Shown piece after piece: positions 1 through 64,000 of a stretch of 64,000 nt of DNA (position 1 is its first letter; each line of letters starts with the position of its first letter). The notes below the pieces were generated by a model. That model did no database searches and was not told the DNA's origin. It saw nothing but the letters and a program-made list of their open reading frames with translations. The translations under genes and the position numbers were made by a program. The stretch spans positions 13,640,001 to 13,704,000 of the forward strand of contig NC_087447.1 of the NCBI RefSeq assembly GCF_036321535.1, given 5' to 3'. Source of the DNA: Camelus dromedarius. Taxonomy: Eukaryota.

Positions 1-24
1 AATAACATCTTTTTCTTATTGCAG

Positions 25-123
25 TGTTTGTAAGGTATTGTCACCATATATTCAATTAATATGAATAAGGAGAAATTTAGCCTCCTTTTATTTGTTTTTA
101 CAACTATCTGCAAAATGCCAGAG
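25..123 (+). other. Candidate upstream exon of the OR4C45-like gene
   Basis: Acceptor tcttttcttattgcAG ending at 24 and donor GAG|GTGAGT at 123/124. The next acceptor tctttccAG at 235-236 gives a 113-nt intron. Confidence 0.5.
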
Positions 124-269
124 GTGAGTGAAAGGTGTAGCTTCACCAATCCCAGAGCCCAGGACTAAAGAGGTGATGAACTATTTTAGCATTGAATTTA
201 ACATTTCATCACTCAGAAATAATGTGATCTTTCCAGATGGACCATGTGCTCATAACCCAAGATGAGTTG

Positions 270-1199
270 ATGGAAAGGATGGGCAATGTAACAGAATTCA
301 TCCTGCTGGGCCTGACCCAGAATCCAGAACTGCAGACATTCTTATTTGCTGTGGTTTTAATTACCTACTTGACCACATTGGCAGGTAACCTGCTCATCTC
401 AGTCACCATCTTCATCAGTCCAGCCCTGGGTTCTCCCATGTACTTTTTTCTATCCTGCTTATCCATTATAGATGGCTTCTACTCTTCTTCCATAGCACCC
501 AAAATGATCTTTGACTTGATCTCTGGAAAGAACACCATATCCTTCGATGGTTGCATGACTCAGCTCTTTGCTGAACATTTCTTTGCTGCAGCTGAGATTA
601 TCTTGTTAATTGCCATGGCCTATGACCGCTATGTAGCTATCTGTAAGCCTTTGCACTATATGACCATCATGAGCAGACATGTGTGTGGATTCCTGGTTGG
701 AATGGCTGGAGTTTTAGGGTTTCTTCATGGAGGGATCCAGGTTTTATTCATGATCCAGTTACCATTCTGTGGCCCCAATGTCATTGACCACTTTATGTGT
801 GATTTAATACCTCTCCTGGAGCTAGCCTGCACGGACACTCACACTTTGGGGCCTCTGATTGCTGCCAACAGTGGGTCACTGTGTTTGCTAACTTTCTCAA
901 TGCTGGTTGCCTCCTATGTTTTCATCCTGCGCTCCCTGAGGACTCACAGCTCTGAAGGGCGTCACAAAGCTCTGTCAACCTGTGCCTCTCATGTCACTGT
1001 TGTCATCTTATTCTTTGTACCGTGTTCACTCCTGTACCTAAGACCCGTGACCTCCTTCCCCACTGACAAAGCTGTGACTGTGTTTTGCACCATAGTAACT
1101 CCTATGTTGAACCCTTTAATCTACACCCTGAGAAATGCAGAAGTGAAAAATGTCATGAAGAAACTCTGGGGGCAAATAATGAAAACTAGCGATAGATAA
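270..1199 (+). CDS. OR4C45: Olfactory receptor, OR4C45-like (intact, 309 aa from ATG 270; ORF is open from ATG 237)
   Basis: 7TM OR motifs [60 protein letters not shown] glycosylation site near the start. Recalled human OR4C45 shares [35 protein letters not shown] and DKAVTVFCT. Confidence 0.9.
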
Positions 1200-1337
1200 A
1201 TCTTGGGTGGAGTGTGTAGGCAAAAAAAAAAAAATCTAGTGATATTTCATAGAGCTTTATTCCTCTTCATAGCTAATTAAACTTGGAAAAATTATCCAGT
1301 CTGGATCAGTTTTCTTCAGGAGCCCATATATTGTGAG

Positions 1338-1581
1338 CAGGGCTGATATCCTTGAAGGCATAGTAGATGCGGTGCCTGGAGCCCACAATGGTTTTAGGAT
1401 CCCCTGAAATGTTTTAGTTTCTTTTAAAACATAAAAAATTAATATACTCCAAATGCAACTTGGATTATAGACATCTATACATCAATGCAGTCATAAAATA
1501 TAACTTTTCATATTTTTATGGAGGAAGGGCCCCATGAAGGCAGACGTACCAAGGGCCCACAAAAGTCATAATGTTGCCCTG
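1338..1581. mobile_element. Non-autonomous hAT DNA transposon (MER96B-like)
   Basis: Termini CAGGGC...GCCCTG, recalled internal similarity to MER96B, and degenerate 8-bp TSD attgtgag / gttgtggg. Confidence 0.6.
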
Positions 1582-3087
1582 GTTGTGGGTATGAAATAGA
1601 TCAACAGCAATATTCTTGAACACTCATTATACCCAGCGCTATAGCTAGAACTAAGTTTTATTTTAAAAGAGGAAAAACAATTATACATTTTTAAAGGTGT
1701 AGAACAGTAGGAAAAAAGTCTTCAAAGTGCATTTATCAAAATATACTTTTTCTGACCTTTCTAAATGTGAGAGGCTTATAAATGTTCTCCCACCACGGCA
1801 AATAAAAACTTTTACTTACCACAGTCCCAAGAAGAGAGCATTTGCACACAAAAGTACTTTCCAACAATTATATTTCCATCATTCCCCGTAGTAGACAGTA
1901 GTCTACAAAAAGAGTTGGAAATAGAATCAGCTGGCATAAAAGAAACGTAATTGATAAAGTCTGCAGAGTTAAGGCAGAAAATACCTGTACATTAAAATCT
2001 GGGTTTAGACACGGACAAAGGAAATCTTCTGAAAACGAAACAGCTGTTATAGGAAATTACCCATGATTTAAGAACAAGTGTGTGTCATGGAACCAGACAA
2101 CAATCACAAATCTGAATTATAGAAAAGAATCCATACCATGAACATAATGAAGTTTTAAGAGATTCAGAAATAGTCTGATGCTTTGAAGTCAGAGATTAAG
2201 AACTTTGGATCAAAAGATCTTAATTTCTCATTTTGTCTCCAGCATTAATCAGTCTTGTCAATGTTAGCAAATTGCTTCCCCTCTCTACCTGTGTTTTTCA
2301 TCTGTAAAAAGGAAATGACATTGCATACTTCCTTAAGTTGTGAGAATTAAATGACTTAAATTGGAAAAATGAGTCAGCTAAAAATTGGTGAAAATTGCTC
2401 AGACACTGTTACAGCCTTCAGAGACACCACCAGAGCATGAGGTATGCTGGGGCCTGCTGTTCCTGACAGAGGAGCTCAAGAACACTGCTACTGCCATTTA
2501 CTAACCATGATCACAGGAAGACCAAAGGTCTGTCCCAGACTCACTTTGCTTCAACATAGGTCATAAATGCCATCCACTTATGAGTTCAGACAGCGTGGCA
2601 GTGAGTTATCTCAGCTGGAGAGCAGGTCTCTGGATACTAAGAGCTAGCCCAACACCAACTCCCTCTTCTGGAATAAAAATGCCATTAAATATCTCTGCAG
2701 TTACTAATGGGAGAGCTGGTTGGATCAACTGTGAGACACTAGAGCAGAACTTCTATCAAAAGCTCTAATGATGGCTCCTGTCCCATTCTGGTCCTCCAGA
2801 ATAAATAGGAGAAATAGAGAAATAGGTCTCTGGGCCAGAGACCAAAAGGACAATCTCTGTACAGAGCTTGCGATTTGGGGGGAAGAGCTCAGAACTTGTG
2901 TTCAGGAGATTTCTCAACCAAGGACTTGAGTATCATGTGACGCTGTCATTTCTCATGTTCTCAGGACTTTATATCAGGCTAGATATTACTGTACACATAA
3001 ATAACTTTGAAAAATAGATGTTTTGCCATAATTTCTTGTGAGTAACCATTTTGTAAACATATACAAGCAACAATATGTTTTTTCCTC

Positions 3088-4026
3088 TTTTTATTGATGG
3101 ACAGTTGATTGATAATATTGTATTAGTTTCAGGTGTACAGCATAGTGATTCAGTTCTTTTTTCTGGTTGTATTCCATTATAGGTTATTATAAGATATTGA
3201 ATATAATTCCCTGTGCTATACAGTAAAGCCTTGTTGCTTCTGTATTTAATGTATAGTAGCTTTTATCTGTGAATCCTGTAACTCTAATTCATTCCTCCCT
3301 GACTCCTTCACCTCCCTGGTAACCATAAGTTTGTCTTCTATGCCTGTGAGTTTGTTTCTGTTTTGTATATAGATTCATTTGTATTAATTTTTAGATTCCA
3401 CATGTAAGTGATACCCTATGATACTTGTCTTTCTCTGTCTGACTTAACTCACTTAGTATAATATTNNNNNNNNNNNNNNNNNNNNNNNNNNNNNNNNNNN
3501 NNNNNNNNNNNNNNNNNNNNNNNNNNNNNNNNNNNNNNNNNNNNNNNNNNNNNNNNNNNNNNNNNNNNNNNNNNNNNNNNNNNNNNNNNNNNNNNNNNNN
3601 NNNNNNNNNNNNNNNNNNNNNNNNNNNNNNNNNNNNNNNNNNNNNNNNNTTTTGAATTAGAGTTTTCATTTTTTTTACAGATATATGCCCAGGAGTGGAG
3701 GTGCTGGATCACATAGTAGTTCTGTTTTCAGTTTTTAAGAAATCTCCATACTGTCCTCCATAGTGGCTGAACCAATCTACATTCCTACCAACAGTGTAGG
3801 AGGGTTCTCTTTTCTCCACATCTTCTCTAGCATTTATTATTTGTAGACTTTTTGATGATGGCCATTCTGATTGGTGTGAGGTAATACCTTGTTGTGGTTT
3901 TAACTTGCATTTCTCTGATGATTAGCGATGCTGATCACTTTTTCATATGCCTGCTGGCCATATGAATGTCTTCCTTGGAAAAATGTCTATTTAGAGCTTC
4001 CATGCATTTTTCCATTGGGTTGTTTG
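3088..4026 (-). mobile_element. LINE-1 3' fragment (ORF2 C-terminus and 3' UTR), interrupted by an N gap
   Basis: T-rich reversed tail, typical artiodactyl L1 3' UTR, and minus-strand peptide NIILSELSQTEKDKYHRVSLTCGI matching the L1 ORF2 end. Confidence 0.85.
3466..3649. other. Assembly gap (184 N) inside L1
   Basis: Run of N. Confidence 1.
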
Positions 4027-5859
4027 AAAAAGCAAAAGTATGTTTAAAAAATCAAACTTATATTTTAAACATCTATTTGTAGTTCCCAAGAAAGATGGAA
4101 TGAAAGATAATGTAAAAATAAAAATGGTGGTGATGATAGCTAACGTTTACTGAGCACTTTCTGTGCATAAAATCTTGACCTAAGCACTCATTTTGTATGT
4201 TTCGGAAGCAGCAAATTTCTGACGTTAGTTTATGTCTTATTTTAATTTGTTTTAAACCTCAAACTGTGGAACTTACTTCTGCCTAAAATATCTCCTTATT
4301 TGAGCATAATGGTGAACCTATCTTTAGGACGGTGTAAACGTCAGTAAAACAACGCTAGTGCAGATAATCACGACATCTCTTATTTGTGCGTTTACTATGT
4401 GCGAAGTGCCTGATAATCCATTTTGTTATTCAGTCCTCACTACAGCCCAGTAAGTGCAGTAATATTGATTCTCCCACTTCATAAATTAGGAAACAAAGGG
4501 CCAGAGAGGTTAGTTATATTGTTCAAGATCAATTAGCTAAAATTCGGCTGAATCAGAATTCAAATCGAACTCCATCTGACCCAAAGCCTGTGTGCTTCAC
4601 TAAACTCATTTTGCCTTCCCTTAAACAGATGACAAACTGAACTTCTTACAATTTTCTTCTTGAAACCCTTTGGCCTTAATTGTTTAAGCCAATTTGAAGG
4701 TGGATTTCCCTCATCGATAGCCCTGAAGTACACGAGTCTGCAAAGAACCAGCTAGTCCATAATTTATAGCTCCGTGAATGTTTTGATTCCCATGTAACAG
4801 GAAATTCCCTCAAAGTTATTTTCTTCTTTATCTGCACTAGTTCATATATAAAGGAATATCCTATGGCTTTTATAGTAGTACTTCCTCTGATAAATTTTTT
4901 AATTAGCAAATATATTTGATATGAATATATGTTTATCCTGCCTTTGTCCTAAAAAAGAAAAAAGAAGAAAAAACTTGAGGGAGGGGAATGTGTAAGCAAG
5001 ATAGAAAATTATTTTTTAAGAAGCTCTCTCTAGTAACCAGGTAACAAGAAGCTATGGAATAAAAATTCCAAATACAGGTCTTCTTTCTTTATTCCACAAG
5101 TGTATTTTCAACAGTACTTAACATTCAGAGGCTTACATTATCTCTAGTCTTTATATTTCTGTTTCCCACTAGAAGGAAGAGACACTAACATTCATCAGGC
5201 TCCTATCACCAGTCAGACATGAGGCTCTTCCCACACGTTCTCCTTTCATAAGGCATGAGGATTAAATTGCCCATTTTTGGACAAGCGAACTGAGGATCAG
5301 AAAGGTTTGTTTGCCTAAGATAACTTGTAAGTTGAACAAAGAAATAATTTAGCTCCAGAGAGTAATTTTTAGGATGGTAGAGGCTTAACCAAGTTTACGG
5401 AAGAGTTTGAAGGAGGAAGTGAAGGAGGAGAAAAAGAGGATGATGACTAGAAGGGTGTCTACCAAACTGTTGATGGTGATTATCTCTAGGTAATGGGCTT
5501 ATAAGAGGATTTATACACATGCATGTGTGTGTTGCCAATCTTTATTTCTTATTTTCTAAATTTTAAAATAGATATGTGTTTGGGAGGAAAGATGTCTTAC
5601 AGAGGCTCCAAAATATAGACACCACTTCCTTTGTAAACAAGATTAGTAATAATTTTTAAATCATCTAGAAAACTTCTGGTGATATTTACTCATGTATTTA
5701 TTCTAGCAGGTTGCAGTTTTTCAAAAATAAGCAGCATTCATAAGTTGTTGGGCCATTGTTAATCATGATTTGGACAGCAAAACACAAGAGTGCACTTGGA
5801 TCCAACCTTTATGCTGTTTGATATTTTAACTGTACTAAAAATAAAAGTGTGTTCAAATT

Positions 5860-5981
5860 GGTGGGGGGGGGGTGGTAATTAGATTTATTTATTCTTTTTT
5901 AAATGGAGGTACTGGGGATTGAACCCAGGACCTCATACATGCTAAGCATGCACTTTACCACTGAGCTATACCCTCCCCCCT
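5860..5981 (-). mobile_element. Vic-1-type camelid tRNA-derived SINE
   Basis: Reverse complement reads GGGGAGGGTATAGCTCAGTGGTAAAGTGCATGCTTAGCATG...GGTCCTGGGTTCAATCCCCAGTACCTCCA...aataaataaatctaattacc. 8-bp TSD ttcaaatt at 5852-5859 and 5982-5989. Confidence 0.9.
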
Positions 5982-6859
5982 TTCAAATTTTTAACTAAAG
6001 TAAGTATGCTTTTCTAGAAAGCCTCTTGAGATAAAATTGTGGCAAGCTGGCAAAATAGGCTATTTATAGTAAGCCTCGCCATGATTTCATATTTCTTAGC
6101 TGATTGAAAAGTTGGCTCAATTATATTTTTATTATCTAACATCAGAAATGAATAGATACAGAATTTTAGAGCTGTTATACAAAGCTATTATAAAATAAAC
6201 TGTCAAGATGTGACAAAGTGAAAGAAGACAATGTTTATTTTGCCTAATAACTCTGCATGAGTTCTGCAAAGAACCAGCTAGTCGTCTTTTTGTTAGGCAT
6301 AGAAGTTTGGGGCTAAAACAGTATTTCCTGATGATCTGAACTCATCAGTTGTTGGAGGCTAATTTTGAATATGCTTAGAGTAGAAAGATTGCTCTTCATA
6401 TCAATTTCTAGTTTGTTTTTTCTTAGGGCAAAAAGTAGATATTTGCAACATGGTGAATTACAGATTATTTGTCAAACAAAGAATAAGTTTATTATACATT
6501 ATGGGAGCCTGCGCTGTTAAAGGGTGAAGCCTGGGATGGGATGTGGTCACAGTGTGTAAAGTCAGGAAAGTAATGGAATGAACATGGTTGTATGTCTCAG
6601 ATTCCAGAACACTAGAATCACTTAGAGCTTGAAACAGAGTGAGTTAGGAGAAATGAAAGGAAATGCCACTTTGCGTCACTGGCTAAAATATAAGCCATTC
6701 TGTTCTAAGTGAAGCATATATTTCAAACATAGTAGAGATAGAAAACAAAAGAAAGCAGTGTCTTTAGAAAAGGTTACAAAAGGACTGAAGTAGAATAATT
6801 ACAACAGATAAAATTTGGGGGGAATGGGTAATATATGCCATAAATTGGATTAAGAACTT

Positions 6860-7065
6860 TACATGAAATGAATTTCTGCTTCATACCATACAGAAAAATC
6901 AACTCCAAATGAATTACGAATTCAAATACTAAAAGAAGAACTTTAATTCTTTTATAAGAAATAATAGGTCAGTATCTCCCTAATTCTGGGATAGGAGAGG
7001 ATTTCTTAAACAAAACCCAAAAAGCATAATGTTAAGAAAAGTAAATAAATTAATTTACATTAAAA
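6860..7065 (+). mobile_element. Old LINE-1 ORF2 fragment
   Basis: cttcataccatacagaaaaatcaactccaaatg...gatttcttaaacaaaacccaaaaagca is typical of the L1M ORF2 3' region. Confidence 0.6.
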
Positions 7066-7824
7066 AAAAAAGAAGAAGAAGAACTTTACATGGGTTATCT
7101 AACTTAATTCTCAGGATAAAATATACTTTAGACATGTATTATCATTACCTTTATTTTAAAGACAAGCATTGAGGCTTGTAGAAGTTTGGTCACTTAGCCA
7201 AGGGCATGCCATGAGGAAGCATGGGATATAAGACTCAAACGCAGGTTGATCTGTCTCCGGAACCAAGATCTCGCCGTGTGCTGTAGTGTACTCCTGTACT
7301 GCTGATGTCATAAAGGTGATGAGAAGGAATAAGAGCCAAGCCTCTGTGCACACAGACTGCTGTATGTGGCTAAGTGTGAAGTTGTTTGCCGTAAGTTGTG
7401 TTTTGTCTTCCATTTCTACAGTTCAGTCAACTATCACACGGACTCAAATAATGTTAACATAGATTTCTATTTAAATATCAGGATGATGGATCAAAAATAA
7501 CTGACTTTAAGTTTCAGTTTAGGCATTTCAAAGCTAGATAACCTTAATTAATCAATTAACTACATCAGGAGACACTGTTTCCTTATTTCTGAAACAGGGA
7601 TAATAATCATTCGTGCCATGTACATTTCACACAGATGTTTTATAATCAAATCATGCGGTTCAAGTGAAAGACTAAGAATGCTATAAAAGTTTATGAAGAC
7701 GAATAAATGGATATGATGGATTAGGATGGCATATGGTAATAAAAAACAAGCTTTAGTTTGTTCCTCTTTCAGAAATAGTCATTTTTATTTCCTGCTTTAC
7801 CGCTCCTTATCCACCTGCAATTTC

Positions 7825-8733
7825 TTACTGTGTGAAGAACCTTCTCATGGCATTTTTTACCTCTTCATTTCTCAGGGTGTAAATGAGTGGATTCAACATG
7901 GGTGTTATGATACCATAAAATACTGCCATGTTTTTGTCTATAGATAAAGTAGATGATGGACGCACGTACGTAAACACACAGGGCACAAAGAACAAGGCAA
8001 CAACAGTGAAGTGGGCCCCGCAGGTGGAGAGGGCTTTGCGCCTCCCGTCCGCACTGTGAGACCTCAAGGAGCGAAGGATGACGATGTAGGAGGCAGCCAG
8101 CATGAGGAAGTTCAACAGGCAGATCGCACCACTGTTGGCCACCACCAGCAGACCAATGCCGTATGTGTTGGTGCAGGCAAGCTCCAGCAAGGGGTACAAA
8201 TCACAGACAAAGTGATTGATCACATTAGGGCCACAAAAGGGCAACTGAAGGACTAGCAAGAGCTGAACCAATGAATGCAGGAAGCCCCCAAGCCAAGCCA
8301 TCCCCACCAGCATGGCACAGAGACGCCTGGTCATGATGGTCATGTAGCGCAGGGGCTTGCAGATGGCCACGTAGCGGTCATAGGCCATCCCTGTGAGCAG
8401 GATGATCCCAACACCTCCAAAAAAATGGGCTCCAAAGAGCTGAGCCATGCAGCCCTCATAAGAGATGGCTCTCCCCTCATACAAGGAGTCAGCAATGAGT
8501 CTAGGGGCCATAGAGGAAGAATAACAGGTGTCAATAAAGGACAGATTGGCCAGGAAAAAATACATGGGGGAAGCCAGGGTAGGACTGGCGGTGATGGTGA
8601 CCACAATGAGAATGTTGCCACAAACTGTGACCACATAGATGATCAAAAAGATCACAAAGAGAACTCTCTGTACTTCCGGGTTCTGTGAGAGTCCCAGCAT
8701 GAAAAATTCTGTGATATTATGTAGTATTTCCAT
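7825..8733 (-). CDS. OR4C3: Olfactory receptor OR4C3 ortholog (302 aa, intact)
   Basis: True ATG at 8733 (the ORF-track start at 8748 is GTG). [26 protein letters not shown]...[37 protein letters not shown] closely matches recalled human OR4C3. Splice acceptor ttgactttatAG at 8771-8772. Confidence 0.92.
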
Positions 8734-10094
8734 AAAGTCCAAGGACACTGAGGATGCAGTACAGTATTGCCTATAAAGTCAAGGGAGAAACATAATTGTA
8801 GCAGAACTCATCATAGGGAGAAAGTATTACAAGATTTCCTTTAGCCACACTGACTTCCCTTTTCCCTCTTAACCCTTTCTGTTCCAAAATTCTTGTACCA
8901 ATCCATCCTGGTAACCAGAAAATGTGAGCATGTCTGTTCACTTTAATATCGCTGGGCACTAGATATCTAACTCATTATGTGGAAATAATTATTTAATTAT
9001 CTAAACTTTAACTTATTTTGTTTCTACTGAAATTGAGCTTTTGGCAGACACTGATTTTCTGTCAGCTGGAGTGCATACCTGACAATTTTCAGCAGGGCTC
9101 CATATATATGCAGTGGCACTTGAGGCCTCCATGAATATTTAGGATCTCCTGAAACCTCTACACGTATAGTCCTTACCTTTTGAGTTAAATCTTTCTTCCT
9201 GGGCTTTGCAATGAGGTTCGCTACACTTTCTGCTGTGTTTCCAATGAGTAACACAGGTGGGTGCAAAGCAAACTGAAGTAAGACTGGGAGAAACTGATGT
9301 GGTTGCAGCTGGAGACTTGCCCAAATTCTCTATTTCTCTCCATGTTCATTTACTCCCACTTCATGCCTGTGCTGTGGACAGTTATCATGTCTAAGAAGTT
9401 CAATTCCTCTTCCCCCTTGCTTTACACATCATACAGACTTCGGGGCTTTGCTTTCCCTGGATTTGGTGAAATCCTTCTAGTTAATGGCTACCAGACCTTC
9501 CACAGTCTACAGGGATGAGTCAAAGTAAAAATATTTTTTTTTAAGTTTTGTGATCATCAGTGAAAACTCTATGACATGGTTATCTACCTGTTCAGGACAC
9601 AAAGGAAGGTACAGGAGCAGGGAGAACAGATGCCCTGTCTCAGCCATCTATAAATCAGAATCTCATCTGGCAGAACATTCCTACTTACCCTTTCTTCTCC
9701 TAACTATATTAAGGAAATGCCTGTGCCTGTATTAGTTCTGGTTAAACAAAAAACTGTCACTCATCTATTATTACACCAACCATCTATTGTTTTCCTGGAA
9801 ACATAGGCCTTCTTAAAGTAGCTAAATCACCCAACTTGCTGAAAATCTGATGCCCAATATAAGAATTAAAGGAGAATCATTGAGTGTCAAAGGACGCAAA
9901 GGAAGAAACAGATACCCAGATATAAGAAATGCTGGAGAGAAGATTCCTGTACTGATCAGGAAACTGCACCCTTTTTCTCTTTCCAAGCTTTGTCGCAAGA
10001 AGGCAAATGCAGCTTCTGCGAGTGACGAGGCTGATGGGGACCTTTTCAGAGAAGAACATTGTGGCCAAGAGCACAGACGGCAGTCATAGGAGCC

Positions 10095-10330
10095 AACAGC
10101 TGCGTAGCACTTACCCTGTGCCAAGCACTGTCCTAATTGCTTTCGATAGATCAGCTCACTTTAATCCTCATGTCACCCCCCATGATTACTGTTTTCATCC
10201 TTATTTTACAGAGGAAGAAAGTGAGGCACGTTTAGAAACTTACGGGAGCGTACTCAGCCAAGCACGGGAGCTGGGGCTTGCGCCCAGGCAGCCTTGCGAT
10301 GAGAGTCTGTGGGCTTCACCATACAATACT
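10095..10330 (-). mobile_element. MIR SINE
   Basis: MIR core ttttacagaggaagaaagtgaggcac with the expected flanks. Confidence 0.7.
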
Positions 10331-11677
10331 GTCACTTAAATTCATTCGGGTTTGAATACTTCCTCTGCCGTTTATTTTCCATGTGATCATGGACAACTTC
10401 TCCAAGCCTCAACGTTCTTAGCTATAAAATGAAAATAAGTACTGTTGCACTTTGAGTTTGCAAAGCGCAGTAAATAAAAACAGTGCATGTCAAGCATTTG
10501 CACAGAGGTCGGATGTGATAAACATTCAATAAACAGAATCTCTGAAGTCACCATCATCAATGCCAGGAGCAATGAATTCTTCATGTGGCTTAAGGTGCCA
10601 AGGACCTAAGAGTATGCAGGTATTGCAATGGATATAATTTTATTATAAATATGAAAAATTCCCTAAAACTGATCCCCAAAACGGAACAAAAGAGTAAATG
10701 CAATCAATATGAATAATAGACAATTTAGTCATATAATGAATTTGTATGCCCCAAAAGAAAACTGTTAAGCTAGTTCATTTCTGTGATTCAAGTTTGTGGG
10801 AGTACAAAATAAATTATTTGTTAAAAACTAGCAAAAAAGAAAAAAAGGAAGTCTCTTGTTTGAGTTATCCATGAGAAACAAAATTATTTTGTGGAAACAG
10901 AACTTTAGTAAAATTATCCCATGCCGTTTTTATTTGAGTTGCATTTTTCTTTTATTTAATTTTTTAAATAGATTATAGAAAACTTACACTGACTGGATCT
11001 GAGGACACAAACAGGTCACCAGGGGTTTTGATTTTGGTTTTGATTTTTTACATCCTAACATCGTGGAATAGTGGACCTGAGAGAGTTCTTAAAGGGTCAT
11101 CTAGACCAGCTCCAAGCATATCATCCCAAAGTTCACTGTTTCACGTGATTAAACTCCTGGATGGGATTAAAATTGTTTTTCTCATTTAGGCAAACTCTCA
11201 GACTGGGCAGGTGTATTGATTGCAGAAAGGCATCAGAGCTGAAAGTTTCTCAGAATATTACAAGGTGAAAACTCAAAAGGAAGTCATTCATTTACAAGCA
11301 GCTGGGAATTTGCTCCATTATCCATTTCTCTCGCATTTGCTGAAGAACCCTACGGCCTTTAAAATCATCTTTTCCAATTGTCTTGGTTTTAAAGATGGTG
11401 GATTTAAGACTCAGGGAGGTGAGATGCAGCTTGTCCAAAGTCGCGCTGGTGCTTCATGACGGAGGCACAGAAGGTACCCAGGTACTCATCGCTCCAGCCT
11501 GTGACCTTTCCAACATCACGACCACCTTCCACTATCTGTTTTCTGTATCTGTGACAAGCCAAAAAAAAAAGAAAGAAAAAGAAAAAAAAGAAAAGAAAAA
11601 GTGCTGCTGCAAACATTAGGGAGAAAAGCCCCATAAAAAGTGTAGCTGGCTTGTTAGCTCTGCTCTCTGCTAAGAAG

Positions 11678-11893
11678 ACTCACCAACAGAGTCTCAGAGA
11701 AAGTCTTTCTCTTTCCGCTGAAAAGGTTGTTTATAAAGTAGGAGTGATAACACAGGGATTATCAGTGCTATGTCTCTGAGGGAGACTAATTCTCTGCTCA
11801 CAGGATCACTTGCTGAAAAAGTTCTGCAGTGAGCTTTTGCCTCATTCTCAGGTTAGAGCAATGGGATGCCGTCATTTAATTAGTCCCTTTGAA
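11678..11893 (-). promoter_or_regulatory. Candidate OR4C3 promoter and first non-coding exon
   Basis: Homeodomain plus O/E-like composite TTTAATTAGTCCCTTTGAA at 11875-11893, a second O/E-like plus HD site TCTCTGAGGGAGACTAATT near 11773-11791, and minus-strand donor G|GTGAGT at 11684/11683. Confidence 0.4.
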
Positions 11894-13159
11894 TAGAGTT
11901 TTGGTCTCACAAGGAAGAGACTTCTATTCTGCCTCCCAGAAGTACCCAGTGCCCTTCTAGCATCTGGAGAAGGTCCACAAGTTGTCCGGAGGAAAAGGGA
12001 GTTAGGACGTTTTCAGAACAGATATTGGAGAGTTAGCACCTTTAGGGAAATTGCTGACTGAACAACAGCAACAACTAGCAGCATTTATTGAGCATCTTCT
12101 GTGTTCTAGGCACAAGTCCTTTCACTCCTCTGAAGCTGAGAGGAGAGCATCGCTGTCCTTTATCCACACCTCCCCTCTGTGGTGGGCTGAACGACCAAGG
12201 AAACTAGAGTCAGAGTGACTGGATTGGAATTGCACTTCCACCCTTTTAGTCATTCAGTAAGGACTTTTTCATGCCTAATAAAAGAAAACACTTTGCTAAA
12301 CGCCAAGAATATCAGTGTGAATAATACAGACACGCTCCCTGGCAGCAAGGACTTCATATTCTAATGGGTACAGAAGTCGTCTCCAAAACAAAGCAGGGGC
12401 AAAAACAAACAGGATAATTATAAAATCAAAAATATGGAATTGCTGGGTGCATTTTATATTTTTAATACTAATCAATAATGTCAAGGATATACATGTTTAA
12501 TACTTATTGGTGTATGCAGCAAATTTTCCTCCACAAAATTTGTAACTGTTCACATTTCCAACACTCTTGCCTGCTCAGCACATGTGTACAGCCATTCCCC
12601 TGTGCTGAATGAATCCTATTCTGAGCTTTCTCCAAACCTATTTCCCGAAAGCTTCTGGAAAATAGGGAAGATTTAGTTCTCTATAAATTCATGCCACCAA
12701 CTTCCAAAGGCCCATCAACACTAACCAGCAATTCTACTATATTTCTTTAATCAGCACATTTTCCCAATTCTCTTCAAGGACCATGTAAAATCTTCACTTT
12801 GGTCAAAATTCCCTTCTGCAACTTCTACTCTCGGAAAGTTCTGAGCCATTGTTTTTTTATATTTTTTGAACCACATTCTTTTAACTCAAGAACTCCCTGA
12901 GTCTTGAAAAAAACTTTCTTAGAACTACACAGCAGTCTATGAGTCTTCTTTTCTTCTTTCTCTGTCTCATTTCTGGAAGTCAGACCAGCATCATCCTTGG
13001 GGACTCCTCCCACCTTCCCTCACCAGTGTTTTCCCCAATAAATCATTTGCACATCTACTCTATTTTAACTTCTGCTCCTCAGAAAACGGGGACTGATACA
13101 GAATATATCTCACAAATCAGTAAGATAAAGACAGACGGCCACATGGGATCTTAAGAGCA

Positions 13160-13900
13160 CTTCAGCAAAAAAGATATCTAATGACCAGTAAACATATAAA
13201 GGGGGGGAGTGCTCACCTCTTTAACCATCTGAGAAATATGATCTAGAACAATAAAATACTATGGCATTGCTCCCCCTACAAGGCTAAAATTAAAAGGATG
13301 GTTAATACCAAGTGTTTGTTGTCAATATGGAGGAATGGTATCTTTCACATACTAGTGTTGGAAATGCATAATGGTTTTCCAAGTATACATTCAATATGTA
13401 AAAATATACATGTAACATATGACCCAGAAACTCCACTCCCAGATATAAATCTAAGAGAAAGATGTGCACCTATTCATTAGAAGACACATCACTCAGAGTC
13501 TTAATAGAACTATTCGTAATAGCACAAAACTGGTAACAAACTAAATGTCCACCATCAATAGAATGAATGAAGATGCTGGTATATTTATACGGTGGTCTAA
13601 CATAACAATGAAACTAAGAAAATTATAGATATATATATATATAACAACATGAATTAATCTCACAGACACAATGCTGAGCCAAAGAATTCAGACACAAAAG
13701 ATTACATACTACATGATAGTATTTATTTAAAATTTAAAATAGGTCAACCTAGGGAAGTGTTTTTAGGTGATAAGCGTATGAAAGTATAAAGAAAAACAAA
13801 GAAGTTTTATCATAAAAGTCGTGTTAGTGTTGACTTTTAAGGGAAGAGAAAGAAGTGTAATTGGGAAGAGATATGATGGGTCCTGGACGAGCTAAAAATC
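13160..13900 (+). mobile_element. Old LINE-1 (L1M) ORF2 end and 3' UTR
   Basis: aagatatctaatgaccagtaaacatat..., caaaactggtaacaaactaaatgtcca..., and agacacaaaagattacatactacatgat are typical L1MC/L1ME 3' sequence. Confidence 0.7.
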
Positions 13901-13959
13901 CACTTCTTGAACTGATTTATAGTTATGTAGATGTTCCACTTTATAATTCAAAGATTTTT

Positions 13960-15050
13960 CCCTTTGTCTTGGTTTTTAATTGTTTGATTACGATGTGTCT
14001 TGGGTGGATTTATTTAAGTTCATCCACTGAGAGATTTGCTGGGCTTCTTGAACCTGTAAGTCTGTCTATTTCACCAAATTTTGAAAGTTTTCAACCATTG
14101 TTCTTTTAACATTTTTCTGAACCTCTGTTTCTCCTCTTTCTGAGACTCTGATCACATGAATGTTGTATATTTTGGTTTTGTCTCATGAGTCCTTCCGTTT
14201 TTTTTAATTTTTTTAATCTTTTTTTCCTCTGTTCTTGTTCAGACTGGATCATTTTCGTTGACCTATCTTCAAGTTCACTGACTCTTTCTTTTATATTTCC
14301 ACTGTGCCTTTGAGAGCCCATTCAACGAATTTTTAATTTTGGTTATTGTAGGTTTCAGTTCTCAGTTTTCAACTTTTTTCTTCTTTATAATTTCTGTTCC
14401 TTTTCTGACACTTTCTATCTTTCCATTTGTTTCAGTTGTGCTTGCCCTTACTCATAAGATCATGGTTATAATGGTTGCTTTAAAGTTTTTGTCTGAAAAC
14501 TCCAACATCTGCGTCATTGCAGAATTGGCATCTGCTGATTTTTTTTTCATTTGCAGGTTGAGATTTCCTGCTTCTTTATATAATGAGTAGTGTTAGATTG
14601 TATCCTGGATATTTTGAATATTATGATACTCTGAATATTTTTAAATCAAGGAGAATATTGAAGTTTTAGTTGTAGCAGGCAGTTAACCTTGTTAGTTTCA
14701 GGTTGCAATTTCCAACCCACATTCTGTGACCTGTGTTGCCAACGTCAATTCAGTTATACAATCCTTTGCAGCATTGTTCACACCTGTATCACAGGTACGC
14801 CACCCAGTGGCCAGCCTAGGACTTGGATGGTGAGCTCCTCTGTACCATTCTGACTTCAGTACGCTGTTTACTTTCAGATCCACGTATCTGCAGCTCAGAG
14901 GCAAGCCCTGGAATTCATACACTACTTAATGGGATGACTCTCTTGAACACCCTCCTCTATTTGATCTCCCTGATGCTTTCTGGCTCTGAAAACTTGACTT
15001 TGGTTTTCTCACTGTTCTGCACACTTACCACTACTAAGTCTGTGTCAATG
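13960..15050 (-). mobile_element. Old LINE-1 (L1ME/L1MD-like) 5' and ORF1 fragment
   Basis: T-rich reversed ORF1 region. Minus peptide NIKERVSELEDRSTKMIQSEQEQRKKRLKK resembles the L1 ORF1 coiled coil. Confidence 0.7.
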
Positions 15051-16244
15051 GCCAAGATTCAGGACAGAGAAAGAATAAAGCAATGAGCACTTGTCCCGTG
15101 CTCTTGAGATCACATCTGCTATGGTCAAGTAGAAGGATCCTCCTCCTTAAGAGTTTCAGATGCCACTGTCGCCCTTGTCACTGCTACTCTGCAACAGGAT
15201 TGACTGAGGTCCAGAACAGGAAGGAACAGGAAAAAAGCAAAAGGAAGAAATCCACACCCTTACTCTCTGGCTTACTTGTCTGACTAAGAGAGGTTCTCTT
15301 GAAGATCTTTTTGTATGTACTCAGCGCACACTTCCTCTGGGAAAGTGCACATCAGAGATTGAAAATAAGGGCATTAATAACAGGAGCTCACAAGTAGGAA
15401 ACACGAACAAAATAAAACCATTCAGAGGAAGATCAGCAGATAGTAAAGCACTCAGCATTTCTGCAAGAACAGACTTGAAGGCAGAAAGATCGGGATTTTA
15501 AATTCTATCTCAACCTTGGCTAAATAAATCAATGTCTGCAAATCAGATTTCTTCATTTTTAAAAAGAAAACCAAGCCAACTTCTCATGAGGACAATATGA
15601 GATCTTGTTTATAAATTGGTTAGCCCCATGCCTAATACCAAAGACACCAAAGCATTGCTCAATAAACTATACACCGTGTTATGTGTATATGTGTGCATGT
15701 GTGTGTAGTCACATGTGCGCAATAGTTAGGCATTCATTACAGAATTTCCCTCCACATTTTAGTTTGTATATAATCATGCTTACATCAGTTTTAGAGTGAA
15801 TCTATTCTACCCACTTCCATGATTTGAGTTCAGTCATTCTTAATTGTATTCCCTGTATTCTCAAAGTCTCAAGCTATGGATTCTTTCTGATATTAGTGTT
15901 GTTAGAAATAAGTGCAACTGAACCATCAGTAACTATTGTGAGCAATATTCTGGGTGCAGAGTTGGAGGACCAGGTTGGTAATGTTTCAACAGGGGGATTC
16001 TGCTCCTCACAGACTCTCAGTATTCCAGTTGACGAAGGCAGCATCTCAAAAAAATGAATTAACTCACTTTCCTGGTTAATAATATGGGACACGGATATTT
16101 TAGACATGATTTCAAATATTCGAATCAGTTTGATTCCAAATGTTTTTATGGTTTCTCAGCTTTTGTCATGACAATAAGGATTCCTACTGAAAATGCCCGG
16201 TTATTTATTTCCCTCCTGTACCTGTATCTTCCCTCCACAATTGC

Positions 16245-17153
16245 TCATTTGTTCCAGAGATTTTTCATGGCATTTTTCACCTCTGCATTCCTTAGTGTAT
16301 AAATCAGGGGGTTGAACATGGGTGTCAAGATACAATAAAACACAGCCACTATTTTGTCTATGGGCAAAGTAGATGATGGACGCATGTAAATAAATATACA
16401 GGGTACAAAGAATAAGGCAATGACAGTGAAGTGGGCCCCGCAGGTGGAGAGGGCTTTGCGCCTCCCCTCTGCACTGTGGGACCTCAAGGAGCGAAGGATG
16501 ACGATGTAGGAGGCAGCCAGCATGAGGAAGTTCAACAGGCAGATCACACCACTGTTGGCCACCACCAGCAGACCAATGACATATGTGTTGGTGCAGGCAA
16601 GCTCCAGCAAGGGGTACAAGTCACAAACAAAGTGATTGATCATGTTAGGTCCACAGAAGGGCAACTGAAGGACCAGCAGAAGCTGAACCAATGAATGCAG
16701 GAAGCCTCCCAGCCAAGCCATCCCCACCAGCATGGCACAGAGATGCCTGGTCATGATGGTCGTGTAGTGCAGGGGCTTGCAGATGGCCACGTAGCGGTCA
16801 TAGGCCATCCCTGTGAGCAGAATGATCTCAGTTCCTCCCAACAAATGGGCAACAAAGAATTGAGCCAGGCAGCCCTCATAAGAGATGGCTCTCCCCTCAT
16901 ACATGGAGTCAGCAATCAGTTTGGGGGTCATACATGAGGAATAGCAAGTATCAATAAAGGACAAATATGAGAGGAAAAAGTACATGGGAGAGCCCAAGGT
17001 GGGGCTGCAGATAATGGTGATCACGATAAGCAGGTTGCCCCCAACAGAGATCAGGTAGACAATTAAAAAGAGCACGAATAAAACTCTCTGCACCTTGGGG
17101 TTTTGTGAGAGTCCCAGCATGAAAAACTCCGTGATGTTTCTTGGACTATCCAT
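16245..17153 (-). CDS. Olfactory receptor, OR4C3-like paralog (302 aa, intact)
   Basis: Complete ORF with all OR motifs. The central third is nearly identical to the 7825-8733 gene while the termini are diverged. Confidence 0.92.
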
Positions 17154-17554
17154 GAATCCTGAGCGGCAACAAGAACTTGGTTGAAAGAGATTTACCAGGA
17201 AAAAAAAAAAAACTGTTATTACTTCTTAACAAGGTGTTTCAAAGAAATGTGGGAAGTTAGTGTTTGTGGAATACAATTAACCCAAATCCTGAATCCCAAA
17301 ACAAGGACCTGCAAATCATTTTATGCATGTCAAATTAGTAATTTTGACAAAGTTAAATAGCAGGCAAAAATAAACAACTCTTCAAAACATTACATCTCTT
17401 GCATTTTAACCACTAAAAACAAATCTTTTAGACTGCAAATATCTTCATGGAATTTTTTGTAATAAAAATTATAACATGTAAGTAAGTACCAACTTTAGTT
17501 CATTAAAAAAAAACAATATGGGGAAATAATTTCTCTAAATATTTTTAGAGCCTC

Positions 17555-18515
17555 ACTTCCTACTCCCAGTTGCACTTCTCAACGCATCTGAACATCTACT
17601 CAAAACATCTTTATCTCATCCATTCTCAGCTTGCTCCCCCTTCTATATTTCCTCCACCACAAATATGGGAGTCACCCTTGACTGCTCCCTTTACTAGTCC
17701 ATCTCATAATTCCAAAATTAGTCACAACATCTTATCAAATCTTGTACCTTAAACTTCCATCCAACCATCCATTCGTGTGTTTATTCCAAAGACATTTTTG
17801 AGTACCTACCATACCCCAACCATAGTTGGTGGCACTAGATTTAGATCAATTAGCAAAATGAGCTGATGATTGCTCCAACAACATCATAGCTGCTGTCCCT
17901 TCATATCTCACCCAGACACCTGCTCAATCGTCCACACTGCAACCACAGTGATATGTATAAAACTCAATCATTCAATCATGTTTAACCAGTTTAAAACCTC
18001 CAAAAACTTCTCCTTACCTTTAAGATAAAATCCAAGCATTTCAGTCTCATTACAAGTCCCTGACCCCTGCAGACCCATCCATGTTATTCTTCAGCTCCCA
18101 TCCCTGTCCACTACTATGTGCTGTAGCCATATTGAACTACCCTAAACGCCTGACCAACTCATGGTCATGCATACTTCACTGCCTTCCATGTGTAATTCCA
18201 CTACCCCTCCACCCACTCCATCCTACATACCTGTTCCCAATTCTTCTGACCTATTCTTATGCATCCTTCAAAACTAGGCTCAGATATCATCTCCACAAGG
18301 AAGATAATCTCTTCCCTCACCCTAAGCTAGCTCATACAGACTTCCACTGAATTCCTATAGTAGCTTTATCCTAGCTTTTTGCATGCTGTGTGATACTGAT
18401 CTTCTTCCACCCTCCTACCTATGCCTGGAGCACCTTGAAAGCAGGAATTTTTGTGCTCAGTATCCTCATTGCCAGACCTGGAGCAGTGTTCAATGAGTAT
18501 TTGTTGAATGAATGA
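17555..18515 (+). mobile_element. LINE-2 3' fragment(s)
   Basis: C/T-rich L2 body ending in the L2 tail agtgttcaatgagtatttgttgaatgaatgaa. Confidence 0.7.
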
Positions 18516-21500
18516 AAAACTAAAACCATAAAATATAGGAAACTTACAACACCTGGCTATAAGGAAGTTGATAGCATCTTATCTGAATTTTTATTACATT
18601 CTGACATGGGAGAGTGATAGAACCAGTAGGATCCTTAACAGTTCGACTGGTTTATCCTTCTGCATTATCTGGTCTTCCTTCCCCTACTTTGAATAGTGTG
18701 TGTGTTAAATACCTGGACAGGATTAAATAAAGTTCCTGCAGAGAGAAAAAAATGCAATGAGAAACTATGGTTTCATAATCTTTTCCTTAACTTCGAAATC
18801 TCCCACAGTCCTAAGCAACCTGAGTTGAAAAACTGAATAAGGCATCTCATCCATTTATGGGCTACCGAGGATCTTTTAAACTATCATATTCTTTTAACCC
18901 ACTTTCTTTGCTAAAGACTCATTAAAAATAGTGATAGTTGTAACAATTTGATGCAAACATCTTTGGTTTAAAAATGCTAACATTTTGACCTACAGATGTT
19001 AAGTAGGCAGCCCAAGTTACAGAAGCTAGGATGTAGGAGATTGAATACACACTCATGTCTTTTGACTCCTCACCCATACCCCCTCCTGCACCATGATGTG
19101 TCCTCTCAGAACCCAGATTACTCAGCCCATGGAAAGGGCAGAAGGAACAGAAGAAAGACAAAGTTGTTAGCAGGTTGGGTATCAGCAGATTTTCTAAGGA
19201 AAAGGGTAGAAAAAAGTAATTACAAAGATGATTAGACAAAGTTTAGAAAATATTTAAAGGAGATGAAAACAATTACTCTTGGTACTGCCATCCAAAAAAG
19301 AAAATTATAAGTTTTCTCCTATATTTTTTTCCACTCTTTCTTCCATACGCAGATTTTTGTTCACTTCTCATTTATACCACATATTTAATATATTATCCTG
19401 ATTCATATTATAATTTAAACATTTCCCTGATCATTATAAACTCTTTAAAAGTGTTACTTTTAATGATTGCATATTACTCTGTCAAGTGGATTTTTCTAAT
19501 AATAAGTCATTGTAGTACCACAAACACCTCATCATGCATTAAGTTATTTCTGGGTCCGTGGAATAAGTGGCCCAGTCTGGATTTTAACTGAAGCCATTTG
19601 AATACACATCAGGGGTTTGAACGGAAATGATCTAGAGGTATTAAATGGTCAGTTGTAATTAGCTGGAAATAATAATTGGGCAGATTTTGCCAAAAGGAAC
19701 AGATACTCACTGGGTAAATAGGAGATTTATGGGCCAAAACATCATTAAATCAGAACATTTGTAGCTGGGATCCAGGACTCAAAAATGTATTACGTTGGGA
19801 AATTCAATCAGTTCCAAAGAGCATCCTGTCCTCTTCTAAGAATCAAGATAGAGAAGCGTCAGTGCTGAGCTTCGGTTACCCCGTTTATGCTTTGTTGTAG
19901 AAAGGACTGAGGCACAGGGTCAGACACAAAAACAAAACTGGAAAGAACACTCTGGCATCCTAACGTATATGGGTGATCCAAAGAATATTTTTATTTCAAA
20001 AGGAAAGAAAATATTAGACTGTTAAACCAGTAAAGAAGCAGTTTAGTGTATTCTTAAAACCCGTGATAATGGTCTTAGCACCCCTGGTCCTTTTTGGCTT
20101 TCATATTAATGGAGATCCACACCTTAGTGGATCGGCAAATAACACTTCCTAGGATAAATCAAATCCATTTAAAGTAGAATTGAGCTGTGGGAAAGAGCCT
20201 TAGATCCTCTATTCATTTTCTTATTCATTCAGCAGGTATCGGGCTAGTTGTTGAGGAAGCAGCAAATGAAATCACCTTGATCCCTCTTCTCACAGACAGA
20301 ATGGTACTCAGTGCTACGATGCAAATCTGCCCAAGGACCTATATGAGCATGAGGATGAGTCCCACCCAAACTGGACATAAAGAGTGGGAAACCCACCTTA
20401 AATTACTCATGAATGCTAAACTTAGCTTCCTCAGCACCAAGCGCTGTCAGGTTCACACTGCACAGATATGCTCAGCTCTCAACTCTCATGTTCCCTGGAT
20501 GATATGGATAATAGCCCCTCAATTTCCTGTGCTTCACCCTAGGACCCCTTAATTTCAGGTTCTGCGATGCCCTTCACTATAACTAAGCTCCAATTCCTGA
20601 CATCCAAATTGTTCATTAGGTCTCATACGTTTCAACTCACTGACCATTGTTGACGCTTAGAGGCTCCATCCATAATTGTGAGAGTCATAAACAAAGAAAG
20701 TCAAAAGAATCAAAACAATTTCCTTTACAGAATGCTGCAGAATCTTAGAAGAAGTTGCTATAGAATGGCCAGGTAAACCCATCAGTCCTCACAGATAAGG
20801 GTTGTTGAAAATATATTTTACATTGAAAAGAAGCTGAGTCTCTTTAGGAAAGAGCTCGAGAGAATTTTGTATTGTCTGACTTCTTGCATCCTTATCAAAT
20901 AAAGGGGGCTAACAGAGGACAGGTAAAGAAATCATGCAAAAGAAGTTTATAATAATTCCAAATGGGTGGGAGACTCACTAAACTGGACTGGAGTGTTCCA
21001 TGTCTGGTTCTGATGACATGTCCTTAATACTATTAGATCCTGAGATTCTGAAATAACCATTAAATCATGGAGATCCCAGATCCTCCCTTCAGCCACTTTG
21101 AGCCTCAGTTTCTTCATTTGTAAAGTTTGCCAATAATTATTTTACCTGCCTTTGAAGCGTACTGAGGATATCAGATGAAAAAATAAATGAACAGATTGTA
21201 GACACTACAAAGTTCAAAAAAGGAAGTACATTGTTTATTGTTATTATTTATGTGTCTTTTTTCTCAATTCAAACCCTAAAAACAGGTATAAGATAGGATT
21301 TTGGAAACTTGAATTAAAATTCATAAAAGACAAAAATGAACTTAGGATCCTTACAAAGAGTCAAATGACTTATTCCATTCCCTTTTTCATGGAAAATGAT
21401 AGGAAATTTGAACTTAATAGAAAAGATATCAGCAATGAAGGAAAACTTACTTGTACAACAAAAGTTGAAAGGCTTGATTAGCATAGAGTTTATTCTCTTG

Positions 21501-22284
21501 CTTGGATATTTCTCTAGAAAAAATCTTGAGGATTGAAAATTTCTGAAATGAATGCCAGTTAAAATTTTAGATTCTGCATATAAAGGTGTTTCCCAACATG
21601 TTGCTTGTGACAACCACCATAGCACTGAACTCACCTAAAGCTGGTCCTGAGTCCTGCTGGTTCTCTGGAATCAGAGTGGGGAGAAGAGAGACGGGGAGAG
21701 ATGGCTGCTTCATGACCCAGCTGACCCCAGCTCTAAAGCCCTAGTGTCTGGCTTCTGGATGAAATCATTAAATATATGATCCCACCAGATTGGGAACAGC
21801 TTAATCCCATTGTCTTTCTTGCAATGAAAACTGGAACAATTTGAAAGCATCTTCCCCCGAGTATCTGAGCTGGAGCATTAGCTCCTGAAAGGGACAGACT
21901 CCCTCCTCCCAGCCAGTCGGAAGAAGTTGGCAATGGACCAGGAGTTTAAACATCATAGTCCAGTGAGACCCAGTCTCAGAGGCTACCAAGTCTACTGAGT
22001 GTGGCCCAGGGTCAGAGTGTGGAAATATAAAGAAGTAAACAAAGTTTGTCCCAGATGCTGAACCTGTGGCCCCAGGTTTTCCAGCCTTCCCTGGTCACAC
22101 TCTATGTTACTATCCCAATAAAACAGCGTGCATGCTGTCTTGGGTGCCTGCAGGAAGTCTCTCTCTGGAGAGTCTAGGTTTCTACTTCAGGTTTTCCCCT
22201 CTAGGTAAATTATTTAACTTTTAACCTTCTGTGCCTCAGTTTCCTCACCTGTAAAATGGGGCTAAAAATAGTGTCTACTTGGGT

Positions 22285-22545
22285 ATCAATAGCATAACAT
22301 GGTAACTATAACTAACAACACATATTACACACTTGAAAGTTGTTAAGAGAGTAGATTTTAAGTGTTACCACCACACACACACACACACACACACGAAGTG
22401 GTGATTATGTGAGGAGATGGAGGTGGTAATTAACTTTATTGCAGTTATCACTTCACAATACATACATATAGCAAATCATCACATTGTACCCCTTAAAATT
22501 ACATATGTCACATGTCAGTAATATCTCAGTGAAGCTGGAAAAAGT
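22285..22545 (+). mobile_element. LINE-1 3' end (L1MA/L1MB-like) with internal (CA)n, inserted in a MIR
   Basis: cacttgaaagttgttaagagagtagattttaagtgtt...atcatcacattgtacccc...aagctggaaaaa. MIR halves flank it at about 22210-22280 and 22545-22650. Confidence 0.7.
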
Positions 22546-23894
22546 GATGCCTATCTCATAAGGTCATTATGAGGATAAAATTAGAACATTTACATAAAAT
22601 GCTTGGAACAAGCTAGGTACATAGTAATTGCTATGTAAGTATTTGCTATCACTACTACTACTATTAACACTGTCATCGTTATTATCATCAAGGTTGCTAT
22701 TCCCTAATCATGTGCATCTAACCACTTCTGTGCCGCTCCAGCGCCTACCTTCCTTCATCTCAGCATGTGGACACTCGGATGAATGATACGACCTGGGGAT
22801 AGCATAAAGCAAGCATTATAGTACAAAGGAAATCCTAAATGTTAGCATCAGGCATCAGTGCTCCCAATGCCCCTAGTGGCCACCAGCCAAACCGCATGCT
22901 AGGGAGTCTCAAACCCGCTTGCCTCTGTCTTTTGGGGTCTGCTTCCACTCAGGCCTCATCACATTTGCTGGATCTTCCCCCTATCCAGACCCCTAAATGT
23001 CCACCTCTAGCCTTTGGGAGAAAGCCAAAATCAGATAGCATCGTTAAAACTTCTTCACCTGTAAGAGTCACCTTTTTATTTTTATTATTTTATACTTTTA
23101 TTATTTTATTACATATTAAATTTATTATTTTTACATATTATTTATTATTTTATTACATATTACTAAACTAAGCAAAGCAGCTTAGTTTGTCTTTGCCTCA
23201 ACTTCTCCTCTCCGGAGATTCAGGACCTTGCCTTTATAAAGGTCAAATGGTAATGCAAATGTTTTTCTTAAAAAGCAGTAGTACTCACCCCAAACATGAA
23301 TTCTGCCATTATCTTTATTTCATTGAAAGATTCAAGTGTCATTTTTTTAAAGTGTGAATCTAAAAATCTTGTAAAATATTCCCTTCACCTCCCCTTGTGG
23401 CCCCAGATCACCCAGTGGCCCTCCTCCCTCTGTGACTTTTTCAGCATCCCCACTCTCAAATGATGCTCTGTAAGGTTTGGCTCTAAACCTTAGCATGCCA
23501 TCACATGGCATCACCTGCTTCATGCATTTGTCTGTTTCCTCCTCCTAGTGGGCATTTATCACCCAGAGCATACGTAAGGGAACCATAAAAATGAAACTAT
23601 AAGCAATCCGTTAAATTTTTCTTAGAATTTTGGGGTATGAAACCTAGCAGGGGCAGTTGAAAGTTTATAAATCTAACGTCTCATTTTAAAGAAAATAGAA
23701 GAGCAGCTCAGAAAAAATTTATGAAAGAATGGGAAAATAGTGGAAATTAAGAGCTAGGAGCCGTCTCAGAAAATCTACAGCCTTGTCAGTCTCTGCCTTT
23801 CGCCCATCTGTTCATCCTTCCATCCGAGAGGAACTGATACCTTTGAGCTGGACATTGTGCACATTAGGGTTTCAGGTTAAGGAGGGCCAGACAG

Positions 23895-23896
<2 letters not shown>

Positions 23897-23942
<46 letters not shown>
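23897..23942. repeat. (CA)n microsatellite
   Basis: About 23 CA units visible. Confidence 0.95.
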
Positions 23943-23944
<2 letters not shown>

Positions 23945-24569
23945 TGGCTTCTTCCTCATGGCATGGTCAATCAAGTAGACTCATTTGGGGGGATGTAATT
24001 TAGGATTGAGAAATTTTCTCTGTATTGCAACAACGTAAACCAGAGGCAGCCTAGAGTTGAGAACTGTTAATAGCAAGACTTGTGCTTTCTCTCATGTGTG
24101 CATTAAATGTTGCAAAGGATTTTCACATTCATTAACACATTTGTTCATCAGGAAGTTGTGCAGACGGCAGGGCAGATGTGATTATCAGCATGTTACATTC
24201 ATTTATTCTGTAATGCAGTGCTGCTTCACGAATGACTCACCAGCTCAGGGTCTCAAGTTTGCTCAGTTCAGAAACGCCTCCAAGTGAAGTTGTGCTGCTC
24301 CTCCACCACTAACACAGTAGTAGTTGTGCAGAGTTCACCCCCTGAGCTCCAGGTGGCTGGGGGCATTGTGGGGGGTTGACTGCGGTGTTGGAAAGATGGT
24401 GGTCTGAGTGCAGTACTGAGGTGCAGCATGATAAATGCTCTAGCCAGGACTAGCTCCTGCTCCCATGAGTAGTGCTCCTCAGAATGATCCATTCATCCAG
24501 CCCTTCCTAAGTGCCTTCAACCCTACCTCTTCAACTCCTCATTTTTTGGAAAAATTCATTAGTAACCTT

Positions 24570-25010
24570 ATCTGTTAGGCCCGTACATATTAATTGACAT
24601 GGTTTAGAAATGCTGCCATAATACAGAATCTCAGTGATTAATCCTAATAAGCACTTATTTCTCATTCACACTATGTCCCCCGCAGACTTACCTAATCGGG
24701 CTGGTCTCATGGGCCAGCTCACCACCAAGATGTGATTCCTGGACACGGGTCCATTTCCACCTGTGATGCCTCAAGTCTCCTGGGGCTTCAGGACTATCTG
24801 CTGGGTCATCTGCACCCAGCTAGCCAATGACCAAAGATAGATTAAGGATCACTGGGGACGTTTTATGGACCAAGCCCAAATGGGTACATCATTTCCACCC
24901 ATTAGTGACAAGACCCCATATGGATATAAGGGGACTAGGAAATGCAGTTTGTGTGCCCAGAAGGAAAAGATGAAGTGATCTGGTGAACACACGGCATTGT
25001 TTGAACCATA
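24570..25010. mobile_element. MaLR LTR (MLT1-like)
   Basis: Recalled MLT1 blocks: tttatttctcattcacactatgtcc, ggtccatttccacctgtgatgcc, catcatttccacccatt, ctaggaaatgcagtt...gcccagaaggaaaag. Confidence 0.55.
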
Positions 25011-26359
25011 CTTCCTCATTTGCTGGCCTCTATCCCTCCCTTTTTCCCTTCAAAGCTTATTAGTCTATCCTAGAAGCTTCTGACACACAATAGACCTTCA
25101 TGGTTTCTAATTGAAACCAGAGTCCAAATCATTACCACACAAAAAGGAAGCTTAACTTCCAAATTTTGTTCTATGCTTTGAATACTTATCAAGCACGTAC
25201 TAGTAACAGCATAGTAAGTATCCCATGCTCTGGATCCAGGGCCTACTGTCTGTGGCTCAGTGTTTTTGGACCAGTAACTTATCCTCTCTATTTACACATC
25301 TATAAAACGAAGATAATATTAACATCTACCTTAGAGAGTTACGATTGTAAGAGGCAGTGGAGGAGTGGTATCACTGAAGATAGCACAGGAGAGAGCTCTA
25401 GAGCTCCTTTCCCTGCACAGAGAAAATTCACTTTTGCAGAACCTGGGATTCTAGTCAAAAACTAACAACAGTCAGTGGAAGGCTTGGTAAAGGATGAGGC
25501 AGTTCCTTTGCAGTGAGAGTGTTATGGAATTTTAAGTTGCCTGCTTACCATACCCCACACCACCGGAACTGTCGCAGTCAAGGGAAGAGCAGCTCTCATT
25601 CCTGGTTCAAGTTTCTGGGTCATTAGGGAAATGCAAAATCAAAATCTTAGTGAGATACCACTTCACATCCACTAGGATGGCTATAATGAAAAAGAAAGAA
25701 AGGGGCGGGGAGGGAGAACGGAAGGAAGGAAGACAAGCAGGCAGGCAGGCAGGCAGACCTCAGAAACTCAGTCTACTCATTTCAGATGGAGATAATAATA
25801 CATATCACCAAAAATGGCCATACTGAGACAATGTAAATGTATTTAGCACAGTTCTTGGCACTTTATAGGTGCTCAGTAATATCAAGTATTATTAGATCTC
25901 AATGGTTGTATGTTAGACTCGGGGGCAGATTGGTTTACAAGGGCAATGCCATAGGATTTAATTCCAAGGTTCTTTTTTATTTCAAAATATTTTATTAAAT
26001 TTCAAGTACAAAGAATCATAAAACTTGACATACCTAATGGGCAAGGTGGTCAACCTACAAGATACTCCTAGTTCTCTACAACTCACAAATTGAAAAAGAA
26101 AAAGACAATGAAGAAGACTCTGAATGTTACAAGTCCCACTGACCAGTCTGCAGTCTTAATAGAAAGATGCAATGGTGGCATCATCCCAAGAGGTGAGGCA
26201 GTTTCAGAGCAGGCTGAGTCAGCATTGCATGGAGTGTCCACCACAATTGGATATGATACATTTTCCAATGCATGCCTTAACTGTCAGTGACGAAGTTCTT
26301 GCCCTGACTCTCTGGAGTCTCATAGAGACATAACACAGGGTGCGCCTCCACCCCCAGGA

Positions 26360-27770
26360 CTTTTGATTGATTGATTGAGTGAGTGAGTGAGTGATTGACA
26401 ACTCTGTTTTCCTGCACTCTGGTTGATTGAGAGCTCGAGTTTCTTGTGTTCTGGATTTTTCCTTTCCCCTTCCTCTGCCTTTGCCCAATGCTCCTTTCTA
26501 TCTAAGCTACCTAAGATTCCCCCCTCATGACATAAGACCCCAAATCTTGGGGATGTAGAGAGCAAGGACCACTCTAGCTACTTCCTGCTGATCTGGAGTA
26601 ATGATGGAGCTCACTGGGGTCCCAGACTAGCTGGCTGCCCTTGGGCAGGATGTGAGCGAAGTGTCAGTGTTCATCAAGGGCCTTGTATATAAGTGGTCTT
26701 GGCTGATTGGTTGATTACCTTGTTATATAATCATTTGAAGTTTATCTCTAGATGAGAAGAAACACTTTTCATAAGAAGGTTGAAAAGATAGAGGTCAAAT
26801 ATATAGAGCTAATCTGAGCCAAAGAACGAAAGGGGCAAACAAGGGTCTTAAAAAGTAATTGATTTCTGTGCTTTCTGTTGGTTTAGGTTTTAGAAAGCAG
26901 ATGTTGGAGTGTTAGCCCAGTGAACTAAAGGAGGAGTAAAAAGAGGGACCCTAATGTCAGAGACATTTTAAGTTAGTATTAAAACAGCTTGGTGGGGGCC
27001 CTCAAAGAGAAAAGATCTGAACCAGGAGACATTTAAGGAAGAGGTTTATCTAACAGGGATCCATAGGCCCATAGGACGATGGAAAAGTTTCACTGGAGTG
27101 TTGCTTAAAAAGCAGTTGCAGATCACTAAGAGGTTCACAAGAATATGTGGCTCCCAATGGTGAATCAGATTTCATCAGGGTTTTCCAGGGGTTGGTTGAT
27201 AAGATCTGTTCTAGCTCCTTGAGAAATGGATAGGGTCTCATGACATAGGTGAAAAGAAAGAGACTCGTCTGGTGATGGTAAGAGTGTAGCAGGATTGAGT
27301 GTCCCACAAACAGAGACAGTGACATCTGGGTTTTCCAGTAATAATGCCTGATATTTAAGAAGCCGAGCATCTGAGAGCCAGAAATGCCCCTTGCCTTTTA
27401 AAAGGTCAGAAACTTGATGGTTATCGTATGCTTGTATGGGGGCGCCTGGAGTTAGCTTAAAAGCTTCCTCCAGGAGAGTGGAGAGGGCTCCCAACACTCT
27501 TAGGCAGGAAGGCCAGCCTCAAGCATTGGGATCTAGCCACTTGGAGAGGTACCCCATAGGCTGCTGGGTAGGACCCAGCCGTAGGGTGAGGACCCCCAAG
27601 GCTATTCCTCCTCTCGTGAACATATAACTGGAAGGGCCTTGTGGCATCTGGAAGCCCCAAGGCTGGGGATCTTACTGGGAGATTTTTTTAATTCTTCCAT
27701 TGCTTCCTGTTGGGAAGGACACCACTGGAGAGGTCTTCCCAAATCATCTACCCCTAAGGCACCCTCCAGG
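26360..27770 (-). mobile_element. Class I (gamma-like) ERV 3' remnant: pol connection region, env tail, PPT, partial LTR
   Basis: Frameshifted pol peptides PLQWCPSQQEAMEELKK, GLPDATRPFQLYVHERR, WLSDARLLKYQALLLENPDVTVSVCGTLNPATLLP. Env tail FDLYLFNLLMKSVSSHLE at 26746-26799. cagcaggaagtagctagag plus PPT atgagggggaa, with LTR start at about 26516. Confidence 0.85.
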
Positions 27771-29027
27771 CAGCTGGGGACCCCAGACCCCCATGAATCA
27801 GCTCGTGGATCTGGCGTTTAAAGTATTGAACAATAGAGACAGGGCTAAAGAGTTAAAAAGGCTTCAGGGACAACAGCAAAATGCGCAGTTCTTAGCGGCA
27901 GCCTTCATCTCTGCTCCACCTCAGAGTTACCCTCCACCAAGACCCAAGGCGAGGACAGGATCCAGGATGCCTGCATCAGAGCCACTGTCTCATCTAAAAG
28001 GGACCTCTTTTAAGTACAGCCAGGAGGGCCACTCTAAAAACAAATGCCCCATGCATGGGAAAAGTCCACCAGGACCCTGCCCCCTATACAAACAAAAAGG
28101 CCACTGGAAGTGGGACTGGCCCCAGTCCTGAAGGGGGCTTGGGGCTCCCAAACCAATGATGACTAAGATGACTAAAGACTGATGGGGCCCAGGACCCTCC
28201 CTGGCTCCCACAGGACACCAGATCATTTCTCCAGTGGAGGCTTGGGTAACCCTTGATGTGGCAGGGAGAAAAGTTGTCTTCTTATTAGATAAGGGAGCCA
28301 CCTACTCTGTGCTGACTGATTTCCCTGGACCCTTGTCCGCTCAATCCTATGTAATAACGGGGATCAATAGATGGCCCCCAACAAGGTGCTTACTAAAAAT
28401 TTACTTTTACACATGAGTTTTTGCTGGTGGCTGAGTGTCCTGTCCCTCATTGGGAAGGGACCCACTTGCTCGGTAAATCCCAAGAAATAATCCAATTCAA
28501 AGACCCTTACATGAAAGACACACACCCAAAAAAATGTCTACTCTTGGCTTTGGGAGCCTGCCTCAGTCCCAAGCCAGAAGAGGTCTCCCTTCCACCCCAT
28601 ATTGATTCTCAAGTAGACCCTGCTGTCTAGAAAAGTGAGGTCCCTGACAGAGCTACTATTGTCAGGTTATCACCAGAAATGGGACCACATGAGGCTACAG
28701 GCAAGCCTCTTCAGATCAAAGGCTGAACCAAGAGCCTTAATTTAAAAATTTCTCAAACCCAGGAAGGCTTCTCAAAAGCATTCATAAATAGATGGCCAAA
28801 TGGGAGGCCATCGGTTGGACTAAACTGACCATAGCTGATATTCGAAGCCTAATAAAAATTTTTGGGAAAAGTCTCCCCTAAGCTAAATGAGAAAAATACA
28901 GAACTGTCTTTGTTTTATACATCTAGTCTTTACAGGACCAGAGGTGTGGCTCCAAAACTGATGCAAAGCCCACCAACCCTTCTACCACTCCCCAAACCTC
29001 CTCTACGTAGTTATCTTAAGAGACAAG

Positions 29028-29063
<36 letters not shown>

Positions 29064-29443
29064 TTCTCTGGCATTTAAAAAACAAAGTCTTTCTAGGAGA
29101 AACTTGCCTTCCTATGCCTTTGAGATACAAATATTCTACCTTGTCTTCTCCAGGAATTCTGATCTCACCATCTTTTTAAAATGCAAATTTCAAAAAAAGT
29201 GGGGGGATAAATAATTTGGAACTTAATTTGTGAAGGACAAGTAAAAATTTTATCTCTTTTTCATAAATATTAGTAAAAAGGCTTAGCCATCTAGATGGGC
29301 AACTTTGATTTGTTCTATCTGCCAAAAAATACAGTTTAAATCCAACCTACTTGGGGTTTTACTTTGTTAAACCTGACTCATGACTAAAATTTTAAAATGA
29401 AAACTATAAGGTTTCTGGCTTGTATGTCATAGATGTGTGGTAT

Positions 29444-29856
29444 TGTTATGGAAATGACAGGCCAGCCAAGAAACAAGCACCACTCGGAGGGTTGGAGTAC
29501 TCAGATGTATTACGCCGGCGGGCTCAGAGGGGCTTCTGCTCCGAAGCTCTGAGCACCTCCAAGACGTGCGCATGAGGTTTTATAGGGTAAAGTACAAGCT
29601 TGGAGTATTCAGCCAATAGGCATGGGACAGTTTTAGCAGCATTATCATCACAAAAGTGGAGGCGGGGAGGCAGCAAACCAACATTCCAAAGCCAGATATG
29701 TATCTTTGAAAACCCAGCTGGCTAGCAAAAAACATGAACAGCAAACCAACACTAGTTAACCTAGATTTACAAGTTAGTCCAGCAGAACTCAGATCAGTAT
29801 TCCGATACTTAGATTTGTGAATTATCTTGTTAGACCAGCCCGGCTTTTTCTTCACA
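29444..29856 (-). mobile_element. Solo LTR (413 bp) nested in the ERV
   Basis: TG...CA termini, perfect 4-bp TSD GTAT (29440-29443 and 29857-29860), minus-strand TATAAAA at 29578-29584, inverted CCAAT at about 29613, AATACA at 29506-29511. Confidence 0.85.
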
Positions 29857-30096
29857 GTATTGGCACAATTAAATGGTAAAAGAGCTCTTTAATTGGCTGA
29901 AAGGAAATTAAGTACTTACATAAACGCAAACATAGAGTAAACTGGCCAAAATAAATTTCAGGTTCACATTACCTAAAAAGGATTCAGTACTGGTATTGGT
30001 ATTGAAGCTAGCTTAAGCTTGTTGATTTAATTAATAGAAACATGTCTCTTTAGAGACATCAGTGTTAAGTATAATAGTTTGGTTGTGCCTAAGCTT

Positions 30097-30590
30097 CGTC
30101 AGCTGAAATAAATGCGCAGCATAAAAGTTAAGAGTTATGTTTTATTTGGCGGGAGGACTCGAGCTGGGATGACAGCCTCTCAGATGGTTCTGAGGGACTG
30201 CTCCGAAGAGGTTGGGGAGGAGCTAGGATATATAGGAGCTTTACAGCAAAGACCAGGTAGTTGAAACAATAAAAGATTACTTGTTATCTAAAGAAAACCA
30301 GGCTTCTCAAGTTAAAGAATTTAGTGCTTTTCTATGTATGGGAGGAAGCAAACATTTGGACTCACCGACTTCATTCCTTTGACAAGCACCTGGCTATCTA
30401 GGGCCAGTATCCTGTCCTTTGTTATTCTGAGTCCCCTCAGGGTGCACCATTGTGAGTGGCTGCAGAGGCCGGGCTGCAGGCCTGTCCCCACTAGGGGGTG
30501 GCAGCAGCCGCTGATGGCTTGGCTTCAGCATTCTTTGTTTACTGATATGGTTGCAGTATTTTCACTCACATTGCAGTATTTTTGCTCACA
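30097..30590 (-). mobile_element. Solo LTR (494 bp, common artiodactyl ERV1 LTR type) nested in the ERV
   Basis: Perfect 4-bp TSD GCTT (30093-30096 and 30591-30594), minus-strand AATAAA at 30141-30146, TATA-like element near 30228-30234. Confidence 0.85.
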
Positions 30591-31614
30591 GCTTACTAGA
30601 GGTCAAGCAAAACTTTATTATATCTGTTACAAATCTGTCAACAAAAAAAGTAACTCAATGAAAAAAAACTTTAAAAAATAAACAAAATAAGAGATTTGCA
30701 GTAAACCCTATAGAAGTTTTCTTTTGAAACTATCTACCTAAAACTGTCTCTCCAAATTTTGGTACTTAAAACTAAACTAAGAAGTTCACTGACTATCTGT
30801 GTCATTTATAAAATATTAAAACATTAATTGCTGGGCAGATCTAAGGTTATCTACCCTTGCCTTAGGGAAAAAAAAAGAAAAACCAAAACATAAGTTTTTA
30901 GTCAGGAAATGGTGATATGACAACCAGTTCACAGTTGCTTGCTTCTTGGTTTTTGCCAGAGATTTAAGATTTTTGAGGGTTAAAATGATAATATATGTAA
31001 TTAAAACTTCTAAAGTAAGTATTTCAGTATACAATGGAAAAGTAAGATGTATGTTTTCAGTAAGAGTTTCTGTAAAAAAAAATTGCAAAAAAAAGGTTTC
31101 ATACATAATCAGGATTTTAAATATTTAACAAATTCAAAAAGTTCTTTGTAGCCCCATCTAACTTTAAGATGCTTTAAAGAAAACCTGAGACATCTCAGAT
31201 ATTAAGTTAACTAGGATTATTTAAAATGTTAAGTTAAATATAATCAGTCATAATTCTAGTAATTACAAACAAATCTTTATCAATTACAGCTATTTAACCA
31301 TGCCTTTTAAATCTTTTTGTTGTTACACTGTCAAGTTGTCACAAGGTGCTTCATCTTTAAAAAAATTCATCAGAAGTCAATGGATACAGTGGGTTACAAC
31401 AGTCCCACATCAAATGATGGCCCATCCCCTCAGCACCCTGGACATGAAAACAAAAGACTGTTCTGCCCCTAGATAGGGCATTCAGAAATTCTTTTACTCC
31501 CTGGTAGGCAGGGTCAATGCCCCTACTCAGCCTGGAAGTGGTTTCAGAAGATGGACCGTCATCCCTCTACAACCCCTGAAGAAGATGATGGGAGTAAAAT
31601 CTCTGAGAGGGAAG

Positions 31615-32024
31615 TGAGACAGGAAGGGGGCAGGGCACAACCATTCAAGGAATAACACAGCAATTAACACTAGAATGGCAAAAGATTCAACCCCCAGGAG
31701 GCCTTGAGGCTCAAAATGGTGGGAGATTTGACTTCTAGTAGACCTTGACCTTCATTATACAACCATTGTAATATGTTAGCATGGTGAATAACATGCCCAC
31801 AGGTGCCAAGACAGTCCCAAGACCACAACTCCCTCTCTCTCCCTCTTCGGACATGGCGTGCACTGTCTATGGAGTGCGTACCTACTTTGACTCTACTCTG
31901 AGCACCCAAACCCCACACCTTGTGGCCTTTCCCTTGCCTCTTGATGCATCTCTAAATAACCCTACTATACTGAAACAAACAAGCAAAAAAAGATGGTTGG
32001 TCCCCAATATGAGCTGAGGTCTCA
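31615..32024 (+). mobile_element. 3' LTR of the plus-strand ERV (410 bp)
   Basis: Follows the PPT and has perfect 6-bp terminal inverted repeats TGAGAC...GTCTCA. Confidence 0.8.
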
Positions 32025-32055
32025 GTTAGACAAGCCTGGGGGTAGATATACACCA

Positions 32056-32715
32056 AGATAATATATATAGTTTATATGTATATATATCATATAATATATG
32101 TATCTATTATATTATATGTGTATATAGTTTACACTATATATGTGCATATATTATATGATGTACATATTATATATACATATCCATACACAGACATGTGTAT
32201 GTATAATATATACATTATATATATATATATCTCAATACACTGACATGTGTATGGATATACACATATATAATATACATATATAATGTATATATACATATAC
32301 ATACATATCCATGCACAGACATGTGTATATATAATATATGTGTTATATAAATATCCATACAATGATGTGCGTATGGATATACACATAAAATATAACAATA
32401 AATACATACTATATATGTATTTATTATATTAAACATGTATATACACACATATATAATAATAAATACATACTATATATGTATGTATTATATTAAATATGTA
32501 TATACACACATATATAATATAGTATACATATTATATATACATATCCATTCACAGACATAAGTATATATAATAGATATATTATATATATTAATACACTGAC
32601 ATGTATATGGATATACACACATATAAGCATATTACATATGTATATATATTTTATTATATATGTATATATAAATATATACTGCATACTATACATATTATAT
32701 ATATACAAATTCATA
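32056..32715. repeat. Compound (TA)-rich micro/minisatellite
   Basis: About 660 bp of alternating purine-pyrimidine sequence with recurring catatccat(a/g/t)cacagacat and atacactgacatgt motifs. Confidence 0.95.
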
Positions 32716-33030
32716 CACAGACTTGTGCAATTATGTACCCTCATATAATAAACACATGATACGAGTGTACTTCCATTCCCAGAACTGTGTATGGACGTAC
32801 ACCCATTTAGGACACATGATAAGAGTGCACAGACCTTCCACACCCAGGCCTCGGGTTGGAGGGGCATCCAGTCTCAGAGACACATGATAAGGGTGAACTT
32901 TAGAAGAATACTTGGCTCTGCTTCCCCTGCATCGAATGGAGGTCACTTCCTAAAGTCTGCCATTTCGCAACTGAGCCACAGAATATAAGGCTACGACCAA
33001 TCGAGAAAGATTTGTAGACAGAGCATATTG

Positions 33031-33250
33031 GAGTGGTTTTTAAACTTTTTAAAGATTTAAATATCTTTTATCAACATAAATCTTATATATAAAACAGATT
33101 TTTCAAAAAGAGATAATTAGCTGCTGTAATTGAAATCCCACAAGTGCCTGTTTGACTGTCTCCTATCCTCTTCTGCTCCACACCTGCACCAGTCCCTGAG
33201 GTACATGAAGAAATCTGGATTCTAAATCACAGTTCACAAACAACTTGTGC
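33031..33250. mobile_element. Old hAT-type MER element (paralog at about 57694-57905)
   Basis: TIR-like agtggtttttaaac start followed by atataaaacagat, as in MER5/MER117-type elements. Confidence 0.4.
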
Positions 33251-33824
33251 AGAAAAAACATCAAGGGCTTTGACCTGCAGTTTCCTCAACTGCAAAGTGA
33301 GTGTTGTGCCATTTACAGGGCAGTGCTCACCTGAGATCTAATTTAAGGAAAATTATTGGTGGATGCTCAATGTATATGTCTTTTGACTTTTATTTCCCAT
33401 TTTCTGAAATGTATGGTATTCAATAATGCTGACTTTCTCAGCATTACTAGAAAAAAATCTCTTCTTAACAAACACAGTGATTTTGCTCCCCTGCATTAGG
33501 TACCCTGCAGCTCAGTGACCAGGTTTTGCTTTCCTGAGAACAGAAGTCTGAGCTGATCAAAGCATCGTATGTTCCTGCTTTCCTGCCCTCCACTTCCAGA
33601 TCTTGGTCTCGAGTTCTAGTTTTCTATGGACTGAGGAACATTTGTGAACGTCATAAACTACTTCATGCTATATTTCTAAGAAAAATTTTTTATTTACACT
33701 GATGTGATTCCAGAGGGAAACATCTGACAATAAAGAGATTATGAGATCTCTGATTTGGGATTCAGAGACTTAGATGTCTTTATGTTCTGGTGCTCTTTAA
33801 AGAGAAGCAGAGGAATGCACAGAG

Positions 33825-34030
33825 AGAGCAAGAGCTTAGAAATTAGACAGTCTTAGGTTTGAATTCAGGCTCTGGGAGTTAGTAACCCTATGACCTTGAT
33901 CAAGACACTTAACCCCCTAAAGCCTCTGTCTTTTCATCTGTAAAACATGGGAATCATACCTGCATCACCAGAGTGTTTTAGGATGAAATCAGATAGAATA
34001 TATGAAATCTCTTGGTTAATAGTAAAACAT
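33825..34030 (+). mobile_element. MIR SINE (paralog at about 58520-58700)
   Basis: ggtttgaattcaggctct...tgaccttgatcaagacacttaac...tcatctgtaaaa. Confidence 0.7.
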
Positions 34031-34498
34031 ACACACAATACATGATTTTTTTTTTGTATTTAAATATTATTCTCAGAAACAATTAAGGAGCAATTATTGG
34101 TTTGCCTTAAGTGGCATGATATTGGTATATTATTTAGATAATTGAGATGAAAATAGAGATAAAACAATTATTCACTTATAATCTGAAGCATTACTGACTT
34201 CCAGAAATTTAATTGATCAAACATTTATTGAGTTTTACTGTATATCATTTAAAGCAAAAAATAAAAATGAGCAAGATTCATGCCATATTCCCAACGGAGT
34301 GACAGTGAGGGGAGGGGAGGAATAAGGAAATAAACACTGAGCTAAATGTAGTAAAAGCTTTAAAGAATTCTAGCTGAGTGCTGTGGGAATTCAAAGAAGG
34401 AAAAATTCATATTGTGATAGGATAGTCATGGAAGCTTCTTAAAGTAGCAGCATTTCAGATGAGCATTGAAAGGTGGATGGGATGTTAAGAGAGAGAAA

Positions 34499-36990
34499 TG
34501 TCTGGATGACTTGTCCATCATGTAAGTGGGGTTTTAAAGTCCCCTACTACTATTGTATTATTGTCACTTTCTCCACTGATGTATATTAATATTTGCATTG
34601 TATATTTAGGTGTTCTTATTTAGGTACATATACGTTTATGAATGACATATCTTCTTCTTGTATTGATCCCTTTATCATAATATAATGTCCTTCTTAATTA
34701 TAAATTTTGTTTTAAAGTCTACTTTTTCTGATATGAGTATTGCTACTCCAGATTTCTTTTCATTTCCATTTTCAAGGAATATCTTTTCCATCCCATCACT
34801 TTCACTCTGTGTCTTTAACTCTGAAATGAGTCTCTTGGCTGGAGCACATAGATGAATCTTGTTTTTTATCCAATCAGCCACCTTATGTCTTTTAATCAGA
34901 GCATTTAGTCCATTGACATTTAAAGTTATTACTGTTAGATATGAATTTATAGTGATTTTGTTGTTAGTTTTCTGGTTGTTCTTGTAGTTCTCTGTTCTTT
35001 TCTTCTTCTTTCACTCTCTTCCCTTGTGGTTTGATGATTTTCTTTAGTGTTACGTTTGTGTTCCTTTCTCACTAGTGTTTATATATCTTTTGTAGGTTTT
35101 TGACTTATGGTTACCATGGAGTTCATATGTTGACCTCTAACTATACCTACTTGTTTTAAATTGATAGTCATTTATGTTCAAACACATTTTTTTAACCTTT
35201 GCACATTTCAGTCCTCCTCCCACACTTTTTGATTTTATATATTACATCTTCGTGTCTGTCCCTTAACTGTTTATTGAAGTTATAGTTGATTTTACAATTT
35301 TTGTCCTTTAAATTTCATATGAGCTTATTTAAGTGGTTGGTCCACGGGTTTTACTATATATTCACATGTACCAGCAGAATTTTCCCTTCCTATAGTTTCT
35401 TATTTCTTGTTGTAGCCTTCTTTTTTTCCCCTGAAAGAAGACCTTTTAACATCACTTGTAAGGTCAGCTTGGTATTAATAAACTCTTGCACCTTTTGCTT
35501 GTCTGAGAAGCTCTTTATCTTCTCTTTCAATTCTGAATGATAAACTTGCCTGCAGAGTATCCTAGGTTGCAGGTTTTTTTCCTTTTGCTACTTTAATTAT
35601 GACACTCTTTTCTAGCTTGCAAAGTTTCCACTGAAAAATCTGAAAAATTCTACTGATAGACTTACAGGGATTCCCTTGTATGGGATTCTTTGCTATTCTC
35701 TTGCTGAATTTAGAATTTTATCTTATCTTTTGCCATTTTAATTATGATACATTTTCATATGGGTCTCTTTGAGTTTATCTTGCTTAGGATTCTCTCTGCT
35801 TTCTGTACCTGAATATCTGTTTCCTTCTTTACGTTCAGTTTTCAGTAATAATTTCATCAAATACATTTTCTACTCCTTGTTCTCTCTCCTCTCCTTGAGG
35901 CCCCTATATTGTGAATATTGATGTGCTTGATAGTATCACAGAGGTCCCTTAAACTATTCTCATTTTTTAAATTTTTCTTTTTCCTTCTCTGTTTCAGTGA
36001 ATTCCATTATTCTATACTCTAGGTGGCTTATGCATTCTTCTGTATCACCTAATCTGCTGTTAACTCAGGTGTGTTTTTTATTTCAGCTACTGTATTCCTC
36101 AGCTCTCACTGGTTCTTTTTTTTTATTCTCTAAAGCTTTGTTAAAATTCTCACTATGACCACCTATTCTTTTCCCACATTAAGTAAGCATTCTTATTACA
36201 AATGCTTTGAACTCTTTCCTAGTAAATTATTTATCTCTATTTCATGAGGGTTTTTTCAGAGATTTTTTTTCTTGTTCTTTTATTTAAAATATATTCCTCT
36301 ATCTTCTCATTCTTTTAAATTTCTCTCTATGAAATTAAGTGAAACAGTCACCTATCTTTGTCTCAAAGGCATGTCATTTTGTAGACAGCCCTATGCAATT
36401 TATGTGTTCCCTGTGGCATGCTGGGAGAGCTTCTCTTATGTCCAGTGGCCCTTGCTGCCCTATCAGGGGTGAGGTCTTGCCTGAGGATCTGGAGCAGGAG
36501 CCCCGAGGGAGTTGGGTTTCTCGCAGGTGTGATGGTAGTCTCCACCTTCATTTGGGAAATGCTGAGGTGTGAGGGCTTGGTGCTGCACTTCTGCACTAGG
36601 GTCGCTTTTTCACTCAGTATGCGTTCCTTGGTAATAGCCTGGGTTGGAGTTGAAAGGGTTGATGCCAAAAAACTGAGCTGGCCCTGCTCCCTCACATGTG
36701 CATAGGGACACACTGTCCACTGATGGAGGTCTCCACCCTAGAGCTAGCCCCAGCCCTTCTGAGAGTGTGCACAGGGCTGGGTGCTCTAGCAGTGGCAATC
36801 TCCACCCTGGAGATGGTCTGCCTCCCCCACAAGTGTGTGCACCAAAGCAAGCGCTGGCAATGGCAGTCTCTGCCCTAGTCAGAAGCAGAGCCCGGGTCCA
36901 GGCCAGCTCTGATTTCCCCAAGTGTGCGCATCCTCCAAGTGTTTGCACCTTCATTGGCAGTGGAAAGAGCACTGCAGCAAAAGGGGCTAT
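34499..36990 (-). mobile_element. LINE-1 5' half (5' UTR, ORF1, ORF2 endonuclease start), 3'-truncated
   Basis: Minus peptide ADWIKNK...EKIFLENGNEKKSGVAILISEKVDFKTKFIIKK is the L1 EN domain. The T-rich ORF1 region and a GC-richer 5' UTR lie at 36300-36990. No 3' UTR or polyA at the left end. Confidence 0.85.
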
Positions 36991-37282
36991 GGAGCAGTCT
37001 TTAAAAATCAGAAGTGTAGTTAAAGACATCTATCCAAGAAACTTAGCACATTTTTATTTATAGTAGTAAAAAATTAAAAACAATCTAAACATCCAAAAGG
37101 AAAATGGCTGGTTAAGTAATATTAAAAGAAAATATTTGACAAGTGATTACAATGAACTTAGAAACAAGACAAAATAACTCTACAACTAATACGTCCAGGG
37201 GACTATCCTCCCTCCCACTCTATTCCTTCACTTGGGACATAGCATCATTCTCCAACTAAGGATCAGTATCAAAATACAGATT

Positions 37283-38212
37283 TTATTTCTCATCTAGTTT
37301 CATTGCCCTGATCCACAGCCTCTTCATGGCCTTCTTCACTTCAGCATTTCTGAAGGAGTAGATGACAGGGTTGAGGAGGGGGGTGATCACTGTGTAAAAC
37401 ACAGCCACCATCCTGTCCGCAGGCAGAGTGGTAGAGGTCCTCAGGTAGATGAAGATGCAGGGCCCAAAGAACAAGGTGACCACAGCGATATGGGACCCAC
37501 AGGTGGAGAGGGCCTTGCGCCGCCCCTCAGAGCTTTGGTTCTTCACATGGAGCAAAATGACCACGTAGGAGGCTACCAGGACCACGAAGCTGATCACAGA
37601 CAGGGTCCCCCCATTAGCAACAATCAGGAGACCAATGAGGAAGGTGTCAGAACAGGCAAGTTTGAGCAGAGGAAGCACATCACAGAAGTAGTGGTCAATC
37701 ACATTGGGGCCACAGAAAGGCAAGCGGAAGATGAGAAGGACTTGGGCAAAGGAATGCACAAAGCCACCTACCCAGGCTATTCCCACNNNNNNNNNNNNNN
37801 NNNNNNNNNNNNNNNNNNNNNNNNNNNNNNNNNNNNNNNNNNNNNNNNNNNNNNNNNNNNNNNNNNNNNNNNNNNNNNNNNNNNNNNNNNNNNNNNNNNN
37901 NNNNNNNNNNNNNNNNNNCTGTGACACGCAGCCCCAGAAAAATATGGCTTTCCTTTCAGCCAGAAAATCTGAGATGAGTTTGGGGGCTGTGGTAGAGGAG
38001 TAGCAGATCTCCACAAAGGACAGGTGGCTGAGGAAGAAGTATATGGGGGAGCTGAGGCTTCTGCTGGTCATGACAGTGAGCACAATGAGCAAATTGCCCA
38101 GCACAGTTGCTGTGTACAAGAGCAGAAATATCACAAAGCAAACTTTCTGCACATTCCGACTAGGAGAAAGTCCCAGAAAAATAAATTCTGTCACATTGCG
38201 TGTGTCAGCCAT
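37283..38212 (-). CDS. OR4X2: Olfactory receptor OR4X2-like (309 aa; 132-nt N gap over TM3-IC2)
   Basis: VLTVMTSRSL, TAPKLISD, GLLIVANGGTLSVISF and KAMKRLWIRAMKLDEK match recalled human OR4X2. Frame is preserved across the gap. Acceptor tcttttctatcatttcAG at 38252-38253. Intactness inside the gap is unknown. Confidence 0.85.
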   Translation of the reverse strand: MADTRNVTEFIFLGLSPSRNVQKVCFVIFLLLYTATVLGNLLIVLTVMTSRSLSSPIYFFLSHLSFVEICYSSTTAPKLISDFLAERKAIFFWGCVSQXXXXXXXXXXXXXXXXXXXXXXXXXXXXXXXXXXXXXXXXXXXXVGIAWVGGFVHSFAQVLLIFRLPFCGPNVIDHYFCDVLPLLKLACSDTFLIGLLIVANGGTLSVISFVVLVASYVVILLHVKNQSSEGRRKALSTCGSHIAVVTLFFGPCIFIYLRTSTTLPADRMVAVFYTVITPLLNPVIYSFRNAEVKKAMKRLWIRAMKLDEK

Positions 38213-40897
38213 GAAGTTACCTCCACGAGGAAATATTTTGGGTAGGGTGATCTGAAATGATAGAAAAGATTACTATATTAAGTGGATAAATTACATAATA
38301 ATTCCTTAGATATCTGAGAAGCTTGTGAGCTGCATATTGAAAAGTGAGTAGGAGTTAGTTCTGTGTAGGAGACAGGAAGAGAATTCCAGGAAAGGAGAAG
38401 AGGAAGTGCAAAGCTATGAAAATTCATTACATGAGGCTGGAGTAAAGAGGAGAAGAGCAAAGATAAAGCAGAAGATAGAATTTAGTACCACTTCATAAAG
38501 GACTATTATGGACCTTGAGGTTAACTCAGCAGGCAATGGGGGCTCATCAAGAACGTTAGTCAATTGGAAAGTAAAGTCACTTTGTATGTAGAGGCTGGAA
38601 TAGTGGAAATATATCAGAGGACAGGAAAACTATTATGAGATTGATTACCACATTGAAATATTTAGGGCAGCAAGGACGGTGTTGCTATCTCCATGACAAC
38701 TGTCTCTCTGTTGCTTTTGAATGCTTTTGTCTTTTGCCTGCAGCTTTCCTTCATCCCACTTCCTTTTCATCCTTTTTCATTATTGGTTTGCAGAACAGGA
38801 TTTTCACCTCTCTATATATTCTTTAGAGTCTTCAGAAGAGCTGTTCCTTGACACCCAGAGCTGCCTCTTATTTATGCTTCTCCTCTTAATTATCTCCTTC
38901 CTTGGTCACAAAATGACCTAGTTCCTTACCAAAGGTCCAGTTTAATCCCCTCACAACTCTTCTTTTTACTGGTACCTTCATCTCCTCCAAACATATATCA
39001 CCCAACGGGAACAGAAGTGCAAACCATCTCTCCACCCAAACTGCCCACTCAGCCTGTGACACATCCTTCTCTGCAGTCCAGCCTTCCAGCACCTCGAAGT
39101 ATCAAACGATTGTGCACTGACTGATTTGCAGACTATCTTCATCCATGCAGGACTTTCTCCAAGGTGACTGACAGCAGTGCGTATCAACACACCCCTCCTA
39201 CAGTTAGACTCCAGGGCACCCGAGACTAGGAGTCACATGACACCCACTCAGGACACAAAGCTTCCTTCTGTTAACTATGGGGACAAGCCCAGGGCATTGA
39301 AGACTACCATGAGCTACCACCGCGAGGAAATCAGACAGAATTTACGATTACAGAGACACAGAGAAGGCAGAGACCAGCCCCAAACTCCCAGATCAGCTTG
39401 GGAATTTCTCCAAGTCATTCGTGGAAGAAGCACTGCTGGTATTCTGAACTCCTGGGCTTACATCCCAGTCTCCTTAGGTGATATCTCAGTGATATCTACA
39501 AAGTTCTTTAACCTCTGAGAGACTCAAGATCCAAACTGTACCATGGAGATGAAGCCTACCTCACAGGTAGATGCCATACAGCTCCTTCCCAGCACATTCC
39601 AAGAAAAGTTAAGAGATCATCCACTGTGCTGCCTTGGAAGCCCCTCAGAGACAGGAAATCCATCTTCCCAATCCATAGACCCTTACAGTCAGTGGCCTCT
39701 CTTCTCTCAGGACATTTTTTTAATCACAGCACTTTACACACTGAATTATAATTGTGTTCTATGACCATCTGCCCCAGAAAACTGTGAACTTGCTGAGGGC
39801 AGAGGCTATATATTGCTCAACACTCCATCTCCAGTGCTAACTGAAGCACCTCTACAAAAGAGCATTCAGTGAATGAACACAGAATAAGGGAACAGTGGTT
39901 ACAGATCTTCCCTAGCCTTCTTAGCACAGTATTGGGTACATTGTGGGTGTTCATTAACTATTGAAAGAACAAAGGTCCCCAAGAGCAAAGCCCGTATCTT
40001 CTCCATCCCTGAATCCCAGTACCTAGCACTGTGCTTGCCTCAGCCAAAGACCAGACCAATGTGAAAGCACTTTGCTCAAAGCCATGGGCTTCCTGGCACT
40101 ATTCCCTTTAATCTCCAAGTAGAATTGTAATCATCACATGAAAAAGAAGTGCACGCTCACGAGACAAAACCCACGCCAGTGTTTCCATGGTTCGGCTGTT
40201 CTCACCACAGTTCCTGTCACCGTCCTGACCACAGATATGCAAATAATGCCCTGAGAACAGCCCTCAACTTGTGCAGATTTCCCAGTTGTGCAGTCCAACA
40301 GCATTAAGGCCAAGGCATCAACCAGAGCTCATACATTTCAGGAGCTGCCAGATGGAGGTCCCTGCAGCCTCAGGCTTGGGAACGGTAAGACTAGACCACT
40401 GAGTCTAGTCCACCTGATTTAAAATAAAAGAACACAATAGAATTATCTGCTACATGTTCCACAGAGAAATAAGAACTCTGGCAACTCAGCCTTGAGTTCA
40501 CTATGCTTAAGAGATACCAGGGGGAAGGCATGATGATCAAGTAGGAGAAAATTGGTCCCCAGAGAGCCATGCCTTTCCCTTTCCTAATCAGGTGAACTAC
40601 CTCATGGGAAGCAGGACCTGGATACTAACATCTCAAACTTTCTTGTAAGTAACATAACCTCAGAAATCAATAGGAAAAGTGAATTAATTTCATCCAGTGT
40701 TCACAAGTCACTTAGACTATGGGCTTATGCTCTTCCGAGGTCAATTCAATGTAGCTTTTGCTTATCATGAACTCATTGATGTGACTTTACATGAAATGAC
40801 ACCATTCAGAGGATGGGTCCAAGGAATACGGGCCATAAGTGTCAGAAAAACCAAAATAGCACTTCTCCTTGCCTTTGGTGTGGATGAGGGTATAGAA

Positions 40898-41114
40898 GAG
40901 TGGTCCTCAACCATGGGTGATATTTTGCCCCCAAGAGGCATTTGGCAATACCTGGAGACATTGTCCATTGTCCCAACCTGGGTAGACAGGAGGTGCTACT
41001 GGCATCTACTGGGTAGAGGCCAGAGATGCTGTGAAACATTCTACAGCACACAGCCCCCCACAGCAAAGATTAACTGACCCAAAATCACAACACTACTGCT
41101 ATTGAGATACACTG
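40898..41114. mobile_element. MER20 (hAT-Charlie) DNA transposon
   Basis: agtggtcctcaacc...gcccccaagaggcatttggcaatacctggagaca...tgctactggcatctactgggtagaggccagagatgctg...gagatacactg is the MER20 layout. Confidence 0.85.
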
Positions 41115-41579
41115 CTAAGGACGAAATAAAATTTGTCTGAACTGGTATTTATTAATGCTGGATGTTGGTTTCATGTGATTTTATTAATCTGCTTTGACCA
41201 CATCTGTATATTTATTATGTTTTCTCTAATGAAAATTTTTGACAAATGCCATAATGGCACTTTGTAAGATAAATGTGCTCTACACCAGTGCTACTCACAA
41301 ATGTCATTAATTCAGCCTTGATTAGAGTTGAAACAAGATGCAAAGTTTCAAATAATGATTAAAGAGAAAATTATGCTGAGGTAGTTTAAGGTTGTTTTAA
41401 ATATTTTAATGTAATTGCTTTTGAAAGTGCAACCCTGAATTAACCATTTTCCTTTACAGTGAAGAAAAACACTAGAAAGATTAGCTAATAATCATATAAA
41501 AGCACCAAATATTTAAGTAATAATAATATTAAGTGTGCATAAGTTTTGACAAATTTTGACTATTTATAAAAGATTTGTG

Positions 41580-42022
41580 TATATTTTATGTTAGTAAATG
41601 ATAAGGTAGAATAATATCCACATATATTGCATTCATGCCATATGCAATTTTTTTTTAATTTTTAGATATTTCCATCCTATGTGGTTTTCTGCTAATTTTT
41701 TTAAATTGTCACAAATTTCCAAAAATTTTAATATGTTTTATTGAAAAAAATCCACATATAAGTGGACCCACACAGTTCAAACTTATGTTCAGATGCTAAC
41801 TACTATATATAAAATAGATAAACAACAAAATCCTAGTGTATAGCACAGGGAACTAAATTCAATACCTTGTAATAACATAAAATGAAAAAGAATATGAAAA
41901 GGAGTGTATATATATATATGTGTGTGTGTGTGTGCGCTATGCACAAAAAATTAACACAACATTGTAAACTGACTATACTTCAAAAGAAAAAAGAAATCTA
42001 TGTTGTTCAAGAGTCAACTTTA
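41580..42022 (-). mobile_element. Tigger2-family terminal fragment, split by an L1 insertion
   Basis: ttgaaaaaaatccacatataagtggacccacacagttcaaac ... gttgttcaagagtcaact is the reverse of the Tigger2 terminus. Confidence 0.7.
41792..41995 (+). mobile_element. Short LINE-1 3' end
   Basis: tatataaaatagataaacaacaa...gtatagcacagggaac...acaacattgtaaactgactatacttcaaaagaaaaaag. Approximate TSD aaacttatgtt / aaatctatgtt. Confidence 0.8.
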
Positions 42023-43704
42023 TAAGCAAATTAGCATAAAATATAATGGAGACGCTGTGTTATAGATAACATCTATTTGATGAATAGTTATTGCTCAGCT
42101 CCATTGTGCCAGATACTGTGCCTGGTACACAAAAACTATTAAGCAACAGAGGCCAAAGAGCCTCAAAACAAAAGGATTGAATTGCCTCAACTGTCTGAAA
42201 ATGGAGCGTGACATTGGGATCATGGTGGCGTAAGATGTCCTCATTTTCATCCCCTCATTCATCAATAAAAATTCAGCATCCATTCATGATCAGAAGTGCT
42301 CCTATGGGAGATGTGGGATCCAACTCCATATGCCAAGGGACTTGGGAAGTGTCATCCACAGGTATGTTGGGTCATAGGCAGGACCAGCTTCAAGACAAGC
42401 TGTGGAACCTACAGGAGGCTGTGAGTGAGTTCTGACCCCTCTTGGCCTTGGCTGGAATGCCTGTGGAACACTGGCTGGGCTTGTCACCTATGGACAAGAG
42501 AACCTCTGTGGAAGTCCAGATTTTCAGATGAGAAGTTCCAGAAGTCTATTGTAGCAATACATATTCATATGATCTTGGATGCATTGGAGTATGAAGAATG
42601 AATGTCTTGACTTTGCCAGCATCACTGCCCACCAAGGTGTCAGAGCTTGGTTTCTTAAATCGCCGTCTAGTGCCATTTCCACTTACCACACGGTGGCCTC
42701 TTCTCTCAGGCCAAGTTCTCATACACAGTTCCTAATCCACAACCAAAACACAGGTGGGCTTTTATTCCCTGTAGTCCATGGTTCTCCCTCCAGCTCCAAT
42801 TTCCTCCTCTTCCCCACCCCAGCATGAGCAGGAAGAACCGCCTGCTCTACCAACCAAGCTCACCTTTGACCCCACCCGCTAAGATGGCCCCCAGAGTCGG
42901 GCAAAGTCCTGTAAACAGGAGTGGAGCCGGATAACAAGATTCCTAAATAACTACTTTCCATTCACCTCTGTGCTCAGCATTTCATTATGTAGGTGCTTGG
43001 GTTTTCTCAAAGAAGGGAGTAGAATTTCCAGATGCCAAGGTAACTCACTTCTACTACACATTAGCACTTAGTGTCTAAACTTTGAAACTTTCCCTGGCAG
43101 AGTGAATCTTCTCCAGCAACTACAGGCGCACGCTCACACAGGCGTATCCATATGTACGCCCGTACGCCCGTATACATCTGTCTCCACCTATGTGAACACT
43201 TAGGCATACATGCACGCACCATAGGTAAAACTACACACTGTCATCACTTTAGAGTAAAATGCTGTGTGAAGGCAGCCGCGGAAAGAGCACTAAACTGGCA
43301 ATTACAGGTCCTTGAACATGACTGTGTGTAATTCATCCTGCCTCTGCTTTCATTTCTCTTCAAACCTGAATAACCATATACATTCTCACGTTCTCCCGAG
43401 AACTTTTCAATGAAGGTGATTTATTCAACACAGATTAAGCTGATGCTCAAAAACTTCTAAGGTCATCGTGGCTTCCATTGTCAGTTGCTACTTCGTTGCT
43501 GCTACTCTCATAGTCAGAACCAACACGTGCATCTGTGTTTGTTAGGCATCCGATGGAACAAAAAGTCTTTCAACACTGCCATCCTCACCCAGCCCTGATC
43601 ACACTTCTGATGATTATGCCTACGTCATGAGGTTATTGTGAGGCTGAAAAGGGTTAATGCAATCAAAACACTTAGAGCAGGGTTTCCACTTCAGTTCGCA
43701 TTTA

Positions 43705-44310
43705 AGGGGCTTGGGAGTCGACACTCCATCCTAACAAGTAAAAAGCTGAACAGACTGAAAAGTCAACAGCTTTCCTTGGATGCATAAGAGAAGGGAGGAC
43801 AGTGTCCCCAAGACTGGGGAGAAGATAGGCAAATGCAGGGAGTTGCAAATTACCAGAGTAGAACGAAGAAGTGGGAACGGCTGCAGGAACCCGTGCTGTG
43901 ACTGATGCATTGCTGGAGGCTCGATGTGGACGGGTCTTGGAGTTAAAAACTCCAGGGGCACCCAGTAAGGGAACCCCCCACAATATTGTGAGATTCACCT
44001 GCAGGAGCTGGACAAGGTTCCCACAGTAAATGTCAGAGAAAAATTCCCTCGTGTTTCCAGCAGGGGGCAGAAAAGGAACCCTTTGTAAATACTCAGAACA
44101 CTAGTTCTGAACAAGGTGGGCCCTCAGGGGAAACTAGTTAACCTTAACCTAACCTGCTGTGGTATTACCAGAGACTAACTGACCTGAGGGAAAGGAAACA
44201 CCCATTTCCCACCGGCAATAACCTTTCTGTCCCAACCAAGGGTAGAGAAAACAAAACTGAGACACTCTTATGAAATTCACAGTCAAGAGGCATAGACTCA
44301 CTAAAAACAC
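43705..44310 (+). mobile_element. Old LINE-1 5' UTR fragment
   Basis: ccatcctaacaagtaaaaagctgaacagactgaaaagtcaacagc...cagagaaaaattccctcgtgtttccagcagg resembles L1M 5' ends. Confidence 0.5.
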
Positions 44311-44791
44311 TTAGAATAGTGTCTGTCATGTTAGAAGAATTCACTGAGTCAGCTTTTATCACACACTCACACATAAGCTCCATGAGTACAAGGATTTTTG
44401 TCTGCTTTTTTCCTGCTGTACCACCAGCTCCTACTTAGGAAAGGCACCAGGCTCATAGCTTCAGACCTGGACCCTGGCTTCCTTCATCCTTCCTTCCCCC
44501 ACCTTCCCAGCCAGGTTTAGTGTCTGGATCTGCCTTAGGAAAGAGAGAGGGCAGGCAGGAAGAGGGATTGGAAGTGGCAGAAAGTCCAAGACCTGTTCCT
44601 GTGGACACCTTCGCTAGCCCCACCTGGAACCTGTGGGGAGCGAGTGTCCAGGGGAGGGCACTGAGATTGGGACCATGTCTCATATACCCTTACCCCTCCT
44701 CCACCTCAGTCCTCAGTGGCCTTTATTTTTTTGTTCCCCTAACTCAGCCTCTTCCCTGAAGAAGGACTTGGTGCTTGCCTGTATTGAATAA

Positions 44792-45061
44792 NNNNNNNNN
44801 NNNNNNNNNNNNNNNNNNNNNNNNNNNNNNNNNNNNNNNNNNNNNNNNNNNNNNNNNNNNNNNNNNNNNNNNNNNNNNNNNNNNNNNNNNNNNNNNNNNN
44901 NNNNNNNNNNNNNNNNNNNNNNNNNNNNNNNNNNNNNNNNNNNNNNNNNNNNNNNNNNNNNNNNNNNNNNNNNNNNNNNNNNNNNNNNNNNNNNNNNNNN
45001 NNNNNNNNNNNNNNNNNNNNNNNNNNNNNNNNNNNNNNNNNNNNNNNNNNNNNNNNNNNNN
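44792..45061. other. Assembly gap (270 N)
   Basis: Run of N. Confidence 1.
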
Positions 45062-45194
45062 GCTAGATGATCAATAAACATTTGAGAAGTGAATAATCAA
45101 TCTGGTAATTACAAGGACTTTAGGAGAAAGGGCAGGGGAAAAGTAGGGAGTAAGAAGAGAAAAGGGAATAGAAGACATTATAAAGAAACAGAGG

Positions 45195-45750
45195 CAGCAC
45201 TATTTACAATAGGCAAGACATGAAAACAGCCTAAATGTCCATCAACAGATGACTGGATAAAGAAGATGTGGTATATTTATACAATGGAATACTATTCAGT
45301 CATAAAAAATGACAACATAACGCCATTTGCAGCAACATGGATGTCTCTGGAGAATGTCATTCTAAGTGAAATAAGCCAGAAAGAGAAAGAAAAATACCAT
45401 ATGAGATTGCTTATATGTGGAATCTAAAAAAAAAAAAAAAGAGCATAAATACAAAACAGAAACAGACTCATAGACATAGAATACAAACTTGTGGTTGCCA
45501 GGGGGGAGGGGGGTGGGAAGGGATAGATGGGGGGTTTGAAATTTGTAGAGACTGACAGGTATATGTAGAATAGATAAACAAGATTATACTGTATAGCACA
45601 GGGAAATATATACAAGATCTTGTGGTAGCTCACAGTGAAAACAAATGCAACAATGAATATATGTATGTTCATGTATAACTGAAAAATTGTGCTCTACACT
45701 GGAAATCGACACAACATTGTAAACTGACTATAACACAATTTAAAAAAAAA
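45195..45750 (+). mobile_element. Young 5'-truncated camelid-type LINE-1
   Basis: ORF2 C-terminus KQPKCPSTDDWIKKMWYIYTMEYYS...ENVILSEISQKEKEKYHM, 3' UTR and A tail. Perfect 13-bp TSD aaagaaacagagg (45182-45194 and 45751-45763). Confidence 0.92.
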
Positions 45751-46720
45751 AAAGAAACAGAGGGAGCAGCCCCCCTGAACAGCATTCTTTGACACCAGAA
45801 TTTATTAAATCCTGTAGGTCCTCTAACAACCTTCTGAAGCTGGTATTGTTACTGTCTCCATTTATAAATGTGCAAATTAAGACTCAACTAGACTAAATGA
45901 CCCATGACTGATTAATTAAGCAGGACATTTAACCCTACTCTTCTAATTCCATCCTGCACAAAGTGGCTCTTTCTAGAGCAAAACAGAGCAAAGGAGGAGA
46001 GAGAGGACTGACCCTGCTAGACGGAGTGGACGACGTGCCAAAGTGTTCTCCCTGACTCTGCTTCCCATCACCCCAGGCTGCCATCAGTCCTCGGTCCTTC
46101 AAAACTTCCTGGTCCATCCTGCCTGGTATCCATTAACTCAACTTTTGTCAAGGAGTTCTGAGGTGGTAAGAACCCTGAAAGCAGAACTTAGGGAACCAGG
46201 ATCCTAGTCCCCACCTTACTCAAGACTTCTTGGGTGACTTTGGTAAATTCTTTAATCTCACTACATTTATTTATTCATCTGCCTACTGAGAGCATGAAAT
46301 GAAGGAATATGAGTAACGTGCCTTGAATGTCGTAACAGAAAAGAGACTGAATTTCATCAAGCACCTTGTTAGCGACAATAGATGAATTATCTAGCTCTAT
46401 TATCACCTGTGTGGATGAGACACCTGAACATTCAAGAGGCGCCCTCAACCTCTTGTAATTTTCCTGAACGAGCCTTTTGTGATCCCCTTCAGGGTAGAGA
46501 TTACAACTTACTTTTATTTGTATCCAGTGGCTCACTCATTGCAGACACTCAATAAATATTTAATGACTGAAGGATTGTGAAAACATGTGGCTTATTCTTC
46601 CAAAAAGAGCTAAGAAGACAGTTGTCATTACAAACATCAGACTGGAGATGCAAAGGCTGTGTTAGATGCTACAAGATGGGACATCTCCCAGGTTCCAGGC
46701 TCGGAAGATTCCTTGGAGTG

Positions 46721-47650
46721 TCACTTCTTCCCTGAGGTCCCCTTGACCCCAAACAGTTTCCTCATGGCATTTGTCACCTCATTGTTCCTCAGCGTGTAGA
46801 TGAGAGGGTTCAGCAAAGGTGGCATGATGATGTTAAAGAGGATGACAAGTTTGTCTGCAGCCAGGGTGGTGGAGGGACGAATGTACATGAACATGGGGGG
46901 CACAAGAACCAAAAGGACCGTGATGATATGTGAGCCACATGTGGACAGAGCCTTGCGCCGGCTCTCAGATGACCGGCTTCTCAGGTTCAGTAAGATGACC
47001 ACGTAGGAGATAATAAGGACGATGAAGGACACCAAAGAAATCATGCCACTGTTGGCCACCACAATGAGCCCCACCACATAGGTGTCTGCACAGGCCAGCT
47101 TCAGCAGGGGATGGACATCACAGAAGAAGTTGTCAATCTCACTGGGCCCACAAAAGGGCAGCTGGACTGTGAGGAGGGTCTGCAGGATGGAATGCAGGAA
47201 GCCAGCCACCCAGGAGGCCCCCGCCAACAGGCCACGCTTCCCCCGATCNNNNNNNNNNNNNNNNNNNNNNNNNNNNNNNNNNNNNNNNNNNNNNNNNNNN
47301 NNNNNNNNNNNNNNNNNNNNNNNNNNNNNNNNNNNNNNNNNNNNNNNNNNNNNNNNNNNNNNNNNNNNNNNNNNNNNNNNNNNNNNNNNNNNNNNNACGA
47401 AAGTGTCCGCAATCATCTTGGGTGTGGTGGCGGATGGATAGCACATGTCGGCAAAAGACAAGTGGCTGAGGAAGAAATACATGGGAGCATTCAGGGTCTT
47501 GCTGGCATTGATGGTGATGATGACCAGAAGGTTCCCCAGGATGGTGAGCACGTGGAACAGGGAGAAGACCAGGAAGCACACGTGCTGCATCTCTCGGCTC
47601 TGGAAGAGGCCGAACAGCACAAACTCTGTCACATTGTTCTTAGTGCCCAT
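46721..47650 (-). CDS. OR4S1: Olfactory receptor OR4S1 (309 aa; 148-nt N gap over TM3-IC2)
   Basis: True ATG at 47650 (the ORF-track start is TTG). [23 protein letters not shown]...[18 protein letters not shown]...[15 protein letters not shown] matches recalled human OR4S1. Acceptor gtgtccttgcAG at 47689-47690. Confidence 0.9.
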
Positions 47651-47788
47651 GGATTCTCTGCACCGAGCACTGGACAAGGTGGTTAGCTCTGCAAGGACAC
47701 AGATTACACGAGATGAGAAAGCTTCCCAAACCCAGGAGTCAGAAAATTGTATTCAAATCTAATAATGACCCTGGTACCCTATTTAAAC

Positions 47789-48295
47789 TGAGGGAGAGGG
47801 GTTCCCCACATCTAAAAGAACTTCCCAGACACCAGTTGGGTGTCCTACAATTCAACTCAGTTCTGACTCTACCTAGAGATAGTGTCAGATCCCACAGGGT
47901 AATGGCTCAGCCCTATAAGACTGCCTCCCACTCTCAGATGCCAGTTGCAAACCTGTGTTTCTGACATAATGGTTATAGATTGGAGGTTTCAGTGACCTCC
48001 TCAGTTAATTTGCTTGAATTGCCAACAGAACTTAGAGAAAGATTTTACTTACTAAACTACTGGTTTACTACAAAAGGATATAACCCAGAAACAGCCAGGT
48101 GGAAAAGATGCACAGGGCAAAGTATGTGCAAGGATGTGGAGATTCCATGCATCTCTCTGCCCAGTCTCCACCTGTTCAACAACCTGGAAGCTCTCCAAAC
48201 CCCATCCTTTTATGGAGGCTTCATTACATAGGCATGGTTGATTAAATCATTGGCTATTGCTGAACAATTCAACTCCAGCCGCCCCCCCCCCCCAG
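47789..48295. mobile_element. MER21-like LTR
   Basis: caccagttgggtgtcctacaattcaactcagttctgac...cagatcccacagggtaatggctcag...aagactgcctcccactctcagatgccagt are MER21 hallmarks. Confidence 0.75.
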
Positions 48296-49899
48296 GTCTG
48301 TGCCAGACATGGACTTAACTCCTTGTTCATATCAGCTCAACCACCTTTGGAAATTCATTTTATTTATTCCCTCATTTTACATTGGCAGGATCTAAAACTC
48401 ACAGAATTATTTTCTCAAGGTAACACACTGCAATAACTAATGTTCATAACTCCTCTATGCCAAAGCTAAAACACAGTATGCGGGAAGTATTTTGTTATCT
48501 AGAAACGGTGAGGTTCCATGCAGTGTCTACCGTAGAACGTGTACGGTGTCAGAACAGACCAAAGACAGACCTGGGACAATAATGAAAGCACATAAAACAA
48601 ATGAATAAATAAATGAATAGATCTGAATACATAAACTAATGTCTCAAAGAAGTAATTTGGGAATAAAAGATTATAGGATTAAAAATGTATTAAATTCAAC
48701 AAATTTGTTGAGCCCCCTAAGTGTCAACAAATACTGTCACTGATCCTAAGTGCCTAGGATCATATCAAATGCTTTTACCAACAGGGCTGTTTTAAGGATA
48801 AAATAAGATTTTTCTTAACGGGGGAAGATGAGAGATGTTGACATTAGGAAGCTGGGCTTCAGACTTTCTCTTCTGTGTACGTCAATCAGTAAATTTGGAA
48901 AGCTGCCATAAATTCTACTAAACACAGCAGCAACAACAGGTAAATGCTGGATGATTATTAATGGTTCGTAATTAAAGGCAGGTTGGTAGAGTGTGGAGAC
49001 AAAGGAAAGGAAATCCCACAAGACTGAGCACTGGTTTTGATACTGTGGCTGCAAAAAAATAAAAAGTCAAATGACATTTATAAATAGCAGAACAGTAAAG
49101 AGAATCATATTTTACAAGGACTTAGATAACCTCCAGACCCTGCATTGCCAGGAAAAGTAGGGTCCTGGAAAAGGTTCACAGAAGATTGGGAGGAAGAATT
49201 GAAATGTCTGCAGCATAGATTCATTGAGGTTGGCACAAAGGGTTTACATTCAGAGGCTTCTACCACTCGTTTCTACCTCCAAATCGAGGCCCCAAAAATA
49301 CTGCTTGTCCTCAAGCAGCTGGATCTACTTCAAGATGCAATCAAAAATGAGAATAATAAGCAATGACACTACCAGAATCAGAATGAGGAAATCATTGTCA
49401 TGGACCGAGACATTCCCCAGGCTTATGAAGCATCTCCTTTTCCCAGAAATTTCCCAGCAGAAAGTATATGTATTTAACAGCAAAATTCTTCTTCTACTCC
49501 TGCTAAAATTCCAAAAATGGTTTACATTTATCCACAGTACAGAGAGGAGAGAGAGCCCTGGAAATAGCCAGCCAGTTCCTGCCCCTGAAGGAGAAGGCTA
49601 TACCCCAAAATAATATAATCATTGTACACACTCCAAAAGAGACTTTGGTAGCAGACAAATAACCTAACCATTATTTCACACAAAAAAATTCTGCCATGTT
49701 TTGTCTTTCTCTAGTCTGACAGTAAGGGTACAACATGCACATTGTTTCTATCTGATCTTTTGGCAATACTCAAAAAAAAAAAAAAAAAAAAGCCAACAAG
49801 GACATTCTGATGTAAGATAAAATGCCTGCACAGAATTGCACAGATGGCGTTCAGGCCATCATCTGAACACTGCTCGGGGAGGCAGCATCATAGTCAGCA

Positions 49900-50125
49900 A
49901 GAACCAGGCACTAGAGCCAGATGCTGTGGGACCGAATCCCACTTCCGCCACTCCAGCGCAGCGTGTCACTGGGCAGTTACTTCACCCCTCAGAAACTCAA
50001 TTTCCTCGTAGGTCAGATGGAAGTAATGATACATATCCCCTAGAATGTCATTGTGGGATAATGTAAGAGTGTCTAGGTCAGTGCTCGGCCCAGAGTCAGT
50101 GCTCAGTAAAGATCAGCTGTTATTA
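49900..50125 (+). mobile_element. MIR SINE (paralogous remnant at about 25770-25895)
   Basis: agagccagatgctgtgggaccgaatccc...ctcaatttcctcgtaggtcagatgg...gtgctcagtaaa. Confidence 0.65.
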
Positions 50126-52484
50126 GACCTCAGCGGTCGCACGTCAGACTCAGGTGGGAGATTGGTTTACAAGGGCAATGCCGTAGGATTTATTTCCAAG
50201 GTTATGTGCCATTTCCATTAATTTCAAGACATTTTTATTAGATTTCAAGTACATAAAACTTGGGATGTCAAGGCAGTTATCCACCAGCTCTTGGCGCCAA
50301 CTCCTCTAAGGATAAAGGGACAACGAGGTGCTTGGGTGGTGCAAGTCAGGATTAATTCTCTCTTCCCTTCCACTCAAGGGATTCTATTCTGACCCAGACT
50401 CTCCCAAAGAAAATCATCATCTTCACCATCATTATTATCATCATTTGTATTTTACTTTTATGGTTTGTAATATAAAATAATAAAATAATGCACGCCTTAT
50501 GTTATTTAATCCCCAAAACACTTCTATTATGCATTCACTCTTCTTATCCCCATTTTACAGATCAGGATAATTAGTCTCAGAGAGATTAACTAATTCGCCC
50601 AAGTTCATTAGAGATACTTTGGAAAGTAGAGAAAATACAATTCAAAATTAGAAATCATTACTGCTATGGTGAGTTTGTTTTGGTCGTTTTCTTTCAGTTA
50701 TGAAAACATTTTTACAAATTTGAATGAGATGTATACATAGTTTTATATTCAGCATTTTCCCTTAATACTTTTCCCCTTAAGCCTTTCCCCAAGGTGATAC
50801 TTTTCAAGAGACGTTTTCAATGGTGTGTTATGTAAAAGTACCCTAACTTATCTGACCATTTCTTTATTATGAGTTTTCATGTTACTCCCTATTTTGTACT
50901 CTAGTACATGACCTTCCTCTGTAAATATCTATACAGTTTTCCTTAAGATCAATTCCTTAGAGTGGGAAGACTGAGGTGAAGGGCATGGACATTTTTTAGG
51001 GTCGAGGGAGAATCTCATCCAGCTTGGAGACCACATCATTTGCTATTTTGGGGATTAGAGAAAAAACTAATAAAACAAGAATGGTCATTAACTCCCAGCC
51101 CAGACTGCTTTTCCCCAACCTAAACATTTTGAAACACCTTCAACTTCTCTAAAGGCTCATTTCTCTCATTTCCTCCTCTCTGGTACTCTCCAAATTCCTC
51201 ACACCATCCTTAAGCTATAAACACACCTTTGGACCCTGCAGTCTGTGAGGACCTCAGCAAGACTGAGTGGAGTGCAAAAGGGAGGTCTCACCTCCTGCAG
51301 CTCATGATGGAGCTGCTACGGGTCAGGCACAGCTCCTGGGCTTCACACATTATCCTCGTCCACACTCATCACAACCCTTGACAGTAACTGTCAACACTCT
51401 CACTTCAGAGATGAGGAAAAGGAACCTCAAAATTTCAGTGTTTAAGTGACTTGCTCAAGGTCCCCAATAGCAAACACCGTAAGAGGAATTACAACCAACT
51501 CTGGGAGACATTTGTAGACCTGACTGTCAGACAGTTCTCCCTGGTACAGTAGTGTCTTCCCACCCTCTCCCCTTGCAATGCTTGTTTGCTATACCCTCCG
51601 ACCTTCTCTAGTCGCACACGACTGAAAGATTTCAGAGAGATCAGCATTGACTTGACTGGGCTCAAAGGAGACAGCTTGACACCATGAAAAGGGCACAGGT
51701 CTGGAAGCCAAAAGACCTCGGTTTCAGCCCAATTTTGTCACTTGGTAGCTGAGTGACATCAGCCAGCTCCCTCCCTCTGCCTGGCGCTCTATTTCCCCAT
51801 CTCTGCAACATGACAGTAGGACCAAGTGCTGTGACTTTAAGCTGGAAAAGTTGAAGTCCACCCAAAAAATTAGTTTCACTGATAACGATCACCAATAGTT
51901 GATGAATTTAAAGATAACTAGAAAGCAAGTAGGCGCCCTTATGTGATCACTCATTCCTTTCACAGCTTTGCCTGAGGGTTGGTGGGGGCTGAGGTACGGG
52001 TTTTCACGTCTGTCATACCTCACGTTGTATTTGCTCTCACACCAGTTTTCAGCTACGTTCTCTGTCTTGAAAGAGAAAGGAAGTCTGTAATGCAATTTAG
52101 AAACTCCTCTACCTTAGAAGATTAAATGTAAGTAAGTCTTTTAAGAGGGTTTCAAGCTTCAGACATCTGAGGAGTCATTTACAGGAAAGACCGCCTTGTC
52201 AGTGGGCTTGGGCTTGAGGAAAGGGTGTCAAGACTGTACCTCAGTGAAATTTGCTCTAATTTCCAAAAAGTTAATGTGGTGTCAGGGACCACACACCAGG
52301 ACAGCCCATGGGAAAGGCTGGGGAACTCAGTCTGTTCTATAAACTCTGGTCCTTCCATTCTCCTGTGTCCTCAGCAGCCCCCAGCCATGGTCTGGGCATT
52401 CATATGGCAAATCTCTAAATAATAACGTGTGTGTAAAAGCACTCTATGTGTCTGAACATCTCCGTAAGTAGAAGGAACAGTAAT

Positions 52485-52750
52485 CATAGCACCATGACTT
52501 TTGCTTGCCTTTATTAAGCAATGTTGTATGCCAGGCCCTGGGCAGAGCCCTTCAAATGCATCATCTCATTTAATCTGCTCACCACCACTTGGAGGAAACA
52601 ACAGTGCTTGTTCCTCTTTCTTAGATGAGGAAAATGTGGATTAGAGTGACCGAGAGACTTGGCCAAGTTCTCAGGCAGTGAGGGTTAGAGCCAGACATGC
52701 AACCCAGCGTAACTGGTTTCAAACTCTTAAGTCACTATACAGCACTCCTG
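52485..52750 (-). mobile_element. MIR SINE
   Basis: gccaggccctgggcagagcccttcaaatgcatcatctcatttaatc...ttagatgaggaaaatgtgg...ttggccaagttctcagg. Confidence 0.7.
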
Positions 52751-53278
52751 ACTGGGGACGTTGGTGCATCTGACCAGCCAAAGAGAACACGTTCTCAGCA
52801 GCTAAGGGGTGAGCAGGAAAATGACTGAAGGAGAAGCAGTCTAGCGATGCCCTGGGGAATCTGAAAATACATCAACTCACACTTGATGCATTTGAAGGCA
52901 AGAACCTGAGAAATACTCAGATACTGTACAGCAGGACATTGATCTGGGTTTTGAGGACAAAACAGAGAGCGGGCAGAGAAAGTGAGGATGTCTGTTTTCT
53001 ACAAGGGTCCTTGGTCAGTTCAGGTTTTTTCGCAGCCATAGAGTCCCTCAAAAACCAAGACTGCACGACAACTGACCTTAGTGAGCTCCACCCTCCTCGC
53101 TGAGCAGCGGAAGTCAGGACTCTGGTAGGAGAAGTGAAGGGTTTCAGTAAACTTTTAAGCACAGAGGGTTCAGGGATTCTCGTGTGGAATCGCCCCAGGC
53201 AAAGCCACTACCAGACTTGAACACCTATGCCTCGGAAGTCATAGCACATTCATGCTTAGCAAAAGTACCTTGAGATTT

Positions 53279-53308
53279 GCTAATGAGACCCCAGGGGCAT
53301 CCCAATTA
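53279..53308. promoter_or_regulatory. Lhx2/Ebf (homeodomain plus O/E) composite site
   Basis: GC-TAATGA-GA-CCCCAGGGG followed by CAATTA, with another O/E site CCCTGGGGA at 52850-52858, all in unique sequence. Confidence 0.45.
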
Positions 53309-53939
53309 GAGGAGAGGGACACAGAGACAGCCATACCCCTTGTCACACTAAGGGTGGTTCAGACAAACTTCGGAGGCCAAGGACGTGGCTGTTTTCATCC
53401 TGACTTTGGGTTGCTATGACGACCCATCCCCAACTTACTCATTCAACAATATTTATTAAGCAGTGGCTGTCAGCAGGGCATAGTTATGTGCCATCTATTT
53501 GAGGAAATGAGCTGATATTAAATATAAGCTGATCTGTTTTTTATTGTTGGGTTCTTTTTTTTTCCTTAAGTAGCAGGAACAAGTTTGAGCCAGCCTAGCT
53601 CCTTGACTGCTATGTATGTTAGCACAGCATTTTGAAAAGTGTTTCCACCCTGTGAGTAGGGCAAGCAGACAAGGGGCAGTAATATGGTGCTTAAAAGCAC
53701 AGACCGAGGAGTTAAGTTGCCTTGTTTAAAGGCCAACTTTGTCACCTGGTAGATACAGAGCTTTTAACAAGTGGCTTACCATCTCTGGGATGCCATTCTC
53801 CCACCGGTAATTTTTTTCTTTCTCTGATTTAAATGAATCAATATAAAATATTAACACCACCACCGCCGCTGCCGCCACCACCACCACCACCACCTGGAAG
53901 ATACATAACCACCCCGGCAACTGGGAATATAATTCAAAA

Positions 53940-55158
53940 TTTTAAAAATCAGTAAAAACATAGATCTAAAAAAAACACATGAGCCACCTTAACCTAACTG
54001 ATATTTATAGAGTACCACACCCTAAAACTGAAAAATACTTCTTTCAAGTATACATGGTACATTCACTGAGACAAACTTTATATTGGACTTCAAAACAAAT
54101 TTGAATGTACGTGTAAAAGGAATGGCATCACTCACAATGGAATTAAACTAAAAATCAGTAACAATTAGATATCAAGTAAAAACCCAAATATTTGGAAAAT
54201 AAACAACTTGTAAATTATCCATTGATCAAAGAAGAAATCAGTTTTTAAAAAATTAGAATACATTTTCATTGAATAATAAAAATACATGTGAAATTTTATG
54301 GGATGCAACTAACACGTTACTTAAAGAAACTTTACAGTATAAAATTTTCATATTAGAAATGAAGAAAGATCTAAAATCTATGAACCAAGTTTACAGCTTA
54401 AGAAATATTTTAAAAAGAGCAAATGTAAATACAAGGAAGGGAACAAGAAAGATAACAGAAATTAAATGCATAGAAAATTTAAAAACAGGAAAAATGATGG
54501 GCACAAGCAAGATAATGGGTCTTTGAAGACGTCAAGAAAACCAGTAAGTCCCTAAATAGGCTGCTGAAGAAAAAATCAGAAAACGCATAATTCTTTTATT
54601 TAAGGAAGGAAAAAGATTAGCACTACAGATTTTGCAGAAAATTAAGGATAATGAAAGAATATTATGAACAATCTTAATTTTAATATCAATGTCATTTGTT
54701 GACCTAAAGCCATCAAATTCTACAACTTAGGTGAAAACAGTAAATTTCTAGAAAAATACAACTTACCTAATTGACCCTAATCTGAATAGCCCTATATTTG
54801 TTAAATAAATTGAATTCATAGTTGACAAACATTACACACACCAAAAACCTCCAAACCAACATGATTTCATTGGTTTCATCAAACACTTAAAGAAATAACA
54901 CCAGATTTACACAAATGCTTTCAAAAATAGAAGAGAAAACCTCCCAAGTCATTTATGAGACCAGCATAACTCTGCCACCAAAACCTGACCAAAAAAAATT
55001 TTTTAAGAGAATCACAAACATCACTCCTGAACATATATGCAAAAAAAAATCCTTAATAAAACATATTTGAATTAAATGCAGCAATGTATACAAAGGATTA
55101 TATATCATGACCAAGTGGGATTTATCCCAGGAATGCAAGATTGTTTTAACATTCAAAA
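53940..55158 (+). mobile_element. Old LINE-1 ORF2 fragment
   Basis: A-rich ORF2 with peptides NNKNTCEILWDATNTLLKE and TKWDLSQECKIVLTFK (L1 DQVGFIPGMQGWFNI region). Confidence 0.8.
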
Positions 55159-56630
55159 CTGAGAGAGGCATTTCAAGAGGGCAATGTAGAAAGACCCTGA
55201 ACTTACCTCCTCCCACAGACACACTGAATCTACTGCTACATACAAGACAATTTCCTCTGAAAAAGACCTGGAAACTAGCTGAGCAACTCCTTCACATCAG
55301 GCAAATAAGAAAAAGGTCACTTTGAAGCCAGTAAGAAAGGCTGGGACACAGTCTCTCCATAAACCCCATTCCAGCACAGACCCACAATCAGAAGGGAACT
55401 CACAAGACTGGGGCTTCTCCCTGAGGAGTGAAGGGTTCATACCCCATACTGGACACCCCAGCTTTTAAGACCTGTACCTGAGAGACAAGCCCCCAGCACA
55501 TCTGACTTTGAAAACCAACAGAACTCATGTCCATAAGACCCAAACTGCGAAACAGCTCTGAAGGGGCTCATGGCAGACTCACCCACTCCAGGGTCCAACT
55601 CAGAAACAGCCATTTGGGAGGGGAGGTTACAGCTCAGCCGTGGAGTGTGTGCTCAGCATGCACAAGGTCCTGGGTTCCATCCCCAGTACTTCCATTAAAG
55701 ATAAATAAATAAATAAACCTAATTACCCCCTCAGAACAAAGCAAAACAAGACAAAATTTTTAAAAAGGAAAAGAAAAGAAACAGCCATTTGGAAAGTGCT
55801 CAGACTTTATGTAAAAGAGATTTATTTGCTAAACCTAAAGCATCAGCCAGAGGGGCAAGGGCCCCCGGGACCCTCTCTAGGGATGGTGGCTGGTGGGAGC
55901 TATTTTTACACTTGCCCTCTGCCTTGCTAAAGCCAGAGGACACCATCTCTCTTTTTTTTAACTCTAGACTTTTTTCCCAGCAGGCGCCATTTTTACACTT
56001 TCTCTTTGTCGCACTCCAGAGCACCAATACTCCTGGGGAGGTGGGGTGTGGATTTAACACCCTTTTAGTGCCTCTGTTTTTGTGGCTGCCACCCAGGGGG
56101 TACCCCTTGATCACCTGGCTCTGGAGATCACGGGGCCTTGCACTCCTGGGTCCCGTGGGAATGTAATAATCAGAGACACGGTTCTTGGCCAACTGCCACC
56201 CCACCCAGGGCACTGCGCAGATAGCAGATGGAAACTCATTCCCAGACTTTGTGATAAAGAGGCCTATTTTCTTGTTCAGAAGATTTGGCCTGAGTGGGCA
56301 GGCTTCTAGTCTGGCACATTTCTATGCGTACATGGGGCTGCTCTTGGGGGACATAGCACAAGGGACATCATCTTTGCACACCCCCTGCCTCACTACAGCT
56401 TGCCTGTATCTTCCTGAAAGGACCATTTATATTTGTCTGGAGCCCCAATTTTTGCAACTGTCACCCAGGGAACACCTCCAGATTGCCTGGCTCTGGTGGC
56501 CAACAGGGCTTATGCTTATGATCCCACAGGACTCTACATGTATTTGCATAAAATATGTGTTCTTTTTTTTTTAAAGCTGCTGCCTGAGGGTTTGGCTTGC
56601 AGTCAGCTTCAGTCTAGGCACTGACTGAGA
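55159..56630 (+). mobile_element. LINE-1 5' UTR only
   Basis: Starts gagagaggcatttcaagagggcaatgtagaaagaccctgaacttacctcctcccacagacacac, a laurasiatherian-type L1 5' end. No ORF1 follows. Confidence 0.65.
55618..55776 (+). mobile_element. Vic-1-type SINE inserted in the L1 5' UTR
   Basis: tRNA-like head, (TAAA)n and an A-rich tail. Perfect 16-bp TSD agaaacagccatttgg (55602-55617 and 55777-55792). Confidence 0.92.
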
Positions 56631-56658
56631 TCCTCCTGTTTGGTTTCATCCAACGCAA

Positions 56659-56774
56659 GTGCTCAGCACGCACGAGGCCCTGGGTTCCATCCTCAGTGCT
56701 TCCATTAAAGATAAATAAATAAATAAACCTCATTACCCCCTCAAAACAAAACAAGACAAGACAAAATTTTTAAA
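56659..56774 (+). mobile_element. 5'-truncated Vic-1-type SINE
   Basis: gtgctcagcacgcacgaggccctgggttccatcctcagtgcttccattaaagataaataaataaataaacct. Confidence 0.85.
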
Positions 56775-56949
56775 TTTTGGCAGGGATAATAGGAAGTTTC
56801 CATCGTATGTTGGCACACCCTCAACTACAGGGTGATTTTAGCCAAAGTTATCTGAGTTCACTGAATCCACATAAAACAGGGCAATAATTCTTCCTCCAGT
56901 GCCCACATTCCATGATTCCCTGAATATGATAGTTATGACTAGGTCGCTT

Positions 56950-57560
56950 CTAACACTGTGTATGATTCTCCAGAGTAGGTTTTCACCCACCATGAGAAAA
57001 CCACCATTTCTAGAAGATACACAATGGTGCCCATTTATGTTATTCATCCTGTTGCCAACACCTGGCTTTTCAGACTGTTTCCAAGAGAAGCCATATCTCC
57101 ATCTGATCTCTCTGCTTCCCAGAACACCGCTGAATGTGGATGTTGAGCAAAGATACAAAGTAAGGGAACCAAGGAGATGTCTCCTGAGATGGCTTCTCAA
57201 CTGGTAAAAGCCCTAACACCTAGAATTCTCAGAATGACTTAGGATGACCATGTTTCACCCGATTCGCTTGACGTGAACCACATGCATAAACAAAGTACAG
57301 AACGTCTAGTTCTATACAAGTCACACTTTTTTTTAATTACGAAGAAGACTCTGAATGCTATGAGCCCCATGGCACAGTCTGAAATCGTAATAGAAAGAAG
57401 CAATCGTGGCCTCGTCCCAAAAAGTGAGGCAATTTCAAACCAGGCTGAGTCAACATTTCATGTTCAAGAGAGTCCCCCCCAATTGGACATGCTACATTTT
57501 CTGAGGCACGCCTTCACTCTCATTGATGAAGTTCCTGCCCTGATCCTCTGGACTTGAACT
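56950..57560 (-). pseudogene. Possible very old OR pseudogene remnant (partial paralog at 26060-26310)
   Basis: Frameshift-tolerant reading gives MVILS-ILRI...RAFTS(C)-SHL here and C-D-LHAML-K-ACSET in the 26-kb copy. Motif spacing is imperfect. Confidence 0.35.
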
Positions 57561-60394
57561 TTAGCCAAAGACTTGCCTCCGCTTTCCCTGTTCAGAATGG
57601 AGGTCATTTCCTAAAGTTTTCCAATCCATAACCAAGCCACAGGAGACCTGGCTACAACCAACCAAGAAAGAAGTGTAAGCATAGTATATGATAGTGGTTT
57701 TTAAACTTTTTTGGGATTTTAATACTTTTTATCAACATAAACATATAAAATAGATTTTTAAAAAGAGATAATCAGTTGTTTTGATTGAAGTCCCACACAC
57801 GCCTGTTCGGCTGCCTCGTATCCTCTCCTGCTCTGCTCCTGCACCAACCCCTGTGGTACCTGAAGAATCCTGGACTCTCAATCCTGGCTCACAAACAGCT
57901 GGTACAGAAAAAGCATCAAGGGCTTTGGAAGCGTCTTTGACCTTCAGTTTCCTCAGCTGCAAAGTGAGCATTGTTCCCCCGACAGGGCAGTGACCTCCTG
58001 AGATTTAACTTTAGGAAATTTAGTGGAGGATGCTCAGTTCAGTTTTCTGATTCTTATTTTCTGATCTGTGTGATATTCTTAAGAATTGTGCCATTTTCAG
58101 CATTATGTCAGTAGGAAAATAATCTCTTCTTGGCGGACGCATTGGGTTTTGACCCCAAGGATTAGGTGACTCTCCCAGCTCAACGCCCAGGTTTTGGCTC
58201 CATGAGAAGAGGGGCCTGAGCAGACAGAAGCATCATACCTTCCTGCTTTCCTGCCCTCCACTTCCAGATCTGGGTCTCAGGTCCCGGTTTTCTGTGGACC
58301 CAGGAATACAGTGTGAACCTATATAGCATGAAGGCAGTTCATGCTACATTTTTAAAAATACTTTTTATTTACTCTGAATTGATTCCAGGGGAGAAAATCT
58401 GACAATTAAAAAAAATTATCAGGCCTCAGATTTGGAATTCAGAGACTTAGATGTGTTTATGTCCTGGTGATCTTTAAGAAAAGCAGAGGAATATACAGAG
58501 AGAGCAGGAGCTTAGAAATCAGGCAAACGGGTTTGAACTCAGGCTTTGTGGGTTAGTAACTCTGTGACCTTGATCAAGACACTGACCTACCAAAGATTCA
58601 GTCTCTTCGTCTGCAAAAGAGAGGATGCATACCCATCTCACCAGAGTGTTTTAGGGTCAAATGAGATAAAATACATGAAATCTCTCGGTTCATTGTAAAA
58701 TACACACACACACATACATGTTGCTTCTTTGTTTATAAACATTATTCTCAGAAACAATGTAAGGAGTGATTATTGATTTGTCTTAAGTGATGTGATATCA
58801 GTGTATTATTTAGAAAATTGAGACAAAAATAAAGCTGTAATAACTATTATTCACTTACAGTGTGAAGCACCAATGATTTCCAGAAATTTAATTGACCAAA
58901 TATTTATTAAGTTTTACTGTATGTCACTTAAAGCAAGATACAAAGATAAATATGATTCAGGCCATATTCTCAAGAGTGGCATTCTGATGGAGGAAAATGA
59001 ACACTGAAATAAAGCTAGTAAAGGCCTTACGGGATCCCTGCTGAGTGCTTTGGGAGTTCAAACAAGGAAAAGGACTTATCCAGATAGGATGATCATGGAA
59101 GCTTCCCAAAGGCAGCAGCATTTCAGGTGGGCATTGGAAGGTAGGTCAGATGTTGATCAGTAGAGATGGGAAAATATTTTAGATGGCAGGCACTAGGGGA
59201 TGTTCAGAAAACAATGAGCTTTACCAGAGTGTAAGTGAACATCAAAATAGAACATTAAGAGTGGGTCATGCCTTAAGGGTGTTACGAGTCAAGTAGGAGT
59301 TTGTGGTTGATTCAGAAGGCAATTGGGGAGTCACTGAAGACTTTTGAGGAGGGGTGGTATATTCTTCTAAAGTGGGGTGATGGTTACATACAGTAGGACT
59401 CAAAAAAATGATTGAAGTATCATAGGACAAGCAGTGAGGACCCAAGGGCAGTTAAGTCCGTACTGTAATCACCAGGCAGCTCCAGAATGAGGCATAGAAA
59501 GGAGTGGGGTGCTCACGGCTAGAGAGCGACAAGGCACTGTGGCTGTGTAAGAGGGCAGGTTATTGGGGTGTGTTGTTGGAATGGCTGAGAAACTCAAGAA
59601 GGTAAGAGGCTGAAGACAGAGAAAATTAACGGGCCAAACAAAAGCATAAGGAAGGGAAACATGAGAATTAAAAAGACAGACAGGTATGAACAGAAGAGAA
59701 TTTTAAACATCAAAAAGTAATGATACATGGAAAATAAAACTTGTGCCTGAGTAGATATCATTGACTAGTGCTTTCAAATCACTTAAAATCTCCTTGTGGT
59801 TCCATCTGATTCCTTGAACACCTGAATATAATGATGGCATGAGTTCATGGGAATCTCTGTCAAAAGCCAAAATACTTCCTGTTCTGAGGACCAAATCCTG
59901 CTAACTCAGCTTGGCCTGCCCAGAACCCACTGGACAAATCCTCCTATGTCGGCTCCATAGAATTTCTAAGCATTGGCGTGACCCCTACTTCCTTCCTAAC
60001 CTTTCACCTCCCCAAATCCAAAGGTCAGGCTCTTCAAACACAAAGGGCACTCAGACACTGTTCCCCAAAGCAGGTCCTTGTCCTCTCCCACCGACCTCTT
60101 CACTATTCCCAGAGAGCGCCTGGATTTCTGGAGCGTTTGTTCTCTCGAAACTAGCCAATCTGCCTCAAGGTCACCGTCAAATGTGGAAGTGCAGCACCAG
60201 AGGACCCCCTCCTAGACTTTATCCTAGAGACCCCATCAGTCCTATCCAAGCCCATAAAGATGAGGGAACTGAAACTTAAAGAAAGAAGGTGACTGGCCCA
60301 AGGCCACCTGGCCACTTAAAGGTAGAGGAAGCATGGGATCTCGGTGCCACAGTTCCCCGTCCCTTGCCCCTCCTGTTTTCCCTGACTAAATCCC

Positions 60395-61324
60395 CTATTT
60401 CTTGTCCCAAATCACTTTCCTCCCCATCAGTCTCCTCATGGCGCTTTTGACTTCAGCATTCCTGAAGGAGTAAATGACGGGGTTTAAGAGAGGTGTGACC
60501 ACCGTGTAGAACACGGCGACTACCTTGTCTGCAGGGAGGGTGACACAGGGCCTCATGTAGACAAAGGAACAGGGGATGAAGAACAGGGCCGCCACTGCAA
60601 CGTGAGCGGCGCAGGTGGAGAGGGCCTTGCGCCGGCCTTCTGAGGTCTGGGTCCTCAGGGACTGCAGGATGACCACGTAGGAAGCGAGCAGCCCAGTGAA
60701 GCTGGCCACGGAGATGGACCCGCCATTGGTGATGACGAGTATGCCGATGAGGAAAGTGTCCGAGCAGGCCAGCTTCAGCACCGGGTGAACGTCACAGAAG
60801 TAGTGGTCGAGGACCTGGGGGCCGCAGAAGGGCAGCTGGAAGATGAGGAAGGTTTGCCCGGCAGAATGCAGCAAGCCCCCACCCCACGCCACCCCCACCA
60901 GGAGGCCACACGCGCGCCGGCTCATGATGACAGTGTAGTGCAGGGGCTTGCAGATGGCCACGTAGCGGTCGTAGGCCATCACCGTCAGGAGAAAGATCTC
61001 GGCGCCACCAAAGAAATGGAGGAAAAATATCTGTGTGATGCAGCCCTTGAGGGAAATGACTTTCCTCCCCAAAAAAGAATCAAGGATGAGTCTGGGGACC
61101 GTGACAGAACAGTAACAGATCTCCGCAAAGGATAAATAGCCAAGGAAGAAATACATGGGGGAGGTGAGCCCCCTGCTGGCCATGATGGTCACCACAATGA
61201 GGCCATTACCGAGCACAATGGCCGTGTACGTGAGGAGAAACACCACAGAAATTAACTTCTGCACATCCCGGTTCTGGGAAAATCCCAAGAATATGATTTC
61301 AGTCACATTGCTTGTAGCAGCCAT
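60395..61324 (-). CDS. OR4X1: Olfactory receptor OR4X1 (309 aa, intact)
   Basis: MAATSNVTEIIFLGFSQN, GNGLIVVTI, EICYCSV, GQTFLIFQLPFCGP, TNGGSISV and RPCVTLPADK match recalled human OR4X1. Acceptor atttctgtgattgcAG at 61349-61350. Confidence 0.93.
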   Translation of the reverse strand: MAATSNVTEIIFLGFSQNRDVQKLISVVFLLTYTAIVLGNGLIVVTIMASRGLTSPMYFFLGYLSFAEICYCSVTVPRLILDSFLGRKVISLKGCITQIFFLHFFGGAEIFLLTVMAYDRYVAICKPLHYTVIMSRRACGLLVGVAWGGGLLHSAGQTFLIFQLPFCGPQVLDHYFCDVHPVLKLACSDTFLIGILVITNGGSISVASFTGLLASYVVILQSLRTQTSEGRRKALSTCAAHVAVAALFFIPCSFVYMRPCVTLPADKVVAVFYTVVTPLLNPVIYSFRNAEVKSAMRRLMGRKVIWDKK

Positions 61325-61478
61325 GTTTTAAGGCGCTGGAGCTGAGACCTGCAATCACAGAAATCAAAGGTCGCCTCAATAATGAGAAACATCCTTTTCA
61401 GGTCTTGAGGACAATTGTCATTCTACTCTCTCTTGAGTCCCCTCTGTACCTTGAGTGTCTCCAAACACGTCCTCATTA

Positions 61479-61615
61479 GGGAGGAGGATACAGCTTAGTG
61501 GTAAAGCGCATATCTAGCATGCACAAGGTCCTGGGTTCAATTCCCAGTACCTCTGTTTAAAAAAATAAACAAATAAATAAACCTAAAATTATCCCCCCCC
61601 CCCATTTAAAAAATG
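61479..61615 (+). mobile_element. Vic-1-type SINE just upstream of the OR4X1 coding exon
   Basis: gggaggaggatacagcttagtggtaaagcgcatatctagcatgcacaaggtcctgggttcaattcccagtacc...aataaataaacctaa...ccccc. Confidence 0.88.
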
Positions 61616-62764
61616 CTCTCCTTGAGACAAATAGACAAAACAAAGGTCATCAGATGCTTGATATTATTCCCAAAATAGCATCTCAGTTTGTAATAATGCT
61701 TCCTTGAAGCGTTTTCCCTGATTCAGGCACATGCAATAGCTGACGAATCCTTATGATAAAAATAAGAGGAAATTTTATACATAAAAATTGAAACTCAGAG
61801 AGAGCTAGTCACTAATTCAAGGCCACACAGCTCATTTTTTAACTGAAGTCTGTATCTTTCAAAATGTAGATGTTCCTATTACATAGCCTAGCCCTGAAGT
61901 GTGCACTTGTATTTGGCTGCATGATAAGAGTTTTGATCAGTCTTGCCTCACACCATAATGTGGAACAAAATTTCTGCTGCGACTGCTAGGGTTTTTCAAC
62001 CTTAGTTATACTACAATTATTGAAACTAGCCTAGCTTCCTAACAGGCATGAGAGAGACTCTGGCTGAAAGGGGAAAGGACAGTCATCAAGCTTCAACCAC
62101 TGTCCTTGGGGGTGGATACGGAGAGGAGGAGATGTGAGTCGGTCTTCAGGGGGCTCTGAGGACTGACGAAGGGTAATCAGACACAGAAAATCCACAACCA
62201 CAGTTCTGAAGTCGTCACACCCTCGGGGTGAGGCAAGCCCTCCCAGCAAAGCTGAGGGTCCCCTGAGTTGATATTCATACACCTCACAGCCAGCTTGCAG
62301 TCCAGGCCAGCCTGTGCCCGCCAACCTGGTGACAGGAACACCGGGTATGAGGTCAGGAGACATGGCTTCAACACAACCGTTTAGTAGCTGTGTGACATTA
62401 ACAAGTCTACCATTTGCCTCCATGCCTGTAATTTTCATCTGAAAAACAGAAATAAAAATACCTTTTCCATGGTGCTGTTGTGAGAACTGAATGAGCTCAC
62501 AAGTTTTAAAACAAATAATAATTGTATAACAGGATAATTGATAAGAGTATCAGAGAATAACTGATTTAAGCTTTTACTCCGCCTTATCACCCTGTTAGTG
62601 CAGAATGTGATGGGGACTCATTAAGGTGCTCCTGCTTCAGAGGCAGCTGTGACACCCACCTTTGTTTGTATAGACTTGCAACATCCTGGGATTCTGATTG
62701 AAGCATCTCACAACTAGCTTATGGAATAGTGGGCTATGTAACAACACAGGGCCGAATACGCTGT

Positions 62765-63073
62765 GTGATGTGCTAAGCCAGTCACACAAAGAAAAATACC
62801 GCATGAGCCCACTTGTATGGTGTCCACAGAGTAGGAAAATTCACAGAGGCGGAAAGTAGAAGGGTGTTCACCAGAGGCTGGGAGGAGGGGGAAAGTGGAG
62901 TTAGTGTTTAATGGGTGCAGGTACAGAATTTCAGTTTGCAACAACAAAAGGAGCTCTTGAGATGGATGGTGGTGATGGTTGCACAGCGATGTGAATGTTC
63001 TTTAATATACTGAATTGTACACGTAAAAGTGGTTAAAGTGGTACGTTTTATGTTATTTGTATTCTATCACAAT

Positions 63074-63074
<1 letters not shown>
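62765..63074 (+). mobile_element. LINE-1 3' end (L1MB-like)
   Basis: ggagttagtgtttaatgggtgcagg...gagatggatggtggtgatggttgcacagcgatgtgaatg...ttttatgttatttgtattctatcacaatt. Confidence 0.8.
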
Positions 63075-63121
<47 letters not shown>

Positions 63122-63138
63122 GATTTATAGATAGATAA
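63075..63138. repeat. (GATA)n microsatellite at the L1 tail
   Basis: About 12 uninterrupted TAGA units plus a short interrupted extension. Confidence 0.95.
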
Positions 63139-64000
63139 ACTCAAATGACTCACATTTCCCTTTCTCCGTGCCCACCTCCAAGAATAATGGTGGAAGCTTG
63201 GCAACTTTGTCCTTTCCCCCACTCCTCTCTCGTTTTTTAGCTTCTTTCTTATGCTTATTAGGGAGCCTGGTTCGTTTCAAAGGTTGCAGAATAACTGAGT
63301 TTGAGAAATTCTAGCACTTGTGGAGTGAAAGTCCACTCCACATTATGGTATAAAGCAAGATGGATATGACACCCTTGTTATGCGTTCAATATAGGCACAC
63401 TTCAGAAGTAAGAGAGACAGTAGAAGAACCTACATTTTAGAAAATACAGATCTCAGTTCAAATATGAGCTGTGTGGCCTAGGACAAGGACTAAACCTCTC
63501 TGAGCCTCAGTTTCCTAATGTATAAAATAGACATAAGACTATACTCGCGTTACTGTGCCCTTCCCTTACCTCCCCATCAGGCTCCTCTATGTATCCAGCT
63601 GATTCTCCTGCCATGTGCCAGTATTTCACACTCAGGATGCTTAGGCAAAGAGCAGAAGTTATAAGCGGGCATGTTTCGCCTCAAAGCAAAGATGGCTGTA
63701 TTAGAAATAGAAATATTTTTCACAAAAAATTAATTTCACAAATAATCTCTGTGAAATTTAGCTTTGAAAGTAAGTGCTCCCTGACTCTATAATTGCTTCT
63801 GATTTGGGGTGTCAGTGAGAGAGGGTGTCTCAGAAGATTTGTAAGGACCACTTAGCTTTCGTATTTTAAAAAAATTAGTTGTATTTTTCTTTCCAAGTTG
63901 TTGAATGCTAACAGAGAAAGATATATATTTGGTATAATCAAATTTCACTAAAAAGTTAAACTTTTAAAGTCTTTAGAATGGAGGAAAGAAAAGGAAATTA

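Follow-up and report, generated by a model that had tools for sequence, protein, structure and literature searches.

A candidate alternative 5' exon with an in-frame upstream start codon in front of a camel OR4C45-like olfactory receptor gene

An Intact OR4C45-Like Gene Is Preceded by an Exon-Like Block

The window, i.e., the whole stretch of 64,000 nucleotides (64 kb) of Camelus dromedarius DNA that was analyzed, carries at its beginning an olfactory receptor (OR) gene and, directly in front of it, a block of sequence that has the outline of an exon. The following features were assigned:

1 to 24, plus strand: candidate 3' splice site with a branch-like ATAAC (2-6), a pyrimidine tract (9-20), and CAG (22-24)
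25 to 123, plus strand: candidate 99-nt alternative 5' exon, delimited by the top-ranked AG..GT pair of the window
31 to 33, plus strand: TAA stop in frame with ATG 61, which closes the frame upstream, as read from the sequence
61 to 123, plus strand: 21-codon leader open reading frame (ORF) MNKEKFSLLLFVFTTICKMPE, with a second in-frame ATG at 115
124 to 236, plus strand: candidate 113-nt intron with the donor GTGAGT (124-129), a branch-like TTCAT (205-209), and a short pyrimidine tract with CAG (226-236)
237 to 1199, plus strand: coding exon of an OR4C45-like olfactory receptor, an intact ORF of 320 aa from ATG 237

A profile search with the ORF 237-1199 yielded a match to 7tm_4 of Pfam (E=1.7e-40, 140 bits, residues 42-310). 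Its translation lies within the length range of 300-350 aa and shows the usual OR motifs together with an N-terminal NxT sequon, which is the NVT of codons 16-18 in the 320-aa form. The nearest named relatives are OR4C45 and OR4C45-like proteins from many mammals with 84-95% identity, and what is present here is an ordinary, intact odorant receptor gene of the OR4C45-like kind. In human, OR4C45 is a polymorphic pseudogene with a single exon, for which the counts in olfactory mucosa are zero (PMC7055050). The window as such is an OR4 cluster, in which five more OR ORFs are located on the minus strand.

Two further in-frame ATGs are found inside the coding exon, namely ATG 270, which is the annotated start (309 aa), and ATG 279, which would give a 306-aa form. 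The N-termini of 120 relatives were sorted into classes, and their starts are equivalent to the three ATGs 279, 270, and 237, respectively. The ATG 279 class (M-x-NVTEF, 306 aa) is the commonest among the 120 relatives, and this ATG has the best Kozak context (A at -3, G at +4). ATG 270, which has a T at -3, is the annotated start of the window's own product as well as of the Vicugna product (309 aa), and the ATG 237 class (320 aa) comprises sequences from lynx, hyena, rhino, horse, bat, aardvark, tenrec, and elephant. ATG 237 has a C at -3, in place of which there would be a G once the codon is joined to position 123. The badger copy has to start at the equivalent of ATG 237 or upstream of it, since both downstream ATGs are gone. 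As judged from these sequences, the receptor protein is encoded by a single long exon with ATG 279 as the conserved start.

Upstream of the coding exon, the AG at 23-24 is preceded by the pyrimidine tract tctttttcttattgcag, and the tract in front of the CAG that ends at 24 reads tctttttcttattg. ATG 61 has an A at -3 and an A at +4, and the donor reads GAG|GTGAGT (121-123|124-129). The AG at 235-236 abuts ATG 237, and a join of 123 to 237 would be in phase 0 and would place MNKEKFSLLLFVFTTICKMPE in front of the receptor N-terminus, which results in a predicted spliced product of 341 aa from ATG 61. The acceptor, the stop, ATG 61, the 21 codons, the donor, the AG|ATG at 237, and the phase had all been named in the original prediction, and every one of them was found to be correct when the sequence was read again. 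An open leader ORF in phase with the receptor is unremarkable by itself, since in-frame upstream ATGs (uATGs) are common in OR genes, being present in 13.6% of the human and 21.5% of the mouse ones (PMC7055050). Because the ATGs 115, 237, 270, and 279 are all in frame, leaky scanning would lead to a mixture of N-termini and not to the repression exerted by an out-of-frame upstream ORF. A blastn search with 1-269 (374-418 masked) yielded no other copy of this region within the window, and no repeat element was identified in the 25-123 block by the same comparison of 1-269 with the window. With regard to promoter-type motifs, isolated homeodomain-like hexamers were the sole ones found in window 1-236 and in the 500 nt upstream in Vicugna; an O/E-like site with at most one mismatch was present in neither of the two regions.

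Rarity of the Splice Signals in the Window

Splice sites were scored with donor and acceptor matrices that are approximate, so that the percentiles are to be taken as indicative only. On these matrices the donor at 124 reaches 7.53 bits, which is attained by 2 of the 6548 GT sites on both strands of the window, and the acceptor at 24 reaches a score of 8.82, which is attained by 10 of the window's 8904 AG sites. The acceptor at 236 is modest (2.02, 93rd percentile of this indicative scale) and resembles the acceptors of the window's other ORs, which are found 5-39 nt ahead of their start codons. For the ranking of pairs, every AG..GT combination 50-250 nt apart with both scores of at least 2 was considered on both strands of the 64 kb window (128 kb; n=314). 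The pair that encloses 25-123 holds rank 1 of 314, by the summed score as well as by the score of the weaker site. The block is the best-defined potential internal exon of the 64 kb window on either strand, and since the pair is top-ranked in the window, even if on approximate matrices, the splice signals are more than would be expected by chance.

The Upstream Acceptor Is Restricted to Camelus Among the Compared Loci

Nine related loci, from Vicugna, Meles, hippo, Moschus, Equus, Diceros, Lynx, Hipposideros, and Ceratotherium, were aligned to window positions 1-373, whereby the set may include paralogs along with strict orthologs. Since the whole 5' flank aligns, the "intron" included, the block dates back at least to the common ancestor of the compared Laurasiatherian species. 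Of the genomes compared, only that of the window, by which alone Camelus is represented here, has the acceptor AG at 23-24. Vicugna has GCGG at this site and seven other species have TGG, and the AG was probably made by a CpG transition from CGG to CAG. No other decent AG was found upstream of the donor in the eight block-keeping species, where the scores do not exceed 0.3 with two exceptions, an AG of horse at a distance of 250 nt and an AG within a 46-nt insertion that is specific to badger. The pyrimidine tract and the donor GAG|GT[GA]AGT are shared with relatives, while the AG is a derived feature of one lineage.

Five of the species, i.e., Vicugna, Moschus, both rhinos, and Lynx, have retained ATG 61; at this position, Equus has AGG, Meles has ACG, and Hipposideros has ATA. 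The leader frame is intact only in the camelids, Moschus, Diceros, and Ceratotherium; it is broken in Lynx by a 1-nt deletion that leads into a TAA, in Equus by a 1-nt and a 3-nt deletion, and in Meles by the 46-nt insertion. The hippo copy is an intact 309-aa gene without any homolog of window 1-173. The donor in the form GAG|GT[GA]AGT occurs in the same five species that have retained ATG 61. Equus and Meles have a weakened version of it, Hipposideros has lost it, and in hippo the site is deleted. Lynx no longer has the acceptor at 236. A check on ATG 61, the donor, and the phase in another camelid, which had been proposed along with the original prediction, came out in its favor, as all three are retained in Vicugna, where the acceptor at 23-24 is absent. 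Over the wider set of loci the same check was borne out only in part: five species have ATG 61, whereas horse, lynx, badger, and bat have lost this codon or the frame and hippo is devoid of the block. In accepted split-exon ORs, the initiator Met and the junction are conserved across mammals and there is transcript support (PMC7055050). ATG 61 does not show this conservation of the initiator Met in other mammals, nor are the 123|237 junction and its phase conserved.

Conservation and Substitution Pattern of the Upstream Block

Among the eight block-keeping species, the identity to the window in 61-123 was not above that in 124-236, save for a slight excess in Vicugna (96.8% vs. 94.7%) and horse (77.8% vs. 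75.2%) only; the values for Diceros were 81.0% vs. 85.8% and those for Meles 65.1% vs. 76.1%. The coding region 270-373 is 85-91% identical in the non-camelid species, which is clearly above the upstream parts in most of them. Over seven independent lineages the mean majority fraction was 0.853 for the ORF, 0.853 for positions 130-200 of the intron, and 0.845 for the donor. Upstream of the coding sequence, conservation peaks at 211-240 only (0.93-0.95 in the seven lineages), a stretch that contains the acceptor at 236; the AG|ATG at 236/237 is judged to be a real, conserved acceptor of the gene's 5' intron. Further upstream, the flank shows 80% identity between Ceratotherium and Vicugna and 71% between Meles and Vicugna. 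Since this farther-upstream flank aligns at similar identity, it follows that positions 1-210 drift at about the local background rate.

In the intact copies, the variable columns of the leader are distributed over codon positions 1, 2, and 3 as 8, 5, and 10, and pN/pS (Nei-Gojobori) amounts to 0.25-0.71 for pairs between lineages. In neutral simulations, for which the observed count of changes was placed at random with the transition share of the flank and stops were rejected, the median pN/pS was 0.66-0.77, and the observed values were found at p=0.23, 0.21, 0.42, and 0.027 (uncorrected). Three of the four pairs lie within the neutral simulations in this respect, and the pair of window and Ceratotherium (pN/pS 0.25, p=0.027) gives a hint of some constraint. 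The leaders of Camelus and Vicugna differ by two nonsynonymous changes (C17G, P20S) and no synonymous one. On these substitution counts, purifying selection on the 21 leader codons is not demonstrable.

Signal Peptide-Like Features of the Predicted Leader

Most GPCRs use TM1 as a signal anchor, and 5-10% possess a cleavable signal peptide; the 17-aa leader of LRRC32 ("Lucy") raises the surface expression of ORs in HEK293T cells (PMC3698168). The background statements on OR exons and leaders that accompanied the original prediction agree with the literature (PMC7055050; PMC3698168). The camel leader was examined with a crude n/h/c rule, which demands a positive net charge ahead of the core, a window of 8 residues without charge whose mean Kyte-Doolittle hydropathy is 2.0 or more, and, a short distance behind it, small residues at -3/-1. 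The n-region MNKEK has a net charge of +1, and the h-region FSLLLFVF has a mean Kyte-Doolittle hydropathy of 2.9 and is followed by small residues. The crude rule places a candidate cleavage site after T14, and a further candidate site was noted after C17 by eye, not by computation. When the rule was applied to the window outside the OR exons, 3.9% of 710 ORFs that start with ATG and have 21 codons or more passed it. The leaders of Camelus, Vicugna, and Diceros pass it as well, whereas those of Moschus (FKLHPFFF) and Ceratotherium (FNLAPFFF) fail, so that the signal peptide-like character that had been ascribed to the leader stands, on a crude rule, for the camelids and Diceros and is not kept throughout the relatives that have the leader ORF. 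The hydrophobic core is the translation of the T-rich tract CTCCTTTTATTTGTTTTT. Because relatives have a proline in the middle of the core, the resemblance to a signal peptide appears to be camelid-derived and not conserved.

Gene Models, Annotation, and Transcript Records

In the Meles gene model, exons 13 kb and 2.4 kb upstream are spliced exactly into the AG|ATG acceptor, whereby the homolog of 25-123 is skipped. The X1 model of Ceratotherium has an 11-nt coding start in a first exon 2.5 kb upstream, which is joined to an internal acceptor (ATGAG|C AAT), and the homolog of 25-123 is skipped here, too. The camelids are devoid of this Ceratotherium-type internal acceptor, since GGC (ATGGGC) replaces AGC (ATGAGC), and the start codon that is contributed by the far exon in rhino and bat is a GTG in Vicugna and hippo. 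Predicted OR4C45-like isoforms from rhinoceros, horseshoe bats, buffalo, and marmot resemble the camel candidate in that they belong to the same family and that upstream exons supply the start codon. The isoforms of OR4C45-like genes begin with MATV-, MPVDN-, MSDAH-, MILSH-, MSDTN-, or MEAES-, each followed by NVTEF. That of Ceratotherium is the one isoform model that was mapped, and the N-termini of the others fit the same internal junction. Unlike in the camel candidate, the extension in these isoforms of other species is only 3-5 residues long, and the homolog of 25-123 is left out of them.

A leader-bearing product is not annotated in Camelus, Vicugna, Diceros, or Moschus, and the longest products recorded comprise 309 aa in Vicugna, 309 aa in Moschus, and 320 aa in Diceros. 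There was likewise no 341-aa product with near-100% identity among the best hits in a collection of 5.8 billion proteins. The annotation is weak negative evidence on the use of the leader.

In the run index, parts of the locus were found only in runs whose kind is uncertain and in RNA runs with the label "reproductive system metagenome"; no olfactory RNA run of the index contains the locus. Different runs of one study contain different, patchy parts of the locus. One run contains a fraction of 0.60 of the sampled words of 1-236, whereas the maximum that can be reached without touching 124-236 is 0.45; this run must thus carry genomic or unspliced sequence. The patchy pattern fits carried-over host DNA or unspliced RNA and is uninformative on splicing in olfactory neurons. 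A published RNA-seq study of camelid olfactory epithelium was not found in the literature.

Discussion

Our preferred reading of these data, which is tentative and to which we assign a rough probability of 0.42, is that 25-123 is a young, unselected alternative 5' exon of the camel lineage with an in-frame uATG, and not a conserved coding exon. The block would be old 5'-flank sequence under neutral drift, and the near-consensus donor as well as the pyrimidine tract would have been in place already in the common ancestor of the compared Laurasiatherian species. In the Camelus lineage, one CpG transition (GCGG to GCAG) would then have created a near-consensus acceptor 99 nt upstream of the donor. 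The outcome would be a well-defined cassette exon within the 5' intron of a pre-mRNA that may start farther upstream, outside the window, as is suggested by the gene models of other species. Once the exon is included, ATG 61 would act as an in-frame upstream start that prepends 21 hydrophobic residues, and its product would have 35 residues more than the one from the canonical start. We infer from the splice signals that the 123|237 junction exists in at least some camel OR transcripts, for which the odds appear slightly favorable. Whether ATG 61 would then be used to a substantial extent is rather to be doubted than expected, and that the peptide would work as a cleaved leader with a benefit is hardly to be expected.

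It might also be that 25-123 is a pseudo-exon, which never or almost never occurs in mRNA, and that far-upstream non-coding exons are joined directly to the acceptor at 236. This is what the models of Meles and Ceratotherium would lead one to assume, as they skip the homologous block, and it is in line with the longest annotated products in Camelus, Vicugna, Diceros, and Moschus, which comprise 309-320 aa and not 341, with the 5.8-billion-protein collection, whose best hits include no 341-aa product, and with an exon and a donor that show no excess conservation. However, we regard a pseudo-exon as somewhat unlikely, given that it would have to be the best acceptor-donor pair in 128 kb, on the right strand and exactly in front of an OR coding exon. 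Splice sites as strong as those at 24 and 124 are usually recognized, and the annotations of the compared species are mostly guided by proteins and rarely by olfactory RNA. Another role of the block could be that of an old non-coding first exon, for which the donor at 124 would be the promoter-proximal 5' splice site across the compared Laurasiatherian species, with a transcription start near or just upstream of the window start and with ATG 61 being incidental. Outside Camelus, use of the donor would indeed need a first exon, because no upstream acceptor is present there, and a donor of this strength is rare by chance (2/6548) and has been retained in five of the eight lineages. On the other hand, the donor is conserved no better than the background, the hippo copy is intact without the block, and neither window 1-236 nor the upstream 500 nt of Vicugna contains an O/E-like site (at most one mismatch). 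In addition, a 5' intron of 113 nt would be very short, as accepted split ORs have introns of 550-22628 bp, whose lengths are not different from those of the 5' introns in single-exon ORs (PMC7055050). An old first exon thus seems improbable.

The most far-reaching explanation is a functional natural leader in camelids, in which the exon is spliced in, translation starts at ATG 61, and the 21 residues form a cleavable signal peptide that aids ER insertion and surface delivery. Such a function would be in accordance with the n-region charge of +1, the h-region hydropathy of 2.9, and the small residues behind it, with the leaders of Camelus, Vicugna, and Diceros passing a crude rule whose base rate is 3.9%, and with Vicugna retaining ATG 61, the donor, and the phase. 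It is also known that an added cleavable leader improves the surface expression of ORs in HEK293T cells (PMC3698168). Nevertheless, Vicugna lacks the acceptor, and both differences between the leaders of Camelus and Vicugna are nonsynonymous (C17G, P20S). Moschus and Ceratotherium fail the rule, the ancestral sequence has a proline inside the hydrophobic core, and the leader is broken in four lineages and deleted in hippo. Furthermore, the core is what the T-rich tract encodes in this frame, and the signal peptide is a prediction made from sequence with a crude rule. We consider a functional leader to be quite improbable. The natural leader-bearing split OR of the original prediction has strong signals, the ATG, donor, and phase of Vicugna, and the crude rule on its side, and the acceptor, the wider conservation, the selection analysis, and the annotation against it. 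On its own terms the idea is not refuted, since the signals are real, Vicugna keeps the ATG, the donor, and the phase, and the leader passes the crude rule. Very improbable, in our estimate, is the full scenario in which a single CpG transition of the camel lineage led to a coding exon that provides one OR with a natural cleavable signal peptide.

Turning back to the preferred reading of a young alternative 5' exon, several parts of it have known counterparts. The generation of new exons by a new 3' splice site has been described for Alu and other intronic sequences. The camel block is similar to such de novo exonization, as one substitution would have produced an AG between a pyrimidine tract and a donor that were both already there, with a lineage-specific cassette exon as the result; it differs from de novo Alu exonization in that no repeat element was identified in the block and that inclusion of the exon is predicted. 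Many OR genes have alternatively spliced 5' exons (Barnes et al., 2020, PMC7055050), and these exons, in-frame uATGs, and a minority of split ORs are already documented (PMC7055050). With the uATG-containing ORs (PMC7055050), the camel locus shares a short 5' exon before a long coding exon, an acceptor just before the start, and an in-frame upstream ATG, whereas the camel exon is a predicted one with a 113-nt intron and a seemingly genus-specific acceptor. Split-exon ORs number 13 in human and 41 in mouse, e.g., OR2I1 and OR5BS1 (PMC7055050), and OR4C genes are absent from the supplementary file that is cited for them (PMC7055050). The resemblance to this group is that an upstream exon of its own would carry the camel start codon, in frame with the N-terminal region to which it would be spliced; the differences are that the camel candidate lacks the conservation, is predicted, and is unneeded for an intact ORF. 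If the exon is used, the camel gene would join the known ORs in which an alternative 5' exon contains an in-frame uATG. What appears to be unusual here, as far as can be read from the DNA, is the 113-nt intron, the apparent birth of an acceptor in one genus, and the signal peptide-like product. Regarding the latter, the camel peptide is similar to the Lucy tag, i.e., the LRRC32 signal peptide (Shepard et al., 2013, PMC3698168), since a basic and then hydrophobic peptide precedes an OR in both cases. However, the Lucy tag is an engineered, leucine-rich peptide of 17 aa for which cleavage has been shown, whereas the camel peptide is predicted and has a shorter core that is encoded by a T-rich tract.

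The locus is instructive for either outcome. If the exon is not used, it would be a warning that selection may be absent even where the exon-like pair with the best score in 64 kb is in frame with a real gene, and that OR start codons are better chosen by conservation than by the longest ORF, a point already made in the curation of human and mouse genes. Should the exon be used, the locus would represent a clean, datable case in which one point mutation has added an N-terminal extension to a receptor, it could show how a signal peptide arises from non-coding sequence, and it would bear on the question of why ORs traffic poorly without engineered leaders. We know of no native OR with a cleavable leader of this kind, and the camel case would, if true, be the first one. 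It would then be a natural counterpart of the engineered Lucy tag, for which alpaca and llama, with a G at window position 23, would serve as a built-in control.

Neighboring OR Genes and the Upstream Layout

The window holds five further OR4-family ORFs, all on the minus strand:

7825-8748, minus strand, OR4-family ORF
16245-17153, minus strand, OR4-family ORF
37283-38212, minus strand, OR4-family ORF
46721-47677, minus strand, OR4-family ORF
60395-61324, minus strand, OR4-family ORF

In all five, a candidate AG acceptor is located 5-39 nt upstream of the start codon, and an acceptor shortly before the start codon is the standard layout of OR genes. A block resembling window positions 1-236 was found upstream of none of these five ORFs. 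The window also contains four runs of N (3466-3649, 37787-37918, 44792-45061, and 47249-47396), whereby two of them interrupt OR reading frames, namely those of the genes at 37283-38212 and 46721-47677. Furthermore, a run of 13 A residues (1222-1234) begins 23 nt past the stop codon of the OR4C45-like receptor ORF.

In Hippopotamus, the OR4C45-like gene is intact. The homology to the 5′ flank of the window ends at window position 174 (L003:2500-2967), and unrelated sequence takes the place of everything upstream of the equivalent position, the exon-like block and the donor among it.

Predicted Alternative N-Termini and the Receptor Start Codon

Far-upstream exons supply three to five N-terminal residues (MATV-, MPVDN-, MSDAH-, MILSH-, MSDTN-, and MEAES-) to predicted OR4C45-like isoforms of rhinoceros, horseshoe bats, buffalo, and marmot (proteins P0031-P0034, P0060-P0062, P0067, P0071, and P0111). 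In Ceratotherium, the only model that was mapped, the upstream exon is received by an internal acceptor, ATGAG/C AAT (slash, splice point), directly ahead of the receptor residues NVTEF (L009 near 4800). The camelid counterpart lies at window positions 279-284, where camelids carry GGC (Gly) whereas the others carry AGC (Ser), and thus the AG of the internal acceptor is missing in camelids. The sequence upstream of ATGAG/C is purine-rich, so the predicted rhinoceros, bat, buffalo, and marmot models deserve checking.

The first exon of the rhinoceros X1 model has an 11-nt coding start, ATGGCTACTGT, followed directly by GT (L009:1990-2015). Its position is kept in front of the camelid gene at a distance of about 2.9 kb (L001:3000-3180, Vicugna), outside the window. 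The ATG is GTG in Vicugna and hippopotamus, where the counterpart may be a non-coding 5′ exon. Vicugna also has a second OR gene of 307 aa on the same strand, about 5 kb upstream (L001:97-1020). Some human and mouse ORs are described as having read-through transcripts or 5′ exons shared with an upstream gene, and either arrangement is conceivable for the Vicugna receptor and this gene.

Patchy pieces of the receptor locus (window 1-1300) occur in RNA-labelled “reproductive system metagenome” sequencing runs (X1-X8, X25, and X26). The pieces vary between runs and include intron words; in these metatranscriptome libraries they look like carried-over host genomic DNA or nascent RNA.

The Meles meles copy has lost both canonical starts, with ATC at the equivalent of ATG 270 and AAG at that of ATG 279 (L002:23519-23600), which leaves the ATG 237 equivalent, or a site upstream of it, as the only place where translation could start. 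The start-codon loss in the badger sequence suggests that in some species the MDxxLxTQ extension of 11 residues genuinely belongs to the coding sequence.
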